Assembly (NCBI GenBank): GCA_004764695.1
Contig: SMSO01000032.1
Location: 248,001 to 312,000 of the forward strand
From: Schizochytrium sp. TIO01
Lineage: Eukaryota > Protista > Bigyra: Labyrinthulomycetes
Direction: 5' to 3'
DNA: 64,000 nucleotides
Positions 1-64,000 of the stretch are shown here, piece by piece. The notes below the pieces were generated by a model that was not told where the DNA came from, did not search any database, and saw only the letters and a list, made by a program, of their open reading frames with translations. Position 1 is the stretch's first letter. Each line of letters opens with the position of its first letter. The position numbers and the translations under genes are program-made.

Positions 1-2
1 CG

Positions 3-944
3 ATGCAAGAGTCATCTCGATCTCTACAGCAAAGGTTACAGGTAGCCACAATCGAAATTGAGCGCCTGCAAAAGGATGTCCATCGCCTTGAAAAAGAGGC
101 CGCAAAGGCCAATCATGAAGCTGTCAGCCTTCAACAAACCTTGGAAAATGTTCGTTTGCAGTCTGACGCTCGACTCGAAGCTGCGCATGAGCGAGCCAAA
201 ATTGCAGAACAACGTTTAGTGCAACGTGCTAGCCATGCCGAGGCCCGTGCGACTGAGGCGCAGCAGATTATGGAACATGTATGCTCTGAGAAAGACCGAT
301 TGAAACGACAGGGAGACGAAACTCTGGAAAGTACAGTGGAACATTTCGAGAAGCGTATAGGGGAATATCGTGATGCTGCTGCTCGTTATGAAGCCCGTAT
401 TCAAGAACTCACCATGATGATTGATACTTTGCAACACGAACGTTCTGAAGTTGCTAGACAGCTTAAGGACCATGAGACACAAACCCGCAAACTTGAGCAC
501 GCAGCAACGCAAGCTGACAAACGCTATACAGACGCTAAGCTTAAGCTTGCTCAGGTTCTTGCTTCAGAGGAAAAACGCGTTCAAGAGTTTGCAGACATTA
601 ATCGTCGCCTCGACCAAATAGAGATCGAAAAAGGTAGAATTCAGAGAGAAAGGGATTCCGCAATCCGAGCCTTGGAAGACCGAAACTCAGGTAGAGCAAA
701 TATTCCCCATCAGCAACGAGCATTGCTTGATATTGACCCATTTCAACGTCGGAGTTCTGCAACAAGACAAACAGGAATACCATTGCCTTTTATGACTTTG
801 TCAAGTAGCGCTAATCTAGGCCAGTCACAAGGAAAGTATGCGCCAGATTCCCCTAGCTCACGGTCTACACGACTTCGATATGAAGTGCAACGCGAGGCTG
901 TACCATCACCCCCGCCAGTAAGAGCAGACCCTCAGAATGATTAG
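3..944 (+). CDS. Coiled-coil protein of unknown function, probably the 3' part of a gene that starts before the window
   Basis: 313-aa ORF at the window edge; long E/Q/K/R/L/A heptad-like stretch followed by an S/P-rich tail; stop TAG at 942-944. Confidence 0.75.
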   Translation: MQESSRSLQQRLQVATIEIERLQKDVHRLEKEAAKANHEAVSLQQTLENVRLQSDARLEAAHERAKIAEQRLVQRASHAEARATEAQQIMEHVCSEKDRLKRQGDETLESTVEHFEKRIGEYRDAAARYEARIQELTMMIDTLQHERSEVARQLKDHETQTRKLEHAATQADKRYTDAKLKLAQVLASEEKRVQEFADINRRLDQIEIEKGRIQRERDSAIRALEDRNSGRANIPHQQRALLDIDPFQRRSSATRQTGIPLPFMTLSSSANLGQSQGKYAPDSPSSRSTRLRYEVQREAVPSPPPVRADPQND

Positions 945-1260
945 CCGCGTTCCAAGTCAAAAATCGAATGACATGCTTTCCAAGACCCCTGCTATGTATT
1001 GCTTGCAAGAAATACAAAGTACTTTCTACTACTGCATTATAATCACAACATATAATTTTATTACCTAAGCCTATGCTTCGCATCCTCTTCGCCCCCACCT
1101 GCGATTTAAATTTTTAATTCATCGAGTAATCTCCACATCTTTCGTTGATCCTTAGAATTGTAACCAGAACAAAAATAGTCCCCTTGTAGCTTACTACTTA
1201 CGTCTACTTTCTGCAAAAGTCAATCCAAACAAATTAATCAGCAAGCTCTCCTTTACAAGC

Positions 1261-2484
1261 ATGATGCTTCCGTTCTCACTTTTACGCTGTGGCACCAGTC
1301 GCGGGCCTTTCATTACCTTGAGTGACCTCCGCGCAAGCGCGACTCAACAATTTCCCAAGAGCCGAGACTGCTCACGATCTGATGGGCTCGTTCCAGGGCT
1401 ATCTGGAGCAGAGATCGAGGTAGCTCTTGACTTGGTGGGAAGCGGCCAAAGTGGACAACTCGAAGGCATAGGCGGTAACTCAGCTGTAACCAACAAGGTT
1501 TATATTGTTGCTCCTCGGTCTGAGGATTCCTGCGAGTGTTGGTTCTTGCAATGCAAAGTCCGCGAACGAGGGATTGATGCTTCACACGGTGACTGTGGGA
1601 ACATGTTAGCAGGAGTTGGGATTTTTGCTCTCGACCGTGGGCTTGTGATGCGATCAAAGGTGCGGGACATACGCAATGAAGGCTTTTCTACGATCAAAGT
1701 GTTCGCTAATGCCACAGGAAACCAGTATGAAGTCGATGTACCCACAAACCAGGATGGATTTCCTGTTCTAAGCGGTAACTATGCTATTGCTGGAGTACCA
1801 AGCAAAGGTGCGCCCATAGCTGTGCGGAGCTTGTCAAAGGGAGGCCATAAAACAGGATCACTTTGGCCTTGTGGTCTTACAACTATTCTCACAGGTATTG
1901 ACGGAAATCCAATCGAGGCATCATGCATTGATGCAGAGCGTCCAATGGTGATCCTCGAGGCTTCGTCAGTAGGGATGACGTGCCTTGAAACAAAGGAGAT
2001 GCTTGATGCAAACAAATTGTTAATGGCAAATTTAGAAAGCCTTCGCTTACAAGGAGGAACAGCTATGGGTCTTGGAGATTGCACAGGCAAGGTTTCACCT
2101 AAGCTCTGTGTAATTGCTGAAGATCCGGAAAATCTCGATTCTCTGCAGACCAGATATTTTGTTGCACCGTTTGAGCATGATACCCATCCTACTTTAGCTA
2201 TGACTGCAGCACAAGCTCTTGCTGTAGCTGCTTTATCGCCAGGCAGTATTCCGTACAAACTCATGATACACAGTTCCAAAGAATACTCAGATTCTTGTGA
2301 CGTGAATCTGAATTTTCATCACCCTCTTGGGACGGTGGATATTGATGTAGCACTTGACAAACCAACACAAACTTCAGAATACAGTCCTTTTGTTTTGCAA
2401 GATGGTTCAAATATCATTGGGACCTCGTACAAGCGTACCGTGAGACGCCTTGTAAACGGGCAGTTTTTTGTACTAGATTTGTAA
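1261..2484 (+). CDS. PrpF / 4-oxalomesaconate tautomerase (FldA/GalD/LigU-like) family isomerase
   Basis: LRCGTSRG resembles the family MRGGTS(K/R)G motif; also GIGGNSAVTNKV, CGNMLAGVG (catalytic Cys motif), KVSPKL and HPTLAMT; 407 aa, intronless. Confidence 0.88.
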   Translation: MMLPFSLLRCGTSRGPFITLSDLRASATQQFPKSRDCSRSDGLVPGLSGAEIEVALDLVGSGQSGQLEGIGGNSAVTNKVYIVAPRSEDSCECWFLQCKVRERGIDASHGDCGNMLAGVGIFALDRGLVMRSKVRDIRNEGFSTIKVFANATGNQYEVDVPTNQDGFPVLSGNYAIAGVPSKGAPIAVRSLSKGGHKTGSLWPCGLTTILTGIDGNPIEASCIDAERPMVILEASSVGMTCLETKEMLDANKLLMANLESLRLQGGTAMGLGDCTGKVSPKLCVIAEDPENLDSLQTRYFVAPFEHDTHPTLAMTAAQALAVAALSPGSIPYKLMIHSSKEYSDSCDVNLNFHHPLGTVDIDVALDKPTQTSEYSPFVLQDGSNIIGTSYKRTVRRLVNGQFFVLDL

Positions 2485-2778
2485 ATTTGCTTAGCTTTGC
2501 AAACTTGTCCTGCTTGCTGCTCTATGGTACCATTTTCACCAAACGCGATGCAATACCTTTTCAGCAGTCAATATCTAGTAGCCTACCGCTACTGCTTGCG
2601 AAGTCTATCTGTCTGACCACCCCAGGCATATAAAAACGTGTTTTATATGTTCTCTAGTATCTGCAAAAGTCAATGACCATACTCCTCAAGTCTTTTGTAT
2701 GGACTGTCCGATAATGAATCAGAAATATGTGTTTATGTAAATTGATAGGAGAAATAAAAGGGTATTATAAATGTTTGA

Positions 2779-5700
2779 CTAGACCCGTTTTTGCCGCAAG
2801 TAAGCATCCTGACAAATTGTTTTCACATCAGGTCTGTACTCTTGGCTATAAGTGAGACAACGACGGATAAATTCCTTTGCTTCGTTGGAGACTTGGGGCT
2901 TCTCAGGGAAATCGACCTGAAATGCCCGTGTGATGGTACCTTGTTGCAAGACCTTCTCCTGGGTCATACCTTCACCGAATGGTCGCATACCATACAACAT
3001 TTGATAAAAAATCACACCAGTTGACCACACGTCAACCTTGGAGGAAATCTTGGGCGGAGGGCCTGTCAACCGAAAACATTCAGGTGGCAGATACCAGTAT
3101 GTGCCAGCGCCTTGAGAGGTAAGTTCGATACCTGTTGATTCTGTGTCTGCGGGCTCCATAATTTTGGAAAGCCCAAAGTCGGTGATTTTAATGCCACCGC
3201 TGCCATCGAAGAGAATGTTACCCGGTTTGAGATCGTAATGAATAATACAAGGGCGCCGTTTGCTTTGCGGTTGTGCAAAATGTCCAGTGACACCAAATGG
3301 TGAAGATGAGGCTGGCAGTGCGCCGCCATTTGTGCCTTCCAGCGGATGCCCATGCTCATCAAGCATGCCATCCTCGTGATGGTTATCGTGGCTCCACCCG
3401 TGGTGTTGGTCGGATCCACTGGCCCCAGCAGAATTTTCATTCACGACATAGTTTTCGCGACCCACATCCGCAGCACTGGATGGTCTCCCACCAAAGTCCT
3501 CTAGCGAGAGTTCACCACCGGAACTCAGGTAACGCAAACCAGACAAAATTTGTAATAAGATTGACCGAGCTTCCCGTTCTGGCAGTTTCTTACGATGTTT
3601 AAGGTGAAACTCAAGATCAGTACCTTCACAGAACTCCAAAACAGTAGCAAATGAGTTTGCATCAATTTCAAAAACGTCATAAAGCTGTACAATGCGCGCA
3701 TGCTGCAAGCTAAGGTGAATTTTATATTCGCGGGTGGCATGTTTGAGATAGCTTGCCTTTTTGACGTCATTCCAGGATGAGTTGAGTTCATGCACTTTCA
3801 CTGCTACATCACGAAGTTCCACAAGATCGAATCCTTTCCACACTTCGCTAAAGCCACCTTTGCCCAAGAGTTCTCGAAGCAAGTAACGGTTATTCAATAC
3901 AGGTTGACGATTAAAACGAGACGCATCTTCCTCGCGTAGTCTTCTCAGTGATTGGAGATATACGAGCTTTTCCAAATCCACACGTGCACGTTCTTCGACA
4001 AGCTCTTGTTCGATGCGCTTTAAGTTGCCAAGCTCTACCTTAATGCTTTCCTCCATTTCGATAGCCTCGAGGTCAATCAATGAAGTCTCTCCAGGATCTG
4101 CATTGGCACGACGTTGGCGAACAAGTTTTGCGACTGCCTTTTTCTTTTTTTCAAGGTCGTCACGTCGTTCGAGCACGTCAAGCTGGCGAGCCCGAATGTC
4201 GCGAAAATTCTCTCCCTCTTCCCATGTTTCTGATAGCTTTGCACGCGGGCCAAACCCATGACGTTGAACCACCAAACGTCCAAGACGAAACCCATCTTCT
4301 ACAATTTTCTGGCGCAATTTCCGGAGGCGCTCCTGATCCGCTTTACGTAGAAGGTCTTCAAGGCTCTTGGCAACTTTTGTTTGATAGTCGTGATAGTCGT
4401 TCTGAGTTCGACGGAGATCATCTTCATATTCACGCGCTTGCCCCTCCTTAACCTCAATGAGATTTCTGAGCCGAGCAAGCTCTTCATCCTTCGTTGCTGC
4501 AAGGCGTTTCAAGCGCTCTACTTCGGCACTTGGAACAAGATCCTTTGGACTTTTAGCTGGGGTATTGTTGCTGTGACTATGCGAAGAGGAGCTGCAACTA
4601 TGGCTGCGGCGAAGGGGTGTCACCGGACCATTCGAGGCGGAGGGCTCTTTGGAAGCTCCCTTGCTTGCGCCAACGTTCATACTGTTAGTACGACCGGGTG
4701 TTTTACTGATAGACCGGCTCGTTGAAGGAACTTGTGATTCATCCGTAGAAGAAGTTGAGGGCGCTGGAGTAGGCGCCGCAGATGGGGTTCCTGGGGTTTG
4801 TGCTACTGCTGCATGCTGAGATGTTACAGCTGGAGCTGGGGTTGAGGCACTTGCGCTGGTTGAGGTGTTATTGCTATTCTTAGCAGAAAAGTAATGTTTG
4901 ATCTGAGGTTGATTTTTGAGTGCCTTACGCAGTGCGGACTTGCTCCCGACGCCGCTGCTACTCGTGTTGGCGCCATTGGGGCCCGGTGAATTGTAACGAC
5001 CAGACGTGCGTGAAGTAGCCCCATTTGTGATTCCTGAGAGTTCCCCTCGCGAAGATGTGTTAGACCGTTCCATCGATACATAGCTTGCTTCCTCCTGTGA
5101 TTTAGAGTTGTGTCGCATAAGCACCTCATGTGCGTTGTTCAGGTTTACCTGCTGATCCTGATTTGATTTGGACGCATTTCCATCGATCAAAGAGCCACGA
5201 CGTCTTAAGTGCTGACTGTTACCAAGGCTATTGCTGCTGCTGATTGCTCGGGGTTTATCTGAAGTAGTGAGGTTCTCAGAAGATGAAAGTATCGTGCTTG
5301 GGGGTTCGTTCTGATCGTTATTCCCTTTTTGATTGTCTGTACTAGGTGAAGGAGATGAGTCGTTGCGACGACGACGCTGACGAGAGGACGACTGTGGCGT
5401 CTTTTGTACACTCTCTTCCTCTCGATTATTGTCGCCGTCATTTTCACCATCAGTGTACTGTGAACTGTGGTGTTTTTCCGGAGTGTGTTGTGCCACAGCT
5501 GTTGCATACTTTCGCTTCCGCTGCTGTTGATTTGGGGTTGGTGCATCATTTTGAATCGGAGACTGGTGTTCCTCATCGGGAGAGGCAGGAGGTGCTCCTC
5601 CTCCCGGGGTTGCTGATACCTTCTCAATTCCAGGAATAGTACGTGAGACGGAGCTGCCGAAACTGGAGCTACTTCTCTCACCAAGTGCTTCTTGGGTTTC

Positions 5701-5856
5701 CTTGGCGCGCGGACCCGCTGGGGTAGGTGACGTTGATGCAAAACCTACTGATGTGACAACATTTCCGCTCCGTCCATGTGACATAATGCGTGCCTCAAGT
5801 CGTTGCAAACGCTCATTATCTGCATTGGGCAGATTCCCTACGAACTCGTTCACCAT
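2779..5856 (-). CDS. TLK: Tousled-like Ser/Thr kinase
   Basis: LLGKGGFSEVWK, VAVKVHELNSSW..KKASYLKHATREY, IIHYDLKPGN, DFGLSK, ELTSQGAGTYWYLPPECF and KISSKVDVWS are TLK hallmarks; coiled coil before the kinase domain. First ATG at 5856 is in a gccgccATGG context (the track start at 5865 is TTG). Confidence 0.95.
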   Translation of the reverse strand: MVNEFVGNLPNADNERLQRLEARIMSHGRSGNVVTSVGFASTSPTPAGPRAKETQEALGERSSSSFGSSVSRTIPGIEKVSATPGGGAPPASPDEEHQSPIQNDAPTPNQQQRKRKYATAVAQHTPEKHHSSQYTDGENDGDNNREEESVQKTPQSSSRQRRRRNDSSPSPSTDNQKGNNDQNEPPSTILSSSENLTTSDKPRAISSSNSLGNSQHLRRRGSLIDGNASKSNQDQQVNLNNAHEVLMRHNSKSQEEASYVSMERSNTSSRGELSGITNGATSRTSGRYNSPGPNGANTSSSGVGSKSALRKALKNQPQIKHYFSAKNSNNTSTSASASTPAPAVTSQHAAVAQTPGTPSAAPTPAPSTSSTDESQVPSTSRSISKTPGRTNSMNVGASKGASKEPSASNGPVTPLRRSHSCSSSSHSHSNNTPAKSPKDLVPSAEVERLKRLAATKDEELARLRNLIEVKEGQAREYEDDLRRTQNDYHDYQTKVAKSLEDLLRKADQERLRKLRQKIVEDGFRLGRLVVQRHGFGPRAKLSETWEEGENFRDIRARQLDVLERRDDLEKKKKAVAKLVRQRRANADPGETSLIDLEAIEMEESIKVELGNLKRIEQELVEERARVDLEKLVYLQSLRRLREEDASRFNRQPVLNNRYLLRELLGKGGFSEVWKGFDLVELRDVAVKVHELNSSWNDVKKASYLKHATREYKIHLSLQHARIVQLYDVFEIDANSFATVLEFCEGTDLEFHLKHRKKLPEREARSILLQILSGLRYLSSGGELSLEDFGGRPSSAADVGRENYVVNENSAGASGSDQHHGWSHDNHHEDGMLDEHGHPLEGTNGGALPASSSPFGVTGHFAQPQSKRRPCIIHYDLKPGNILFDGSGGIKITDFGLSKIMEPADTESTGIELTSQGAGTYWYLPPECFRLTGPPPKISSKVDVWSTGVIFYQMLYGMRPFGEGMTQEKVLQQGTITRAFQVDFPEKPQVSNEAKEFIRRCLTYSQEYRPDVKTICQDAYLRQKRV

Positions 5857-7656
5857 GGCGGCCAATTAGAAGTTGAAGCCAAAGAAGTTTGTTTATTAGT
5901 CGATCCACCAATAAACTTCAGCAGAGTTGTATGAGTTTCTTAGATGGGTCAGGGAAATCGCTCCCTGCTTCACCTTTCTTTATGTGTTAATTTTCGACCT
6001 TTGCCGATAGCAAACTCTGCGGTCGTTGAGCGCCACTCAGGTCGTTAGTGAGATAGTTAGGCTCTGAGATGAGCTGCAAGCGTCCTCAGATTCTGAAAAG
6101 ACTTTCTATGTTGTAGCTGCAATGCAGGTCCTCTCTCTCTCTCACTCTCTCCACTCCCGAACTCTACACAGACGCGTCGTGGTTTCTGAGTTTTCTCCGT
6201 TTCTGTTTTTGTGGTCGTTGGAGTCTCAACCTGAGAGCGGAGTGCTCTGGATGCCGATGCTTTCTATATAGTATTTATTTCTCTTTTGACGCTGTTCTCC
6301 AGATTCAACGCAGGCTGGAGGAGTGGAACGAGCTGCCTCCGGGGCGCCTTTGGCAGCTCTAAGGTCTGCCAACGAGCAGCGCAGCCTTCCCGAGGCCCTC
6401 GAGCGACCGCGGCGTCGGAGTCGCACCAGGCAAGGTGGCAATGGAAGTCTGCTCAACTCAACTACTCTAACTACTTTCAAGCAGAGGATTTTGAAATCCT
6501 ACAGTTAGGTTTTTAGGCCCCTTCCTGATGGTTAGGCCTCTTACAGGGTCGCCGATGACCAACTGTCAACAAAGTGCATCGCGTTCCAATTGATCGACCA
6601 CAAAGAACAACATACAGCGCAAAATAGAAGACGCATAGCAGGAGTAAGGTAGGATACCATCATCACTACGGGTCCTATCAATCGTCTGACTAAAGTCACA
6701 TCAATCACTCAGGTGAAGGAGTGCAGATGAGTGATGGGATTTTATATATAATCGAGGACCACTTCCTTTAGATGGGAAACGATTTTGGGAATACCAGTAT
6801 TTAATGATGGTTTGATGAGCAGCCTAATGTCCCTTTTAATTATAACTTCTGACTGCGTCTAACTCGCTAATACGTTATGATGGTTTGTAATAGTTATTAA
6901 GCAAATCATGCCGAAAAGCAGTTACGACTTATCTTTCTTTTTTTTAATGAGGGAGGTTGAAGAAGCGATGGAGTGTAACTCACGAAGGATATAGGGTCCT
7001 TCATTGGGCAAGCGCTATAAATTAGAACCTTTCTATTTAAAAAATTCAAAGGATTGGTTTGTTATAATGTTGGTTGTGCGAAGAATATCGATGTTCTTGA
7101 TAGTATGGAAAAGTCTGTCCTAGAGCCCATTGCATTGATATGAAATATCTTGAGTGCAAGTCAACAGTTCGGAAATTTTGCCAGCAACAATGCAAGTATA
7201 GATTCAACTGGCATAGATCTTGGTAGACTGCAGGTCGTCATGGATGATGATGATGATGATGGTGATGGTGAATAAAGGAGAAGAAAGCAGGCGACAGACA
7301 GCGACTGAAGATAAAGTAAAGCCGTGACAATATGAGAGCAGGGCCAGGGAGAACGGTTCAAGTAAGTGTAGCTGAAGGAAGAGAAGAGGGAGAAGCAGAT
7401 GCAGGGCAGCCAAACGTTGACAACAGATTAGGACACTTGGAGACGTACAGACAATCTTGACACGAAAGCTATTCTCAGTATATCAGGTTTGTACGTATTG
7501 TAGCCACAAAAAAAGGTTTGTTTCAGGAAGACCGTTTCCAAAAACAAGGCGAATGTAGTTTTCCAGAATCCTTGGTTGACGAAAATGGATCACAATTACC
7601 ACTTCTTCTTGGAGAATATTTAATCAAGTGGCGTGTTGGAATACGTGTATGCATCT

Positions 7657-8778
7657 TTATGGATCAGCGGGGGGTGATTCCAAAGGAGAAGATTCCTTTA
7701 CTTTACCCTCTGCTGGAGAGCGTGTGTGCGTAGATGGAGGCTCCGGAGGGTTTACAGGGACTTTTGACTGGCCAATAGACGCGTCGGCGACAGAATCTCC
7801 AGCTTCCACATCAGTTCCATCAGCCTCAGCGGCATCATCTGCATTTTCGAGAGCAAGCTTGGGCCGGTCGAGGACCGTTTCTGTGGACCCGCTTGTGCGC
7901 TTGCAGCCACGCCAATACTCAGATGATTCGTGAATGCGAAAACCAAAGATGCGCGGCACATACTTGTCAAAGGGTTCATCCATGATACGTTGAGGGTAAA
8001 CCATGAGAAACAAATGGGGGAAGGAACGACCCCAAAACGCGCCATCGAGACCACGTTGGCGCTCCTTTGCAGGAAGGTAAATCTCGCGACAGCGTGGACA
8101 GAATACCTTGACAGTTGCCTCGCACAGAACGTCAGAAAGGCCGATGGGTAAGAGAGCCTGACGCTCACAATCTATCCGCAGACATTCACCGAATTCGCGA
8201 CGGGAGAACTTCTCGTGCATTACACTCAAACCATGTGCTGTCAGGATAAAGCGTGCGTGAATAATTCCATACAAGGTCTCTGCGTTGGCCTCGATGATCT
8301 CCCGCTCAGGGCCATCTGGGTCATATTCATCTTCCCATTCCTCATCGAGGTCCATGATAAGATCCATGGCCTCGTTCATAAACTTCATTTCTGGTAAGCC
8401 GTACATGTTGAAACGATCGTCAATGTAGTCTGGATCCACCTCACACAGGAATTCGTTGCCACGCAGGGAGCAGTACCAGCTAATCCACGTTTCTGTTTCG
8501 CTACTGCTCTGGTCAGACCCTGAGCTCTCATCTTTCACGTGCTCAAATTGAAGATCTGCAGCAGCGAGTTCAGCATCAAGATCTTCGTCATATCGCAGGT
8601 TGCTTGGGACATTGGAAGTTGGTACGCGGTCATCTAGATCAAAGCCTGGCATTCGGGGTGCTTTAATGCCTTCATGATCCTTACCATCTTCATCGCCTAC
8701 AGTTTCATCATGGAACCTCGCGGCAGTCGCGCCGGTCGCGCCTGGCTGAGCTTTCTCGGTGGCGCTGTCGCCGTCCAT
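7657..8778 (-). CDS. CSNK2B: Casein kinase II regulatory subunit beta with acidic N-terminal extension
   Basis: WISWYCSLRGNEFLCEVD.DYI.DRFN.YGL, LYGIIHARFILT, zinc ribbon C-x4-C...CPRC, DGAFWGRSFPHLF, YVPRIFGFRIH. First ATG at 8778. Confidence 0.95.
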   Translation of the reverse strand: MDGDSATEKAQPGATGATAARFHDETVGDEDGKDHEGIKAPRMPGFDLDDRVPTSNVPSNLRYDEDLDAELAAADLQFEHVKDESSGSDQSSSETETWISWYCSLRGNEFLCEVDPDYIDDRFNMYGLPEMKFMNEAMDLIMDLDEEWEDEYDPDGPEREIIEANAETLYGIIHARFILTAHGLSVMHEKFSRREFGECLRIDCERQALLPIGLSDVLCEATVKVFCPRCREIYLPAKERQRGLDGAFWGRSFPHLFLMVYPQRIMDEPFDKYVPRIFGFRIHESSEYWRGCKRTSGSTETVLDRPKLALENADDAAEADGTDVEAGDSVADASIGQSKVPVNPPEPPSTHTRSPAEGKVKESSPLESPPADP

Positions 8779-8790
8779 ATTGTCCTTGTC

Positions 8791-8923
8791 CTCAGAAGCA
8801 CGCGAGGTTTCAATCAATTAATCAATGAGCCAATCAATTAACGATAGAATGTACGAATATACAAACAGGCAAGTCAACGAGCACAGCCACGAAGCAAATG
8901 CGGAACGCTTGCACTCAACTTAC
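8791..8923 (-). other. Candidate 5'-UTR intron of CK2 beta
   Basis: Minus-strand GTAAGT donor at 8923, T-rich body with TTGATT repeats, first AG at 8792-8791 (alternative AAG ending at 8785) just before the ATG. The acceptor is not a canonical YAG. Confidence 0.35.
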
Positions 8924-10645
8924 GAGCCAACCCACGGTCCGAATGTGCGCAAAATAATCAACAACAAAATATAGATGAGTGGGAAACACGCGCTAGAAAA
9001 AATATCTTCAAGCTAGCCGAAAACGTTCAAGACTGCAGTGCTAGTCGTTTGATTACGTAATGCCTTGCAAAGTCTACAACGACTATATTGAGCAACCTCT
9101 GCACTCGTGTTGTGCACGTTTTTCAAGGTCTTTTCAAGGAGCCCTCTGAAGCCTCTTTTAGTAGCAGGCCAACGCCCAATCCGCCAGTCAGAGAGACTCT
9201 CACAGAGCTGCAGATTAGCAGAAGCGCGGTTTTACCGTGTGTGTCTCCTTACAGCCACTGGCCTTTCCCAAATCCCACCTCGCACGAGCGTAGCGGGTTC
9301 ACGCAGCCGGCTTCTGCGCGCTCGCCGTGGCTTGGGTACCTGCTGGTGAAATATTTTGAAGGTTAACATTGATACATAATGAGCACATATAGCTAAGACT
9401 TATCTATCAACTGCTACCGACAACAAAACTACTCATAAGAGTGTCTACCATTTACTATAGACCTAAAGAGAAGATAGGAGCTTAGCACGAGGAGCGTTGC
9501 TTGCTAGGGGCCTCTATAGTAAGGCCTAGGTAGATAGATGTGGGACCGAGGCCGGTACTGGTTTGAGGGCACTTTGTCACCTCCTTTCATTCGCCGCTCT
9601 GGCGTAGCTGACGCTAGTATAGAGCTAAGGTCTCGTGGAGGAGCGCTCGAGATTGAAGATCATGTTCGTTGATGAGGCATTTCAAAGGTCGAGAAGGGAA
9701 ACAATTGTGGACAGCTGAATGATTGGGCCTGAATGTGAACAGAAGAAATTTTGAGGCAAATTTTTGAAGCCAAAATGTGTAAACTCTGTTGAGCTTGGTG
9801 AAATAAAAGTGTAATGTAAAGGGAAAGGCTTGGTAGCGCCTTCGTCAGTAGAAATGCTGTCAAGGTGAATTCTCTGTGTAGAATTTTGCCTGGAATGTGG
9901 GTATCCGAGCTTTCATTTTGCAGTTTTTTCTTTAAGGGAGTGGGAAACCGGATCAAGGGAGTACATGGAATATTGCCTGACGCTTGCTTGTGTTTGAAGA
10001 ATGATGCAATCATCCATTCCTCCTGCTTAATTTTTAGAAGCACAAGTTGCTCAAGAGCAACAAAGTATACCTACTTTACAACAGTCGACTTCATTCATGA
10101 AAACCCATAATTTGCATTGACATCCACAGTGAGCAAGAGCAATCTTGGGGATTCTTTGATGTTTGCGCGAAGATGAGGAATTACAAATGTACACTGAGGT
10201 AGAGTATTTCCAATTTTTCCAATCAGTCAGATCTCAGATGTGTATTTTGTTGGAGTTGTAGAAAAGAAAAGCAAGAACAGTTCGGGAGAAACATTTGATT
10301 AGAAAAGATTTAGTGAGATCCATTTCATAGTCATCATCAGGTCAGGCGTTAAAACAACAAGCAACTGTTGAAAAACGTCGGAAGGCAATAAGTATTAGAG
10401 GGAGAGAGGTTTGTGGTACATGTTATATCTTCGTAGAGTATGATGCTATCGCACAAACTCCAGTGAAGGCAGCATAAAGCAAAGGCAGAGTAATTCAAAC
10501 AAAAGCAAGACGCGGCGTCGTTGCTATGCACCCGATTGAAACGTCGGGCTATAATTTTATAATTGAAGCAAAAGTACTAGCAGAGGTTGCCCTCGTGCAG
10601 GTTGCAAAGGCAATTAGCTTAGGGAAACGAGGTGGTCGTCATGAT

Positions 10646-11641
10646 CTAGGCAGCAGATGCGAAGCGCTCGCAGAGTTTGGCAATGTGAGCAGGGCCAATA
10701 CCACAGCAGCCACCAATGATAGAAGCGCCTGCAGATACCCAACGCGTGGCAAACTTAGCATAGAGACCAGGGCTGATGTCAGTGCGAATCTCCATCAGGG
10801 TTTCATTGGCATCAGGCCTCTTGCCAGTAGGCGGCTTGAAGAATGCATTCGCGTATACACCCACACGGTAGGATGGGCCATGCGGGCCGACGTGAGCAGC
10901 AGCCTCGCGGACAGCATCCTCCATAACTTCGAGCTGCGAGCAGTTAAAGAGTACAGCTTGGACAAGGCCGTTGACGTCTGCTTCGCAGACGGCATCGATC
11001 CATTCGGAGACAGTCTCGTTGGAGCGAAGAAGAGGACGGTCGTCCTGAAGTGCGCTCGAAACCCAGATGGGCTTGCCGTGCTTGGCGCAGAGCTCAATGG
11101 CGAGCTTCGTCTCGGCAATGCTGGAGAGGGTCTCGACAAGGAAGAAGTCGGAGAGGTCAGCCTGAGAATCGATCAGAACAGGCCAGATCTGGCGAGCAAG
11201 TTCTTCGTCAAAGGCTTCCGGGCGGTAGCTTCCCAGTGCAGGAGAAACTGAAGCGGCAACCTGGACCTTGGCACGGCCAGGGGTTGCGTTGGCCTTGTCA
11301 GCTACTTCACGTGCAATTTGTGCGGCACGACGACAGAGTTTCTCGCCTTGCTCCCGAAAGACCTTTTCACCAACGTGAAAGGGCACCACAGCGTAGGCAT
11401 TGGTTGTGAGGACCTGCGCACCAGCTTTGACATAACGTTCATGTGCCTCCCGAACATAGTGAGGGGCATCCATGAGGGCAGCCGCAGACCATTGAGGTTG
11501 CTTGAAGGGGGCGCCCATGTTCTGGAGCAGGCGGCCCATGCCACCATCCAGAATGATCACATCGCTGTAATCACAGCTTGACGACGAGGTCGATGACTTT
11601 CTGCTCACAGGGGAGACATCCTTTTCTTGAGTGCAGCTCAT
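10646..11641 (-). CDS. Homocysteine S-methyltransferase (MmuM-like)
   Basis: ILDGGMG, GAPFKQPQWSA, TTNAY, ETLSS, LFNCS and C-terminal IIGGCCGIGP.HI (zinc-binding Cys ligands). Confidence 0.93.
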   Translation of the reverse strand: MSCTQEKDVSPVSRKSSTSSSSCDYSDVIILDGGMGRLLQNMGAPFKQPQWSAAALMDAPHYVREAHERYVKAGAQVLTTNAYAVVPFHVGEKVFREQGEKLCRRAAQIAREVADKANATPGRAKVQVAASVSPALGSYRPEAFDEELARQIWPVLIDSQADLSDFFLVETLSSIAETKLAIELCAKHGKPIWVSSALQDDRPLLRSNETVSEWIDAVCEADVNGLVQAVLFNCSQLEVMEDAVREAAAHVGPHGPSYRVGVYANAFFKPPTGKRPDANETLMEIRTDISPGLYAKFATRWVSAGASIIGGCCGIGPAHIAKLCERFASAA

Positions 11642-12069
11642 CTTCTTCTCTGTAATCCTCGTCTGCTCTCCTCTTCTTGTTATTCTTATCCCAGAGCTAG
11701 CTAGCTTGCTAGCTATCTATGAACGATGTCTGTCGCGGCAATGTCCGTTCCTCCTGCTGCAGGTTAGCTTTCTTCTGTTTCTACTTCGACCTTGGTCTCT
11801 TCGTTTTCTAGTTCTGCTCGACGCTCGAGCTGTAGTTTCGGATTTGCTTGCTCCGGCCAAAGCCTTCCGCGAGCCGCTGAGAACCAGGAATTCCTTTTAT
11901 TCGTAAACACCTCCTACCTCCTACCTACTATGAAAATTAGGTAGAGCAGATACTGCTTTGCATTGCACGCTCTGTGTAGCAGACATTCCAAGTGGGAGGG
12001 TAGGTAGGTAGGTCGTACCTACGCAGCTCATTCGCTCAACTTGTAAGAGGGGAGAGCTGATCGAGCAAG

Positions 12070-12161
12070 CAAACAAACAAACGAACGAACGAACGAACGA
12101 ACAAACAAAGAGTCAACTGCAAAAGCAATCAACTTTCTTTCTTTCTTTCTTTCTTTCTTTC
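12070..12161. repeat. Compound microsatellite (AAAC)n(GAAC)n followed by (CTTT)n
   Basis: Read directly from the sequence. Confidence 0.9.
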
Positions 12162-12879
12162 TCTCGCGATAAATTCTTTCCTTTTAGTTTTTTGGTCCTT
12201 CCCCCCTCACCCTACCACAAACCTCTAAGACCTCCCTAGCGAGTCCTCCCCTTCGGAAGCTCGGCGGCGCCACCTGGTCCGTAAGGTTCGCACCGCCCCT
12301 CGATTGGGCCTGCTTCTTCCTCCAAAAGTAATGCTTTCTCGTTCTGCTTTCTTTGTTTCACTCAGAGTGTGCTAGAATAGAAAAGGGGAAAGATTATGTT
12401 TCTTTTTCAGCGAATTGATACCTATGATGAGAGCTCAAGATGGACTTCTTCTGCCTCTCTCTGCTTCTTCTCCCATTTCAACCAGGCACCTGCGCTTTTA
12501 TTTTCGTGGGTGTAGTGGCTCATTCCCCGGGTTTATGGTCGATTGTGCAATTGATTTTGACCGAGTGTGCAATTGGCTTTGATCGATTGTTCTTTGTTTT
12601 CTTTTCTTCGAGTCCTCTTCATTCTCTAGAGCGAGCTTCTTTACTTTATTATTTTATTTATTATTATAATATCTTATTTTATCTTATTTTAAGTTTTAAT
12701 TTAAGTTTTAATTTTAGTTTTAATTTTAGTTTTAATTGATAAGTATGTTGCCAAGTTTGTTACCTGTGCTAGACTCACGCCGAGGCAGACATACGCGAAC
12801 TTGAGCTGAGCTGGAAAGAGTCACGGTAAAGTCTCCATGTTTCAAGCTTGCTCACTTCGCGACTCCATAGAAATCGTGC

Positions 12880-12880
<1 letters not shown>

Positions 12881-12924
<44 letters not shown>
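12881..12924. repeat. (TGCT)11 microsatellite
   Basis: Read directly from the sequence. Confidence 0.95.
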
Positions 12925-13440
12925 CGAGGTGCGTCGTGGTCGGCGGCTTCTCCAGAGGCGGACTTCCTGAGACCAACCTCAACTTCAACTACTTCAACTT
13001 CAACAACTTCAACTGCTGGTCTCAACTTTTTATCTTTCTTTTCACCCTATTTAACATCATCGCTTTATCAGCATTGTGACCACTATGGTAGAATACTAAC
13101 TTTAAAATCAGCATACTTTTCACATCCTCTTCCATTTTACTATTCTCAAAACAAGCATTAAGAAATGTACCCATACCAATGTAAGGAAGATAGATAAGAA
13201 CTGAAAAAGGACAACTTGAAGGTCAATGAGTTCCTAATAAGGACGGGAATGCGCTGAGAACGGCGCAATCGCAGCCAAAAAAGTCCTTCGCGGCGAGAAC
13301 TTTTGCCAAAGCTTACGGTCCCTGGCAGCAAAGAAAGCTGTGCCATCACTGGAGCAGAGTACTGCTCAGACCTCGCTCGAGCTGTGGCAGGACGGACACC
13401 CCGCGGGAGCGGTTTAAGCTGGTTTTGATGGGGACATGCC

Positions 13441-13581
13441 TCGAATCGAATCGAATCGAATCGATGTGGTGTCTGCCTTGAAGCAATCACGAGCGTGTGC
13501 TTCGAGCTTCGTCATGTGATGTGATGTGATGTGATGTCATGTGATGTGATGTGATGTGATGTCATGTGATGTCATGTCATG
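13441..13581. repeat. (TCGAA)n and (TGTGA/TGTCA)n pentanucleotide microsatellites
   Basis: TCGAA repeats at 13441-13464; TGTGA/TGTCA array at about 13512-13581. Confidence 0.9.
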
Positions 13582-13940
13582 TTGTCTGCAATCAAGGGCC
13601 ATTCGTAAGGGTGAGCAGCACCAGCTCCACGTGCTCCTTCAAGCTTGAGTGCATTGCATTGCGTCAGATTACAGCACCTCGAACTGCTTTACATTGCACA
13701 AGTTCCGCACCGACGATGCATGCATACATGGATACATCCATACCCTCAAGAGCACCATGGTTTTGCATGCAGAGATGTCTATCCTCGCGGCAGAAGAGGT
13801 GGTCTTGAATGTGCTTGGCATTTTTGGCTTTCTCTCCCTCCCTCCAAAGCGGAGCAGCTCCGGCGACGGATGAGACAGCACTAAGGCCTTTCGAAGGCTT
13901 CGTTGCCGCCGCCGCGTTTGCAATTTCGTTCTTTCTCGGT

Positions 13941-13992
13941 AAAGCAAAGCAAAGCAACGCAAAGCAAAGCAACGCAAGGCAAAGCAAAGCAA
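13941..13992. repeat. (AAAGC/AACGC)n microsatellite
   Basis: Read directly from the sequence. Confidence 0.9.
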
Positions 13993-14284
13993 AAAGAAGT
14001 TTCTTATCCCAAACAACTCTAACAAAAGCCTCACGAGTCACGACATACTTCGCAACAAACATGTCCTTTGACTTTATTATCTGCTGCCGCTGCTTACGCC
14101 TATGTCGAGCGTGCATGCCATTTTGTGACCTACCCGCATTGCCGCACTACGCTTAGCGAAGAAGGCGCCAAGACGGACTTTCTTCGAGGTCCTCCACGCT
14201 CGCACAGGCACCGACCGAGCTGAGTCGCTGCCCGGGTCAACGTGCTCCTCTGCAGTGGACTCCGGTGGCCAAGTTCGCCTCTGG

Positions 14285-14333
14285 AGGTCGCCTGGCAAGA
14301 TCCAGGTCGCCTGGCAAGGCAGGTCGCCTGGCA
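14285..14333. repeat. Three exact copies of the 13-mer AGGTCGCCTGGCA
   Basis: Copies at 14285, 14304 and 14321 with 6- and 4-nt gaps; followed by a (TGC)n run. Confidence 0.9.
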
Positions 14334-17300
14334 GGGCGATGCTGCTGCTGCTGCTGCTGCTGGCGATGATGCGAAGGTCTGACCCCGATTGCAGCAGAAC
14401 GAATTGCGAGTTCCGCTCTCTGACGTGAGGAGACTAACGGCACAGGCGGAGAGAACGTGGAGGGCGGCGATGGCGCTCTCTGCGGCTCCGCGAAGATCTC
14501 CCGCTGCGATTGAGGCGCGCCCTCGTTTCGCGCCAAGGGGCCTTGCTTTGTCCGCGCGCCGCCGCCTATCTTGTAGTTCCTTGCGCCGGAGCAGCGCAGC
14601 AAACTGGGGCGCTAGGGACTCTTATCATAACCGCTAGGGAGGCGAAATGTTGGCGGAAAGAAAGAAAGAAAGAGAGAGAGAGAAATGAGAGAGAAAAGAG
14701 AGAGAAATGAGAGCTCTGTTCTGTTATCTCTTTTAAAGCAGAGAAAAAAAGAAAAAAAAAAAGGGAAAAGGGGAAAAAGGGGGAAAAAGTTATCTCTTCT
14801 ATCTCTTCAGAAAGAGGAATTTGCATTCTTGTTCGCTTCAAGTTCTGGTTTCGAGTTGGTTTGTGAAGCTTTGGAGAAACTTGATCTCGACTGGCGCAGC
14901 CGCGGACCTCGCGAAGGAGGCCCACGCTGCAAATAACTGCCTGCTTTAATGGGCCAAGCGGATGCCTCACGCGAAGTCTCGAGGGCCCAAGAGCTTTTAG
15001 AATCAACAGGTTGAAGAGAGAGATTTGGGGGAATTAAGGGTGAGCTTGATTTCTTTCGCACACTCTCAATCCCGAGAGTCCAACCTGAAGAATTAGAATT
15101 TGGACATGGACAGGTAAAGCTTGACGAGAGCGATTGTCGCTCTTGCTCATGCGGTTCTCCCGTGCCAGGTGAAGAAGACAGTCAACCCAGTTATTCGGGA
15201 GCTTTCCTCAACTGCTGCTGCAGATGCCCAAAGTGGCTGGAAAGAGCTCAAGAACTGAAGAACTGATGAAAGAAAGAAGCAAAGTGAAACACCCTTATTA
15301 AGGGAAAGTGAGTCACGTGCCGCTTTGCAGCTCTAAAAGCTGTCTTCTATGACCCAAATAGCCGACAGTTACAGCACAACGGGACTTGATCGAAGGCAGC
15401 ATCAGAGCTACAAAGATCGCCTGAGAGGTCATTTCTATTCGTCCAGATCGCCGTGAGCGTTCATCTCCATCCATGGCCATGGTGCTCAGGTTTGGAGACT
15501 TGGGCTTGAGAACCTGAAGGTGCCTGAGCTCTCGATCGAAAAAAGCTTCGACTCGAAGAGCTGCAGACTGAATGTCAGTCAAGTCAAGCGGCGATGGTTC
15601 CTTTGAAGCCACAATGATGATGATAGCGAGGTCTCCGACGGCTTTATTCCCAATCGCGCGTGCGCACCGCAATTCCGTCAGGTATGCCACAAGGTTACCC
15701 ATCGCCATTGACACTTGAGGGCCCAAAGGTAACTTGTACGTGCTAGTTCGGGTTCTTCCAAGATGCTGGCAATCCTTCTCTTATACTTTGAACAATATAT
15801 ATAATTATTTTATAGTTTGTAATCACAAAAAGAGGTATATGACAGGTATGTGTATGGCATAATGTATAAAGGATTGGATTAAAATAGATAGATTGCTCGT
15901 ATCGTGAAGGATGGTGTAAAACATGGTGCTAAAATAAAAACCCCGCTCGCTCGCGCTTCCACGCTTTGAGGTTGGAATGTGCAATTTCTTCTCCTTCTCC
16001 TTCTCCTTCTCCTTCTGACTCTTGAAGTTTGGTTTTTTCTTTGCTAATGCAGGGCTCTCTTCAGGCGTGTACAAAAGATCGGGAGGACTCTTTGGATTGA
16101 AGCAGCAAGCGAGCGAGCAAGGGACACGTGCAGACATTGTCCAGTAAAATGAAGAAGTTGGTCGAGTCGAAGCTGCTGATCTGCCTTCTTGCACAACTTG
16201 AAGCGAGGATAATCGTTAGGTCTAGCAAGCTAAACGAAATGGAATTGGGCAAGTAACAATTGTAGCCACCTGACGGGCATTCCCTGGAATCCTTGATTCC
16301 TTAGTAAGTCAGCTCGCCTGCCGAGACAAAGGAAACATCGCTGGGCATTACAAACATTTGGCAGGTCTGATTGACTTTAAACTTTGGAGACATGTGCGCG
16401 ACGGTTTAGTTGCCGCGGTCTGTGGCCCGAATCCATGAACGGCACAATGCATGTGCAGTGGTGGCTCGCACCAACTGGCGTTAAATCTTAAGGGTCCCGA
16501 GAAAGCATTTTATTTCTAGCTCGTTACTCTGACGCCACCACAGAGCTCGAAATGCGGACACAAGGCGACCTGGTGAAATGAAGTCATGGAGGCAGCCTTT
16601 GCTTGCTTCCCATGTATGCGAGGGCAGGAGAAGTCGCCAGAGTGCCTGGCGTGGCCACACGCTGCATCCACTCCATCGCCGCCGAGGCTGCCTACAGTCA
16701 GACTTGGACTACAAGAAAGATGTGCACGTGCTGTCAGAATTTGCATTACAGAATAGTTCAATCATTTTTTATTTTTTTAAATAAACATTTTAACTTTCAA
16801 TCTAAAAAAGAAAAGAAAAGAAAAAGAAAAAGCTAACCTTCAAAATTGGAGGCTCAAGCTTCCCTACAGTATAACGTAGGTAGAGGTCGATAGCAGGAGC
16901 TGCAAATGAAAATGAAAATGTTAATGTAAATGAAAATGAAAATGTAATTCGTATGTATCGGTTGAGATCTTTCCAGGTACGTGCTCGCCCAAGCGCCCTC
17001 TATGCTCGAGATGGGAATAACTGTAGAAATGGGCAGAGGCTGGCGCCTGCACGGACTGAAGTAGCGATCGATTGCCTGGTTCTGTAGTTCGAGGAGTGGG
17101 TAAACAAAGAAAGGCTTTGAGAATGATCCCTTGAGGCCACAGGCTCTGGGGAGTGAGTGAAAGGCAAGCTCGAGTTGGACTGCTCTGGGAAGGGAAGGAG
17201 GTTTCGTCTGAGGCCTTGCCTGAAGCAAGATTAGGAAGAATCAAGGAATCCACCTGGCGGCCGCCATGCCCTTAATCCAAAGAAAGCTAGCTAGTTTGCT

Positions 17301-17844
17301 AGCTAGCTAGCTGCGCACAAAGCTGCGCACATGCAGCAGCGAAGAGGGTCAGCAGCAGCAAGCTCGTGGCCTGCGAAACAGACTGCCACCCTCAAGAAGT
17401 GTTCCTGAAATGGTGTAAGATAACGCTGCTGCTGCAGCAGCGGCGAGAAAGGATTCGGACTCACACTTGAGCGGTAGTAGTTCTTTAGCGATTCCAGTGT
17501 CGATGTGCGGTGATGTATTTACCAGCACTAGAAAAGTGGAACTTGCCCTTGAAGAGAACGCCAATAAAAGGAAGCCACACGTGCACAGTTGTGTCCATGA
17601 ATGGCAGCTTCTGCTCTCTCCAGCTGTGTAAGTTGCTGCGAGTCACGAACCCACAGACTAAGAAACTAACAAAGAGTCTCAGCGAGTACTTTTCCTGCCT
17701 CTCTCTCGAGCGACTCGAGCGAGGAACGAGCATCGTAAAACGTGCTACGATGGCAAACAAGCCGCGCCACAACGAGCCGAGCTACGAAGACGCTCAGCCA
17801 ACTTGCCAAAAGGAACTCAAGGAGTACGCAAGACAATCGTTCAC

Positions 17845-17878
17845 TCATTCATTCATTCATTCATTCATTCATTCATTC
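17845..17878. repeat. (TCAT)n microsatellite
   Basis: Read directly from the sequence. Confidence 0.9.
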
Positions 17879-18892
17879 AACCGTGCACTGCAAATACCAG
17901 CTTCACCTCAGGGTCTCTGCAGTGTGACGTGATGCACGAGTCAGAATAAAATGATGATGGCGATGATGTTGATGATGACGAATGAGAAGCAGCACGAAGA
18001 TCGATCGAAACGAAGTTCACCAGGGAGGTTGGCGCATTTGGGGCCGGGTCGAGAATCGCTTAGCGCGCAGGCTTGTTTGGGCCATCACCCTAGCGATCCG
18101 GCAGAATCAGCATTGCAAGACTTCGCAGCAAAAGTTCTCTCCTTGGCGCCCCAAGAGGATGTGACGATGGTGATGGGCACGCCAAAGATCGCCCTGTGCG
18201 AATTTACGGGTTTGCAGTTGCAGTTCCTGTCGATGGATAGCGATGACAGAGATGGCTTTGAAGCTGCGCGCCGCTTCTTCTTTCTCCTACTAAGGCCACT
18301 TATGCTGTGCTGAGCGGGGGTTAGTAGGGTGAGAACGAGCGGTCGCAGACGAGGGACTTCGGGGCGCTTCCGATGCCAGGGTGGAGTCGAGCAAGATGGG
18401 CTTCGTTGTTGGCGCGAGCTTACCCATCCATCATCCATCCATGCCAGCTCCTCGCTTTGCTGCGGTCTGCGTCAAACCCGAGCAGACAGGCAAGCATGCA
18501 TGACTCGACTCGACTCATCTCGAGCTGCTCTAGCTCGCCAACGCCCGCTCAAACAGCTTCGCTAGTTTGCAGACAGGACCCAATACTCGCGTCTTGCCAG
18601 CTGTATCACAGCCTGTGCGCACGTTCACAACGATCGACAACGATCACAATGGCGTTGAGCAGAACAGCCAAAAGAGAGGAACCCTATAACTCTTCATCCT
18701 GAGTTTGCGGAGCACGGCGTCGTCAACTTGTCCCTGAGATCCACATACAAGTCCAAGCAGGGCTGGGACAGGAGGGAGTCACGAATTACCCTCGGAAAGA
18801 AAACACAGACTTGGGCTGACTCAGGTGCGGAAATTACAAGACAAGGGTATGCGGGACGGGAAGTGCCTGTCTCTATGAGCGAGAGCGTTGTT

Positions 18893-18959
18893 TATTGATT
18901 GATTTGTTTGATTGATTTGTTTGATTGATTTGTTTGATTGTTTGTTTGTTTGTTTGTTG
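18893..18959. repeat. Compound (TTGA)/(TTTG) microsatellite
   Basis: Read directly from the sequence. Confidence 0.85.
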
Positions 18960-19511
18960 TGAGTAGCAGAAGGAATTGGAAAGGAGCGCGATTGAATGAT
19001 TGCCGTGGAAAGCAAACAAAGAGGCCGGGCATGGTGGCTGAGAGAGGTTGGGGATTGTTGACGTATGATCGTGTTCCTGTGAAGCAGTTGGTGCTTACTC
19101 AGATCATTCTTCACTCGCTCACTCGAAATTCTGGGGAGGTCCCAGAGATTCATTCTCGCTGTGATTGTTTGTTAGGAGCAGGCCCATGCTGGAAAAGGAT
19201 CACGCAGGTGCACAGCAATGAAATGCTTGCTCGATTAGCAAAAGATCAAACGACTTGAGGAAGCGCTTTGCAGTTTTGCAGTTTTGCAGGCTTCAGAGAT
19301 GCAGCACTATTTCTTTCCCGATTATTTTATTTGCGGGAGCGAGTGAAAGAATATGAGCCCGGGAAGCTGGGAACTACCGCTTCTATGAGACTATCCGGAT
19401 CCTCCTTTAGTTTGATTTGGTTTGGTTTTGTTCGAGAGGGACCATCATGAATTTTGCATCACTTGCATCACATATTGGAGTATCTGAAGTAAAAGAGAAT
19501 TATTTATTGTT

Positions 19512-22500
19512 TTATTTGGCGTGCTTCTTCACGGCTGCAATGATATCCGACTTACGGGCGATCTCAACAATGTAGCGAATGTTGATACGCGCAGTATCGT
19601 AGACAATGAATTCGTTGTAAGCAAGCCAGGCTTCAGAGGAAGTAACCTCCCGCGTCAGTGTCAGAGGAGGGGTTTGCCCGTCAGGCTTGCCAGTCGCTTC
19701 ATCAATGAGGCGTGCAGTTGCAGTTTTTGACATGGGACCATTGTTGAGTGTTACTTCGTAAGAAGATGGCTCTGTTCCATTCTCTGGAACTGCCTGCAAC
19801 GTAATGCTGGCACCCGGGAAGACAGTGTCGGGACTCGAGCGGAAGGCTTCAAGCTTTGCAATTGCTGCTTGAGTGAACTTTATGCGTAAGGTTCTATCCC
19901 AGTTAACCTTGTTGCTCTCACCAGCCCGCCGAATGACTTTGCCCAATGGCACAGAAACACCAGCGGGGTTGAGCACGAGGTCTTGCGAAGGATCTGGTTG
20001 CTTACAGCCGATTCCGACAGTGCTATTAGTGCCTGCGTGGGGCTTCTCCATGTACTCTCCAAATGGAATTTCGTACGGTCGTCCAAGAGCAACCTCTGCA
20101 AGAATGAGGTAAGCCTTTTCACCCTGCTCTGAGGACATACGGCAATAGCCCAAACTCTTTTGAGCAGTGTCTGCGAAGTACACACCTCGTCCAAAAGCCA
20201 GGCCAGCACGAGGCACCTCGGGCGGGGCAATTCGTAGACCCTCGCGCAGGATGCCGAGAACGTTGCAAGCTGAAGTGCCGTGCCACAGGAGACGCCGGCT
20301 GTGCATGTGACGGTTCGAAGGCTCGTTGTGGCGACGAACCTTGAACACTTCATTCACGACCAAATCTTCGCTTGAACCAGTCGTATTGCGAAAGTATTGC
20401 TCAATACATGTGCGCTCTAAGTTTCCAATTTCTAAGGGAGCCAAGTTTGCTCCAGTAAACCGATAGACCTTCTCAAGACAATGCTCTTGATTACGATGCT
20501 GAAAGCCAACTGCGATTAACTGAGCTGCAGTTGTAAGATCCTTGAGGTTCACAAGAAGCTGGGCCGCACGCTTATAGTGAGAATCATTCTCGGACTGAAA
20601 TGGACGTACGGGACCGTCACAGTTATCAGTCATAGGCACCAGCTCATAAAACTCAATGGAGAGTTTGACTAGATGATCAAGAACTTCTCGATGTTTTTCC
20701 ACATCAACTGTGGCTGCATTTCTTAGTGCATCAGCCTCGACAAGCACTCTGGCAATCTCGCGAAGTTTCTTCTCGGCCTTCAGGAGCACATCAATGGAAA
20801 TCTGTCCAAGAGGCAAGTCTGTCTCAAGGAGACCGAGCTCATTAGCAAAACTAGCAAGGGCCTTAGGGTTTGCGATATACTCAAGCATACCGAGCACAGA
20901 CTTGGGTAGAGAAGTCTTGCGAACAGCGTCGGGGAATTCAACGCGATCTTGAAGAACAGTTGCAAGTTCAGGGAGTGGACGACTCTCAAACTTGCGGGAA
21001 ACACGATGAACAATACGATATTTCTTCGGCTGGGCCTCGAAGCTGTCTCGATCGGTCCACAAGTTTCCAGTCTTTGACTTAAAGACCTTTTCGAATTCTT
21101 TAATTGCTTCCTCTCGAGATGAGAACGGTGTCTGCTGAAACTTGCCAGGATTGTCATCAATACGACCCCAATTGTTTATCATGATAACAAGATCTTTAAT
21201 AGGGTCTTCCACGAGTTGTAGCTTGTAAAAGTTGTTAAGAAAGAAATCATATTTCCGATCCACCTTGATGAGGACCACATCGTAGAAATCGTTCTCGCCG
21301 CATGGCAAGACTCTAATACTTTCGCTTTTTAGCTCGCAAACTGGGTTGACTGTGGCTGTTGCTGGAACGGACCGCACAAAGTCCCGTTCGATCTCTACCA
21401 CAGCATCATGGACAGTTTTGGCATATTCTGCAGAGTCCGGAACATTATCCAGTTCTGGCAAGATATCAGCTTCGTCATCCCTGGCCGAAGTTGATGCTTC
21501 TGCATCCTCCATCTCTACATCACCACTCTCTCCATCAAGCTTCTGGCGAAAGTACCGTGCGAGATGCCCACCTGGACGAGCAAGTGCAAGAGTCTCGGCA
21601 GTAACTTCTGCACCGGCCTCAATCAGCAAATTAGCCAGCTTGGTGTTTTCAAATGACCCGAAATCAACAGGCTTAGCTAGAATATCAAGGCACGACTTGC
21701 CCTCCTCATTCTTCTCTTGAATGATTGTCTTCAAAGTGCTTGCACGTTGCTCATTGGCCCCGGGTGCAGATTTGGCCCACGGACGCAGGTTCTTTCGCAG
21801 TACATTGTTTTGGCGCTGTCCCAGAACCAAATCGACGATATATGTGCCGTTCGGCTGCATAGAAACAATCTGGCCTTCATGAAAGTGCCCATAATTATCC
21901 ATGTAAACAAGTACCGAACTTCCCTCGGCAAGGGGTTCAAGAAGCATAGGATCCTTACCAAGAATTAGCAGGTTTTCTGCACCATCGTACTCCCTCACTT
22001 TATTTGAGCACGCCATGTAGGATTCTCCCTCTGCCTCGTCACCCTTTTCCTTACGGTACAGTGCCACGTACTCACTTTCACTATGAAGCTTCAAGTCAGA
22101 AGCGTCGAAAACCTCTGACACATTTGTTTTGCAGAAGCCCGGACATCCCATGGGGGAAACAGTAGCAGGAGGAAGATTTTTCCGCACCTCTGTTAGAACC
22201 CTAAGAAGGGTTGACGCCCTCCAGCGTTGAGCCTCCATGGCATCGCGGATCTCGTCGAATTTCATTTTGACAATCTCATGCAATGTTTTGGTCTGCATAA
22301 GCTTATTAATAACGCCCATGAGAAGTTCGCTACATCCTCTGATGCCACATGAGTGAAATGCTTGCTCAAGGATACCTTTTTCAATTTCCTCCGTTGACGC
22401 AACCTGATTTTGGATGCCAAACTTGAATTTTGTTTGACCATTCTCCGCACGTTCACGAATCACTGGATACAGCGCAGGATCCTTTTGATGGCGTACAAGG

Positions 22501-25500
22501 AAGTACGCACTCGATGAGTTTTCCAGATCCGTATGTGGGGCGGCCACTTCTTCCTTTGTGGTATCCACACCTTTGCTGATCGTAGTTGCCTGGAGGAATT
22601 TCTCAACGAGACCAATGCGATTAAGAGCAACAGCATAATGAAAGGCTGTATTGCCATCGGAAGGGCATCGAATCGAAATGTCTGCACCGAAGCGAAGAAG
22701 ACTCGAAATGATGCATCCCATGGTATTCTCAATCACTCTGTTTTCTGAGGCCAACGTTGCTAGCATCAGAGGGGTGCGTCTGGTTTCGTCACGCGTGATC
22801 GTATTTACATTGGCACCAACGCGCATCAGAAGATCACTTGCCTTAATATTACCAGTAAGGACGGCATGATGCAAGGCATTGAGACCTTTAGCGTCTGAGG
22901 CGTCAAGGTCAAGCTCAAATGAAGCAAGCTTGTTGAAGACTTCCTCGTGCTTGCATTTCGAGGCCTCAATTGCTAGTGTAGAGACAACCTCGCCAGTAGT
23001 GGTATCCTCCTTGTCAGTCTCTACATTTCCATGGCTCTTAAAGCCCTTCCCGCTTGATTCTAGTTCACGTTTGACGGTCTCAACATTGGGACCTGCTTCA
23101 AGCTTCAGACTAACAAACTTGAGCGGGGGTACGTCGAGATTCCCTGCACTGTTCTTGTTCTTGAGAGAAATTGTGACTTTGTTGGAGAGAGTTTTTAAAG
23201 GGCCAAGCGGCTTGGCCAAGATCTCAATGAGTTCAAGCAGGTCCGCAAGGTCTGCTCCATTCTTATTGGCATTTAAGGACGCCACAAGATGCCAAAGAGG
23301 CGGCTGCCCTTGCGCATCCTTTTTAGACACGTCGTTTTGACTGTGCTTCATTAGAAATTGACACAAAGCTAAATCCCCACGACCGGCTGCGAGATGAAGT
23401 GGTAAGCAACCATTTTTGTCTGGCAAGCTTGCATCAACACCCCGTCCAATGAGCTTTTCAGCAAGAAGAACAGACCACTCCTTATTTTGATTCAATGATT
23501 TAGCCGCTGCAATGAGATGAAGCATGTTACGGCCATCTGAGTCACACATCTTCAGGGTATCTAACTTTGCTGTACTGACAAGTTTACGCACCATGTGCAA
23601 GGAACCGCAATCTAGGGCGTCTGCGATAGCCTTTGTGCGTTCAAGCATGGGAAGAACAATGTAAGCAAGTCCCATTTGCTTTTTTGATGACGCATGCCAG
23701 AACATAGATCTGCGAGTCTCCGAAACAACCTCAATTTGCTTCGTCCCATCCTTTTCAACCTCGCGGCGTTGGATATTCACTATATCAGGAAGTTTCTTGG
23801 GGATTTTCTCGCCTGCACTCTTCAGAAGAGTGATGGCAAACATGTCGTGTCCACGAAGCTCAGCGATGTTGAGTGCGTTGTTTCCATCAATGTCTTCAGC
23901 AAACATCCGTGCTCCCTTAGTGAGCAACAGAAGACTCGAGACAACAGAGTTGAAGGCAGCTGCGTACATCAATGGAGTGCGCTCCCAACGATCTCCTGCA
24001 TCAATGAACTCAAGCCCATTCGAAAACTCCAGCAGCGCATTGACAAGTTCGATACGGTCATGAGTCTCTTGACGAGGGAGCGAATGAGGAAAGTTGAAAA
24101 GGTCATTGTGCGCGTGGGCTCCAAGGAACGCGAGATGCATGGGTGAATGTCCATTTTCATCCACAATATCTAGCTGAGCACCTGCATCCATGAGACTAAC
24201 TTCACATGGCTCTAGAGCCTCCCCTTTTCGTTCTGCAGCACGAACAACACTTAAATGCAAAGGTGTCCGGCCTTGCGCATCTTGTAGGTTAATAGTCTTG
24301 CTATTCTCTTTGAGAGCAGTAAGGAGAACACTGAGGGATTTCGCATCATCCCGGTCTGCCACCATGTGCAGTGGAGATCGGCCCTGATCATTAACCTCTG
24401 ACAGCATCGCTGGTGCATTCTTGCAAAGGAGCTTGAGAACGCCAATTTGCTTTTCTGACCCATTATCCTTCCGCTGCAAAGCTATATGAAGCGTGTTATC
24501 CTTCCTGCTACTGTTTTGGGCTTCGAGTCGTAGTCCGCAGCTCAGAAGAGTTTCCAAGGCTTTCGGTCCGACGTTCCCTGAGCCTGCTAGAACGTGCACC
24601 ACAGGCTCTCGGTCTGAGCAACCATTAGACTCAGCCACCGCAAGTCGGCGCTTGAGTCGCAGCATCGCTAGCTCCTCAAATTTGCCTGGTAAATCTTCTA
24701 AATCATCAGACTTGAGACAATGCCGCAATTCGTCGATTTTGTCTTGCTCTTCAGAGGCTGAGAACTTGAAGCTTGTGCGCTCCAGATCGCTTGCAAAGAC
24801 TCCCTCCGCTGGCTCATTTGTATCAAGAAGCTTGCTGAATTTCAGCAGACTTTTGCAGGCGGAAAGGAGTACATTTGGTTCATTTTCTGATTGGAGATTT
24901 GTTGCATTCACAGTATCAGGCTTTTCCTCGCTAGATGATTCATCATCGCTATCATCTAACATATCTTCAGCGCTATAGTCCGAGTCACTATCACTATCAC
25001 CACCCGAAAGGGCATTTTTCTTGCTAGAACGACGATGAGGAGAAGTGGCTTGCACCTGGACAGTTTCGCTACCCTGTTGCTGGGATGTTGTCAGACGCGG
25101 AAGGCGCCGGAGCAACAAGATTTGTACAGGGTTCAAGCGTGAACCAGGGGAACCAGCAGGTTGCACCATGGTGTCCGCGCAGCTTGCTACTAATGGAAGA
25201 AACCATTCCAAGGTACTTTTAAGGAAAGTAAGGTTATTCATCTCCACAAGCATATGAATGACAGTTTTGTCATCATTGTGACGCGAAGAATAAAATTCGC
25301 AAGAAGCTAAGGCAGCTGTTTCGTTTGCCTTTTTACGTCGAAGCTCATCTACATCCTCGATTGTGAAAAATTTAGCGAGAGGGCCTTCCGGAGACTTAAG
25401 AGCTTTGGCAAGCTCTGTTGGAACCCTACGTTCAGCAGAAGGAAGTACCTTTACAGAAAGCATCTCTGGGGGAATGCCAAACTTTGTGCAAAGCGTATGG

Positions 25501-28500
25501 AAAGCTGCACAGGCTTGGGCCAAATCCTCAGTTCTTAGCCCGCGAAGTGACTGGGCTGCGCGGAGGATAGGTGTAAAGCCGGCTTGGTCAACTTCAGATA
25601 CAAGGTCATGGAACACTGACTTAGTCACCTGATTAAAGATCAGGTCAAACTTGTCGCCACTCTTTGCCAATGTGTCGTGCTTACACAAAAGGTGAAGGAT
25701 GTTTTGACCCTGATTATCCTTTGCTGTACTCAAATTAGCGCCTGCTTTAACAAGCGTTTCAAACAACTGACTGTGACCTCGAATTGCGGTGTACATGATA
25801 GGCGTGAACCCATCTTTATCCTTTGCATCAACATTAATATTCGGTTGTGAAAGGACGAGCTCCATGAGCACCTGAATAAAAGAGAGGCTACTTGAAGTAG
25901 AGTAGACCTTTGATGCGAGCAAGTGCAAAATTGACACACCGTCGACATCCGCACGGCTCAAGTCAATGTCGTCTCTCGCAAGTAGCGTCCGAAGCGCCCA
26001 TGGAAGCTCCGCGAATACAGTTTCTCGAGTGGGGTTCTTTACGTAGATCGGAGTTTTCACAAAAGTTTCTAGAAAGCTAGACATTTCATTGAAGACAGGA
26101 GTTCGACCTTGCTCGTCAGGAAAGTTGACATTGATAGGCTGGGACAACAACAAGGCTGTCACGGCATTTCGCCCCTTTTGTAATGCTACACTTAAAGGTG
26201 ATGTTTTCCACTCATTCTGGGGGTCCAATGATGCATCGCCATGTTTGAGAAGAAGGTTGGCGAGATCTTCCCAACCGTAGGCAGCAGCATAATGTAATGG
26301 CGTATTTCCACTTGTGTCTGCAGTTTCTGCATTGACACCGATACGCAGGAGCCAGGCAGCAATATGACTATGGCCATTGATGCACGCATGCACCAAGGGT
26401 GACCGGGACACTTTGTCACCCTTAATAGGTGAAGCTCCTGCATCAACAAGCTTTTGCGCCATTTCCATATCACCAAGCTGGATTGCCAAATGAAGAGGCA
26501 TGAGTTTCATCTTGTCTGCGGGAAGCTGTGCATCTACGGCTGCGCCAAATTTAAGAAGCATGTCGACTGTTTCATATCTTGCTGCGCGCCGGGACATAAC
26601 AGCCACGTGAATCGCGCTCTTACCGGCTCGGTTTCGAACAGAGAGCATTGAAGCCCGTGCGTCTTCGGGGCAGTCATTAAGCAATAGTTCAACACATTCG
26701 GGCCGTGCAGAGCGACATGCAATATGCAGAGGTGTCTCTTTATCTCCACTACGACAAGCTGCATTACGATCAAGAGACGGGTAAGTTTCCAGGAGGTATT
26801 TGAGAGGTGCTGGACTCTCGCAAGCGGCGGCATAGTGCAGAAGGTTTCGCTTCTTGTCATCAAGACTCGTGAATGCGGCAGGTGCTGCGGCGAGAAGAGC
26901 CTTCAGGTAATCCGTACAAGGGTTAACACAGGCAAACATAAGAGGCGATGAACGCAATTCGCAATTACCGTGCTTGGTCACGGAGATGGCACGAAACGGT
27001 TTGCTAAAGGGCTCTGACTTATTCGTTGGCGGCCCATCTTGCAACACTTCAGTGTGCAGAAAGTTGAAACCGTCTTCATCTTTGGCAGAAGCAAGAAGTC
27101 GACGGGCAAGCTTGTACGAACCGCCACGAATGGCACGGCTGATGGGGATATAAAAGTTCGAAAAGTAAAACTTGGTTTCCAAGATGTCCATTACCTCAGT
27201 GGTGAGAGGGTCAAAATCTTGGAACAAGTCCCATGTAGGCCAAGATGCTCCCATGTTGCTGGTAAAGATCTTGTTGTAGTCAAAAGTCGGCACAGCTCCA
27301 TTTCTGATTTGACTTCCTGAGGCAGAGCAAATGTAGTTTCCATTCTCAACATCACCCATCAAGGCGTTATTGCCCTCTTTGCCACCTCGGGAAGCATTAA
27401 TTTTAGCCCGACCATAGCCATCAGAGTATTTTGATGTATGGGCACCAGTGCTGAGCTGTGTGAGCGTGCAAGCCTGAAATCGAGCTCGTGAGGTGCTGAG
27501 TTGTTGCTCATTGAGAATGTCAGAGATCATTTCAGTCCTACTGAGTACCAAAGCCCAAGAAAGTGGTGAAAATTTTACATGGATAGATTGCATAATCGTG
27601 GTAGTACCGATTTGTGCAGTGTCCTTCATCAAACCTTTGAAGGCTTTCGTGTCATCACTACGAACTGCACGAATGAGCTCTTTAGTAGCACGCTCTATAT
27701 CACCTGAGAAGAGATCATGTTTGCCCTCCAAAGAAGTGGTCCAGCGGTCACTTACGAGTGGAACATCAGGTCGTGGGCATAACTTCTTGCTAGTTTTACC
27801 TTTACCTTTAGCTGCAGTAGCTTTTCCAGAAGTTGCATTCTTCTTGCCACCAACCTTGCGGGTCTTGCGAGAACGGCGTGGCTTCCCGTCATCAGACTCG
27901 TCATCACCAGCGGTTCCGTCTGCGTCTGCGCCATCATCGTCATCATCGGCACCAACTTTACGCTTGATACGCTTTCCAGAGAGTGCTCCACGCCGGAGAC
28001 GCTTCTGCACCGCAGCGTCACCAAACTGGGAATCTGCATCAGACTCGTATTCATCCTGAAGCTGGCGGGCAAGACGCTCATCCGCAAATGCAAAGGCAGA
28101 TTCTGGAATTCGAAAACCCAACGTCGACGGAGAGGCTCCTTTCTTTGAGATCTCCTCAAGCTTGACTTGGCCTGTAAGAGAGCATACGAGTGAGCCAATC
28201 GGTGTTTCGTCAACTTCTTCGCGACCAATGAAAAGGAGACTTTGAGACTCACTTTCGTCGTACCATTCAATTTCGACCTGATCCTCTGCATCACCGTTCA
28301 TGTACACATCTGCCTGAAGCCTTCCAATAAAGAACTTCTTATGTCCTTCAGCTTTGGCATCACTAAGTACTGTCACAAGCTCTCCTTCAGCAAATTTGAG
28401 CTCGTAGCTGTCGTGCCCCATTCTCCGCTTCTCTGGTTGCTCCGGTGGGGCCTTGCGTCGGAGACGAGACGTAGGCCCAGACATTGCTTCATTGCTTTTA

Positions 28501-28919
28501 TCTTTATCGTCTTTGGAGGGCTTAGCGTTGGCCTGAGCAAGCGAAGACGTTGTTGGTCCCGTCTTTGGGTTCTTCGTGGTTGAACTTTCGTTGCTTAACT
28601 CCTCGGCGTTGATAGTTTCGACCGGAGAGTATTTAGCTTGCGACGTGGTGATGGTAGGTGGAGGGCTCTTGCGTCTTCTTCCTCTCGTGGCATTGGTGGT
28701 CTTCTTTTCAGCCACAATCCCTTCCTTTGCAGACTCCTTGTTTTTTGCAGGTCTGCCACGTCTATTTTTCTTGTTGCGCTGTTCACTCAATTCTTGCATG
28801 GGTTCTTCATTTCCCGCAACAACAATGCGACGCCGGTTGCTCCTGCCAATCGTTTCGCCTTCAGCCGACTTATCCTCTGCCACCGGCAAAGCTGACTTAG
28901 CTGCACGTCTTGCTGCCAT
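19512..28919 (-). CDS. Giant ankyrin-repeat poly(ADP-ribose) polymerase: AT-hook and BAH-like N-terminus, many ANK repeats, Tudor-like, WGR, PARP regulatory and catalytic domains (PME-5/tankyrase-like architecture)
   Basis: Numerous TPLH-type ankyrin repeats; WGR domain (NNFYKLQL...NNWGRI...EFEKVFKSKTGN.W); regulatory domain (LPLGQIS, LSIEFYELVP); catalytic triad LLWHGT / FGRGVYFAD / YNEFIVYD (H-Y-E). First ATG at 28919. Confidence 0.93.
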   Translation of the reverse strand: MAARRAAKSALPVAEDKSAEGETIGRSNRRRIVVAGNEEPMQELSEQRNKKNRRGRPAKNKESAKEGIVAEKKTTNATRGRRRKSPPPTITTSQAKYSPVETINAEELSNESSTTKNPKTGPTTSSLAQANAKPSKDDKDKSNEAMSGPTSRLRRKAPPEQPEKRRMGHDSYELKFAEGELVTVLSDAKAEGHKKFFIGRLQADVYMNGDAEDQVEIEWYDESESQSLLFIGREEVDETPIGSLVCSLTGQVKLEEISKKGASPSTLGFRIPESAFAFADERLARQLQDEYESDADSQFGDAAVQKRLRRGALSGKRIKRKVGADDDDDGADADGTAGDDESDDGKPRRSRKTRKVGGKKNATSGKATAAKGKGKTSKKLCPRPDVPLVSDRWTTSLEGKHDLFSGDIERATKELIRAVRSDDTKAFKGLMKDTAQIGTTTIMQSIHVKFSPLSWALVLSRTEMISDILNEQQLSTSRARFQACTLTQLSTGAHTSKYSDGYGRAKINASRGGKEGNNALMGDVENGNYICSASGSQIRNGAVPTFDYNKIFTSNMGASWPTWDLFQDFDPLTTEVMDILETKFYFSNFYIPISRAIRGGSYKLARRLLASAKDEDGFNFLHTEVLQDGPPTNKSEPFSKPFRAISVTKHGNCELRSSPLMFACVNPCTDYLKALLAAAPAAFTSLDDKKRNLLHYAAACESPAPLKYLLETYPSLDRNAACRSGDKETPLHIACRSARPECVELLLNDCPEDARASMLSVRNRAGKSAIHVAVMSRRAARYETVDMLLKFGAAVDAQLPADKMKLMPLHLAIQLGDMEMAQKLVDAGASPIKGDKVSRSPLVHACINGHSHIAAWLLRIGVNAETADTSGNTPLHYAAAYGWEDLANLLLKHGDASLDPQNEWKTSPLSVALQKGRNAVTALLLSQPINVNFPDEQGRTPVFNEMSSFLETFVKTPIYVKNPTRETVFAELPWALRTLLARDDIDLSRADVDGVSILHLLASKVYSTSSSLSFIQVLMELVLSQPNINVDAKDKDGFTPIMYTAIRGHSQLFETLVKAGANLSTAKDNQGQNILHLLCKHDTLAKSGDKFDLIFNQVTKSVFHDLVSEVDQAGFTPILRAAQSLRGLRTEDLAQACAAFHTLCTKFGIPPEMLSVKVLPSAERRVPTELAKALKSPEGPLAKFFTIEDVDELRRKKANETAALASCEFYSSRHNDDKTVIHMLVEMNNLTFLKSTLEWFLPLVASCADTMVQPAGSPGSRLNPVQILLLRRLPRLTTSQQQGSETVQVQATSPHRRSSKKNALSGGDSDSDSDYSAEDMLDDSDDESSSEEKPDTVNATNLQSENEPNVLLSACKSLLKFSKLLDTNEPAEGVFASDLERTSFKFSASEEQDKIDELRHCLKSDDLEDLPGKFEELAMLRLKRRLAVAESNGCSDREPVVHVLAGSGNVGPKALETLLSCGLRLEAQNSSRKDNTLHIALQRKDNGSEKQIGVLKLLCKNAPAMLSEVNDQGRSPLHMVADRDDAKSLSVLLTALKENSKTINLQDAQGRTPLHLSVVRAAERKGEALEPCEVSLMDAGAQLDIVDENGHSPMHLAFLGAHAHNDLFNFPHSLPRQETHDRIELVNALLEFSNGLEFIDAGDRWERTPLMYAAAFNSVVSSLLLLTKGARMFAEDIDGNNALNIAELRGHDMFAITLLKSAGEKIPKKLPDIVNIQRREVEKDGTKQIEVVSETRRSMFWHASSKKQMGLAYIVLPMLERTKAIADALDCGSLHMVRKLVSTAKLDTLKMCDSDGRNMLHLIAAAKSLNQNKEWSVLLAEKLIGRGVDASLPDKNGCLPLHLAAGRGDLALCQFLMKHSQNDVSKKDAQGQPPLWHLVASLNANKNGADLADLLELIEILAKPLGPLKTLSNKVTISLKNKNSAGNLDVPPLKFVSLKLEAGPNVETVKRELESSGKGFKSHGNVETDKEDTTTGEVVSTLAIEASKCKHEEVFNKLASFELDLDASDAKGLNALHHAVLTGNIKASDLLMRVGANVNTITRDETRRTPLMLATLASENRVIENTMGCIISSLLRFGADISIRCPSDGNTAFHYAVALNRIGLVEKFLQATTISKGVDTTKEEVAAPHTDLENSSSAYFLVRHQKDPALYPVIRERAENGQTKFKFGIQNQVASTEEIEKGILEQAFHSCGIRGCSELLMGVINKLMQTKTLHEIVKMKFDEIRDAMEAQRWRASTLLRVLTEVRKNLPPATVSPMGCPGFCKTNVSEVFDASDLKLHSESEYVALYRKEKGDEAEGESYMACSNKVREYDGAENLLILGKDPMLLEPLAEGSSVLVYMDNYGHFHEGQIVSMQPNGTYIVDLVLGQRQNNVLRKNLRPWAKSAPGANEQRASTLKTIIQEKNEEGKSCLDILAKPVDFGSFENTKLANLLIEAGAEVTAETLALARPGGHLARYFRQKLDGESGDVEMEDAEASTSARDDEADILPELDNVPDSAEYAKTVHDAVVEIERDFVRSVPATATVNPVCELKSESIRVLPCGENDFYDVVLIKVDRKYDFFLNNFYKLQLVEDPIKDLVIMINNWGRIDDNPGKFQQTPFSSREEAIKEFEKVFKSKTGNLWTDRDSFEAQPKKYRIVHRVSRKFESRPLPELATVLQDRVEFPDAVRKTSLPKSVLGMLEYIANPKALASFANELGLLETDLPLGQISIDVLLKAEKKLREIARVLVEADALRNAATVDVEKHREVLDHLVKLSIEFYELVPMTDNCDGPVRPFQSENDSHYKRAAQLLVNLKDLTTAAQLIAVGFQHRNQEHCLEKVYRFTGANLAPLEIGNLERTCIEQYFRNTTGSSEDLVVNEVFKVRRHNEPSNRHMHSRRLLWHGTSACNVLGILREGLRIAPPEVPRAGLAFGRGVYFADTAQKSLGYCRMSSEQGEKAYLILAEVALGRPYEIPFGEYMEKPHAGTNSTVGIGCKQPDPSQDLVLNPAGVSVPLGKVIRRAGESNKVNWDRTLRIKFTQAAIAKLEAFRSSPDTVFPGASITLQAVPENGTEPSSYEVTLNNGPMSKTATARLIDEATGKPDGQTPPLTLTREVTSSEAWLAYNEFIVYDTARINIRYIVEIARKSDIIAAVKKHAK

Positions 28920-29956
28920 CTCTGCACCCAAGCTCTGTGGCAACTTTGTTACAGGGCAATTGCAATTCTAAGACTTGAGTTGCTTCTCACTACCAGCTTG
29001 GTACTTCAGCAGCAGCGGTATGTATAAGTTCTTGGTTTTACCAGTTTCAGATTTGCTGATCCTGTAATCGAGGCTTGTTTATTCACTTCAGGAACCAGAC
29101 CTGTTTGCCTGCCCGCCCCGCTGCCTTAGTGCTGCCACCTTGGCGTCCCTGAGTCGAGTTGATCTCGCCAATCTCAATCCGGGTTTGCCCGCCTCCAGCT
29201 CCACATTTACTACTTAGTACGAATTACAGATACCATCTTAGGGGTACTACTTTTTCTAGGCCTGGCCTAGCTGCTCCTAGCAGCCCTTACGCGGACCCAA
29301 CTGGGACTGCTACAGTTTACACTAACCATGGTGCTACCAGCTTTACGTCTTGAGATCTTCAGTGGAGGTGTGTGTGTGGTCCAAATAAGTTCAACGTGAA
29401 GATACCATCATCAGTTTCAAGCTGTCAATCAGGAACAGACTCGTCGCTCTCTGAGCATCGTGCGCCATCCTGATTCTGCGAGGAGGCTGCCTGGAGTGTG
29501 TGTGTAGCTTGGCAACGGATGAGACTCGAGCTTCCAGATTGATGGAGCTTACAATTTTATGTGGTGCAAATCGCTGCAGAACCTGGAGGGAATCAGGTCG
29601 TCGGTCAATCAAAGGTTGTAAAAGGATGTGCAAGTCGACCCAGAAGCTCGCGAGGTGCCCACATAAACCTGTGTTTCGACCTTCACTGTCTGTCTGCATG
29701 GCGGCGATTTGCGCTCAAGCTGACTCTAAGGCCGCTTCGAAAGCACGCGAGGCAGCAGAATTGCGACGGTGCGATGCCGATATCGTGGCCAACGGCGCTG
29801 CAAACTTCGCGCTGCTCTTGAGCATCTTCAGGTGCTCTTCAAAGATAGATTTTGAGCTGTGTGTTTTGGTCGACTTGCCGACAAATCACTGCATCGAGGC
29901 ACGGACCTGAGCAGCGCCAACCTCAAGATCAACAGCCATTCACATTTGCAGGCACG

Positions 29957-30022
29957 CAACTCAACGCAACGCAACGCAACGCAACGCAATGCAATGCAAT
30001 GCAATGCAATGCAATGCAATGC
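29957..30022. repeat. Compound (CAACG)n(CAATG)n microsatellite
   Basis: Read directly from the sequence. Confidence 0.9.
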
Positions 30023-32431
30023 ACCGCAGCGCAGCGCATTACACCCGGAGCGACCCCATTTCCACAAGCTACTGCTCTGTGAGTGTGAGCATGAAGTTGA
30101 ATGGCAAGTCGATTTAGATCAAGCTTGTGCGTCAGAGGCATCACTGCACATAAACAGCTTCGACAACCTCAGGGCCTTGAGCTTGCTTCCTGCTGGTCCC
30201 CCGCTCGTTTACACCTCTTTTCGAGACGAAGCATATGAACGATCTTCGATCAACCACTTAGCCGATGGCTGTCGATGGGCCATCTGATGGTTCACGATGA
30301 AGGCAATGGCTGCTAGCCCCAATTTGCGCAGAGCTCGAGACAATCTAGAGAGATCGATTCGTGCAGGGCTTGTTTGCTTTCCTCCGCCTGCCGATACCCA
30401 ATAGGCACAATTCGGCTGTCAAAGGTCCTTACTCTTGGTCCATTTTATGCAAGTGATGCACTATTTTGCATCACGAGGCGATCAAATCTTTAGTTCACTT
30501 GAGATAGCATGCTCAAGCTCGTGGTCGATTCGGTAATTCCTCTCAAGAAATCAAGACGTACCTCGAATTTCACTCCATTTGATTGTCTCAATCCTGTTCC
30601 AGACAGCGTATTCTTATTCAATTGTGTTTACAGCTCCTTAGATTTTTTTTTCTTTCCATTTTCATTTCTTTTTTGGAAAGTAAATAGAGAAGATCACTTT
30701 CCCTAATCAGGGTCTTTTATTAAGGTTAGGAGGAAGTCTTACCTTTTAAGTAATATAGTTATATTGAAGAAAAGGTATGAGACAGAGGCATGGTATTACA
30801 AGACGCGAAAATCTTTTGTAATCTTGCACGAGCCAGCGTACAACTTGGAACTCAAGGCTGAGGATGAAAACGCAAACAACTTCGAATGATGGCCATAGTA
30901 TCGATGTTCGATCGATGACGAACTTGAAACTCGCAGAGTTATTACGAATATCGACGGGTCTTTGAAGTCAAAGTCTCCACTCGCGAAAGGTTTGTTTTTC
31001 ATTTCTGGTTGTACGAAGTACTACCAGACTTATCTTCAATCAGGAGTGTACTTGTTTTTATTATTGCTATTTGGTTAATTTCTCCTCTCGTTTTTAAAGT
31101 TAAATAAATAGATTACAGGACGCAAAAACTTTTTGCTACTCGGGGTATAAAGTCAGTAAAAAGTAGCATTACTGGGCTACGCATTTACTGTCCATCGGGT
31201 TGCAGAACCCAGAGCTACTCTGAATGCACTGCAGAACCACTACTGTCTCCCACAACTTACACGGGAAGTGAAAGACTAAACGTAATGATGGCGATAGTCT
31301 TCAGACGATCCATCACTCAGCGGACTCGACTTGGAATTTGAAGTCGCAGAACCCAGAGCCCACTGTATGTGGGTGGCACTCCAGCCTTAAGTCGATTTTG
31401 AAGTATCCAAAGCTTGCAGATATCACTAGTTAGCTACTTAAATAGCCTTTTGCAAGGCTACCATATTTACGGAGCTGGTCACATGCAGAACTCAAGTGAA
31501 GTGGGGTTTTGGGATTAAAGCTGGGGTCCGAAGGGGCTTTCGAGTTGATCCAAAGCACCAGACACCTTCCAGAGATCAAACACTAGATCTAAACCAAATA
31601 CTAATTAAGATCGTCTTAACTGGTCGCTGTTGTTTACAAAACATCATATTTGAACTTGAAGTACTACTTCTGCAAATAATGGTACCTGAGTGCCCTTCGA
31701 GTGTGTACTACAATGCTGATACGCCTAGCTAGGTAGGTAAATAGGTTAGAAGCGGTACAAGGGGCAGTGTGTATCAAATCACTTGTAGTCGGTTACTAAG
31801 CTGAATGGAACGCCACTACTATGTCAATTGTGAGTATCTTAGGCCAGATGTACTCGATTCCTTAATTCCAATGTGATCTTTTAAGTTCAGAGAAAGAATG
31901 CAGCTACGATCATGGACCAGGACAACATCAGGTGACACGGCCCGGACCCATTAACATATTAAAGGACACTGCGATCCAGACTACCAGAACCCCTAATTCA
32001 GGTTCTCCGAATCTGACCGGATACCACAAAAGAATATTAGTTTAGTACAGCTGTGGCACTAGCAATAACTGATTTAAGCTCTTGAGTTCTTTCGAGCCGA
32101 CTTGAGCCGATACTAGATTCAGTTCGTTAAGCTAACATCCTTTATTTGAGTTTCAAAATCCCACGATTGTAGACTTGTAGCCTGAGGTTGAAAATCTCAA
32201 CTTTGAAAACCCCTTTTAGAAAACAACAAATTCTGATTTCAATTCCCTTCCTTTTAATCGTAGAAAATTTGCAGTACAAAACCAATCGAGTTTGAGTAGT
32301 TCTCAGGTTCTCAGGAAAATGAGCGTAGCGATATTACAGAACTGTACACGCCCTATGATAGTCCTAGATAATCAAAACAACTGTATTGCGGATAATACGA
32401 GGATCTAGAAAACATGATGCTACGTTACTGA

Positions 32432-35400
32432 TTATATAGATGAGGTGATAACCTCTTGACTGAAACAGATAAAGGTTGTTCCAGCCCCACATACAACTTG
32501 CTCAGCTGCCCCTGGAAGAATGTTCCGCAGCAGCGCAGGCTCAGGAATGATGATATCATCTTGCTCGTCAAATCCCCAAATAAGCACCTCATTACGCTCT
32601 GTTACTACGGCCGTATGATAGCGTCCACAATCAACACTAACAATGCGTTTATCGAGGTTTGGAACAAGTTGAGGCACAAGACTTGAAGCACTATGATCTG
32701 TACTTCGAAGGATGAGAGGGTTTTTATCTCCACGGTCGCTCCCCTCGGAGCGTTCGAATGGCTTTCGGAGTGGTGCTCGTTGCTGATCGAACTCAACAAT
32801 GCCGACTGATCCGGCACGGCGGTGCAGACGAGGTTTCTTTCTTATACTCGAATTTTGATCGCCTTGAACTCCATCTATGTTATTGGATGCGAGTCCATGC
32901 TGCTGCCCTTGCTGCTGCCCCTGCTGTTGTTCTTGTTGTTGCCATTGCTGAGTCGATGACGATGTAGTTTGCTTGCTCCCGCTTGTCTTACTGCTTCCCC
33001 GAGAAAAGCGACCACGCATGCGGAACGATGATGAGTCACGGTCTCGTGTTCCCGGCTTAGATGATAATAGATCATGCACCATTTGCAGCAGTGATCCCTC
33101 TGAAGCATCAGGATCATGCAGTCGCGGGCTCACACTACGATTCGTCGAAGACTCCTTAGCAGTAGATGAATGGGGATTGCTAGGCGATGATCCTTCGTGG
33201 ATCGTTGTAGCTAGAACATCACGGGAAAGCACATCTTTACCACAACCAAGTTGGCCAAATGCAGCACTTCCGCATGCTAAAAGAGTTCCGTCCCGCAAGA
33301 GAAAACATGAATGCGCAAAGCCTGCAGCCACAGAGGACACCATCCGCCCATACAGATTAACTGGTTTAGGTTCGTAGGCATCCGCGACTGTGCCCAAGCC
33401 AAGACGTCCCTCGCCTCCACAACCCCACACAAATGCAGTTCCAAGCTCCGAAACAGCCATGCTATGTGACCAACCAGCAGCAAGTGACTCAATACGCTCT
33501 TTACTGAGTCTTTCCACGCGGGCTGGTAAATACTGCTTATCAATACGACTTCCTAGCCCAAGTCGTCCACATGTACCACGACCCCAAGACCAAACCTCTT
33601 GTTCTGCAGTGAGGACCAGCGAATGACGTGCACCGCATGCCACTTCAACTACAACCTGCCGTCCATCGTTATCCGAAGAGTGACTCTGATCTGGAAACTC
33701 GACCCACATTGGTGACGTACATCGCTCTTCTCGAGCACCAACACCAACTTGTCCATCTCGATTATCACCCCACGCAAATAGCTGTCCCGCATAATTAACT
33801 GCAAGCATGTGGTTTTCGCCGCACGCAACACGACAGAAACGTTGTCGAGAAAGCAGTGAGTGATGCATTCCTGTGCTCACGCGGACTCGTCCACTTCGCC
33901 CAATCCAACAGTGAACACCTGGCGAAAATTTGCTTGCAGCAAACTGTTGGATGTTTTCGAGCAAATCTGGTTCCTGCCAGGTTACCGCAGGTCGTCGACG
34001 CTCTCCTACACTACCTTGCAAAGCAAGCATAACTTCGCGCGAAGAGTTTTGAGCATCAACGACTAAATAGAGCTGTGAGAAGTCGCCATCAGCTCGATAT
34101 GCGCGACTTATTGGAGGACCCGCAGGCTGGAGGCTCTCACAAACACGTTCAGCTACAGTAGCAGCCAGATCTCGGCCATGACTTGTAATCCATAACGCAG
34201 CTACCTCCACATTAGCCAGGTTATATCCAAGTGAAGTTGTATTTACATTCATCGTATGGAATGCCCTCATAAAGTAAATTTGGGCCATCAGACCTTCCAG
34301 ATCCTCAGCCCATACCATTACATAAATAAGTTGATCTAGCAGATCGTCTGTGGTGAGCTGAAAGGCTGATACATCAACAAAATGGCGTCGGATATTGTCT
34401 TCTACAGCAGCATTGATATAAGACACCACTGTCTCAAGGCACAAAAGTTTCTCTAGAGGTGTAATCCTAGATGATAAGGTACGAAGGTGCTCAATGGCAG
34501 CATTCTGTGGACATTGATATTCTGGCCGCATGCCAAGGTCCTGCTGGTTGAGTCCTCTCGAGCGAAGCACAGCAGCCTCATTAGATAGCTTGGCGTCTTC
34601 ATTCACAAAAAGCTTGCGAAGCTGTGCCATGGATTGATCATGAAGTTGTGCCATCACATAACCCTCCAAAGCTTGCTCAACTTGAAGCATATGTCGGCGC
34701 ACCTGTGTCTGCAAGCTCTGGCGCTCGCGTTTACTCGTGATTAGTTGAACCGCACCTTTATTGCGGTGCAAAGGGGCAAACGAGCTGGATGTAAAGATTA
34801 GAGAAGTCGAGGAAGTGCGTATCCAGCCTTTCACCAGACGTTGCACATTCTCCAGGAATTGCGCATCTACTTGTTCATTATCCCAAGCTTCTAACACCGC
34901 AGCTACAACCTCATCTAACTCTTCAAAAATAATTTCATGCTCAGGGTATGACCGCAATACCCCTAGGTACTTGCCAATCTGGTGTAGGGTCATGCCAGAG
35001 AGGGTACATGGTGATGCGCAACCTCCACGCAACGGCCGGTCAATATGCATAATTTTCAAGGAAATCTTAATCTCTTCGCCTGTTGGTGCTTTCTGCGTTG
35101 TTTCAACAGACTCTGAGTAAAGAACATACACCATTCGTTCTCGCCATGCAGGTCGAACATGGGCCCAATGATCTCCAATACTACCTGCATCTTGGCTACC
35201 AACGAAGACCTGGTTCCCCTTGATGATTACTTGCCGTCCATCCACAGTAACAAAGTCTCCTCTTAATTCTTCAGCAGCTACAAGCAAATGAGATCGCACG
35301 TCCGATATGCTCGGGCGTGTTCGCAAAGAGAGCTCTTGAGGAATACATAGCAAAACAGTAGTCCCTTCCTCCAGAACTAGGTCTTCATCATCATCCAGCA

Positions 35401-35827
35401 AAGAAGCAATGTGAGCTTCATCCCGCCTTGTGCCATGTCCTACATGGCTCTGCATCCGATTTGGATGAAATGTGCCTTGTGAATCGGAAAAATTTGATTC
35501 CACTCCAGACAGTGGCTCTGTTATCTCGTTCCCTGAAGATGAACTCGGTGCTGCTGTCTTTGGTTCGGTAGTTGACAATTTTGTTGATGCTAGTCTGGGG
35601 CTATCTTTAGGTTGACTTTGCAGGGAAAGTATGTTTCCTTGGTTTTGACGATCATGAAAGCTCAAATTCCACGCCGCAGGATCATTTTCGTGAAGATCAG
35701 CTGCATTGTGTTTTTGAACCCGGCGTCTGCGATTTCTCTCACGAGCATACTCGCGCAGAAGCTCTCCTTTATACTGTTCAAAAGCCGCGAAGACAGAGTT
35801 TAGCTCTAGCCGCTCCGTTTCGATCAT
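32432..35827 (-). CDS. VPS9-domain (Rab5-family GEF-like) protein with C-terminal RCC1 repeats
   Basis: VPS9 motifs TPLEKLLCL, LTTDDLLDQLIYV, LGYNLANVEVA; RCC1 repeats VACGENH, WGDNRDGQVG, VACGARHS, WGRGTCGRLG, LAAGWSHS, VAAGFAHS, VDCGRYHT. First ATG at 35827; an upstream exon is not excluded. Confidence 0.85.
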   Translation of the reverse strand: MIETERLELNSVFAAFEQYKGELLREYARERNRRRRVQKHNAADLHENDPAAWNLSFHDRQNQGNILSLQSQPKDSPRLASTKLSTTEPKTAAPSSSSGNEITEPLSGVESNFSDSQGTFHPNRMQSHVGHGTRRDEAHIASLLDDDEDLVLEEGTTVLLCIPQELSLRTRPSISDVRSHLLVAAEELRGDFVTVDGRQVIIKGNQVFVGSQDAGSIGDHWAHVRPAWRERMVYVLYSESVETTQKAPTGEEIKISLKIMHIDRPLRGGCASPCTLSGMTLHQIGKYLGVLRSYPEHEIIFEELDEVVAAVLEAWDNEQVDAQFLENVQRLVKGWIRTSSTSLIFTSSSFAPLHRNKGAVQLITSKRERQSLQTQVRRHMLQVEQALEGYVMAQLHDQSMAQLRKLFVNEDAKLSNEAAVLRSRGLNQQDLGMRPEYQCPQNAAIEHLRTLSSRITPLEKLLCLETVVSYINAAVEDNIRRHFVDVSAFQLTTDDLLDQLIYVMVWAEDLEGLMAQIYFMRAFHTMNVNTTSLGYNLANVEVAALWITSHGRDLAATVAERVCESLQPAGPPISRAYRADGDFSQLYLVVDAQNSSREVMLALQGSVGERRRPAVTWQEPDLLENIQQFAASKFSPGVHCWIGRSGRVRVSTGMHHSLLSRQRFCRVACGENHMLAVNYAGQLFAWGDNRDGQVGVGAREERCTSPMWVEFPDQSHSSDNDGRQVVVEVACGARHSLVLTAEQEVWSWGRGTCGRLGLGSRIDKQYLPARVERLSKERIESLAAGWSHSMAVSELGTAFVWGCGGEGRLGLGTVADAYEPKPVNLYGRMVSSVAAGFAHSCFLLRDGTLLACGSAAFGQLGCGKDVLSRDVLATTIHEGSSPSNPHSSTAKESSTNRSVSPRLHDPDASEGSLLQMVHDLLSSKPGTRDRDSSSFRMRGRFSRGSSKTSGSKQTTSSSTQQWQQQEQQQGQQQGQQHGLASNNIDGVQGDQNSSIRKKPRLHRRAGSVGIVEFDQQRAPLRKPFERSEGSDRGDKNPLILRSTDHSASSLVPQLVPNLDKRIVSVDCGRYHTAVVTERNEVLIWGFDEQDDIIIPEPALLRNILPGAAEQVVCGAGTTFICFSQEVITSSI

Positions 35828-37149
35828 CTTCTTCACTTCCAGCGAAGATAACAATACAACCCTATGAAGGGCCGCAAATTATAGTGCTCGCCCTCTGTAG
35901 TTCTGGATCACCAGATATGTGTTCAAAAGATCCACTTTTGTAGAACTGCTTTCCAAGTGGGCCTAAGAAGAGGCCCAAGGTCACCGAGCAGACGTCATTG
36001 AGGATTCTGTTTATTATCCATTATGTTACTAATCAGTACCTACCTTCTATCGCCTCCGTAGATACTGTTAAGTACTAATGGACAAATCTACCGAGATGGA
36101 ACGATTTCGTACTTTGGCGTTTTCGTTTGGATGATGAACTAGACATGTATTGAGGACCCTGTGCGATGGCTTTACAAAAACATATGTTTGTCTGACATTT
36201 GAGAAGCTGTACGAAGTCAGCAAAAAGTAGAAGATATATAAGAAAGAAAGGTTAGTCATGTTGGTTTCTCACACAAAGATCCGAAATATCGTGTTTACTT
36301 GACGAATACCTGATTGATGGATGTACGAATACCTCCCCTCCCCCCCTCTTTGTTAAAAGAATCAAAGACAAGAATCAACCTATGTTGAATGCAGCTACGA
36401 ATGCAACTTTATATTGATTGTTTCAAGCCATCAAATCTCGGCGAGATGGGGAATCTTAGGTTAATAAACACTTAGCTTCGTACGTGGGACTGATATAGTT
36501 TGCTATATTTCCTTAGATTGAATTTCTACATTTTTCTTATTGAGAAAAGCATTCCGAACCAGCATGAAGCAGTAGAAACAACCGAGATCCCATGTCATTG
36601 CCAGAAAACTCATACATGCTATATTTTAAATTATGTATATAGATCATTTTTCCGAATGAACCCTCTAGCTCAACTGGAGTGCAGCAAACATTCCTGGAAA
36701 AATTTCTAATGTTTTATGAGCTTATTTGCTTTGCCAATGCTTCATTCATTTCTTACAGTAAAGTAAAGGATAAAAGATAAAGGGGTTATGAGCCTGCTAC
36801 CATAAATTTATCTTCTTTTTCATATTGATCCGTTGGGTTCACCGTCGATAGACATACTTTACAGCATAAAGGAGAACAATATTGCCTAGCAAATAGAATT
36901 TAGCACCGTTCTAAGTATGCTAAGCTCCCTTTATTCCAAGGTTTCAAATGTTATCACACCCTGAGCAACTTTAGATCCATTGCATAGGCACAAAGTAATA
37001 TATGTGTATATGTAGTAGCGTTAATTTCTTGATGTGTGCGATCGTTCTATACTTTTGTAGGACACGGCAAGTCTAACTCACTTGGTGGACGGGGCAATCG
37101 TCGATGGCAGAATTGCGTTGATCAATTTGGTGTAGCTTTACTGTCCACT

Positions 37150-39111
37150 ATGTCAGAAAGATCAAGTGAGCAAGCCAGCGATCCACATGCGAAGGATGGG
37201 GTAAACGAGAACAATGACGAGATTGAAAATCACATTCCTGAAAATACTCCTGCGTCAGAAAACAAGTCAGAGGACGCAACAAACACCAGCGCGAGGGCGG
37301 AAGAAGAGCAAGCACAATTTGAAAGCGATAGACAGGTTCAAAGTAACGTTGATCTTAAAGAAGAGGAAAGTGACAACTCTGGGCAAGATCCGCCAGTACA
37401 GGAAACATCCAATGCTGAGACATTAAGCCGCAACGTTCACAACGACGGCGAAAGTAAAGCTAACGCAGACGCCGAAGCCTTTTTAAAGGAGTCTAACATT
37501 GATGTCAAAGAGAGAACACAAGAGGGTGACATTGCCGGTACCGACACGTCCAATAAAGAGGAAGTGAGTGCAAAGAAGGCTCCAATAGAAGAACAGCAAG
37601 AAGCTACTGGTCCGGAAGCATCCCAAGAAACTCATTCCAGAAACGATACTGAGCAAGTACAAAATGCTGTGGAGGAGAGCAAATCTGCTACAGCAGGAGA
37701 TGACTTGAACGAACCTGAAGATATTAACAGCAGCAACAACGAATCAAAATTCTCGGATCGAGATGAGGAAGAAGCAAAGTCTGATATTAGAAACGAGGAA
37801 GAATCAGTCAAACCTGTCGAATCAAAAACTGTAGATCAAGATGAAGATAAGTATGTTGATGAAGATGAATCTAAAATCGAGAGCGCCCGTAAGAGCTCGC
37901 GAGAAGCTGAAGACAATGGCACAGAGGAAGAGGCTGTAAAAGATGAAGCAGAAGAATCAAAGTATGAATCTTCTCCCAGGTCACGTTTCTCACGCGAGGA
38001 AGGTCTAAGTAGCTATCGGAGCCGAGAAGAAACCAAAGAGATCGAAGCAAGCATGGAGGAGGAATATGATGATGCAGACTTTGAAGGAGAATCTAAAGTT
38101 ATCGAAGATGAATCAAAAAGTGTAGAAATCCCAATTCTTAAGAGACCAAACGATATCGAGATACGGGACTCTTCTGAGAGCCATAAGAAATCGACTTCAC
38201 GTAAAGATAGCAATACAACAGCCAAAACGAGTATCAAGCCTTCCCCGCGCAGCACGGGGTCTTCGTCATCGGGGCCTAAAATTCCAAAAAGGACAAGTCA
38301 AAGCGGAGCTCCCAAACCAGCAAAATCATCTGTTTCATCGAGCATGAATAGTTCTAGATCTCGCGAGCCATCAACTCCCATGAGCAATGGACTACTTGCA
38401 ACTGACCGGTCTTCCGATCGGCCATATGACGAAAGGAATATGTCCGAGATCCAGCTAGAACTTCGCAAAGAGAAGAAATTAAGACGCTCACTAGAAGATG
38501 ACATCAAGCTTCTAAAGAATCGATTACAACATTTAAAGAGCGAGCACGACTCGACCCAACGGAAAATTGCGGAAACCAGAACAAGAGTTCAGCAGATTCG
38601 AGAGCAGAGAAGTGACCGCATGGAACGGTCTCAGTTTCTTCAAGATCGAAAAGAAAGCCATGCCTCGCTTGTAGTTCAGGATACTGAGAAGAACAACCGA
38701 TTGCGAGATGAAGCACGAAAAAAGCGAGAACATGCTTTTAGGCAGCAGCTTGTACAAAAGAAAACTCTCACGCAGCATTATCAAGAACAGAAACATCGCA
38801 TGCTTGCAGAGAAAAAGAAGCTCGAGGCAGAATGGCAGCGAGAGAAAGAAGAAAAACGAAAGGAACGGCTACAACAGGTACAGAGGAAACGTGAGGAGCA
38901 ACAACGCCGTGAAGCTGAGTTTCAACGGCAGCGACAAGTAGAAAAGGCCCGGCAACTTGCCCGCGAGGCGAAGCGAGTTCGTGAAAAGGAGGAAGAGGTT
39001 CGTCAATTGGAAGAATTAGAAAGAAAGCTTATTGAAGAATTACGTGCAGCACACCGAGAGCAGCAAGGCGCATATCAGAGCTTAGAGGAGTCCCTTACTT
39101 TGCCCACTTAA
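37150..39111 (+). CDS. Acidic disordered N-terminal half plus C-terminal charged coiled-coil, function unknown
   Basis: About 650-aa ORF from ATG 37150; E/D/S-rich region, then LKNRLQHLKSE... and an E/K/R/Q helix ending AYQSLEESL. Confidence 0.8.
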   Translation: MSERSSEQASDPHAKDGVNENNDEIENHIPENTPASENKSEDATNTSARAEEEQAQFESDRQVQSNVDLKEEESDNSGQDPPVQETSNAETLSRNVHNDGESKANADAEAFLKESNIDVKERTQEGDIAGTDTSNKEEVSAKKAPIEEQQEATGPEASQETHSRNDTEQVQNAVEESKSATAGDDLNEPEDINSSNNESKFSDRDEEEAKSDIRNEEESVKPVESKTVDQDEDKYVDEDESKIESARKSSREAEDNGTEEEAVKDEAEESKYESSPRSRFSREEGLSSYRSREETKEIEASMEEEYDDADFEGESKVIEDESKSVEIPILKRPNDIEIRDSSESHKKSTSRKDSNTTAKTSIKPSPRSTGSSSSGPKIPKRTSQSGAPKPAKSSVSSSMNSSRSREPSTPMSNGLLATDRSSDRPYDERNMSEIQLELRKEKKLRRSLEDDIKLLKNRLQHLKSEHDSTQRKIAETRTRVQQIREQRSDRMERSQFLQDRKESHASLVVQDTEKNNRLRDEARKKREHAFRQQLVQKKTLTQHYQEQKHRMLAEKKKLEAEWQREKEEKRKERLQQVQRKREEQQRREAEFQRQRQVEKARQLAREAKRVREKEEEVRQLEELERKLIEELRAAHREQQGAYQSLEESLTLPT

Positions 39112-42100
39112 AAACCATAACTTTATATAGTTGAATTGCTTCCCATTCTGCTTGTGACAGAGGTGGACGACCTTGTGTTTTGAGGCCTACAACAGCCATG
39201 GAGTGCAGCATAGATTCATATTCATGGCACTTTGAGGCAACGAAGGAGGAGAGATTCTGCGATACGATCATTTCTAGCCCATGTTTAGCGGCCATTGCCT
39301 TGATGCGTGTCTCTGGGACGATAAACTCTTCACAGTCTTGTACAGCGTCCCCGAGTGAGAAAGAGTACGCGCTACCAAATGCAAGGTCTGCTGCGTCCTC
39401 TGGAAGCTCCTCACGGAACTTTACCGAGCATACATCATTGCTAAAGCTTGGACGACGGGCATGTAAGATGTCGGCATCCGTGGTAGACATGAGCAACAGC
39501 GGCTCAAAGTCTTGTTCACCGTCTCCATGTTTGCGAAGAGCTTGTTCACAAATTGTAAAAAATCGTTCACAGCGTGCCTCATCACTGCACAGATAATGAA
39601 AGGCAAACTGTACACTAATCACATCAAACGAGCGACCCTTGATTGCTTCGTTCTCCAGCAATGCCAAGTCTGAAATGTCAGATTCTACAAACACGTGCGT
39701 TTGGCCTTGGGCACGGGAACGCGCTTCCACAAGAGCAACGCTGGCAATATCTACGCCAACGTAAGATTCAATTTGTGACGCACTGGCTCGCCACTTGTTT
39801 AGATCGCCACCACGCCCGCAAGCCAAATCAAGAATGCTCATAGGGCGGCTCTGTTTAGCTTGAGAACGCTCTGCGCCACGGATAGCTTCCCGAATTGCTT
39901 TAAATGACATAGGTGGATGCTTCGAAGGTTTCAACTCACCCGGAATCGCAGGCAAAGTATCCACCTTGCTCTGACCCACATCAAGAGGCGTAAGTTTGCC
40001 CATGCAGCATTCATGAATAAGCACGGCCTTCGACCAGTTATTCAGCTTGCGCAAATTCTCGATACCGGCATCAAGTTGACCCTTACCCTTGCTGTTACGC
40101 TCAGTCTGGCGCTCATTGTAGTGAGCTGCGACAGCATCAGAGCCTTCCAGCATGCCTGAAGGATGTTGGTGCACAAGATCTTTGAGGCGTAAGATCAGAC
40201 TATCTACGGATACATTTTCGGCCACAGACTCAAGAACAGTCCAGCCGGTACGAAGTGAGTTCGGCCGAACCTTATCTACACGAGCCCGCTGACCGCGCCA
40301 GCACCCAGACTGTGTATCAAATCTACACTCAACGATGCTGCTTGCCGGCCCGCGGCCACCACGACTCTTAGTATTTTTGCTGCATGCTTGTCTCAGGGTG
40401 TCGTCCATCTCTGCCTCAGCAAGCTCCACATCAGCCATGCCTGAGCGTCCATTCACGGTCACATGCTCCATGAGAAAAATGGGAACTCGGGGTTTGTTCA
40501 GGTCACGCGCAAAAACACGAAAATCTACGGTCAAGTCATGGACAGGTTTGTATTTCACAACCGTGTATTCATAATAATTCTTTCCTGCAGGGGTGAATAC
40601 AAGGCCATCGCACTGGATTGCACCAATGTGGTCATACGTATATTCCTTGGCGGCGGAGCGCAAAGTTTGGACAGAGTCCACATCAACGAATTTCTTGTCA
40701 ACGAGATAAAAGCTGCCAATCTGAGCCAGATCGCCACGAAATTCTTGCCATGCCGTCATTCGTTTACGCAAGTCTGGGACAGCACCAACATCTTCCTCCC
40801 CGATACGAACTGCATCAAAAACGAGATACCCGTTTTGCGCAACAACTTCGCCATCGAGAAGAAGCCAATCTTTATCCCCGAGATCCTCTTTTGGCAATGT
40901 TCCAACAAACTGGAAAGTCCACGAGCGATCCACGAGGAAACATTCGCGCCCAGGGCCCGGAAAGCCAATCAACATGTGTCGCACTCCATCAGACTTTTCG
41001 CACACAACCCAGCGTTTATGCTCACGCCCAATATCATTGAGCTTCGAGAGGCGGAAAGGCTCGGCGCGTGGGCCAGGAATGTCTCGGTGGTTCATATAAA
41101 ACTTCACATTACGGTCGGGGCAGTTCCGCTTCATCACCTCACTTGAGGTGAAGAGAGTAGCCACACGGTCTCGTAAATACAGCTGCTGAATCGTGTCCAA
41201 ACTTGGCAATCTCTCCATAGAGCCTCGGCGTGCTTGTCCAGCATACTGGTCGAGAGCGACGCAGAATGCGCCCTTGGGATCAAGAATGGAGTCACTGTTG
41301 TCATTCGTATCAAAATCCGGAACAAGAACACACGTGCTCATCGGGTTACGCTCAAACTTCTCAGCATGGTTATCCAAGAGGAGCGTGTTCGAGGCATCAA
41401 AGCGGTCCCCAAACTTTTCCCAAATGTTGCCCAAGTCTTTTAAAAACAAGGGTTTTTCCACGGACACTACAGAAGTACGAGGCCACTCGTTTGAGGAGTT
41501 CTCTTGGTCCCACTGGAACAGAACACGATCTGGGTACGCCTGAAAGAGCTCCATCTCCATGTTCTTGCGTTTGCCGCAGGACCATACGCCCACATGAAAT
41601 CGCTCCATGCAAAAGTGAATAAATTCATCGCAGAAGGGCCGGCGAGCAAAGCTTGCACGGGGACCACCACGCCCGCGTTCTTTGAAGTTCGGGCGGTTCA
41701 CAAGGACACCATTCAGGTCCAAGATGATAAGCGGTGCATCGGACTCTGGCTCTCGCGAAAGATTCCAGCGCAACACAGGAAGGCCATTTGGGAGAACCTT
41801 TGTCACAGTCACAGTTTTGAGCGATTGTACGGCTCCGGAACCTCTCCAGAGCTCAATGTTCTCCACAAGACCATAGGTGTTTGCTTTGATCTCCACAAGA
41901 GTACCCCCTTGGCCCACTTCCACAACCTTGACATTCGCGAACTCTTGGCCAACCTCAATGCCGGCTTGAGATTGCTGCTGAGCGAAATCTCTCTGCACAA
42001 AACTCACAAAACCAGCCTGTGAGGAAGCTGTCGATGAAGGAGATGCTCCACGACGCGAGTTGTTCCCGCGATCAAAGCGTGAGTTTCCACCACCACCACC

Positions 42101-42445
42101 ATTGTTGTTGTTGCCATTGTTGTTATTGTTGCCGCCATTGTTGCCAACTGTCTGCCAGCTTCCATTGCCGCCAAAGTTGCCACGATCGAAGCGCGAATTG
42201 CCACGATTATTGCCAAAATTGCCATTGTTGTTGTTGCTGCTGCTGCTACTGCTGCTGTTGTTATTGTTGTTGTTGTTGTTGCTGCTGCTGCTATTATTGT
42301 TGTTATTGTTGCTGTTGCTGCCGCCGCTGTTGTTGTTGTTGTTATTGTTGTGGCGTCCACGGCTGCCTCCACCGCGTCCATTTCTGCCTCCACCGCGTCC
42401 GGCGCCGCCGGCGCCGCCGTCGTTGTCGCGTCTGCGCCAGTCCAT
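39095..42445 (-). CDS. Multidomain mRNA capping enzyme: N/G/RGG-rich tail, S1-like, FCP1/NIF-type HAD phosphatase, RNA guanylyltransferase with OB fold, cap guanine-N7 methyltransferase
   Basis: GTase motifs I CEKSDG (KSDG at 40996-40985), III LLDGEV, IIIa YLVFDA, IV DGLVFTP, V KYKP..TVDF, VI RVDK.RPN. MTase VAAHYN, LRKLNNWSKAVLI, ILDLACGRGGDLNKW, GVDIA, FDVISVQFAFHY. HAD IILDLNGVL, RRPFCDEF, GVWS, KDL, TLLLDN..EK. Confidence 0.92.
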   Translation of the reverse strand: MDWRRRDNDGGAGGAGRGGGRNGRGGGSRGRHNNNNNNNSGGSNSNNNNNNSSSSNNNNNNNNSSSSSSSNNNNGNFGNNRGNSRFDRGNFGGNGSWQTVGNNGGNNNNNGNNNNGGGGGNSRFDRGNNSRRGASPSSTASSQAGFVSFVQRDFAQQQSQAGIEVGQEFANVKVVEVGQGGTLVEIKANTYGLVENIELWRGSGAVQSLKTVTVTKVLPNGLPVLRWNLSREPESDAPLIILDLNGVLVNRPNFKERGRGGPRASFARRPFCDEFIHFCMERFHVGVWSCGKRKNMEMELFQAYPDRVLFQWDQENSSNEWPRTSVVSVEKPLFLKDLGNIWEKFGDRFDASNTLLLDNHAEKFERNPMSTCVLVPDFDTNDNSDSILDPKGAFCVALDQYAGQARRGSMERLPSLDTIQQLYLRDRVATLFTSSEVMKRNCPDRNVKFYMNHRDIPGPRAEPFRLSKLNDIGREHKRWVVCEKSDGVRHMLIGFPGPGRECFLVDRSWTFQFVGTLPKEDLGDKDWLLLDGEVVAQNGYLVFDAVRIGEEDVGAVPDLRKRMTAWQEFRGDLAQIGSFYLVDKKFVDVDSVQTLRSAAKEYTYDHIGAIQCDGLVFTPAGKNYYEYTVVKYKPVHDLTVDFRVFARDLNKPRVPIFLMEHVTVNGRSGMADVELAEAEMDDTLRQACSKNTKSRGGRGPASSIVECRFDTQSGCWRGQRARVDKVRPNSLRTGWTVLESVAENVSVDSLILRLKDLVHQHPSGMLEGSDAVAAHYNERQTERNSKGKGQLDAGIENLRKLNNWSKAVLIHECCMGKLTPLDVGQSKVDTLPAIPGELKPSKHPPMSFKAIREAIRGAERSQAKQSRPMSILDLACGRGGDLNKWRASASQIESYVGVDIASVALVEARSRAQGQTHVFVESDISDLALLENEAIKGRSFDVISVQFAFHYLCSDEARCERFFTICEQALRKHGDGEQDFEPLLLMSTTDADILHARRPSFSNDVCSVKFREELPEDAADLAFGSAYSFSLGDAVQDCEEFIVPETRIKAMAAKHGLEMIVSQNLSSFVASKCHEYESMLHSMAVVGLKTQGRPPLSQAEWEAIQLYKVMVFKWAK
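42090..42350. repeat. Coding trinucleotide repeats (AAC/AAT/AGC on the minus strand) encoding poly-Asn/Ser
   Basis: Read directly; lies in the N-terminal low-complexity tail of the capping enzyme. Confidence 0.9.
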
Positions 42446-43630
42446 GGCTGCGAGTCGCTTTGGGTCCCGCCGCGCCGCAAACGAGGCCGAGAGGAGCGGA
42501 TCTCCCGCACCTGCACCAAGCTGATTGCGGTCTGCTGTCTCTTCTTTCGCTCGCTCCCTGTTACTGTCTCAGTGCCAAATCAATCAATTGATTCATTGAT
42601 TTCTTTCGATTTCTTTTGATTTCTTTCTTTTTGTCCATGTCTTTGATTCATTGACTTCTTTGATTCTTTCTCTTTCCTCTTTTCAATGTTATCAAGAGAT
42701 AACAATCGGCCGCGCTCTTACGATCTCGTCTCCACTCCAATTCCTTCAGTGCCATTGCGCTTTAGCCTACTTGTGAGGCAGAATACTCTACTGTATCTCA
42801 GTGAACTCCCATTCAGTGGGCTCACGGAAAGTGGGTTATAGCGCACCTGCATGGAACAGTGGAGGAATGGGATTAATCTTGTGCTAGACTCGCCGCGGGA
42901 GTGAGAATTTAGATGAGCCGCGATCTGTACGTCGTTGTTCATTGTACTAGGTACCCACCTACTCTCCTCATGCTCAAGCTTTCTGAGCCAGCATAGATGG
43001 TCATGAACCCAAGCAGTGAAGCGATTGCGTTGAAGAGAATTAGCGCAACTAAAAGCTGAATGAATGAGAAGATTTTGTAAATTGCACCTAATGAATATGG
43101 AACTTAAACGTTTGAGGGGATCTCTACTACAGCAACATTGCTGAGTCTTCGCTTGGGACGGCGACTAAGGACGGAGAAAGATGACGCACGTACGCAGGAA
43201 TCAAGTGAAGTGGTAGGCACTTATGGCAAAGAGCATACATAGGTGATTGACCGCGTTGCAGAAAAGCAATGAGAGTGTCTGTGCTTCAGTGATTGTCATG
43301 TTTTACTCAAGGTCAACTAATTTGCCGCCATTTTTTGCCTACTAGATGCAATGAAGTGATCCATTTTCATCAAGGTTTTGTTTATCGCTAAAACTGAGCC
43401 GTACCGAGCCGTCCAGAATCATTAGCTGACCTTGTAAGCTAGCCTCCATCGAAGGTTGCTCTTTCCTGCGAGATATATAGAGAAATATTCTACTACCCAA
43501 GCCAACATGAAGTCGAAGTTGGTAAGTTTGCGTTTGCACGTCGGGAATGCTCACAAAAAGAACTTTTCAATCTGTGATGATCATCATAAATTACACTACC
43601 AATATACTTTTCATTATGATGTTGAAATAA

Positions 43631-46309
43631 TTAGTTTACCGAGTTCTTACGTCGGCGATGGTCGTCGTCCTGGTCTCGGCGAAGAAAAACCTGCCAGAGA
43701 ATATATTGCTCGTTAAGCGGACTTTGAATATCTTGGACTTTACAGAGAGCTCGCTTTCGATGTGAAAGCTTCATCTCTGGTGTGGGTTTATAAATAGCAA
43801 GAATAGCGCCCTCGCGCATCGTACGCACGTCAAGATCAGAACAACTTGCGGGTGTGGCGAAAACGAGATGCGCATCTGCAAAAGCTCGCATTGCTGAAGA
43901 AGGGGCCTGAAAGCGAATATCAGGAATTGTCTGCGTGGGAATATTTGCCACCTCTTCGTTGTTTTCATCATCTACGTCTTCAAAACTCGGAACGAAAAGA
44001 TTTTCCATATCAGCCTCAAAACTTTCTACAGCTCGACCACCTTCTTGGCGAAGCTCTGCGTTTTCTTCATAGCCTATCGCACTTGCGAAGGACTGTGAAA
44101 GGCACGCAGCGAGAATTGCTTGACCTTTACCGGCTTGTAAGTCGCACAGGATCTTATCTGTGAAGGTCAACCGATGCATTAACTGCAAAGTACTTAGTAA
44201 AAGCTCTACATGCATAAATTTCTCGCAAACTATGCCCTCTGGTATGGGTTTTGCAGCAGGATTGGTTTCCCCAAATTCAGTCCAGCGAAACCCCCGCTGA
44301 GTTGACATAACCTCATAAAAACGCAACGTTCGCTTCCCACCCATCGCCCAAAGTTTTTCCCAAGTATTTTTTGGAAGCAAAGGCAGCAAGCGTCTCACAA
44401 TGTGCATATGATCAACAGCAGCAGCTATTTGGACTGCTTTATGAAGAGTTTTTTCATCTGCAAAACCAAGCGTACTTTTCATCGTGGATAGTGCACCTCG
44501 TTTCGTAGCAATTAAAAAAGCTTCCCTTTTTACATCATTTGACAAAGAAGGAAGTAGCCTTCCTAAGAGACCCAACACGTCTTCCCGGTCACGCGATGCA
44601 ACAAGCAGAAAGGCCTTTCGATGAACTTCGTGATTGACGAGCTCAGACAGCAGCTTGACAATACGACTGTCTGGGTGGCTCATACTGACTGCAAGCAGGA
44701 TACCTTGAATGAGTTGCTTATCTGTACAGTGGGGAATCGCGCGGTAAAGCATAGCCAGATCGTAGTTTCTAATTGATGTACAAAGAGCTTCAAGCGTCTT
44801 CGGCGTCCCGATTTCTGTCTTTTGATCTGGCGTAGCAGCTTTCATACCCTTCGCTCGATTCTGTGGATCCCAGCCACTTGCACAAAGCTGTTCGTATCCA
44901 ACTACAAAGGAACAGCCATGGACGTTGCAATAGTCAGCCAGGATTCTTGCTCGTGGGAAAGGATCATACAAGTAGCGATTTTCAGATAGCTTTTCCATGC
45001 ACAATTCCATGTAAATATCAAGAAAATCTGCGATCCTGGTCTTCGAAATTGACTCGATAGGATCCATATGCACGTGTTCGTATGCATGTGTACGCATCAT
45101 ATCAAGGAATAATGGCCTCAAAATTTGCTGTGTAAACTTTTCTCGGCTAGGTCTCCATTGGGCACCAGAGAGCGCCCGGAATTTGTTTGCGGCACATTCA
45201 AGCATTGTTATTTGAGTTAGGACCTCATTGAGCTGGGTGCGTTGAGCAGCCCTACGCGTAGATTCCAAAGCATCAGTTGCATCCAGAACTCGGTCATCAT
45301 TAATTTCCTCACTGGTCTCATCAGGATAGCCATCCATAAAATCGTCGTCATTATCATCCTCATCATCGGGGTTCTCAACATTGTATTTGTTCCCTGAAAC
45401 GGAACCGCGATGTTGTTGGTCAGGATTTTCATCATCATTTTCATCATCTGTTTCGTTATTGTTGATTCTTTTGGGCTTCTCCTCCGCTTGCTGCTGGCTG
45501 CTGTCTTCATCTCCTTTCTGATGGTCGTCTCGGTCTACCTCCGCGTCATCTTGGCCAACCGTGGGTTTATCTTTGAAGTATGATTTGTGGTTTGCTGCAT
45601 TGACGACATGATCTGACAATTCTGCCTGAGAGAACTCTGAAAAGGGATAGTGCTGATTAAGCTTTCTTGATGGACCTTTTGTTGCAGCCTTTGCTTGCCA
45701 TGCTGGACACTTTGGCGCATCAGGGTCGCCCACTGAAAAGCGCCGATGAACTCGGTCATCGTTTTCAGTAATAGCTGAGCTTACAAACCGTTCTCGTCGC
45801 TTTTTGTTTATAAATTGATAAGCCCGAGCTGGTTCTGCCCGTCCTTCGTTGCGCTGCTGCTGCTGCTGCTGAAATTGGCGCCATGCCTGTTCAGCATCAA
45901 AGAGTGTCATAGCTACTGCAGAGGTTCTGTGTGAGAGATTACCTTTAAGTGGGGCGAATGGAACTACATATGACTGCCTTCGTGCGTCGTTAAGCATTGA
46001 TCGCATGCGCATTTGTCCAGGGAAATGAACTGAATCGACCGTATTTTCCACTGATTCTATCAATCGCTGGCCATCTTCGGGTATTTGCAAGCCCTCCGCC
46101 GGTGCCTTGTGTTCCAGGTCATCAATCCCTTTCACAAAGGTTTCCTTTTGGTCCTCTTTAAAGTCCAAAAGCTGATGAGCTCTAACATGCGTATTTAGCG
46201 CTAATGTTTGAAGTTGCAGAGCAGCCTTATCTACTACTGGCGGTACAGATACATGATTAGCAACCGTGTTGACTACCGAGCTCGTAACCGAAGATGCTGC
46301 GCTGCCCAT
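43631..46309 (-). CDS. Unknown protein with acidic disordered N-terminus, helical (ankyrin-like) repeats and a C-terminal DOT1-like class I methyltransferase fold (degenerate)
   Basis: C-terminal LCDLQAGKGQAILAACLSQSFASAIGYE resembles DLGSG.GK.V.AA......G.E of DOT1-like MTases; ADAHLVF follows. First ATG at 46309. Confidence 0.6.
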   Translation of the reverse strand: MGSAASSVTSSVVNTVANHVSVPPVVDKAALQLQTLALNTHVRAHQLLDFKEDQKETFVKGIDDLEHKAPAEGLQIPEDGQRLIESVENTVDSVHFPGQMRMRSMLNDARRQSYVVPFAPLKGNLSHRTSAVAMTLFDAEQAWRQFQQQQQQRNEGRAEPARAYQFINKKRRERFVSSAITENDDRVHRRFSVGDPDAPKCPAWQAKAATKGPSRKLNQHYPFSEFSQAELSDHVVNAANHKSYFKDKPTVGQDDAEVDRDDHQKGDEDSSQQQAEEKPKRINNNETDDENDDENPDQQHRGSVSGNKYNVENPDDEDDNDDDFMDGYPDETSEEINDDRVLDATDALESTRRAAQRTQLNEVLTQITMLECAANKFRALSGAQWRPSREKFTQQILRPLFLDMMRTHAYEHVHMDPIESISKTRIADFLDIYMELCMEKLSENRYLYDPFPRARILADYCNVHGCSFVVGYEQLCASGWDPQNRAKGMKAATPDQKTEIGTPKTLEALCTSIRNYDLAMLYRAIPHCTDKQLIQGILLAVSMSHPDSRIVKLLSELVNHEVHRKAFLLVASRDREDVLGLLGRLLPSLSNDVKREAFLIATKRGALSTMKSTLGFADEKTLHKAVQIAAAVDHMHIVRRLLPLLPKNTWEKLWAMGGKRTLRFYEVMSTQRGFRWTEFGETNPAAKPIPEGIVCEKFMHVELLLSTLQLMHRLTFTDKILCDLQAGKGQAILAACLSQSFASAIGYEENAELRQEGGRAVESFEADMENLFVPSFEDVDDENNEEVANIPTQTIPDIRFQAPSSAMRAFADAHLVFATPASCSDLDVRTMREGAILAIYKPTPEMKLSHRKRALCKVQDIQSPLNEQYILWQVFLRRDQDDDHRRRKNSVN

Positions 46310-47020
46310 TGACCAGTCGTTAGCCAACCCCTTCTCCAGCGCTCGGCCCGCCCCGTCTGTCAATTGGAGCCACTACAGCCTTTCTATTTTTGGTATCACA
46401 ACGAAGAATAAACGTTGCTGCCAGCCGCCCGCACCAGCACTAGTGGCTCTTACTGTAGCTCTCAATGTTGCATGTGTGGCTATTATTTCAATTGATAATT
46501 TCCTTTGTCCCCTGCGCCTAGACTTCACTTTGCACCCTGGCTCGGGGTACACTCCCCAAAGTTCACGGGACCTCGTGCATGTTCCCATTTGAGGTTTCGA
46601 CTTGCGCGAGAACTTGCTTGTGGCTCGTGAACACTCTAAGTGAGAACGTGGGCACCGTCTAGAACCTTCCCAAGTGAGCCTCCAGGACCAGATCATATCT
46701 TCAGTCCCCCAAGAGGCTGCGGGAGTCGAACGCCTTTACACCAACTAGCAAACAACTAAAAGCAGGCTTCATTTCGCAAGTGCGTCTATTCGTTCCCGGA
46801 CTTTTCCTGGTGCTCCCCGGGCGTCACCTTTTTTCCCACTTTTACTCCCACGCAGATCACTGTCACGCATGCTCCAGACACATCACTCCCGTCGTCACGA
46901 TCACATCTCCACTTGCTAGTTTCGCGCTCCTGCTCCACGTAGGGATTTATGCAATCTCAACGGATCTCTGACCTGCCTATGAGAATTGGGACACGTGCGA
47001 GACAATATGAAAGACCCGGT

Positions 47021-47032
47021 GGGGGGGGGGGG
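47021..47032. repeat. G12 homopolymer in the divergent intergenic region
   Basis: Read directly from the sequence. Confidence 0.9.
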
Positions 47033-47410
47033 TATCATGGGACTAAATGAGTATCAACGACAGCAACCCCATTGTATGTCCCGGGAGTTTGGAGCGGCCT
47101 CTTGAACACAGTGTCCAGAAGGCCCCCCAAGTAAGCCAATCTCGCCTCACGCCACAGAGCCTAGGCGTTCCTAGGGCGCTGGTAGCGAGACTACGGAGCA
47201 CCACGTGTACTGGCGAAGCATTGACCTTCGCTGGGCCGCCGATGGTGGCTCGTTTTGGGGAATTTCAGGAGATAGCAGGCATTTGTGGAGGTTAAGAAGT
47301 GAAAAGAATGAGAGCGTGGTGTGGAGGCACGAGCAAGCACTTGGGCTCAGCGTAGTGTGCTTGCACGATTCTTTGTTTGATTGTTTGTTTGAGTGGTATT
47401 TGATGCATAT

Positions 47411-49056
47411 ATGCAGGCCTTCGGTAGCTCCTTGGATTCAGTGGAGCTGCGGAAGACCGAATCTCAGAAACTTGAAGTAGAGCAGATCCTCAACTTGGGT
47501 TGGTGCATTCAAAAGATGGACAAGTGGCTCTTTGGAACTATGTACGGCCAGCCGCTCGATGCTGGTGAAGATGTACTCTTCGACGCCGAGGAGAAACTTC
47601 AAGAAATTGAAGGTCCGGTAATGGAGATCAAAGTGAGAGGCTGCCGATCGGAACAGACAGAAAAGCTGCAAAGAAAAATGGAGGACATGAACGTAGGTTC
47701 TTCGTATAAATCGAAGCAGTCGTTGCACAATGCTAGAAAGGAGATGCAAAGCAGCAGTTCATATAGGCGAATACCAGGAAAGATGCCAGCTCAGGATCTC
47801 CAGGTTCATACCAATTGCTTGGAGCTTGAGGTTCTGCTTCGTAACGAACGTATTCGTGGTGCGTGTCTGGGGAAACTGGTTGACCAGGAGCGGCGACGCT
47901 TGAACGAACTTCATGAAGCCACCCGAGCAGTTCAGCAATTACTTCCACTGCAGTCGTCACCGAGGTCGCAAGCTTCTCCCCAGGTTTCTTGCAAGATGAT
48001 TGTGGTTTCCATACACACCGACTCAGTAACCAAAATTATACAAGCAACGGACATGCAACAAAGAAGAACTTTAAAGGACACGGAATGCAGGAATCGGGTC
48101 ACTTCTTAGACATAAACGATCTCGCACAGTGCCTTCAGGAAGAGGAAGCTTCTCATGATAGGCGCTTTGCGCACCTCTCAAACTTAAGTTATAGCTCTGA
48201 AGGATGCAAATGGAGCTCTCAATCAGAATGGTCACATAGTACGGGATCGTTTGGAGCTAACAACCGTCACAAAGCTTGCCGAGCAGCCTTAAACAAAGCT
48301 CTTGGTCGAATCAAAGCAGGGGATTTTGCAGGTGCAAAGGCTTTTTTGACTCAATCAACCTGGCTAAGCCGTCGCGAAGGTATTATTGTTGTTGAAGGCC
48401 GTGCATGTGCTAATCTTGCAGCTCTCATTGCTTTGGAAGGGGATTGCCAAGAAGCACACAGATTATCCCAACGCGCGCTACACATTTTTCGAAGCACCGG
48501 GGAGAGATCTCTTGAGTGCAAGACACTGACAAACAGTATCTTCTATTGTATAGCATTGAAACGATATGACGAGGCTATGGGTATGGCTCTCAGGAAGAGT
48601 ATGATTTCAGAAGACGAGAATGAACGCAATTTAGGGAAGGCATGGATTCGTCGCTTGCAGGATTTTGTATGCTCTGCATTCGACTACGAACACATACCAC
48701 AGCCTGTTGACCACGTTCGCCTAAAACATCTCACTCGCCACCAAAGCTCTCTTGCAGACGATGTGGTTCACCATCGCACCCCTTGTTTGGAAACTGTGCA
48801 ACAGGATTATATGCTATTGTTTCCTGAATGGCACATCCAATACACTTCTCCTTCTCAACAGCAAGACACACGTCTGCTTCATTCTGAAGGCGCTGTAAAT
48901 TCGTTTGCTGAGCTATCGAGCCGCTCTGCACCTCGAAGGAATCAACGCGCTCGTTCCCAAAGTGATAACCATTTGGACAAGCTATATCGGTCAGCACCTG
49001 GTCTTCTCCCAAATGGTACAAAGCGTAATTTTACAGAGAAGCTCATTGTTGTCTGA
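47411..49056 (+). CDS. Probable single gene for a coiled-coil plus TPR-like protein, split by a -1 frame change near 47978-47981
   Basis: ORFs 47393-48109 and 47989-49056 overlap. The second has TPR-like helices (EGRACANLAALIALEGDCQEAHRLSQRALHIFR; KRYDEAMGMA). One added C in CCCC gives ...SQASPPGFLQDDC.... Confidence 0.55.
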
Positions 49057-49890
49057 GCGTTTTCGATTATTTTTAATGAAACAATTGTATCAGCTTGGTC
49101 TGCTATAAATGTTCAATTAATGCAATTTCAGACTGCATGCGTAAACACATGAAGAAACAATGCAACGCATTTCCTTTTTCGAAATGATATTTCAGATAGT
49201 CTTCTTCATTTCTCTTTCCGGGCTTCTATCGAGTCCGCTTATTCTCATTTTGATTTCATTCATTACCAAATTCATGATAAATTGCCCACATTTTCCTCAT
49301 CATACTTTGGAAAGCAAGAAATCCAAGCAGACGCGTGTCTGTTTGTTTTTCTCAAATTCCGTTCTCTTCTTGCTTTAGCCCCCCACTCTCACCAGGAGGT
49401 ATTCACGCATCGATCTCCTGAAACCCATCAGCATTATAGTTCTCCAGCTAGGTAACTCTAAAGGTACATTATAGTATCCCCTTTCCTCTTCTCTTCCTTT
49501 TGCTGTTGTACTCCTATCCAAACCCGTATTAGGTCCTAGCAGCACCTTGTACAACGTTCTCGATCTTCTTATTCAAGCCAAATAAAACGTTATTTATCTC
49601 TATAGTAAGTGAAGATTTGAAGTGAGCTATTCACTGCATCTACAGTGAACAGTATAGTCTTCTAAATGAGTTAAACGCTCTGTAAGTGAAACAAATCTCC
49701 CAGTGCACATGAAGAAAATGTTGGAGGACATCTTCGTCCAAACCCGTATCGAGGCAGTCAGCTTCGCTGCTGTTCCAGCTCCGCTGATCTTTCCGCGCCA
49801 CCTTCCGTTGTGCGCCTCCGTACCCTCCTTACGTCCAAGTCTTCCTCCGTGTTTCTTTGTCGTATTTTCTGATCGACAGTCGCCGTCAAG

Positions 49891-51628
49891 ATGGCGCCTG
49901 CCATGAAGGTAACCTTGAAGTGGGAGGAGGGTTCCGACGAGGCCTCCCACTCTGTTATCAAGCTCACTCTCCCGCGCAAATGGAAGGAGGGCCCTACGCT
50001 TCAGCTTAAGGAGACCTTTGTCGACCAGTACAACAAAAAACACCCTGATTCTCCATTGGATCTCTCTCAGACGCATCTTCTCAACACCCGCGGCCAGGCG
50101 CTCTCTGACGCCGACATTGTCTTCCGCGTCCTCGAGCACGGCGAGCACGTTCGCGTCAAGCCCGGCCCGGCTCCTTCACGGCTTTTGGTGCCGAACGAGC
50201 CTAAGGCAGAATCATCCAAGACATCGAAGCCCTCACAAATCCCGTCAGACTCCGCTTCAGATTCACACTCTGCGGCACAGCGGGCGTCGCAGGTTCCTAC
50301 ACCTGTTGAGGCTAGTGGCTCTAACTTGGTAGGGAGCAAGGAAGCGCTTGACAAAGCGCGGAAGATTGACTTTGATTACTCCAAGTGGGACCGGCTGGAT
50401 TTGAGTGATGACGATGGAGATGACTGTCACCCGAACATTGACAAGGAGAGCTGGAAGCGACTGATGGCGCAAAAGCGGGCGGATCGTAGAGCGAAGGAGG
50501 ACGAGAAGATTTCTGCATTTCAGTCGAAGATCGATAAATACTCAAAGAAGGTAGCAGAAATTCAGGCCAAAATTGACAAGGCGCAGGCGGATGACGAAGA
50601 TGTGGCGCAGTGGATTGTGGACCGCGACGATGCAAAGGACTCGCTGGAGAAGTACCAGGCGAAGCTCAACCACTTTCTTGGTACAAGAAAACTCACGGCA
50701 GACGACCTTTGCAACATCAAGGACGACCGCACGTCAGTAGCAAAACACGCAGAAATGACACCGCTGCAGACCGGACTTCCGGCACCGAAGCCGGCAGTTA
50801 CGACATCTGCGGAGCCTAAACCCAACCATGCGCCCAGAGTCGCCTCCTGACGAGAGTGGGGAGTACGATGCTTATATTAAATTACATCGCGCCAAGGTCG
50901 ATAAGTTTGCCGACCTCCGCTCAGATGAGGCCTCGGAGCACTTTCTCCTGGAGACACCTGAGATTTTGCACAAGCACGCAGAAGGCTACCTTCTCTTACG
51001 CACACTTGACACATGCATGCGCCACCTTGGTGAGGAGGAAGACCGCGGTGGCTTGCCGGAAAAATTGAAGAAGGCATATTCTGAGGAGGAGATTGCCATT
51101 GCGCGCCAACACATGATCATTCAGTTTGTCTTAGCCCTGGCCGAAGGCAAGAACCGCGATCCTCGTGACTTTGTTCGTGCATTTTTCGTCAAGGCAGGCA
51201 AGAACTCAACACAGCGTGTTGACGGGTTTGAGCAAGATCTTGAGGCGTTTGTCCAGCGTATTCGCAACCGTGCCAAGGAGAAGCGTGAGAAGGGCGAGGA
51301 ATCTCCTTTGGCCTACCACAACCGAGACAATATTGTTGAGGTAGATGATGAGGAGTATGAGCTGGCACCTGTGGGACCTGGTGGCTTGGATCCCAACGAG
51401 GTTCTTGGTACCTTGCCTCGTGACATGCAGGAAGCCTTCATCTCACAGAATACTGATGCGCTCCGTGCTGCGCTGCAAAAACTATCCAATGAGGAAGCAC
51501 AGTATCACATGCAGCGCTGTGTTGATTCTGGACTGTGGAACCCCGGTCCTGATGAGGTTGTGGATGAAGATGAAGAGGATGATGACGAAGCTGAGGAGGA
51601 GGAGGAGTCACAAGAGGCGGCCAAGTAA
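49891..51628 (+). CDS. CDC37: Hsp90 kinase co-chaperone Cdc37 with N-terminal ubiquitin-like extension, split by a +1 frame change near 50833-50850
   Basis: ORF1 has DYSKWDRLDLSDD...HPNIDKESWKR (Cdc37 N-domain with the CK2 site). ORF2 has the middle domain (DPRDFVRAFF) and C-domain GPGGLDPNEVL..LP...HMQRCVDSGLW. Confidence 0.9.
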
Positions 51629-52224
51629 ACTGTTTGCTAAGAGCTTTAGGCTCTATTCTTCTCCAAGAAGTCTTGGTCCTGTTTACGCAAGCACATTGTG
51701 CGATGCAAATATGCATCCTAGTGTGGCGAGCTTTGGGAAGCAGAGCCCCTCGTTAATGCATGTCACTTACTACAAACGGTCATTCTATACAATCCTATTT
51801 CAAATACAACTTTAAAAAAATATAAATGAAAGGTGTACACCATTTTCTTATAAAAAAACAACACACACAAAATTAAAAATCCTCACTGTGCATTTTTCTT
51901 ATTTCTTTTATAAGTAAGAATCCCAGCCAAAAGCGCCTTGACATTTCCCCTTATTTTCTCTGAAAAAAATGACTCTGTTTTTGTTCTTCTCATCCGTTTC
52001 TTATAGAGCTGGTTTTTGAACCCAACTGTATGAGTAGGTTCGAGAAAATCAGTACCAGTCTACGACTCTCTGTAGGGATGATCATTACAATATTATATTC
52101 AGCATGTGTCTCTTTCAACAAATCAAAGTAAAAAAACAATACTTGAGCAGAGAAAGATTATAACATAGTTAAAGACTTTAATTGCGAGTACTTGGTCTCA
52201 TGAGTAGGAAGTGGGTCTTAATTC

Positions 52225-53792
52225 TTAGGTCTCGGCAGGTTTGTGGAAAGGTAAGCGAGTGGCGGTAACATAGTCCCAGAAGGCCTTCACATTGCACTTT
52301 GGCATGACCAAAAAGATGCCCAAATCACCTTGGTTTGATCGCGGAAGCAAAATATTTAAGCCAGGCAGCTGCACAGGTGGAGGTACCATATAAGCTGAAG
52401 CGCCTTTATCTGCCGGGGCACCCATGTTGACCAGCCACTGGTAGCCTGCCCACGTGTTTAGAAATGTTTGCTTGCCTCGAGCACAATCTCCTACAATATG
52501 AAAGACGCCTGTCTCTTTCCGCATGCCGAGTGCACGAGCATGTTCAAGCCAGTTCTTTCGCTTTGCAAGATTTTCTCCATCCTGACTAAGCTCTGCACGG
52601 ATTGCTCGGTGAAGGCTCAGCGCAGAAGATGCAAGTGAGGCCGGATCAATTTCTATTTGCAAGGGAACATCAAAGACCGCGTTGCCAACATAGTTCTTCG
52701 GATAGCGAGCAAGACGTCCACGTGTATTGATGGCTTGTACAACTGGACGTGTGTCTTTAGCCCAAGGACCAGCAATTGCTGCTCGTTGTGCGCATAGAAT
52801 AGAGCTCATAGCAACCTCATAGGTAGATACCCACTCACCTTGAGGCAACATGGCACTGACCGAGTCCTTGAGTCTCTCAAGTCCTTGTTTGTCAATAAAC
52901 ACTTCCACCACCTCGCAAGTGTAGCTTGACCAGACCATGTTGAAAATGAGATTCCACCAAAACCAACGGGTTGCCAAAGGAGGCGTTCCACCAATTTCGT
53001 CACGCCATTTTTGCAAAAGTTCCTTACGGGTCTTTGGTGTCTCGTCGATGGGTTTGTTTACACGAGGTGGCAATACAAGGGGTTTGAGGGTTGAAGGATC
53101 AACTTCTGAGTTGCAAGCATCTGACCAGCGTTGCATGAACTCCACATAAGTCTGCGCGTCACCAAGGCAGTGATTGAGGATGATGCTCAAGTAAGAGACG
53201 TTACGGTCTTCAAATTGAATAAGCCGGGCTTTGAGAAGTGGTTCATTTGGTGAGGTGCAGCTCCCTTCGCGGGGAGGAAAATACCAGCTTGAGACCATGC
53301 TGTACTGGAGGAGTTTACATCAGGGAGCTTCACATGCGAGTCCTTCCACGTGCCACGAACAACTTCAAAATACACACCATTTGAATCTGCATTGTCGAGC
53401 CAAAGGCTATAACGTAGGCTGTCATACTCCTTGTCGAGTCTTGCTGCTACAAAAGGAAGTTCTGCGAGGACCCGTTCCAGTCCCTTGCGAACCTTGTCAG
53501 GATCTAGATTTGACTCCACACGAAACGCGAATCGAATCCAAGTGACCGTAGTCATCTCATCTACCTCGCTCAGGGTCCAGCGTTGGCCTGCATCTGTGGC
53601 ATTCACAGATTTGACAAGGTACTGCTTGTCGACTTCCAGACTTACGAGGCGTCGCTTGGCTGCTTCTTCCGCGGCTGCAGCTTTTAGTTTCTTTTCCTTC
53701 GCTCGGCGAAGTATAAATGCTGCGCCAGCCAGCGCAACGAGTGTAGTGCCCGCTGCCACAGCGAGCTTATTATCCATTCTGAACATCATCAT
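52225..53792 (-). CDS. BAHD/transferase-family acyl-CoA acyltransferase with N-terminal membrane anchor, split by a -1 frame change near 53271-53274
   Basis: ORF A: hydrophobic LAVAAGTTLVALAGAAFIL, LSEVD, GLERVLAELPFVAARL. ORF B: PLLKARL, NHCLGDA (HxxxD), STYEV, AINTRGRL..YPKNYVGNA. Start is 53792 or 53777. Confidence 0.85.
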
Positions 53793-54602
53793 ATGCAACG
53801 CAATGTCCCAAAATTTCTCAAGATCGTGTAACCGAACAAAGCGCAATTCAGGAACTGCTTTGTACAACAACAACCTGCAAGCACACTAGACTGTCAAGAG
53901 AGTTTTGCAGCGCTGCAGCCTTAAACTGTTACGAAGACAGCTAGAGCGAATTCTCGTTTAGGATCATGCAGCAGCTCCGAACGGTACGTTCTGGGCACGT
54001 GCGCGGCACTGGTGAAGTTTCTTCGCGTCTTCACGTTCGCTTCTTCCGGATCAGGTGATTGGCCCTTCGCCACACGGAGCGAGAGCTTGGATCTTTCGGG
54101 TCGGTCCGGCAGTTTTTGCGCCAGCTTCCGTGTTTTGGGTTTGCCTGTGAACGATTAGTTCTGAGCGGCGCATCCTGGACTTCCTCGACAGATCTACGGA
54201 CTATTTCCATAGAGTTAAAGTCTCTTTAAATATAGCCACTGCCGCCAAATATGGACTTCACAAGAGCTGTGTAAAGCAGCGCTGTTAAGCGTACAATATG
54301 GAATACAGTGAGGTAAAAATGGTCCACAGTGGAGTATTCAAAGAGTCTGCGTCATAGAGAACTGTGATGCTGGATACCCTATGCACTAGTATGAACGTAC
54401 TTCCACGACAGACTTTGCATAGCTGGATTGGGCTGCACAAGGCTCAGCTTTGCTACTCGGGCTTCCCCTGTGGAGCAGCGAAAGAACTTTGCAGCTCTGG
54501 TCGCACTGCTGGTCGCAGTCACGAAGCAGTGGTGCAGCAGAGTAGTAGACGATTCGAGGGTATAACAACTTTTCTTACACTACAGTACAATACGAGACAG
54601 CC

Positions 54603-56636
54603 ATGTTGCAGGAACAACTCTTGCAAGAGGATAGCCGTCTTGAAGAGGAGGCGATTGAAGCCGAGATCTCACTGGAAGAGGCCCGGGAGGTTTCTTTGAC
54701 TCAGCTGAACCCGCACGAATACATTCGGGTGACGGTAGAAACTGAGAACTTGAGCTATTTCGTGGGGAAAGGAAAGACGCGAAAGCAGATTCTCCACGAT
54801 GTGAATGTTAAATTTCAGCCAGGCGAGCTCACGGCGATTCTAGGACCGAGCGGCAGTGGCAAAACCACAACAATATCAATATTGCTAGGTAATGCTGCTG
54901 GCCAAAAAACTGGAAAAGTGTTTGTAAATGGAATTGAAGGGCCACCTAAACACTTCAAAAGCGTGGCCAAGCTCGTGCCCCAAGAAGATGTTTTGCTCGC
55001 TTCTTTGACTGTTCGGGAAACTTTATACTACCAGAGTGAACTAGTCCTTCCAGAGGTATGGTCAAGGGCTATGAAAGATTTACGTGTTTTAGAGGTAGTT
55101 CGTGCGTTATCAATCGAAGACTGCTTGGATGTGCGCATTGGTACTGTAGATGAACGAGGCGTCTCGGGAGGCCAGCGGAAGCGGGTCTCCATTGCTATGG
55201 ACCTGCTTTCGAACCCAGCTACACTTTTTGTTGACGAGCCAACGAGTGGGTTGGATAGTAAAACTGCGGAAGATGTTGTGCGTATCCTCAGTGGGCTTGC
55301 CAAGCCTCAGGATGGAGGACCGCAAAGGACGATTGTTTGTACAATTCATCAACCAAGTTATCGGATCTTTTCATTATTCGATCAGCTAGTTCTACTAGCC
55401 GCAGGCCGAGTGGCATACCGAGGCCCAATGTCACAAGTGGAACTGTTTTTTGAGGAAATGGGTCTTGCAACACCACCACGCGAAAACCCTGCCGACCATT
55501 ACATGCGTGTGCTGCAAGATGAAGGCAACCAAGAGAAGCTAACAACTGAATTTGCAAAGCGTACGAATCTTTTACTGGAACATCAATCTGCAAATGAAAA
55601 TAGGTGGACTGACTCAACAGCTTTGGAGGAAATACAACAATCTACCGATGATACCGAATCGTGGACTCGACTCGAGAAAATGAAGCAACGGCTTCATGCC
55701 GTAACACGACAATGCTGCACAGGGTCCTACCCAAGAGTTGGGGAGCATACTGATAGCTTGGCAGATATCCCACGCTATCCTACTTCTTTTCGCAAGCAGT
55801 TCTGGACACTTTTTAAGCGTGCTGCGTATGACTCTATCAAAGACAGGAATAAGTTTTTGCGTACTGTGACTTTAAAAACCTCTGTGGGTCTTCTGGTTGG
55901 CTGGGTTTGGTGGCAAGCTGGCAACCCAGCGCGCTTAGATAAAATATTTCCACTGGAGGGTGCCTGTCTTATGTTGGTACTGAACAGCACCGTTGACACC
56001 ATTGCGTCTACAATCATTGTATTCCCTACGCAGCGCAGCCTGATGAACAGAGAGTACAAGAACGGCGTATACCGATTGATGCCCTTTTACCTGGGCATCA
56101 TCTCCTCTATGGCAGTACTTTCCACTGTGCATGTGACAGTGATGACGTTCCCAATTTATTTCATGGTAGGCTTGCAGCCAAAGCTGGTGAACTTCTTCAC
56201 CTTTTTGTGCATTATGCTTCTTATGACAATGATTGGTAATGTCCTGGGAGTCATTGTTGGTGCTATTAGTAAAGATTTGATTGAGGCACAGAATACGCTT
56301 GCACCAATGCTTGCCCCTATGATTATTTCTGCAGGTTATGTCATCCCATACAAACAGCTTAACGCACCTTTACGTTGCGTGTACCACATAAGTTTTTTTC
56401 AATTTGGTCTTTCTGCTTTGCAGCTGAATGAGTTCAAGGATTTACCAATTGAAATCAAAATCGAAGACTACGAAATTCCACTCACCGGCAACTTTATTTT
56501 GAAGAATTTTTTAAGTCTCGACCCTGCTACCCATCACGTTGAGGACTACCTGTTGCGCCTGGTCGCAGCTCTCGTCATCATCATCGTCATTGGGTATCTC
56601 GTCGTGCGCCGCCGTCTTCGTCAAAAAACCGGATAG
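54603..56636 (+). CDS. ABCG (White-type) half transporter
   Basis: Walker A GPSGSGKTT, signature VSGGQRKRVSIA, Walker B LFVDEPTSGLDS, TIHQP, NPADH; NBD followed by six-TM ABC2 domain with REYKNGVY. Confidence 0.96.
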   Translation: MLQEQLLQEDSRLEEEAIEAEISLEEAREVSLTQLNPHEYIRVTVETENLSYFVGKGKTRKQILHDVNVKFQPGELTAILGPSGSGKTTTISILLGNAAGQKTGKVFVNGIEGPPKHFKSVAKLVPQEDVLLASLTVRETLYYQSELVLPEVWSRAMKDLRVLEVVRALSIEDCLDVRIGTVDERGVSGGQRKRVSIAMDLLSNPATLFVDEPTSGLDSKTAEDVVRILSGLAKPQDGGPQRTIVCTIHQPSYRIFSLFDQLVLLAAGRVAYRGPMSQVELFFEEMGLATPPRENPADHYMRVLQDEGNQEKLTTEFAKRTNLLLEHQSANENRWTDSTALEEIQQSTDDTESWTRLEKMKQRLHAVTRQCCTGSYPRVGEHTDSLADIPRYPTSFRKQFWTLFKRAAYDSIKDRNKFLRTVTLKTSVGLLVGWVWWQAGNPARLDKIFPLEGACLMLVLNSTVDTIASTIIVFPTQRSLMNREYKNGVYRLMPFYLGIISSMAVLSTVHVTVMTFPIYFMVGLQPKLVNFFTFLCIMLLMTMIGNVLGVIVGAISKDLIEAQNTLAPMLAPMIISAGYVIPYKQLNAPLRCVYHISFFQFGLSALQLNEFKDLPIEIKIEDYEIPLTGNFILKNFLSLDPATHHVEDYLLRLVAALVIIIVIGYLVVRRRLRQKTG

Positions 56637-57325
56637 AAGTTACGTCGTCACATCCAAAATTATTTTCTTGCCTTTCTTGCAGTACACAATGTTCAAGCAA
56701 GCAAGTATGCAATGCAAGTAATACAAGCAATCACAGCTCTTATCATCTTGTAGATTTTTCTTCGTATTTACACAGACCCAACATTGAAAGTTCCTTTAGC
56801 TCCTTCTTTTCCACACCATAGAATCAATCCATATGCACACAAAAAATACGTGCTTAGACAGTAGTAAACACAAACTTTTCTTCTTCGGACTCCACCTTAA
56901 TTTCTCGTGGCTCTTTTTTGCTGACCTGTATCATATTCCATTTCAAAGAATATTGGATTCCATCCATCGCTCTGATATCCCCGAAGGGTCCCCGCACACA
57001 CCTGCGTTGTGCAGTCTACTAGTTAAACATTCAAGAGAGAGTGAGTGGTTCTCTGGTCCTTGCAAAGGAAAGCAAGGCTGACGAAAGTGGACTATTGTTA
57101 AGTCGAGTATAGCAACATGCAAATGGGAAATAAATTGGATAAAGTAGAATATATTTGGTTCGAAGTAGAGCAAAAAGAGGCCAAGTAAGGTAAAGAGCAG
57201 AGCCTGCCAAGGCCTGCGAAAAGCCTCGAGCAAGGCCAATTAATGGCCACGGGAGAACTCGGTGCGAGTGCTGCCGAGGCACCCTTGGCACTGCGAAGGT
57301 CGTAGACGCCCAATCGCAAATAGCA

Positions 57326-60145
57326 ATGGCATTCTCTTCCTCGCGAGGCCTGCTGCGGCCCTCTTTGCGGTCCGTGCGCCTCGGCGCCGTCCATTATGGC
57401 CAAGCCATCTCACCAGCATTTCCTGCTGCCACATCTTCCTCGCACCTCACGCTCCGCCAAACACTGGTCGGCCTCCGCGAGCTCAGTTCCAGCGTTGGTA
57501 AATCTACAACATCCTCTGCGTCTGGAGTCGGCGCCAAAGACCAGGACGCCAAAACGTCATTGAAGAATGCAAATGCAACTTCATCGACGTCTTCATTAAT
57601 TCCTTCAGATTCTGGCAATTCTGGCACTTCGTATCTGTGGAGATTTCAGGGTGTGGAAAATATCTCTGTCAAGAGCGTGGATGTTCCTCGCGTTTCTGAG
57701 TCCAAGCTCGATGGCGTTCCAATGTTGCATGGCACTCGTAAGCGCGTCACCATCTTGGGTGGAGTCCATGGAAATGAGCTCATGGGCACCAAGATTGTCA
57801 ACAGGCTTGTTGCAGAGCTACAGAGTGGCCGCTGGGCCATGCCAAAGGCAAACACGGAGCTTGTTTTGGCTTTGGGGAACCCTGAGGCGATCAAGAAAGG
57901 TACTCGGGCCACCACGGCTGACTCTGACTTGAACCGATCGTTTCCTCTTGAGCTCAGCAAGTCCCAGGAATCCTCTGCCGTTGAGAAGCAGCCCAAGTCT
58001 GTGGAGGAAGCTCGTGCGAAGGAGCTTGCCCCTTATTTGATGAAGACTGACATCCTTCTGGATATTCATGCCACCAACCTTCCATCAGAACCTTTTATTC
58101 GCGTCGCTGGACAGTGCACGGAGGACCACATGCGAGTGGCTAGTTGGTTTGCAAAACTTCCTGCACAGACTACCGAGCACATGAAGCTTCTTCTCGACCC
58201 TATGTACGAAATTGGCGGCTTTCCGTGCACAACTGATGAATTTGTCAACAGCTTCGGAGGCATTGGAGTCTGCCTAGAGACTGGCCTTTACGACGACCTG
58301 AGCATGGAGGACGAGGTGTACACTCGCGTTCTGGAAATGCTTAACTACGAAATTGGCCTTTACGATGTCAAGGGCGACTTCGCCTGGCCGAAGCAAAATG
58401 TGGATCCCGTCACCTTCCTGAGACCTTACGGTATCACGCGTGTGAGCATTCCTGACGAAAGTAATCCCAGTGAGAAGGCAGCTGCAATCATTGATATGAA
58501 TGAGAAAGAGGAGCAGGCCTACCGCGAAGCACTCAGTAAGCCCAAGAAGCGCTCTCCTGAAGAGTCTTCTCGAGCTGAGAATGTTGAGAGGTCTCCATGG
58601 GAGCTCTCGCAACCTACCCAGAAGGTTAACATTTCCAAGCCTGTTAGCACTCAGGATACTGGCGAGAAAAAGGAGAATGACTTCTTGGATGAGGAAGGTG
58701 AGAACTCGACTAGCGAGCCGCTCGATAAGCACCGCGTCATGTCTCGCGCTGACGCTCTCCATGAGGATGACATCCAAATTGTTGAGCGCGATGTGTTTGC
58801 AAACCCGCCTAAGCGCAAGGTACACCCTATCCAGAATGTGTATTCGTACCTTTTCCGCCCGTTTCAAGTTGTTTCTTCCCACTTGCTCACTGAAAACGGC
58901 TTTGAGTTTGACAAGCAGTTTGGCTCTTTTAATTGGGAGTATGTCCGTCAGGGTCAGCATGTAGGCCGCTACCCACTGCCAGAGAAACCAAGTTCAGGCA
59001 AGAGATCTTCCAAGGAGCCTGAAACTTCTATTGATGAGCTCTACATGGCATTGAGTGATAGCTATATCCTCTTTCCGAAGCCTCCCCACCTGCGCCGGCT
59101 GTACCGTCCGTTATTTTGGCTTGCGTCTGAGGTCAGACTCCCAAGAACAGCTTCCACACCGATGAGCATTCTGCGCAAGACCGAAGATAAACTGTTTACT
59201 CGTCAACACTTTGCCAACCACATTGCACGAGTTGTTACAAAGAATCGTGAAAGCTTTATGGAGAACCTGCACTCTTCGCCAGCTTTGACACGTAAGGGTG
59301 CTAATGATCCCTACACTTTTGTCTCTCAAGAAAACCTTGTGCACTTCAATACTAACACAGGTGAGCTTGCTGGTAAGGTCTATACTCAACAGTTGCGCAC
59401 GTCCACTCGCTCAGGCCGTAACTTCCGTTTGGGTGTTGTCTTGGAAACCTATAGCAACCTTGCTCCTGATGAATATGTGCGCAAGGATTTGAGGGACTCT
59501 ATTGTATACTTTCCCTACGAGCTTTCTAGCGTTAAGAGCCAGGGTCTGGTTGTGTACCCGACCCCCCAAACTGTGCAAGGTGAGCACTTTCTAACGGGTG
59601 GCCCTCCTTACTCGTCTGCCCGTATCACTATTCCCTTCCCGCTTCATCGCTTCGATCAAGGTAACAAATTCTTCCTTGGCATTTCTCCTCCAGGAATTGA
59701 TTACTCGCGTTCAGATGAGTTTGTCGAGGCTCAGCTGCATCGTCGTATGGCTCTTGCGCGCAAGACTGTTCCATGGGTGAAGCTCCAGGCACACAAAAAC
59801 TACATCTTGAGCGAAATGTCTTGTGTTGGAGATGCCTACTTGTTTTGTGACTCGACTTTGTCTGAGCCGGAAATCGACACTGTGAGTGTTCGTGGATCCA
59901 GCTTTTCTAGCGTTGGTGCTACGTATTACAACTTGTGGCAGACCGTGTACGCATTTGGTCAGATGTGGCGTGAGCAGGAGAATGACTCTGCACCATACCT
60001 TGCGGAGATCCATCCCGCCTTTAGTCGTCGTGGTGATCTCGTGCAGGAGTTCGGTGCTTCTAACGAGCTCCCTGAGCCTATTCGCCCTGTCGAGCGTGAC
60101 CCTTCACTGCCACCGCCCAAGTACCCTGTCAACCAAGGCCGATAA
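57326..60145 (+). CDS. AstE/aspartoacylase (M14-like zinc deacylase) family protein with predicted mitochondrial presequence and long unknown C-terminal region
   Basis: ILGGVHGNE, LGNPEA...TR...DLNRSF, LLDIHAT, LETG; R/S/L-rich acid-free N-terminus MAFSSSRGLLRPSLRSVRL. Confidence 0.8.
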   Translation: MAFSSSRGLLRPSLRSVRLGAVHYGQAISPAFPAATSSSHLTLRQTLVGLRELSSSVGKSTTSSASGVGAKDQDAKTSLKNANATSSTSSLIPSDSGNSGTSYLWRFQGVENISVKSVDVPRVSESKLDGVPMLHGTRKRVTILGGVHGNELMGTKIVNRLVAELQSGRWAMPKANTELVLALGNPEAIKKGTRATTADSDLNRSFPLELSKSQESSAVEKQPKSVEEARAKELAPYLMKTDILLDIHATNLPSEPFIRVAGQCTEDHMRVASWFAKLPAQTTEHMKLLLDPMYEIGGFPCTTDEFVNSFGGIGVCLETGLYDDLSMEDEVYTRVLEMLNYEIGLYDVKGDFAWPKQNVDPVTFLRPYGITRVSIPDESNPSEKAAAIIDMNEKEEQAYREALSKPKKRSPEESSRAENVERSPWELSQPTQKVNISKPVSTQDTGEKKENDFLDEEGENSTSEPLDKHRVMSRADALHEDDIQIVERDVFANPPKRKVHPIQNVYSYLFRPFQVVSSHLLTENGFEFDKQFGSFNWEYVRQGQHVGRYPLPEKPSSGKRSSKEPETSIDELYMALSDSYILFPKPPHLRRLYRPLFWLASEVRLPRTASTPMSILRKTEDKLFTRQHFANHIARVVTKNRESFMENLHSSPALTRKGANDPYTFVSQENLVHFNTNTGELAGKVYTQQLRTSTRSGRNFRLGVVLETYSNLAPDEYVRKDLRDSIVYFPYELSSVKSQGLVVYPTPQTVQGEHFLTGGPPYSSARITIPFPLHRFDQGNKFFLGISPPGIDYSRSDEFVEAQLHRRMALARKTVPWVKLQAHKNYILSEMSCVGDAYLFCDSTLSEPEIDTVSVRGSSFSSVGATYYNLWQTVYAFGQMWREQENDSAPYLAEIHPAFSRRGDLVQEFGASNELPEPIRPVERDPSLPPPKYPVNQGR

Positions 60146-60888
60146 ACGGTACAGATTTACAAGTCACCAACAATATTTGTCGTTCTGAGGAAAAAAAGTC
60201 TCTCTTGAGCGCGACGACAATATCCTCACACTGTCTGTGTCTCGTATCTATCACTGCATACCTTCGTATCGGTTTTTCTCGTTTCCTCCTACCTAGCTAG
60301 TTTCATGGGACTGTAATTGATTTTTTGATGCATGAAGTTTACCCATTTTGATTGATCGTTTCGTTTTAGGACATCAAATCGAGCTTATCTATGTACACCT
60401 GGTATTATATTTACTTAACATTAGGAGAATTCGTCATATGTAATCTTCAAGCAACCAGGAGGTCTTTTCTCTACAAAGCCAACAAAACCAAAAGTTTTTC
60501 ATCAAAAATTAAAAGTTTGCAAAGACAAAACAATCGAATGCTTTCTTCTCTTCAAACAAAATGTTATAAAACACAACAAATCAAAATAGAAACTAGGAGC
60601 TTTTATACCAATAATTAAAAATGATATTCGCTCAAGGCGAAGTATGGATCTGATGTTCTCTATTATGTTGAACATATCCTGAGTTATTGAGAAATCTGAG
60701 AATGCTTGTGGTTTATTGATTTATAAGTTTACGAAATCCACCAATTTAATCACGAGTTCGTTGCATAACAGAATTTTCATTTTAACAATTTTAAAGCTTG
60801 GTTCAAGCCACCATAAGCCACGGCAAAATCCCGTGCAGGTTCTATAATATTGTTAGAAATGACTTGGAAAGAACCAACAGAATGGCTT

Positions 60889-63800
60889 TTAGCTCCCAAA
60901 TACACGGAGTTTCACAATCTTGCCAAGTGCATCACCCATAGGATCTGTCTCAGGATCTCCGGGAATAATTTGAATTTGCTCGTCTGCCGGAGCTGCATGG
61001 GATAAATTTGAGAATCCACGATCCCCACCATCATATGTATTAATCATTTTGTTCCCGTCGACGTTACTGTTGTTACCAGATGAGTTTTCTAAAGGGTTTT
61101 GTCTGCAATTCAGCACATAGGTTCCATACCCTGCGCGAATGTCAGAACGCCACTTACCCTCAAACCGATTTCCTCGACCAGGATATTCGACACGACCTTC
61201 GCCATGTCTTTGCCCATGAACAAAGCTGCCAGTGAAAACGTGGCCGTTTGATTTAGTAAGAGTTCCTTGCCCATGCATAAGACCATTGGCCCAGTCTCCA
61301 CGATAACTAGAGCCATCAGGAAAGTTGGCTAGGCCGCGCCCATGAAACCGGCCATTACAAAAGTCACCTTCATATATCATCCCATCACTATCTACAAAAC
61401 GACCCTTTCCATGGCGTTGATTCTCATGCCAATTGCCATCATAAATCGATCCATCCTTGAAAGAAAGCTTCCCTCTTCCATGACGACGTCCGTCCTGGAT
61501 TTCACCTTCGTAGACCTCCTGCAAGACAGTGCCAGGACTGGTTATGAATTTTCCAGTTCCGGTCATACGATCATGTCTGAAGTCCCCAACGTATATGCTT
61601 GTGTCATTAAAATGCATTGTACCTTGGCCGTGACGATGGTTGTCTTTCCATTCACCTTCATATCGATGTCCATGCTTCAAGTAGGCCATTGTTCCATGAC
61701 CATTGATTTTGTTTTCGGCAAACGCACCTTGATAAATATTGCCGTTCACAAAGGTATACTTGCCGTTTCCGTTTCTTTTGCCATGAAAGAAACTACCATG
61801 ATAGACAGAGCCATCTCTATACGTAAAAGTGCCAATTCCATGAAGTTGGCCCTTGAAAAAAGAACCAACATAGTGAGCACCAGATCCAAAATAGAGCTGG
61901 CCTGGACCATGTTTTCGGCTATTTTTCCAATTTCCTACATAGATACAACCAGACTGGCGATAAAGAAAAGTTCCTTGGCCTGATGCAGCTCCACCTGAGA
62001 AGCTGCCCTCAAAAATATCTCCATTTGCAAAGACCAGGGTTCCATGCCCCCCCATATGTCCTAGCTCCCAGGCACCATCATATATTTCACCCGTGACTGT
62101 ATTTTCAAGACGGCCATGTCCATCATAGCGACCCATATTCCAGGTTCCTACGTATCGATATGCGCCACCAAAGGTGCAAGTACCATAGCCATGACGATTA
62201 TCATCAACGAAATGCCCTCTGTAAACTTCTCCGTTTGCAAGTTTGAGAATTCCTGGCCCATTTGCTAGGCCTCGAGCAATTCTACCAATGAAACGATCTC
62301 CATTTGCTTTCGTGAAGGCTCCAATTCCGTGAAATCTCGTTTTGAGGAATTCCCCCTCATAGACATCTCCATTTGCGCTTGCAAGTCTCGCCTTTCCATT
62401 CAAAAGTCCTGCTGTCCAAAGTCCTTCAAGGGTGTCGCCTGTGGCAGATGTTTCCACACCAAAACCATGGCGAAGGTTGTTCTGCCAGCTGCCTTGGAAA
62501 ACTGTACCATCACTTTTGCGCAATGTCCCCATTCCATGTCGTAGATTGTGTCGAAATTCTCCTTCGAAGGTTGTTCCATCTTCGTAGCGTAGTTTTCCAT
62601 TCCCATGGGCCTGGCCCTGAACGAGTGCTCCAGAGTATTTCATAGTTCCGATACAAAGGCGTCCCTGCCCATTTTTGATTTTGTCTCCATATATGGTTTT
62701 GGGATCAATGTGGTCAGGTATCTGGTATGGCCCCGCACGTTTTTTCTTGATTCTCTTTGACTTGCGACTTTGCAAGCGATTTTTATTAGCAGCCTTGGGG
62801 TCTTGATTGCAATCCTTGTTACCAGCAAGACCTGAACTGGGAAGACCTACAGGTGCGGATTGTTTCGCTTGTTGCATACGTTGCAGTTCTTCTTTAAAGC
62901 GTTCAATATCAAGAAAATCTTCCTTACCACCAGTTCCATTTCCCTCATTTTTTAGTTCCATTTGTGCCCGAGCTTCGACGACTGAAAAGTGCGGCCAACG
63001 ATCATCTGGGACAGGCTCAATGTTAAGACGGGGTCGCAACATTGCTGGGACTTCTGGCGGATCGTTTCGTGATCCTTGCGGTTGGTCACTAGTCAGTTCA
63101 GCAGAAAGTCGTTTTTGTTTTCGCTTTTTCTCACGAAGAGCAAATTTCCTCTCCCGCATAAGAACGTCATTTAATTTATGAATCATCTCCTGACGTGATG
63201 CAAAAATGCCAAGTTTTCGAGCTTGTAAATGCATCAAAAGTTCATCATTGGAGAGAGCTTCGGGCACAAGTTGGCCCATAATGTGGCCGTCTATGTCGAG
63301 TTGATTTGCACAATTGGCACAGTCAGGAAATACATCGCAATGATTAAGCTGCCAACACGCAGGGCATAACCAATTGTGCTGTCGTCGATGAACTTCAAGC
63401 GTTTCAAATGTTGTGGCATGGAAATCACAGTCACCCCAGTTACACGGAAAATCTCCATTATTCATTTCGAATGGAGCGTCCCATTGCGTTTCTGTGTTAG
63501 AGGTGTTGTAATAGAAGACGGCACCCGTTTCAGGATCTCGCATTTCTTTCCAGTTATCCACCTTGCGTATGAGGATACTCCGCATCAGCAATGCTCGAAG
63601 AGATATACCTTTAGGCACAACTCGTTTCCGCTCTAAAAGGAGTTCTTCGCGGCGTTTTCGACCAAAGCGGCCACGCACAATTGCTTGAATACGAATTGCA
63701 GATGCATGTTTCCCGCGTAATTCGAGGACAAGACGTTTGGCAAGCTGTCGTCTTCGAGCTGACTGGATCTTACAGGCACACCGTTCAAGTCTTTGAGCAG

Positions 63801-64000
63801 CTTCAATTTTAACCTGCTCTTGCCTTTCCTCTTCTTTCGCAAGCCATGCAAGCCTAATAGTGAGCCGAGCTTTGGCATCTCGTCTAACCTCCCGCCTTTG
63901 ACGAAGGCCTTCCATCTTGATAATAAATAAGTAGTGATCGAATTTCTCTCTGACGTTAAAGAACAAGGACTTTGCGCCTTGCAAACAGCCCGACCCACGG
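60889..64000 (-). CDS. IQ + WW + zinc fingers + MORN-repeat protein (5'-partial)
   Basis: IQ motifs (IRIQAIVRGRFGRK), WW (WKEMRDPETGAVFYYN...TQWDAP), C2H2 finger (CNWGDC...H...H), RanBP2-like finger (WLCPAC...CANC), roughly 20 YEGxW...HGxG MORN repeats. The frame stays open to the window end. Confidence 0.9.
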   Translation of the reverse strand, partial: RGSGCLQGAKSLFFNVREKFDHYLFIIKMEGLRQRREVRRDAKARLTIRLAWLAKEEERQEQVKIEAAQRLERCACKIQSARRRQLAKRLVLELRGKHASAIRIQAIVRGRFGRKRREELLLERKRVVPKGISLRALLMRSILIRKVDNWKEMRDPETGAVFYYNTSNTETQWDAPFEMNNGDFPCNWGDCDFHATTFETLEVHRRQHNWLCPACWQLNHCDVFPDCANCANQLDIDGHIMGQLVPEALSNDELLMHLQARKLGIFASRQEMIHKLNDVLMRERKFALREKKRKQKRLSAELTSDQPQGSRNDPPEVPAMLRPRLNIEPVPDDRWPHFSVVEARAQMELKNEGNGTGGKEDFLDIERFKEELQRMQQAKQSAPVGLPSSGLAGNKDCNQDPKAANKNRLQSRKSKRIKKKRAGPYQIPDHIDPKTIYGDKIKNGQGRLCIGTMKYSGALVQGQAHGNGKLRYEDGTTFEGEFRHNLRHGMGTLRKSDGTVFQGSWQNNLRHGFGVETSATGDTLEGLWTAGLLNGKARLASANGDVYEGEFLKTRFHGIGAFTKANGDRFIGRIARGLANGPGILKLANGEVYRGHFVDDNRHGYGTCTFGGAYRYVGTWNMGRYDGHGRLENTVTGEIYDGAWELGHMGGHGTLVFANGDIFEGSFSGGAASGQGTFLYRQSGCIYVGNWKNSRKHGPGQLYFGSGAHYVGSFFKGQLHGIGTFTYRDGSVYHGSFFHGKRNGNGKYTFVNGNIYQGAFAENKINGHGTMAYLKHGHRYEGEWKDNHRHGQGTMHFNDTSIYVGDFRHDRMTGTGKFITSPGTVLQEVYEGEIQDGRRHGRGKLSFKDGSIYDGNWHENQRHGKGRFVDSDGMIYEGDFCNGRFHGRGLANFPDGSSYRGDWANGLMHGQGTLTKSNGHVFTGSFVHGQRHGEGRVEYPGRGNRFEGKWRSDIRAGYGTYVLNCRQNPLENSSGNNSNVDGNKMINTYDGGDRGFSNLSHAAPADEQIQIIPGDPETDPMGDALGKIVKLRVFGS

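What the first reader, a model, noticed from the sequence alone, without database searches (positions are those of the whole stretch)
39095..42445. Single-chain capping enzyme with a HAD (FCP1/NIF-type) phosphatase in the RNA-triphosphatase position
Seen: one uninterrupted 1116-aa ORF with a poly-Asn/RGG tail, an S1-like OB domain (~41955-41765), a HAD domain (DLNGVL at 41719, GVWS, KDL, LLDN), a complete guanylyltransferase (KSDG plus motifs III-VI) and a complete cap N7-methyltransferase. Established: the capping triphosphatases I know are cysteine phosphatases (animals, plants) or triphosphate tunnel metalloenzymes (fungi, protozoa, large DNA viruses). TPase-GTase-MTase order occurs in pox/mimivirus enzymes, and GTase-MTase fusions occur in Giardia and trypanosome Cgm1. 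Inference: the HAD domain may be a third class of capping RNA triphosphatase. Its DxN motif keeps the nucleophile but lacks the general-acid Asp, which suits phosphoanhydride cleavage (P-type ATPases also lack that Asp). Alternatively it is a Pol II CTD phosphatase or reader, or part of a cytoplasmic recapping enzyme.
Basis: partly seen in the sequence, partly recalled or inferred. Interest (0 to 1): 0.9.

Follow-up and report, generated by a model that had tools for sequence, protein, structure and literature searches.

The report
Capping enzyme fused to unusual phosphatase
This marine protist gene encodes a second mRNA-capping enzyme fused to an unusual phosphatase-like domain; the same fusion occurs across stramenopile algae and in giant viruses, so the domain may be a new kind of RNA 5'-triphosphatase, though no activity has been shown.

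Summary
Window 39095-42445 (-) is one uninterrupted 1116-aa ORF. From the N-terminus it has a poly-Asn/RGG region, an S1-like beta-barrel, an FCP/SCP(NIF)-type HAD domain, a complete guanylyltransferase and a cap N7-methyltransferase.

The fusion is real and old. The same architecture is found in Mucochytrium, Nannochloropsis/Microchloropsis, Chrysoparadoxa and Chrysophaeum. An S1-HAD-GTase version without the methyltransferase sits on a giant-virus MAG contig and in about 8 metagenomic clusters.

The HAD domain is the best conserved part of the protein. It keeps the Asp nucleophile, the Ser, the Lys and the DN metal motif. The residue two places after the nucleophile is always Asn, as in all 126 readable sequences among the 150 nearest HAD domains (plants, viruses, stramenopiles).

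The genome has a canonical set as well: a Cet1/Pct1-type tunnel triphosphatase fused to another cap methyltransferase, plus a separate guanylyltransferase. So this gene is a second, paralogous capping enzyme, and no triphosphatase gap needs filling.

That the HAD is the triphosphatase is my favoured reading, at about 0.4, but it is unproven. I found no paper on this architecture. The scan also noted a third triphosphatase-like gene in this genome (s1-834225).

The parts
39095..42445 (-). Whole ORF, 1116 aa plus stop: low-complexity region, S1-like barrel, HAD (D-x-N), GTase, cap N7-MTase
   Evidence: Homologues with the same architecture.
41996..42445 (-). N-terminal low-complexity region (residues 1-150): poly-Asn/Ser, RGG boxes, two GNSRFDRGN repeats
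   Evidence: Translation. Not conserved among homologues (10% identity). Masked as a repeat in read laying (42217-42358).
41762..41953 (-). S1-like OB beta-barrel (residues about 165-228)
   Evidence: AF2 strands. Foldseek hits to S1 domains, E about 2e-3, probability 1.0. No Pfam S1 hit. Sequence weakly conserved (15%), but a barrel-like segment lies at the same place in homologues and in the viral ORFs.
41270..41740 (-). FCP/SCP (NIF)-type HAD domain (residues 236-392), D-x-N subfamily
   Evidence: Pfam NIF E 1.5e-13. Foldseek: CTDNEP1, Scp1, UBLCP1, Tim50, Fcp1. Profile hit to UBLCP1, E 1.6e-13. 49% mean identity and 20% invariant columns, the highest of all domains.
41702..41719 (-). HAD motif I, D243-L-N245-G-V-L: nucleophile Asp kept, Asn in place of the general acid/base Asp
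   Evidence: D-x-N in 126 of 126 readable motifs among the top 150 HAD relatives.
41576..41587 (-). HAD motif II, V-W288-S289-C290
   Evidence: Invariant W and C, near-invariant S.
41432..41455 (-). HAD motif III region, K331-P-L-F-L-K336-D-L. K336 aligns with the motif III Lys. It is preceded by the conserved W-P-R323-x-S325 segment.
   Evidence: Invariant columns. Alignment to UBLCP1.
41342..41383 (-). HAD motif IV, L-L-L-D358-N359-H360-A-E362-K-F-E365-R-N-P. D-(N/D)-H-x-E-K is a signature of the GTase-linked HADs, cellular and viral.
40193..41023 (-). mRNA guanylyltransferase: nucleotidyltransferase plus OB domains (residues 475-751). Motif I K484-S-D-G, III DGE, IIIa FD, IV DG, V K-x-K, VI R-x-D-K.
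   Evidence: Pfam. Motif columns. 25% identical to the genome's canonical GTase.
39107..39862 (-). Cap guanine-N7 methyltransferase (residues 862-1113) with the VLDLACGRGGDL SAM motif
   Evidence: Pfam E 1.3e-45. Alignment. 23% identical to the genome's other cap MTase.

Best explanation
This is a real, intron-less gene that appears to be transcribed. It encodes a second, paralogous cap-forming enzyme of a thraustochytrid (labyrinthulomycete) stramenopile. It coexists with a canonical set made of a TTM triphosphatase-MTase fusion and a separate GTase.

Shown: the GTase and MTase halves carry all their catalytic motifs and should make GpppN and then m7GpppN.

Shown: the S1-like barrel and the HAD domain in front of them form a conserved module with the GTase (S1-HAD-GTase). 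Giant-virus MAG sequences carry the same module. The HAD domain belongs to an uncharacterised D-x-N branch of the FCP/SCP phosphatases.

Inferred: the HAD most likely prepares the RNA 5' end for the GTase. The S1-like barrel and the RGG region would hold the RNA. Asp243, with Mg2+ held by Asp358/Asn359, would attack the gamma-phosphate of pppRNA. ppRNA is a good leaving group and would not need the missing general acid. The aspartyl-phosphate would then be hydrolysed, perhaps with help from the conserved His360/Glu362. The ppRNA would pass to Lys484-GMP and then to the methyltransferase.

Confidence by step: about 0.95 that it is a genuine single gene, that the module is conserved, and that it is a second capping system; about 0.4 that the HAD is the RNA triphosphatase.
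For: - Single ORF with four domains above Pfam cut-offs.
- Continuous contigs in probable RNA runs, with no joints.
- The orthologue is a complete MMETSP transcript in Mucochytrium.
- The architecture is conserved in labyrinthulomycetes, eustigmatophytes, Chrysoparadoxa and a pelagophyte.
- The canonical set lies elsewhere in the genome: a 428-aa GTase and a 902-aa TTM-MTase. The N-terminal fold of the latter matches Pct1, T. cruzi Cet1, yeast Cet1 and the mimivirus TPase.
- The HAD is the most constrained domain: 49% identity and 20% invariant columns, against about 31-33% and 8-9% for GTase and MTase.
- The nucleophile, motifs II to IV and several extra Arg/Lys residues are invariant. Asn at +2 is invariant.
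- S1-HAD-GTase without the MTase occurs on a giant-virus MAG contig and in about 8 metagenomic clusters with virus-like composition. This parallels the TPase-GTase order of the known bifunctional enzymes.
- HAD-linked GTases, cellular and viral, lie apart from the genome's canonical GTase, which sits on a long branch; the split between them is weakly supported (41/81).
- LHPP is a precedent for a HAD without Asp at +2 acting on phosphoanhydride and P-N bonds (PMC11277029).
Against: - No activity data exist, and none can be obtained with these tools.
- The genome already has a tunnel-type triphosphatase, so no functional gap forces this reading. Trypanosome Cgm1 also relies on a separate Cet1 (PMC8311971).
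- From my own knowledge, every characterised FCP/SCP-family member is a protein phosphatase or, like Tim50, a non-catalytic binder. The nearest solved relatives are UBLCP1, Scp1 and CTDNEP1.
- Most D-x-N HADs are standalone proteins in plants and giant viruses. Their activity cannot be specific to capping.
- From memory, Asp-to-Asn changes at +2 in studied HAD phosphatases cripple turnover.
- I could not examine whether the viruses carrying S1-HAD-GTase lack any other triphosphatase.
Confidence: 0.42

Rival explanations
1. The HAD domain is a phospho-CTD module, or more generally a phosphoprotein module. It would be either a Ser5-P phosphatase or, because the acid/base Asp is replaced, a slow-turnover 'substrate trap' reader. 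It would dock this capping enzyme on RNA polymerase II or Spt5. The triphosphatase step would be done in trans by the TTM enzyme.
For: - Fold and sequence are closest to Scp1, Fcp1, CTDNEP1 and UBLCP1, all protein phosphatases.
- Capping enzymes are recruited by the Ser5-P CTD (PMC8311971).
- The genome has a working-looking tunnel triphosphatase.
- Cgm1 in trypanosomes also uses a separate Cet1.
Against: - The same S1-HAD-GTase module occurs on a giant-virus MAG contig. Coupling to a heptad CTD is not expected there; this is my inference, as I did not inspect the viral polymerases.
- An S1-like RNA-binding barrel sits directly beside the HAD.
- The insertion segment that gives Scp1 its CTD specificity is replaced by a different, invariant W-P-R-x-S...K-P-L-F-L-K segment.
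- The invariance of the whole catalytic constellation except Asp+2 is more than a docking module needs.
Confidence: 0.22
2. The HAD domain is a phosphoanhydride hydrolase that does not act on RNA. It could, for example, be an LHPP-like inorganic pyrophosphatase that removes the PPi released when the GTase forms Lys-GMP and so pulls capping forward. That general activity would also explain the standalone plant and viral D-x-N proteins.
For: - LHPP, a HAD with a non-Asp residue at +2, hydrolyses pyrophosphate (PMC11277029).
- D-x-N HADs are mostly standalone and widespread, which fits a generic small-substrate activity.
Against: - FCP/SCP-type HADs have no cap domain and open active sites. From my own knowledge, such sites usually serve macromolecular substrates.
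- The tight, conserved pairing with an S1-like barrel suggests RNA.
- The GTase-linked HADs carry their own signature (D-N/D-H-x-E-K, W/F-P-R) that is absent from the standalone forms.
Confidence: 0.1
3. The HAD domain is a phosphotransferase for recapping, or a non-hydrolytic sensor of the 5' end. Without a general base, the aspartyl-phosphate formed from ATP or pppRNA would be protected from water. It could then be passed to 5'-monophosphate RNA to give ppRNA, the role that the P-loop kinase domain plays in trypanosome Ce1. Alternatively, the pocket simply recognises the 5' phosphates.
For: - There is a precedent for a kinase-GTase recapping enzyme (PMC11417388 abstract; PMC8311971).
- The protein is a second capping system beside a canonical one.
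- The RGG/poly-Asn region and the S1-like barrel suggest RNA-granule-type RNA binding.
- Loss of only the acid/base residue is what one expects if hydrolysis must be suppressed. This is my inference.
Against: - I know of no HAD that phosphorylates a nucleic-acid 5' phosphate.
- It needs more assumptions than simple hydrolysis.
- The viral homologues would need de novo capping, not recapping.
Confidence: 0.08
4. The fusion is an assembly or gene-model artefact, or the HAD is a decayed pseudo-domain with no function.
For: Poly-Asn repeats can confuse assemblies. The read tool skipped 42217-42358 as a repeat.
Against: - The frame is uninterrupted across all domains.
- Independent contigs from 4 runs in 4 studies span HAD-GTase-MTase.
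- The same architecture occurs in many taxa, including transcriptome-derived proteins.
- The HAD is the most conserved domain.
Confidence: 0.02

Closest known systems
Trypanosoma brucei Cgm1 (bifunctional GTase-MTase), within a dual capping system (Cet1 + Cgm1 in the nucleus; Ce1 + Cmt1 in the cytoplasm)
   Same: A GTase-MTase fusion in one chain. The organism also has a second GTase and a second cap MTase, and a separate tunnel-type triphosphatase (PMC8311971).
   Different: Here an S1-like barrel and a D-x-N HAD domain precede the GTase, and the tunnel triphosphatase is fused to the other MTase. I did not test whether Cgm1's N-terminal extension has anything HAD-like. No spliced-leader system is known to me in stramenopiles.
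Trifunctional TPase-GTase-MTase enzymes of mimivirus (R382) and poxviruses (D1)
   Same: All cap-0 activities could lie in one chain, in the same N-to-C order. A viral relative of the module exists.
   Different: Their first domain is a triphosphate tunnel metalloenzyme. Here it is a HAD fold, and its activity is unknown.
Metazoan/plant bifunctional capping enzyme (Mce1/RNGTT): cysteine-phosphatase TPase fused to GTase
   Same: A phosphatase-fold domain using a covalent phospho-enzyme chemistry, placed directly N-terminal to the GTase. The viral S1-HAD-GTase proteins (about 650-710 aa) mirror this two-domain layout.
   Different: A different fold and nucleophile (Asp with Mg2+ rather than Cys). 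The genome's own Mce1-like domain is a separate gene, with Cys replaced by Ser and a WW domain.
FCP/SCP family HAD phosphatases (Scp1, Fcp1, CTDNEP1, UBLCP1; Pfam NIF)
   Same: Same fold and insertion topology. The nucleophile Asp, motif II Ser, motif III Lys and motif IV Asp-Asn are present as in Scp1.
   Different: Motif I is D-x-N-G, not D-x-D-x-T/V, invariantly. The insertion segment has a different conserved signature. The domain is fused to S1-like and GTase domains.
LHPP (phospholysine phosphohistidine inorganic pyrophosphate phosphatase)
   Same: A HAD enzyme that keeps the nucleophile Asp but lacks Asp at +2 (it has Ser). It acts on pyrophosphate and P-N bonds, which have good leaving groups (PMC11277029).
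   Different: It belongs to the NagD-type capped HADs, acts on small molecules, and is unrelated in sequence beyond the superfamily.
Trypanosome Ce1 (RNA 5'-kinase-GTase recapping enzyme)
   Same: An end-preparing domain fused N-terminal to a GTase in a non-canonical, second capping system (abstract).
   Different: A P-loop kinase domain, not a HAD. It works on 5'-monophosphate RNA.

Membership tests
FCP/SCP (NIF, PF03031) HAD phosphatases | HAD Rossmann-like core with the FCP/SCP-type insertion; Pfam NIF above the gathering score | tested here: met
   Pfam 51.1 bits against a cut-off of 21.8. Foldseek E 1.5e-8 to 1e-6 to CTDNEP1, Scp1 and UBLCP1. Profile against UBLCP1, E 1.6e-13.
FCP/SCP (NIF, PF03031) HAD phosphatases | Motif I D-x-D-x-(T/V): nucleophile Asp plus general acid/base Asp at +2 | tested here: not met
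   Motif I is D243-L-N245-G-V-L. Asn at +2 is invariant in the 16 homologues and in 126 of 126 readable motifs among the nearest 150 HADs.
FCP/SCP (NIF, PF03031) HAD phosphatases | Motif II Ser/Thr, motif III Lys, motif IV acidic pair (D-D or D-N) that binds Mg2+ | tested here: met
   S289, K336 and D358-N359 are invariant or nearly so, aligned to the UBLCP1 motifs.
FCP/SCP (NIF, PF03031) HAD phosphatases | Phosphoprotein (CTD) phosphatase activity | not testable with these tools
   Needs enzyme assays with phospho-CTD peptides.
mRNA guanylyltransferase (covalent nucleotidyltransferase superfamily) | Motifs I (KxDG), III, IIIa, IV, V (KxK) and VI, plus a C-terminal OB domain | tested here: met
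   Pfam PF01331 and PF03919 above cut-offs. K484-S-D-G, DGE, FD, DG, K-Y-K and R-V-D-K seen in conserved columns. Colinear alignment with the canonical GTase.
Cap guanine-N7 methyltransferase (PF03291) | Family profile match and the SAM-binding VLDLxCGxGGD motif | tested here: met
   Pfam E 1.3e-45. VLDLACGRGGDL is conserved.
Capping RNA triphosphatase, tunnel (Cet1/TTM) class | Eight-strand beta-barrel tunnel with two glutamate-rich metal motifs | tested here: not met
   The window ORF has no PF02940 hit and its pre-GTase domain folds as a HAD. The feature is met by a different gene, L004:13-2721: IEIEAR and FEVELE motifs, Foldseek hits to Pct1, Cet1 and mimivirus TPase.
Capping RNA triphosphatase, cysteine-phosphatase (Mce1/BVP) class | HCxxGxxR(S/T) P-loop with a Cys nucleophile | tested here: not met
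   No such domain in the window ORF. A separate gene, L014:427-1551, is Mce1-like (E 3.5e-12) but reads V-I-S-T-L-G-C-N-R-A-G, with Ser where the Cys should be.
RNA 5'-triphosphatase as a function (any fold) | Release of the gamma-phosphate from pppRNA to give ppRNA | not testable with these tools
   Only indirect support: domain order, the S1-like neighbour, the viral module and an intact phosphoryl-binding site.
Cgm1-type GTase-MTase fusion in a dual capping system | GTase and cap MTase in one chain, alongside a separate second GTase and second MTase | tested here: met
   I did not test orthology to kinetoplastid Cgm1.

The most novel reading that the evidence does not exclude
The D-x-N HAD domain is a third mechanistic class of capping RNA 5'-triphosphatase. 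It would work through an aspartyl-phosphate intermediate with Mg2+ and no general acid. The second capping enzyme of stramenopiles would use it, and so would a clade of giant viruses (as S1-HAD-GTase), in the place held by tunnel metalloenzymes or cysteine phosphatases elsewhere. The large standalone D-x-N branch in plants and giant viruses would then be candidate RNA 5'-polyphosphatases.
Probability: 0.4. Interest if true: 0.9.

Novelty: new variant of a known kind. Interest (0 to 1): 0.78.

Why it matters
From my own knowledge, two classes of cellular cap triphosphatase are known, tunnel metalloenzymes and cysteine phosphatases, and their distribution has been used as a marker of eukaryote phylogeny and as a drug-target argument. 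A HAD-type enzyme would add a third class and give a first function to a large uncharacterised D-x-N branch of the FCP/SCP family found in plants, stramenopiles and giant viruses.

Even if the HAD is not the triphosphatase, three points stand:
- Stramenopiles carry two parallel cap-forming systems, as trypanosomes do. This raises the question of which RNAs the second system caps.
- Some giant viruses appear to use the same module.
- The canonical system has an undescribed triphosphatase-methyltransferase fusion.

The hypothesis can be tested directly with one recombinant protein and two point mutants.

Tried and rejected
- **Genome search for the tunnel triphosphatase:** A search with PF02940 found nothing, and its controls did not ring either. 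This was a sensitivity failure. The tunnel domain turned up only through the fused MTase, then a weak Pfam hit (E 0.008), a profile hit to the mimivirus TPase and the fold search.
- **PDB search with the tunnel region alone:** This gave nothing meaningful.
- **Literature:** Six searches found no paper on a NIF/HAD-GTase fusion, a HAD-type RNA triphosphatase, or the DLNG motif. The library holds open-access papers only, so this is not proof that none exists.
- **ESM Atlas:** It only confirmed NIF family membership.
- **The look-up of encoding contigs:** I could not fetch the 54.8-kb contig that carries P0199, and so could not ask whether the viruses lack another triphosphatase.
- **IMG/VR scan with the viral ORF:** It found only the same contig. 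The one metagenome scan returned a 6.4-kb contig.
- **'HAD-less' GTase-MTase hits (P0018-P0023):** I considered these as evidence of domain loss or displacement. I set them aside because they nest beside the HAD-bearing P0013 on short branches and are probably truncated models. P0017 starts inside the HAD.
- **Endogenous giant-virus insertion:** Rejected. The neighbours are ordinary cellular genes, GC is even across the window, and orthologues follow stramenopile taxa.
- **Complex prediction:** Not run. I make no binding claim that a pass would change.
- **Organism name:** MMETSP0960 is 100% identical for the TTM-MTase protein, but the taxon id printed with it resolves to an unrelated fungus. 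I therefore name the organism only as a thraustochytrid close to Hondaea and Mucochytrium.

Full report
**1. The observation**

The minus strand of window 39095-42445 holds one open frame of 1116 codons from an ATG, with no stop. Pfam places four domains above their curated cut-offs:
- NIF, the FCP/SCP-type HAD phosphatase: residues 239-387, E 1.5e-13.
- mRNA_cap_enzyme: residues 475-625.
- mRNA_cap_C: residues 640-751.
- mRNA_G-N7_MeTrfase: residues 862-1113, E 1.3e-45.

- DLNGVL starts at residue 243, which is window 41719. KSDG is at residue 484.
- The first 150 residues are poly-Asn/Ser/Gly with RGG boxes.
- The 'S1-like' stretch has no Pfam hit. An AlphaFold model of residues 150-470, built on 16 homologues (pLDDT 80.4), has a five-strand barrel at residues about 168-227.
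- Foldseek matches that barrel to S1 domains of DHX8, RpsA and PNPase (E about 2e-3, probability 1.0). It matches the following domain to CTDNEP1, Scp1, UBLCP1, Tim50 and Fcp1 (E 1.5e-8 to 6e-4).

**2. One gene, apparently transcribed, in a cellular setting**

I laid contigs of four runs from four studies on 38800-42800.
- Three of the runs look like transcriptome assemblies: 21-35 million letters for a 64-Mb genome. This is a guess, as the tool itself warns.
- In the cleanest run, one 3258-nt contig covers 39034-42216 and a second covers 42359-42546, with no joints.
- The only hole is the Asn-codon repeat, which the tool masks.
- The ends lie about 60 nt beyond the stop and about 100 nt before the ATG. 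That fits one unspliced message covering HAD, GTase and MTase.

The neighbours are ordinary eukaryotic genes (RCC1/VPS9, Cdc37) and GC is even across the window.

The closest named relative is a complete transcript of Mucochytrium quahogii at 48% identity. The genome's TTM-MTase protein is 100% identical to an MMETSP0960 transcript and 69% identical to Hondaea fermentalgiana. The organism is therefore a thraustochytrid.

**3.

NIF + GTase + MTase in one chain is found in:
- Mucochytrium;
- Nannochloropsis and Microchloropsis;
- Chrysoparadoxa (partial);
- Chrysophaeum;
- many unnamed marine sequences.

In a 12-sequence comparison the HAD is the best conserved domain:

| Domain | Mean identity to the window protein | Invariant columns |
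|---|---|---|
| HAD | 49% | 20% |
| GTase (NTase / OB halves) | 31% / 28% | 9% / 8% |
| MTase | 33% | 8% |

The invariant HAD residues are:
- D243 and N245;
- R251 and R269;
- W288 and C290, with S289 nearly invariant;
- P322-R323 and S325;
- K331 and K336;
- D358, with N359 nearly invariant;
- H360 and E362-K-F-E365.

The nucleophile, the phosphate-binding Ser and Lys, and the metal-binding Asp-Asn (as in Scp1) are all kept. Only the acid/base Asp at +2 is replaced, always by Asn.

**4. A D-x-N branch of the FCP/SCP family**

A phmmer search with the HAD alone, against 1.84 billion representative proteins, gave 1325 hits at E <= 1e-3 and 458 at E <= 1e-10. Among the best 150, every readable motif I is D-x-N (126 of 126) and none is D-x-D. 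Two groups appear.
- **GTase-linked HADs.** They carry D-(N/D)-H-x-E-K after motif IV and a (W/F)-P-R...K-P-L-F-L-K segment.
- **Standalone HADs.** They carry L-L-L-D-D-S-P-Y-K and sit at the C-terminus of plant proteins annotated only as 'FCP1 homology domain-containing'. Some also have DUF724.

By sequence the nearest solved structure is UBLCP1 (profile E 1.6e-13). I found no paper on this branch.

**5. Giant viruses**

A scan of IMG/VR with the HAD profile found standalone D-x-N HADs on five giant-virus contigs. One of them lies beside a major capsid protein gene.

On GVMAG-S-3300012936-62 the scan found a 659-aa ORF with an S1-like N-terminus, LGLDINGIL, KPLFLKEI, LLIDNHQEKYE and then a full GTase (KTDG and the later motifs). 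Pfam finds NIF, mRNA_cap_enzyme and mRNA_cap_C in it. It is colinear with the window protein through the HAD, linker and GTase (E 9e-39).

About eight further clusters of 650-710-aa HAD-GTase proteins occur in metagenomes. The three I checked have the same Asn/Lys/Ile-rich composition. One sits next to a helicase that is 94% identical to the MAG's.

In a GTase tree the viral proteins form a well-supported clade among the HAD-linked GTases. The genome's canonical GTase sits far away on a long branch, and the fork that separates it from them is weakly supported (41/81).

**6. The canonical capping set is present**

- **GTase:** a 428-aa protein on another contig, with Pfam scores well above those of the window enzyme.
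- **Triphosphatase-MTase fusion:** a 902-aa protein whose C-terminal half is a cap MTase (E 3e-42). Its N-terminal 480 residues carry IEIEAR and FEVELE motifs. They give a weak PF02940 hit and a profile hit to the mimivirus triphosphatase (E 0.0017).
- **Fold of that N-terminal region:** the AlphaFold model has pLDDT 66. Its best Foldseek matches are S. pombe Pct1, T. cruzi Cet1, yeast Cet1 and the mimivirus triphosphatase (E 6e-7 to 2e-5, probability 1.0).
- **Divergence:** the two GTases are 25% identical and the two MTases 23%, so they are old paralogues.
- **Third triphosphatase-like gene:** Its P-loop reads V-I-S-T-L-G-C-N-R-A-G, with Ser where the nucleophilic Cys should be. It ends in an Ess1/Pin1-like WW domain.

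**7. What the HAD most likely does**

*Shown.* The pocket is built to hold Mg2+ and a phosphoryl group on Asp243. It is under stronger constraint than the two bona fide enzymes beside it. It is tied to an S1-like barrel and a GTase in both cells and viruses.

*Known.* HAD phosphomonoesterases need the Asp at +2 to protonate the alcohol leaving group. LHPP lacks it (Ser at +2) and works on pyrophosphate and P-N bonds (PMC11277029). From my own knowledge, P-type ATPases have Thr at that position.

*Inferred.* The substrate has a good leaving group. Given the neighbours, the 5' triphosphate of RNA is the simplest candidate, and ppRNA would be handed to the GTase. I put this at about 0.4.

*Rivals.*
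- A phospho-CTD reader or phosphatase (0.22). The fold relatives favour it. The viral module and the S1-like barrel count against it.
- A pyrophosphatase-type helper (0.1).
- A phosphotransferase or 5'-end sensor for recapping (0.08).
- The remainder is 'something else'.

The standalone plant and viral D-x-N proteins show that the chemistry is not confined to capping.

**8. Comparison with known systems, and novelty**

As a system it works like the trypanosome arrangement: a Cgm1-type GTase-MTase fusion beside a second GTase and MTase, with a separate tunnel triphosphatase (PMC8311971). In domain order it resembles the mimivirus and poxvirus trifunctional enzymes and the Mce1-type TPase-GTase enzyme.

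It is not a member of either known triphosphatase class; both were tested and not met. It is a member of the GTase and cap-MTase families, where all motifs are met. It belongs to the NIF family by fold and profile but fails the family's D-x-D motif.

Public databases hold the homologues only as hypothetical proteins or 'mRNA (guanine-N7)-methyltransferase', and I found no paper describing them. I rate it a new variant of a known kind. If the HAD proves to be the triphosphatase, it would be a new enzyme class for that step.

**9. Limits**
- There is no activity evidence.
- The 'RNA' status of the runs is a guess.
- The viral contigs are short.

Noticed in passing
L004:13-2721 (G000:C6:1809819-1812527, + strand): A 902-aa protein fuses a Cet1/Pct1-type tunnel RNA triphosphatase (about 480 aa, much larger than the 180-290-aa solved chains it matches) to a cap N7-methyltransferase. 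I do not know of a described TPase-MTase fusion without the GTase. It is conserved in Hondaea, Mucochytrium and other thraustochytrids.
   Followed up: partly
L014:427-1551 (-) = G000:C33:2149126-2150250: A 374-aa protein with an Mce1-type capping triphosphatase domain (1i9s, E 3.5e-12). Its P-loop Cys is replaced by Ser (VISTLGCNRAG). It also has a C-terminal Ess1/Pin1-like WW domain. It may be a CTD-docking pseudo-enzyme.
   Followed up: partly
L006:2454-7722 and L013:325-5732: Two giant-virus-like contigs share a DEAD-type helicase that is 94% identical. The adjacent S1-HAD-GTase genes are only about 40% identical. This suggests gene replacement or very uneven evolutionary rates at that locus.
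   Followed up: no
P0001 (Mucochytrium) and P0003, GTase motif I: The two closest homologues read E-K-S-N-G instead of E-K-S-D-G in GTase motif I. The Lys nucleophile is kept but the Asp of KxDG is Asn. The effect on activity is unknown.
   Followed up: no
L007:5983-6789, L008:3061-3558, L009:5986-6594, L011:5962-6582: Standalone 165-268-aa D-x-N HAD proteins on giant-virus contigs. On L008 the gene lies near a major-capsid-like ORF and an RNase H-like ORF. Function unknown.
   Followed up: no
P0067, P0070 (plant-type proteins): Proteins with two tandem D-x-N NIF domains fused to DUF724 domains. The plant branch of this HAD subfamily appears to be entirely uncharacterised.
   Followed up: no
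window 37036-39111 (+): A convergent 691-aa ORF with no Pfam match overlaps the last 17 bases of the capping-enzyme ORF (39095-39111). In two runs, contigs run through both genes.
   Followed up: no
/: The MMETSP0960 header carries TAXON_ID=87120, which the current NCBI taxonomy resolves to a basidiomycete (Rhizopogon burlinghamii). The id in that record should not be trusted for naming the organism.
   Followed up: partly
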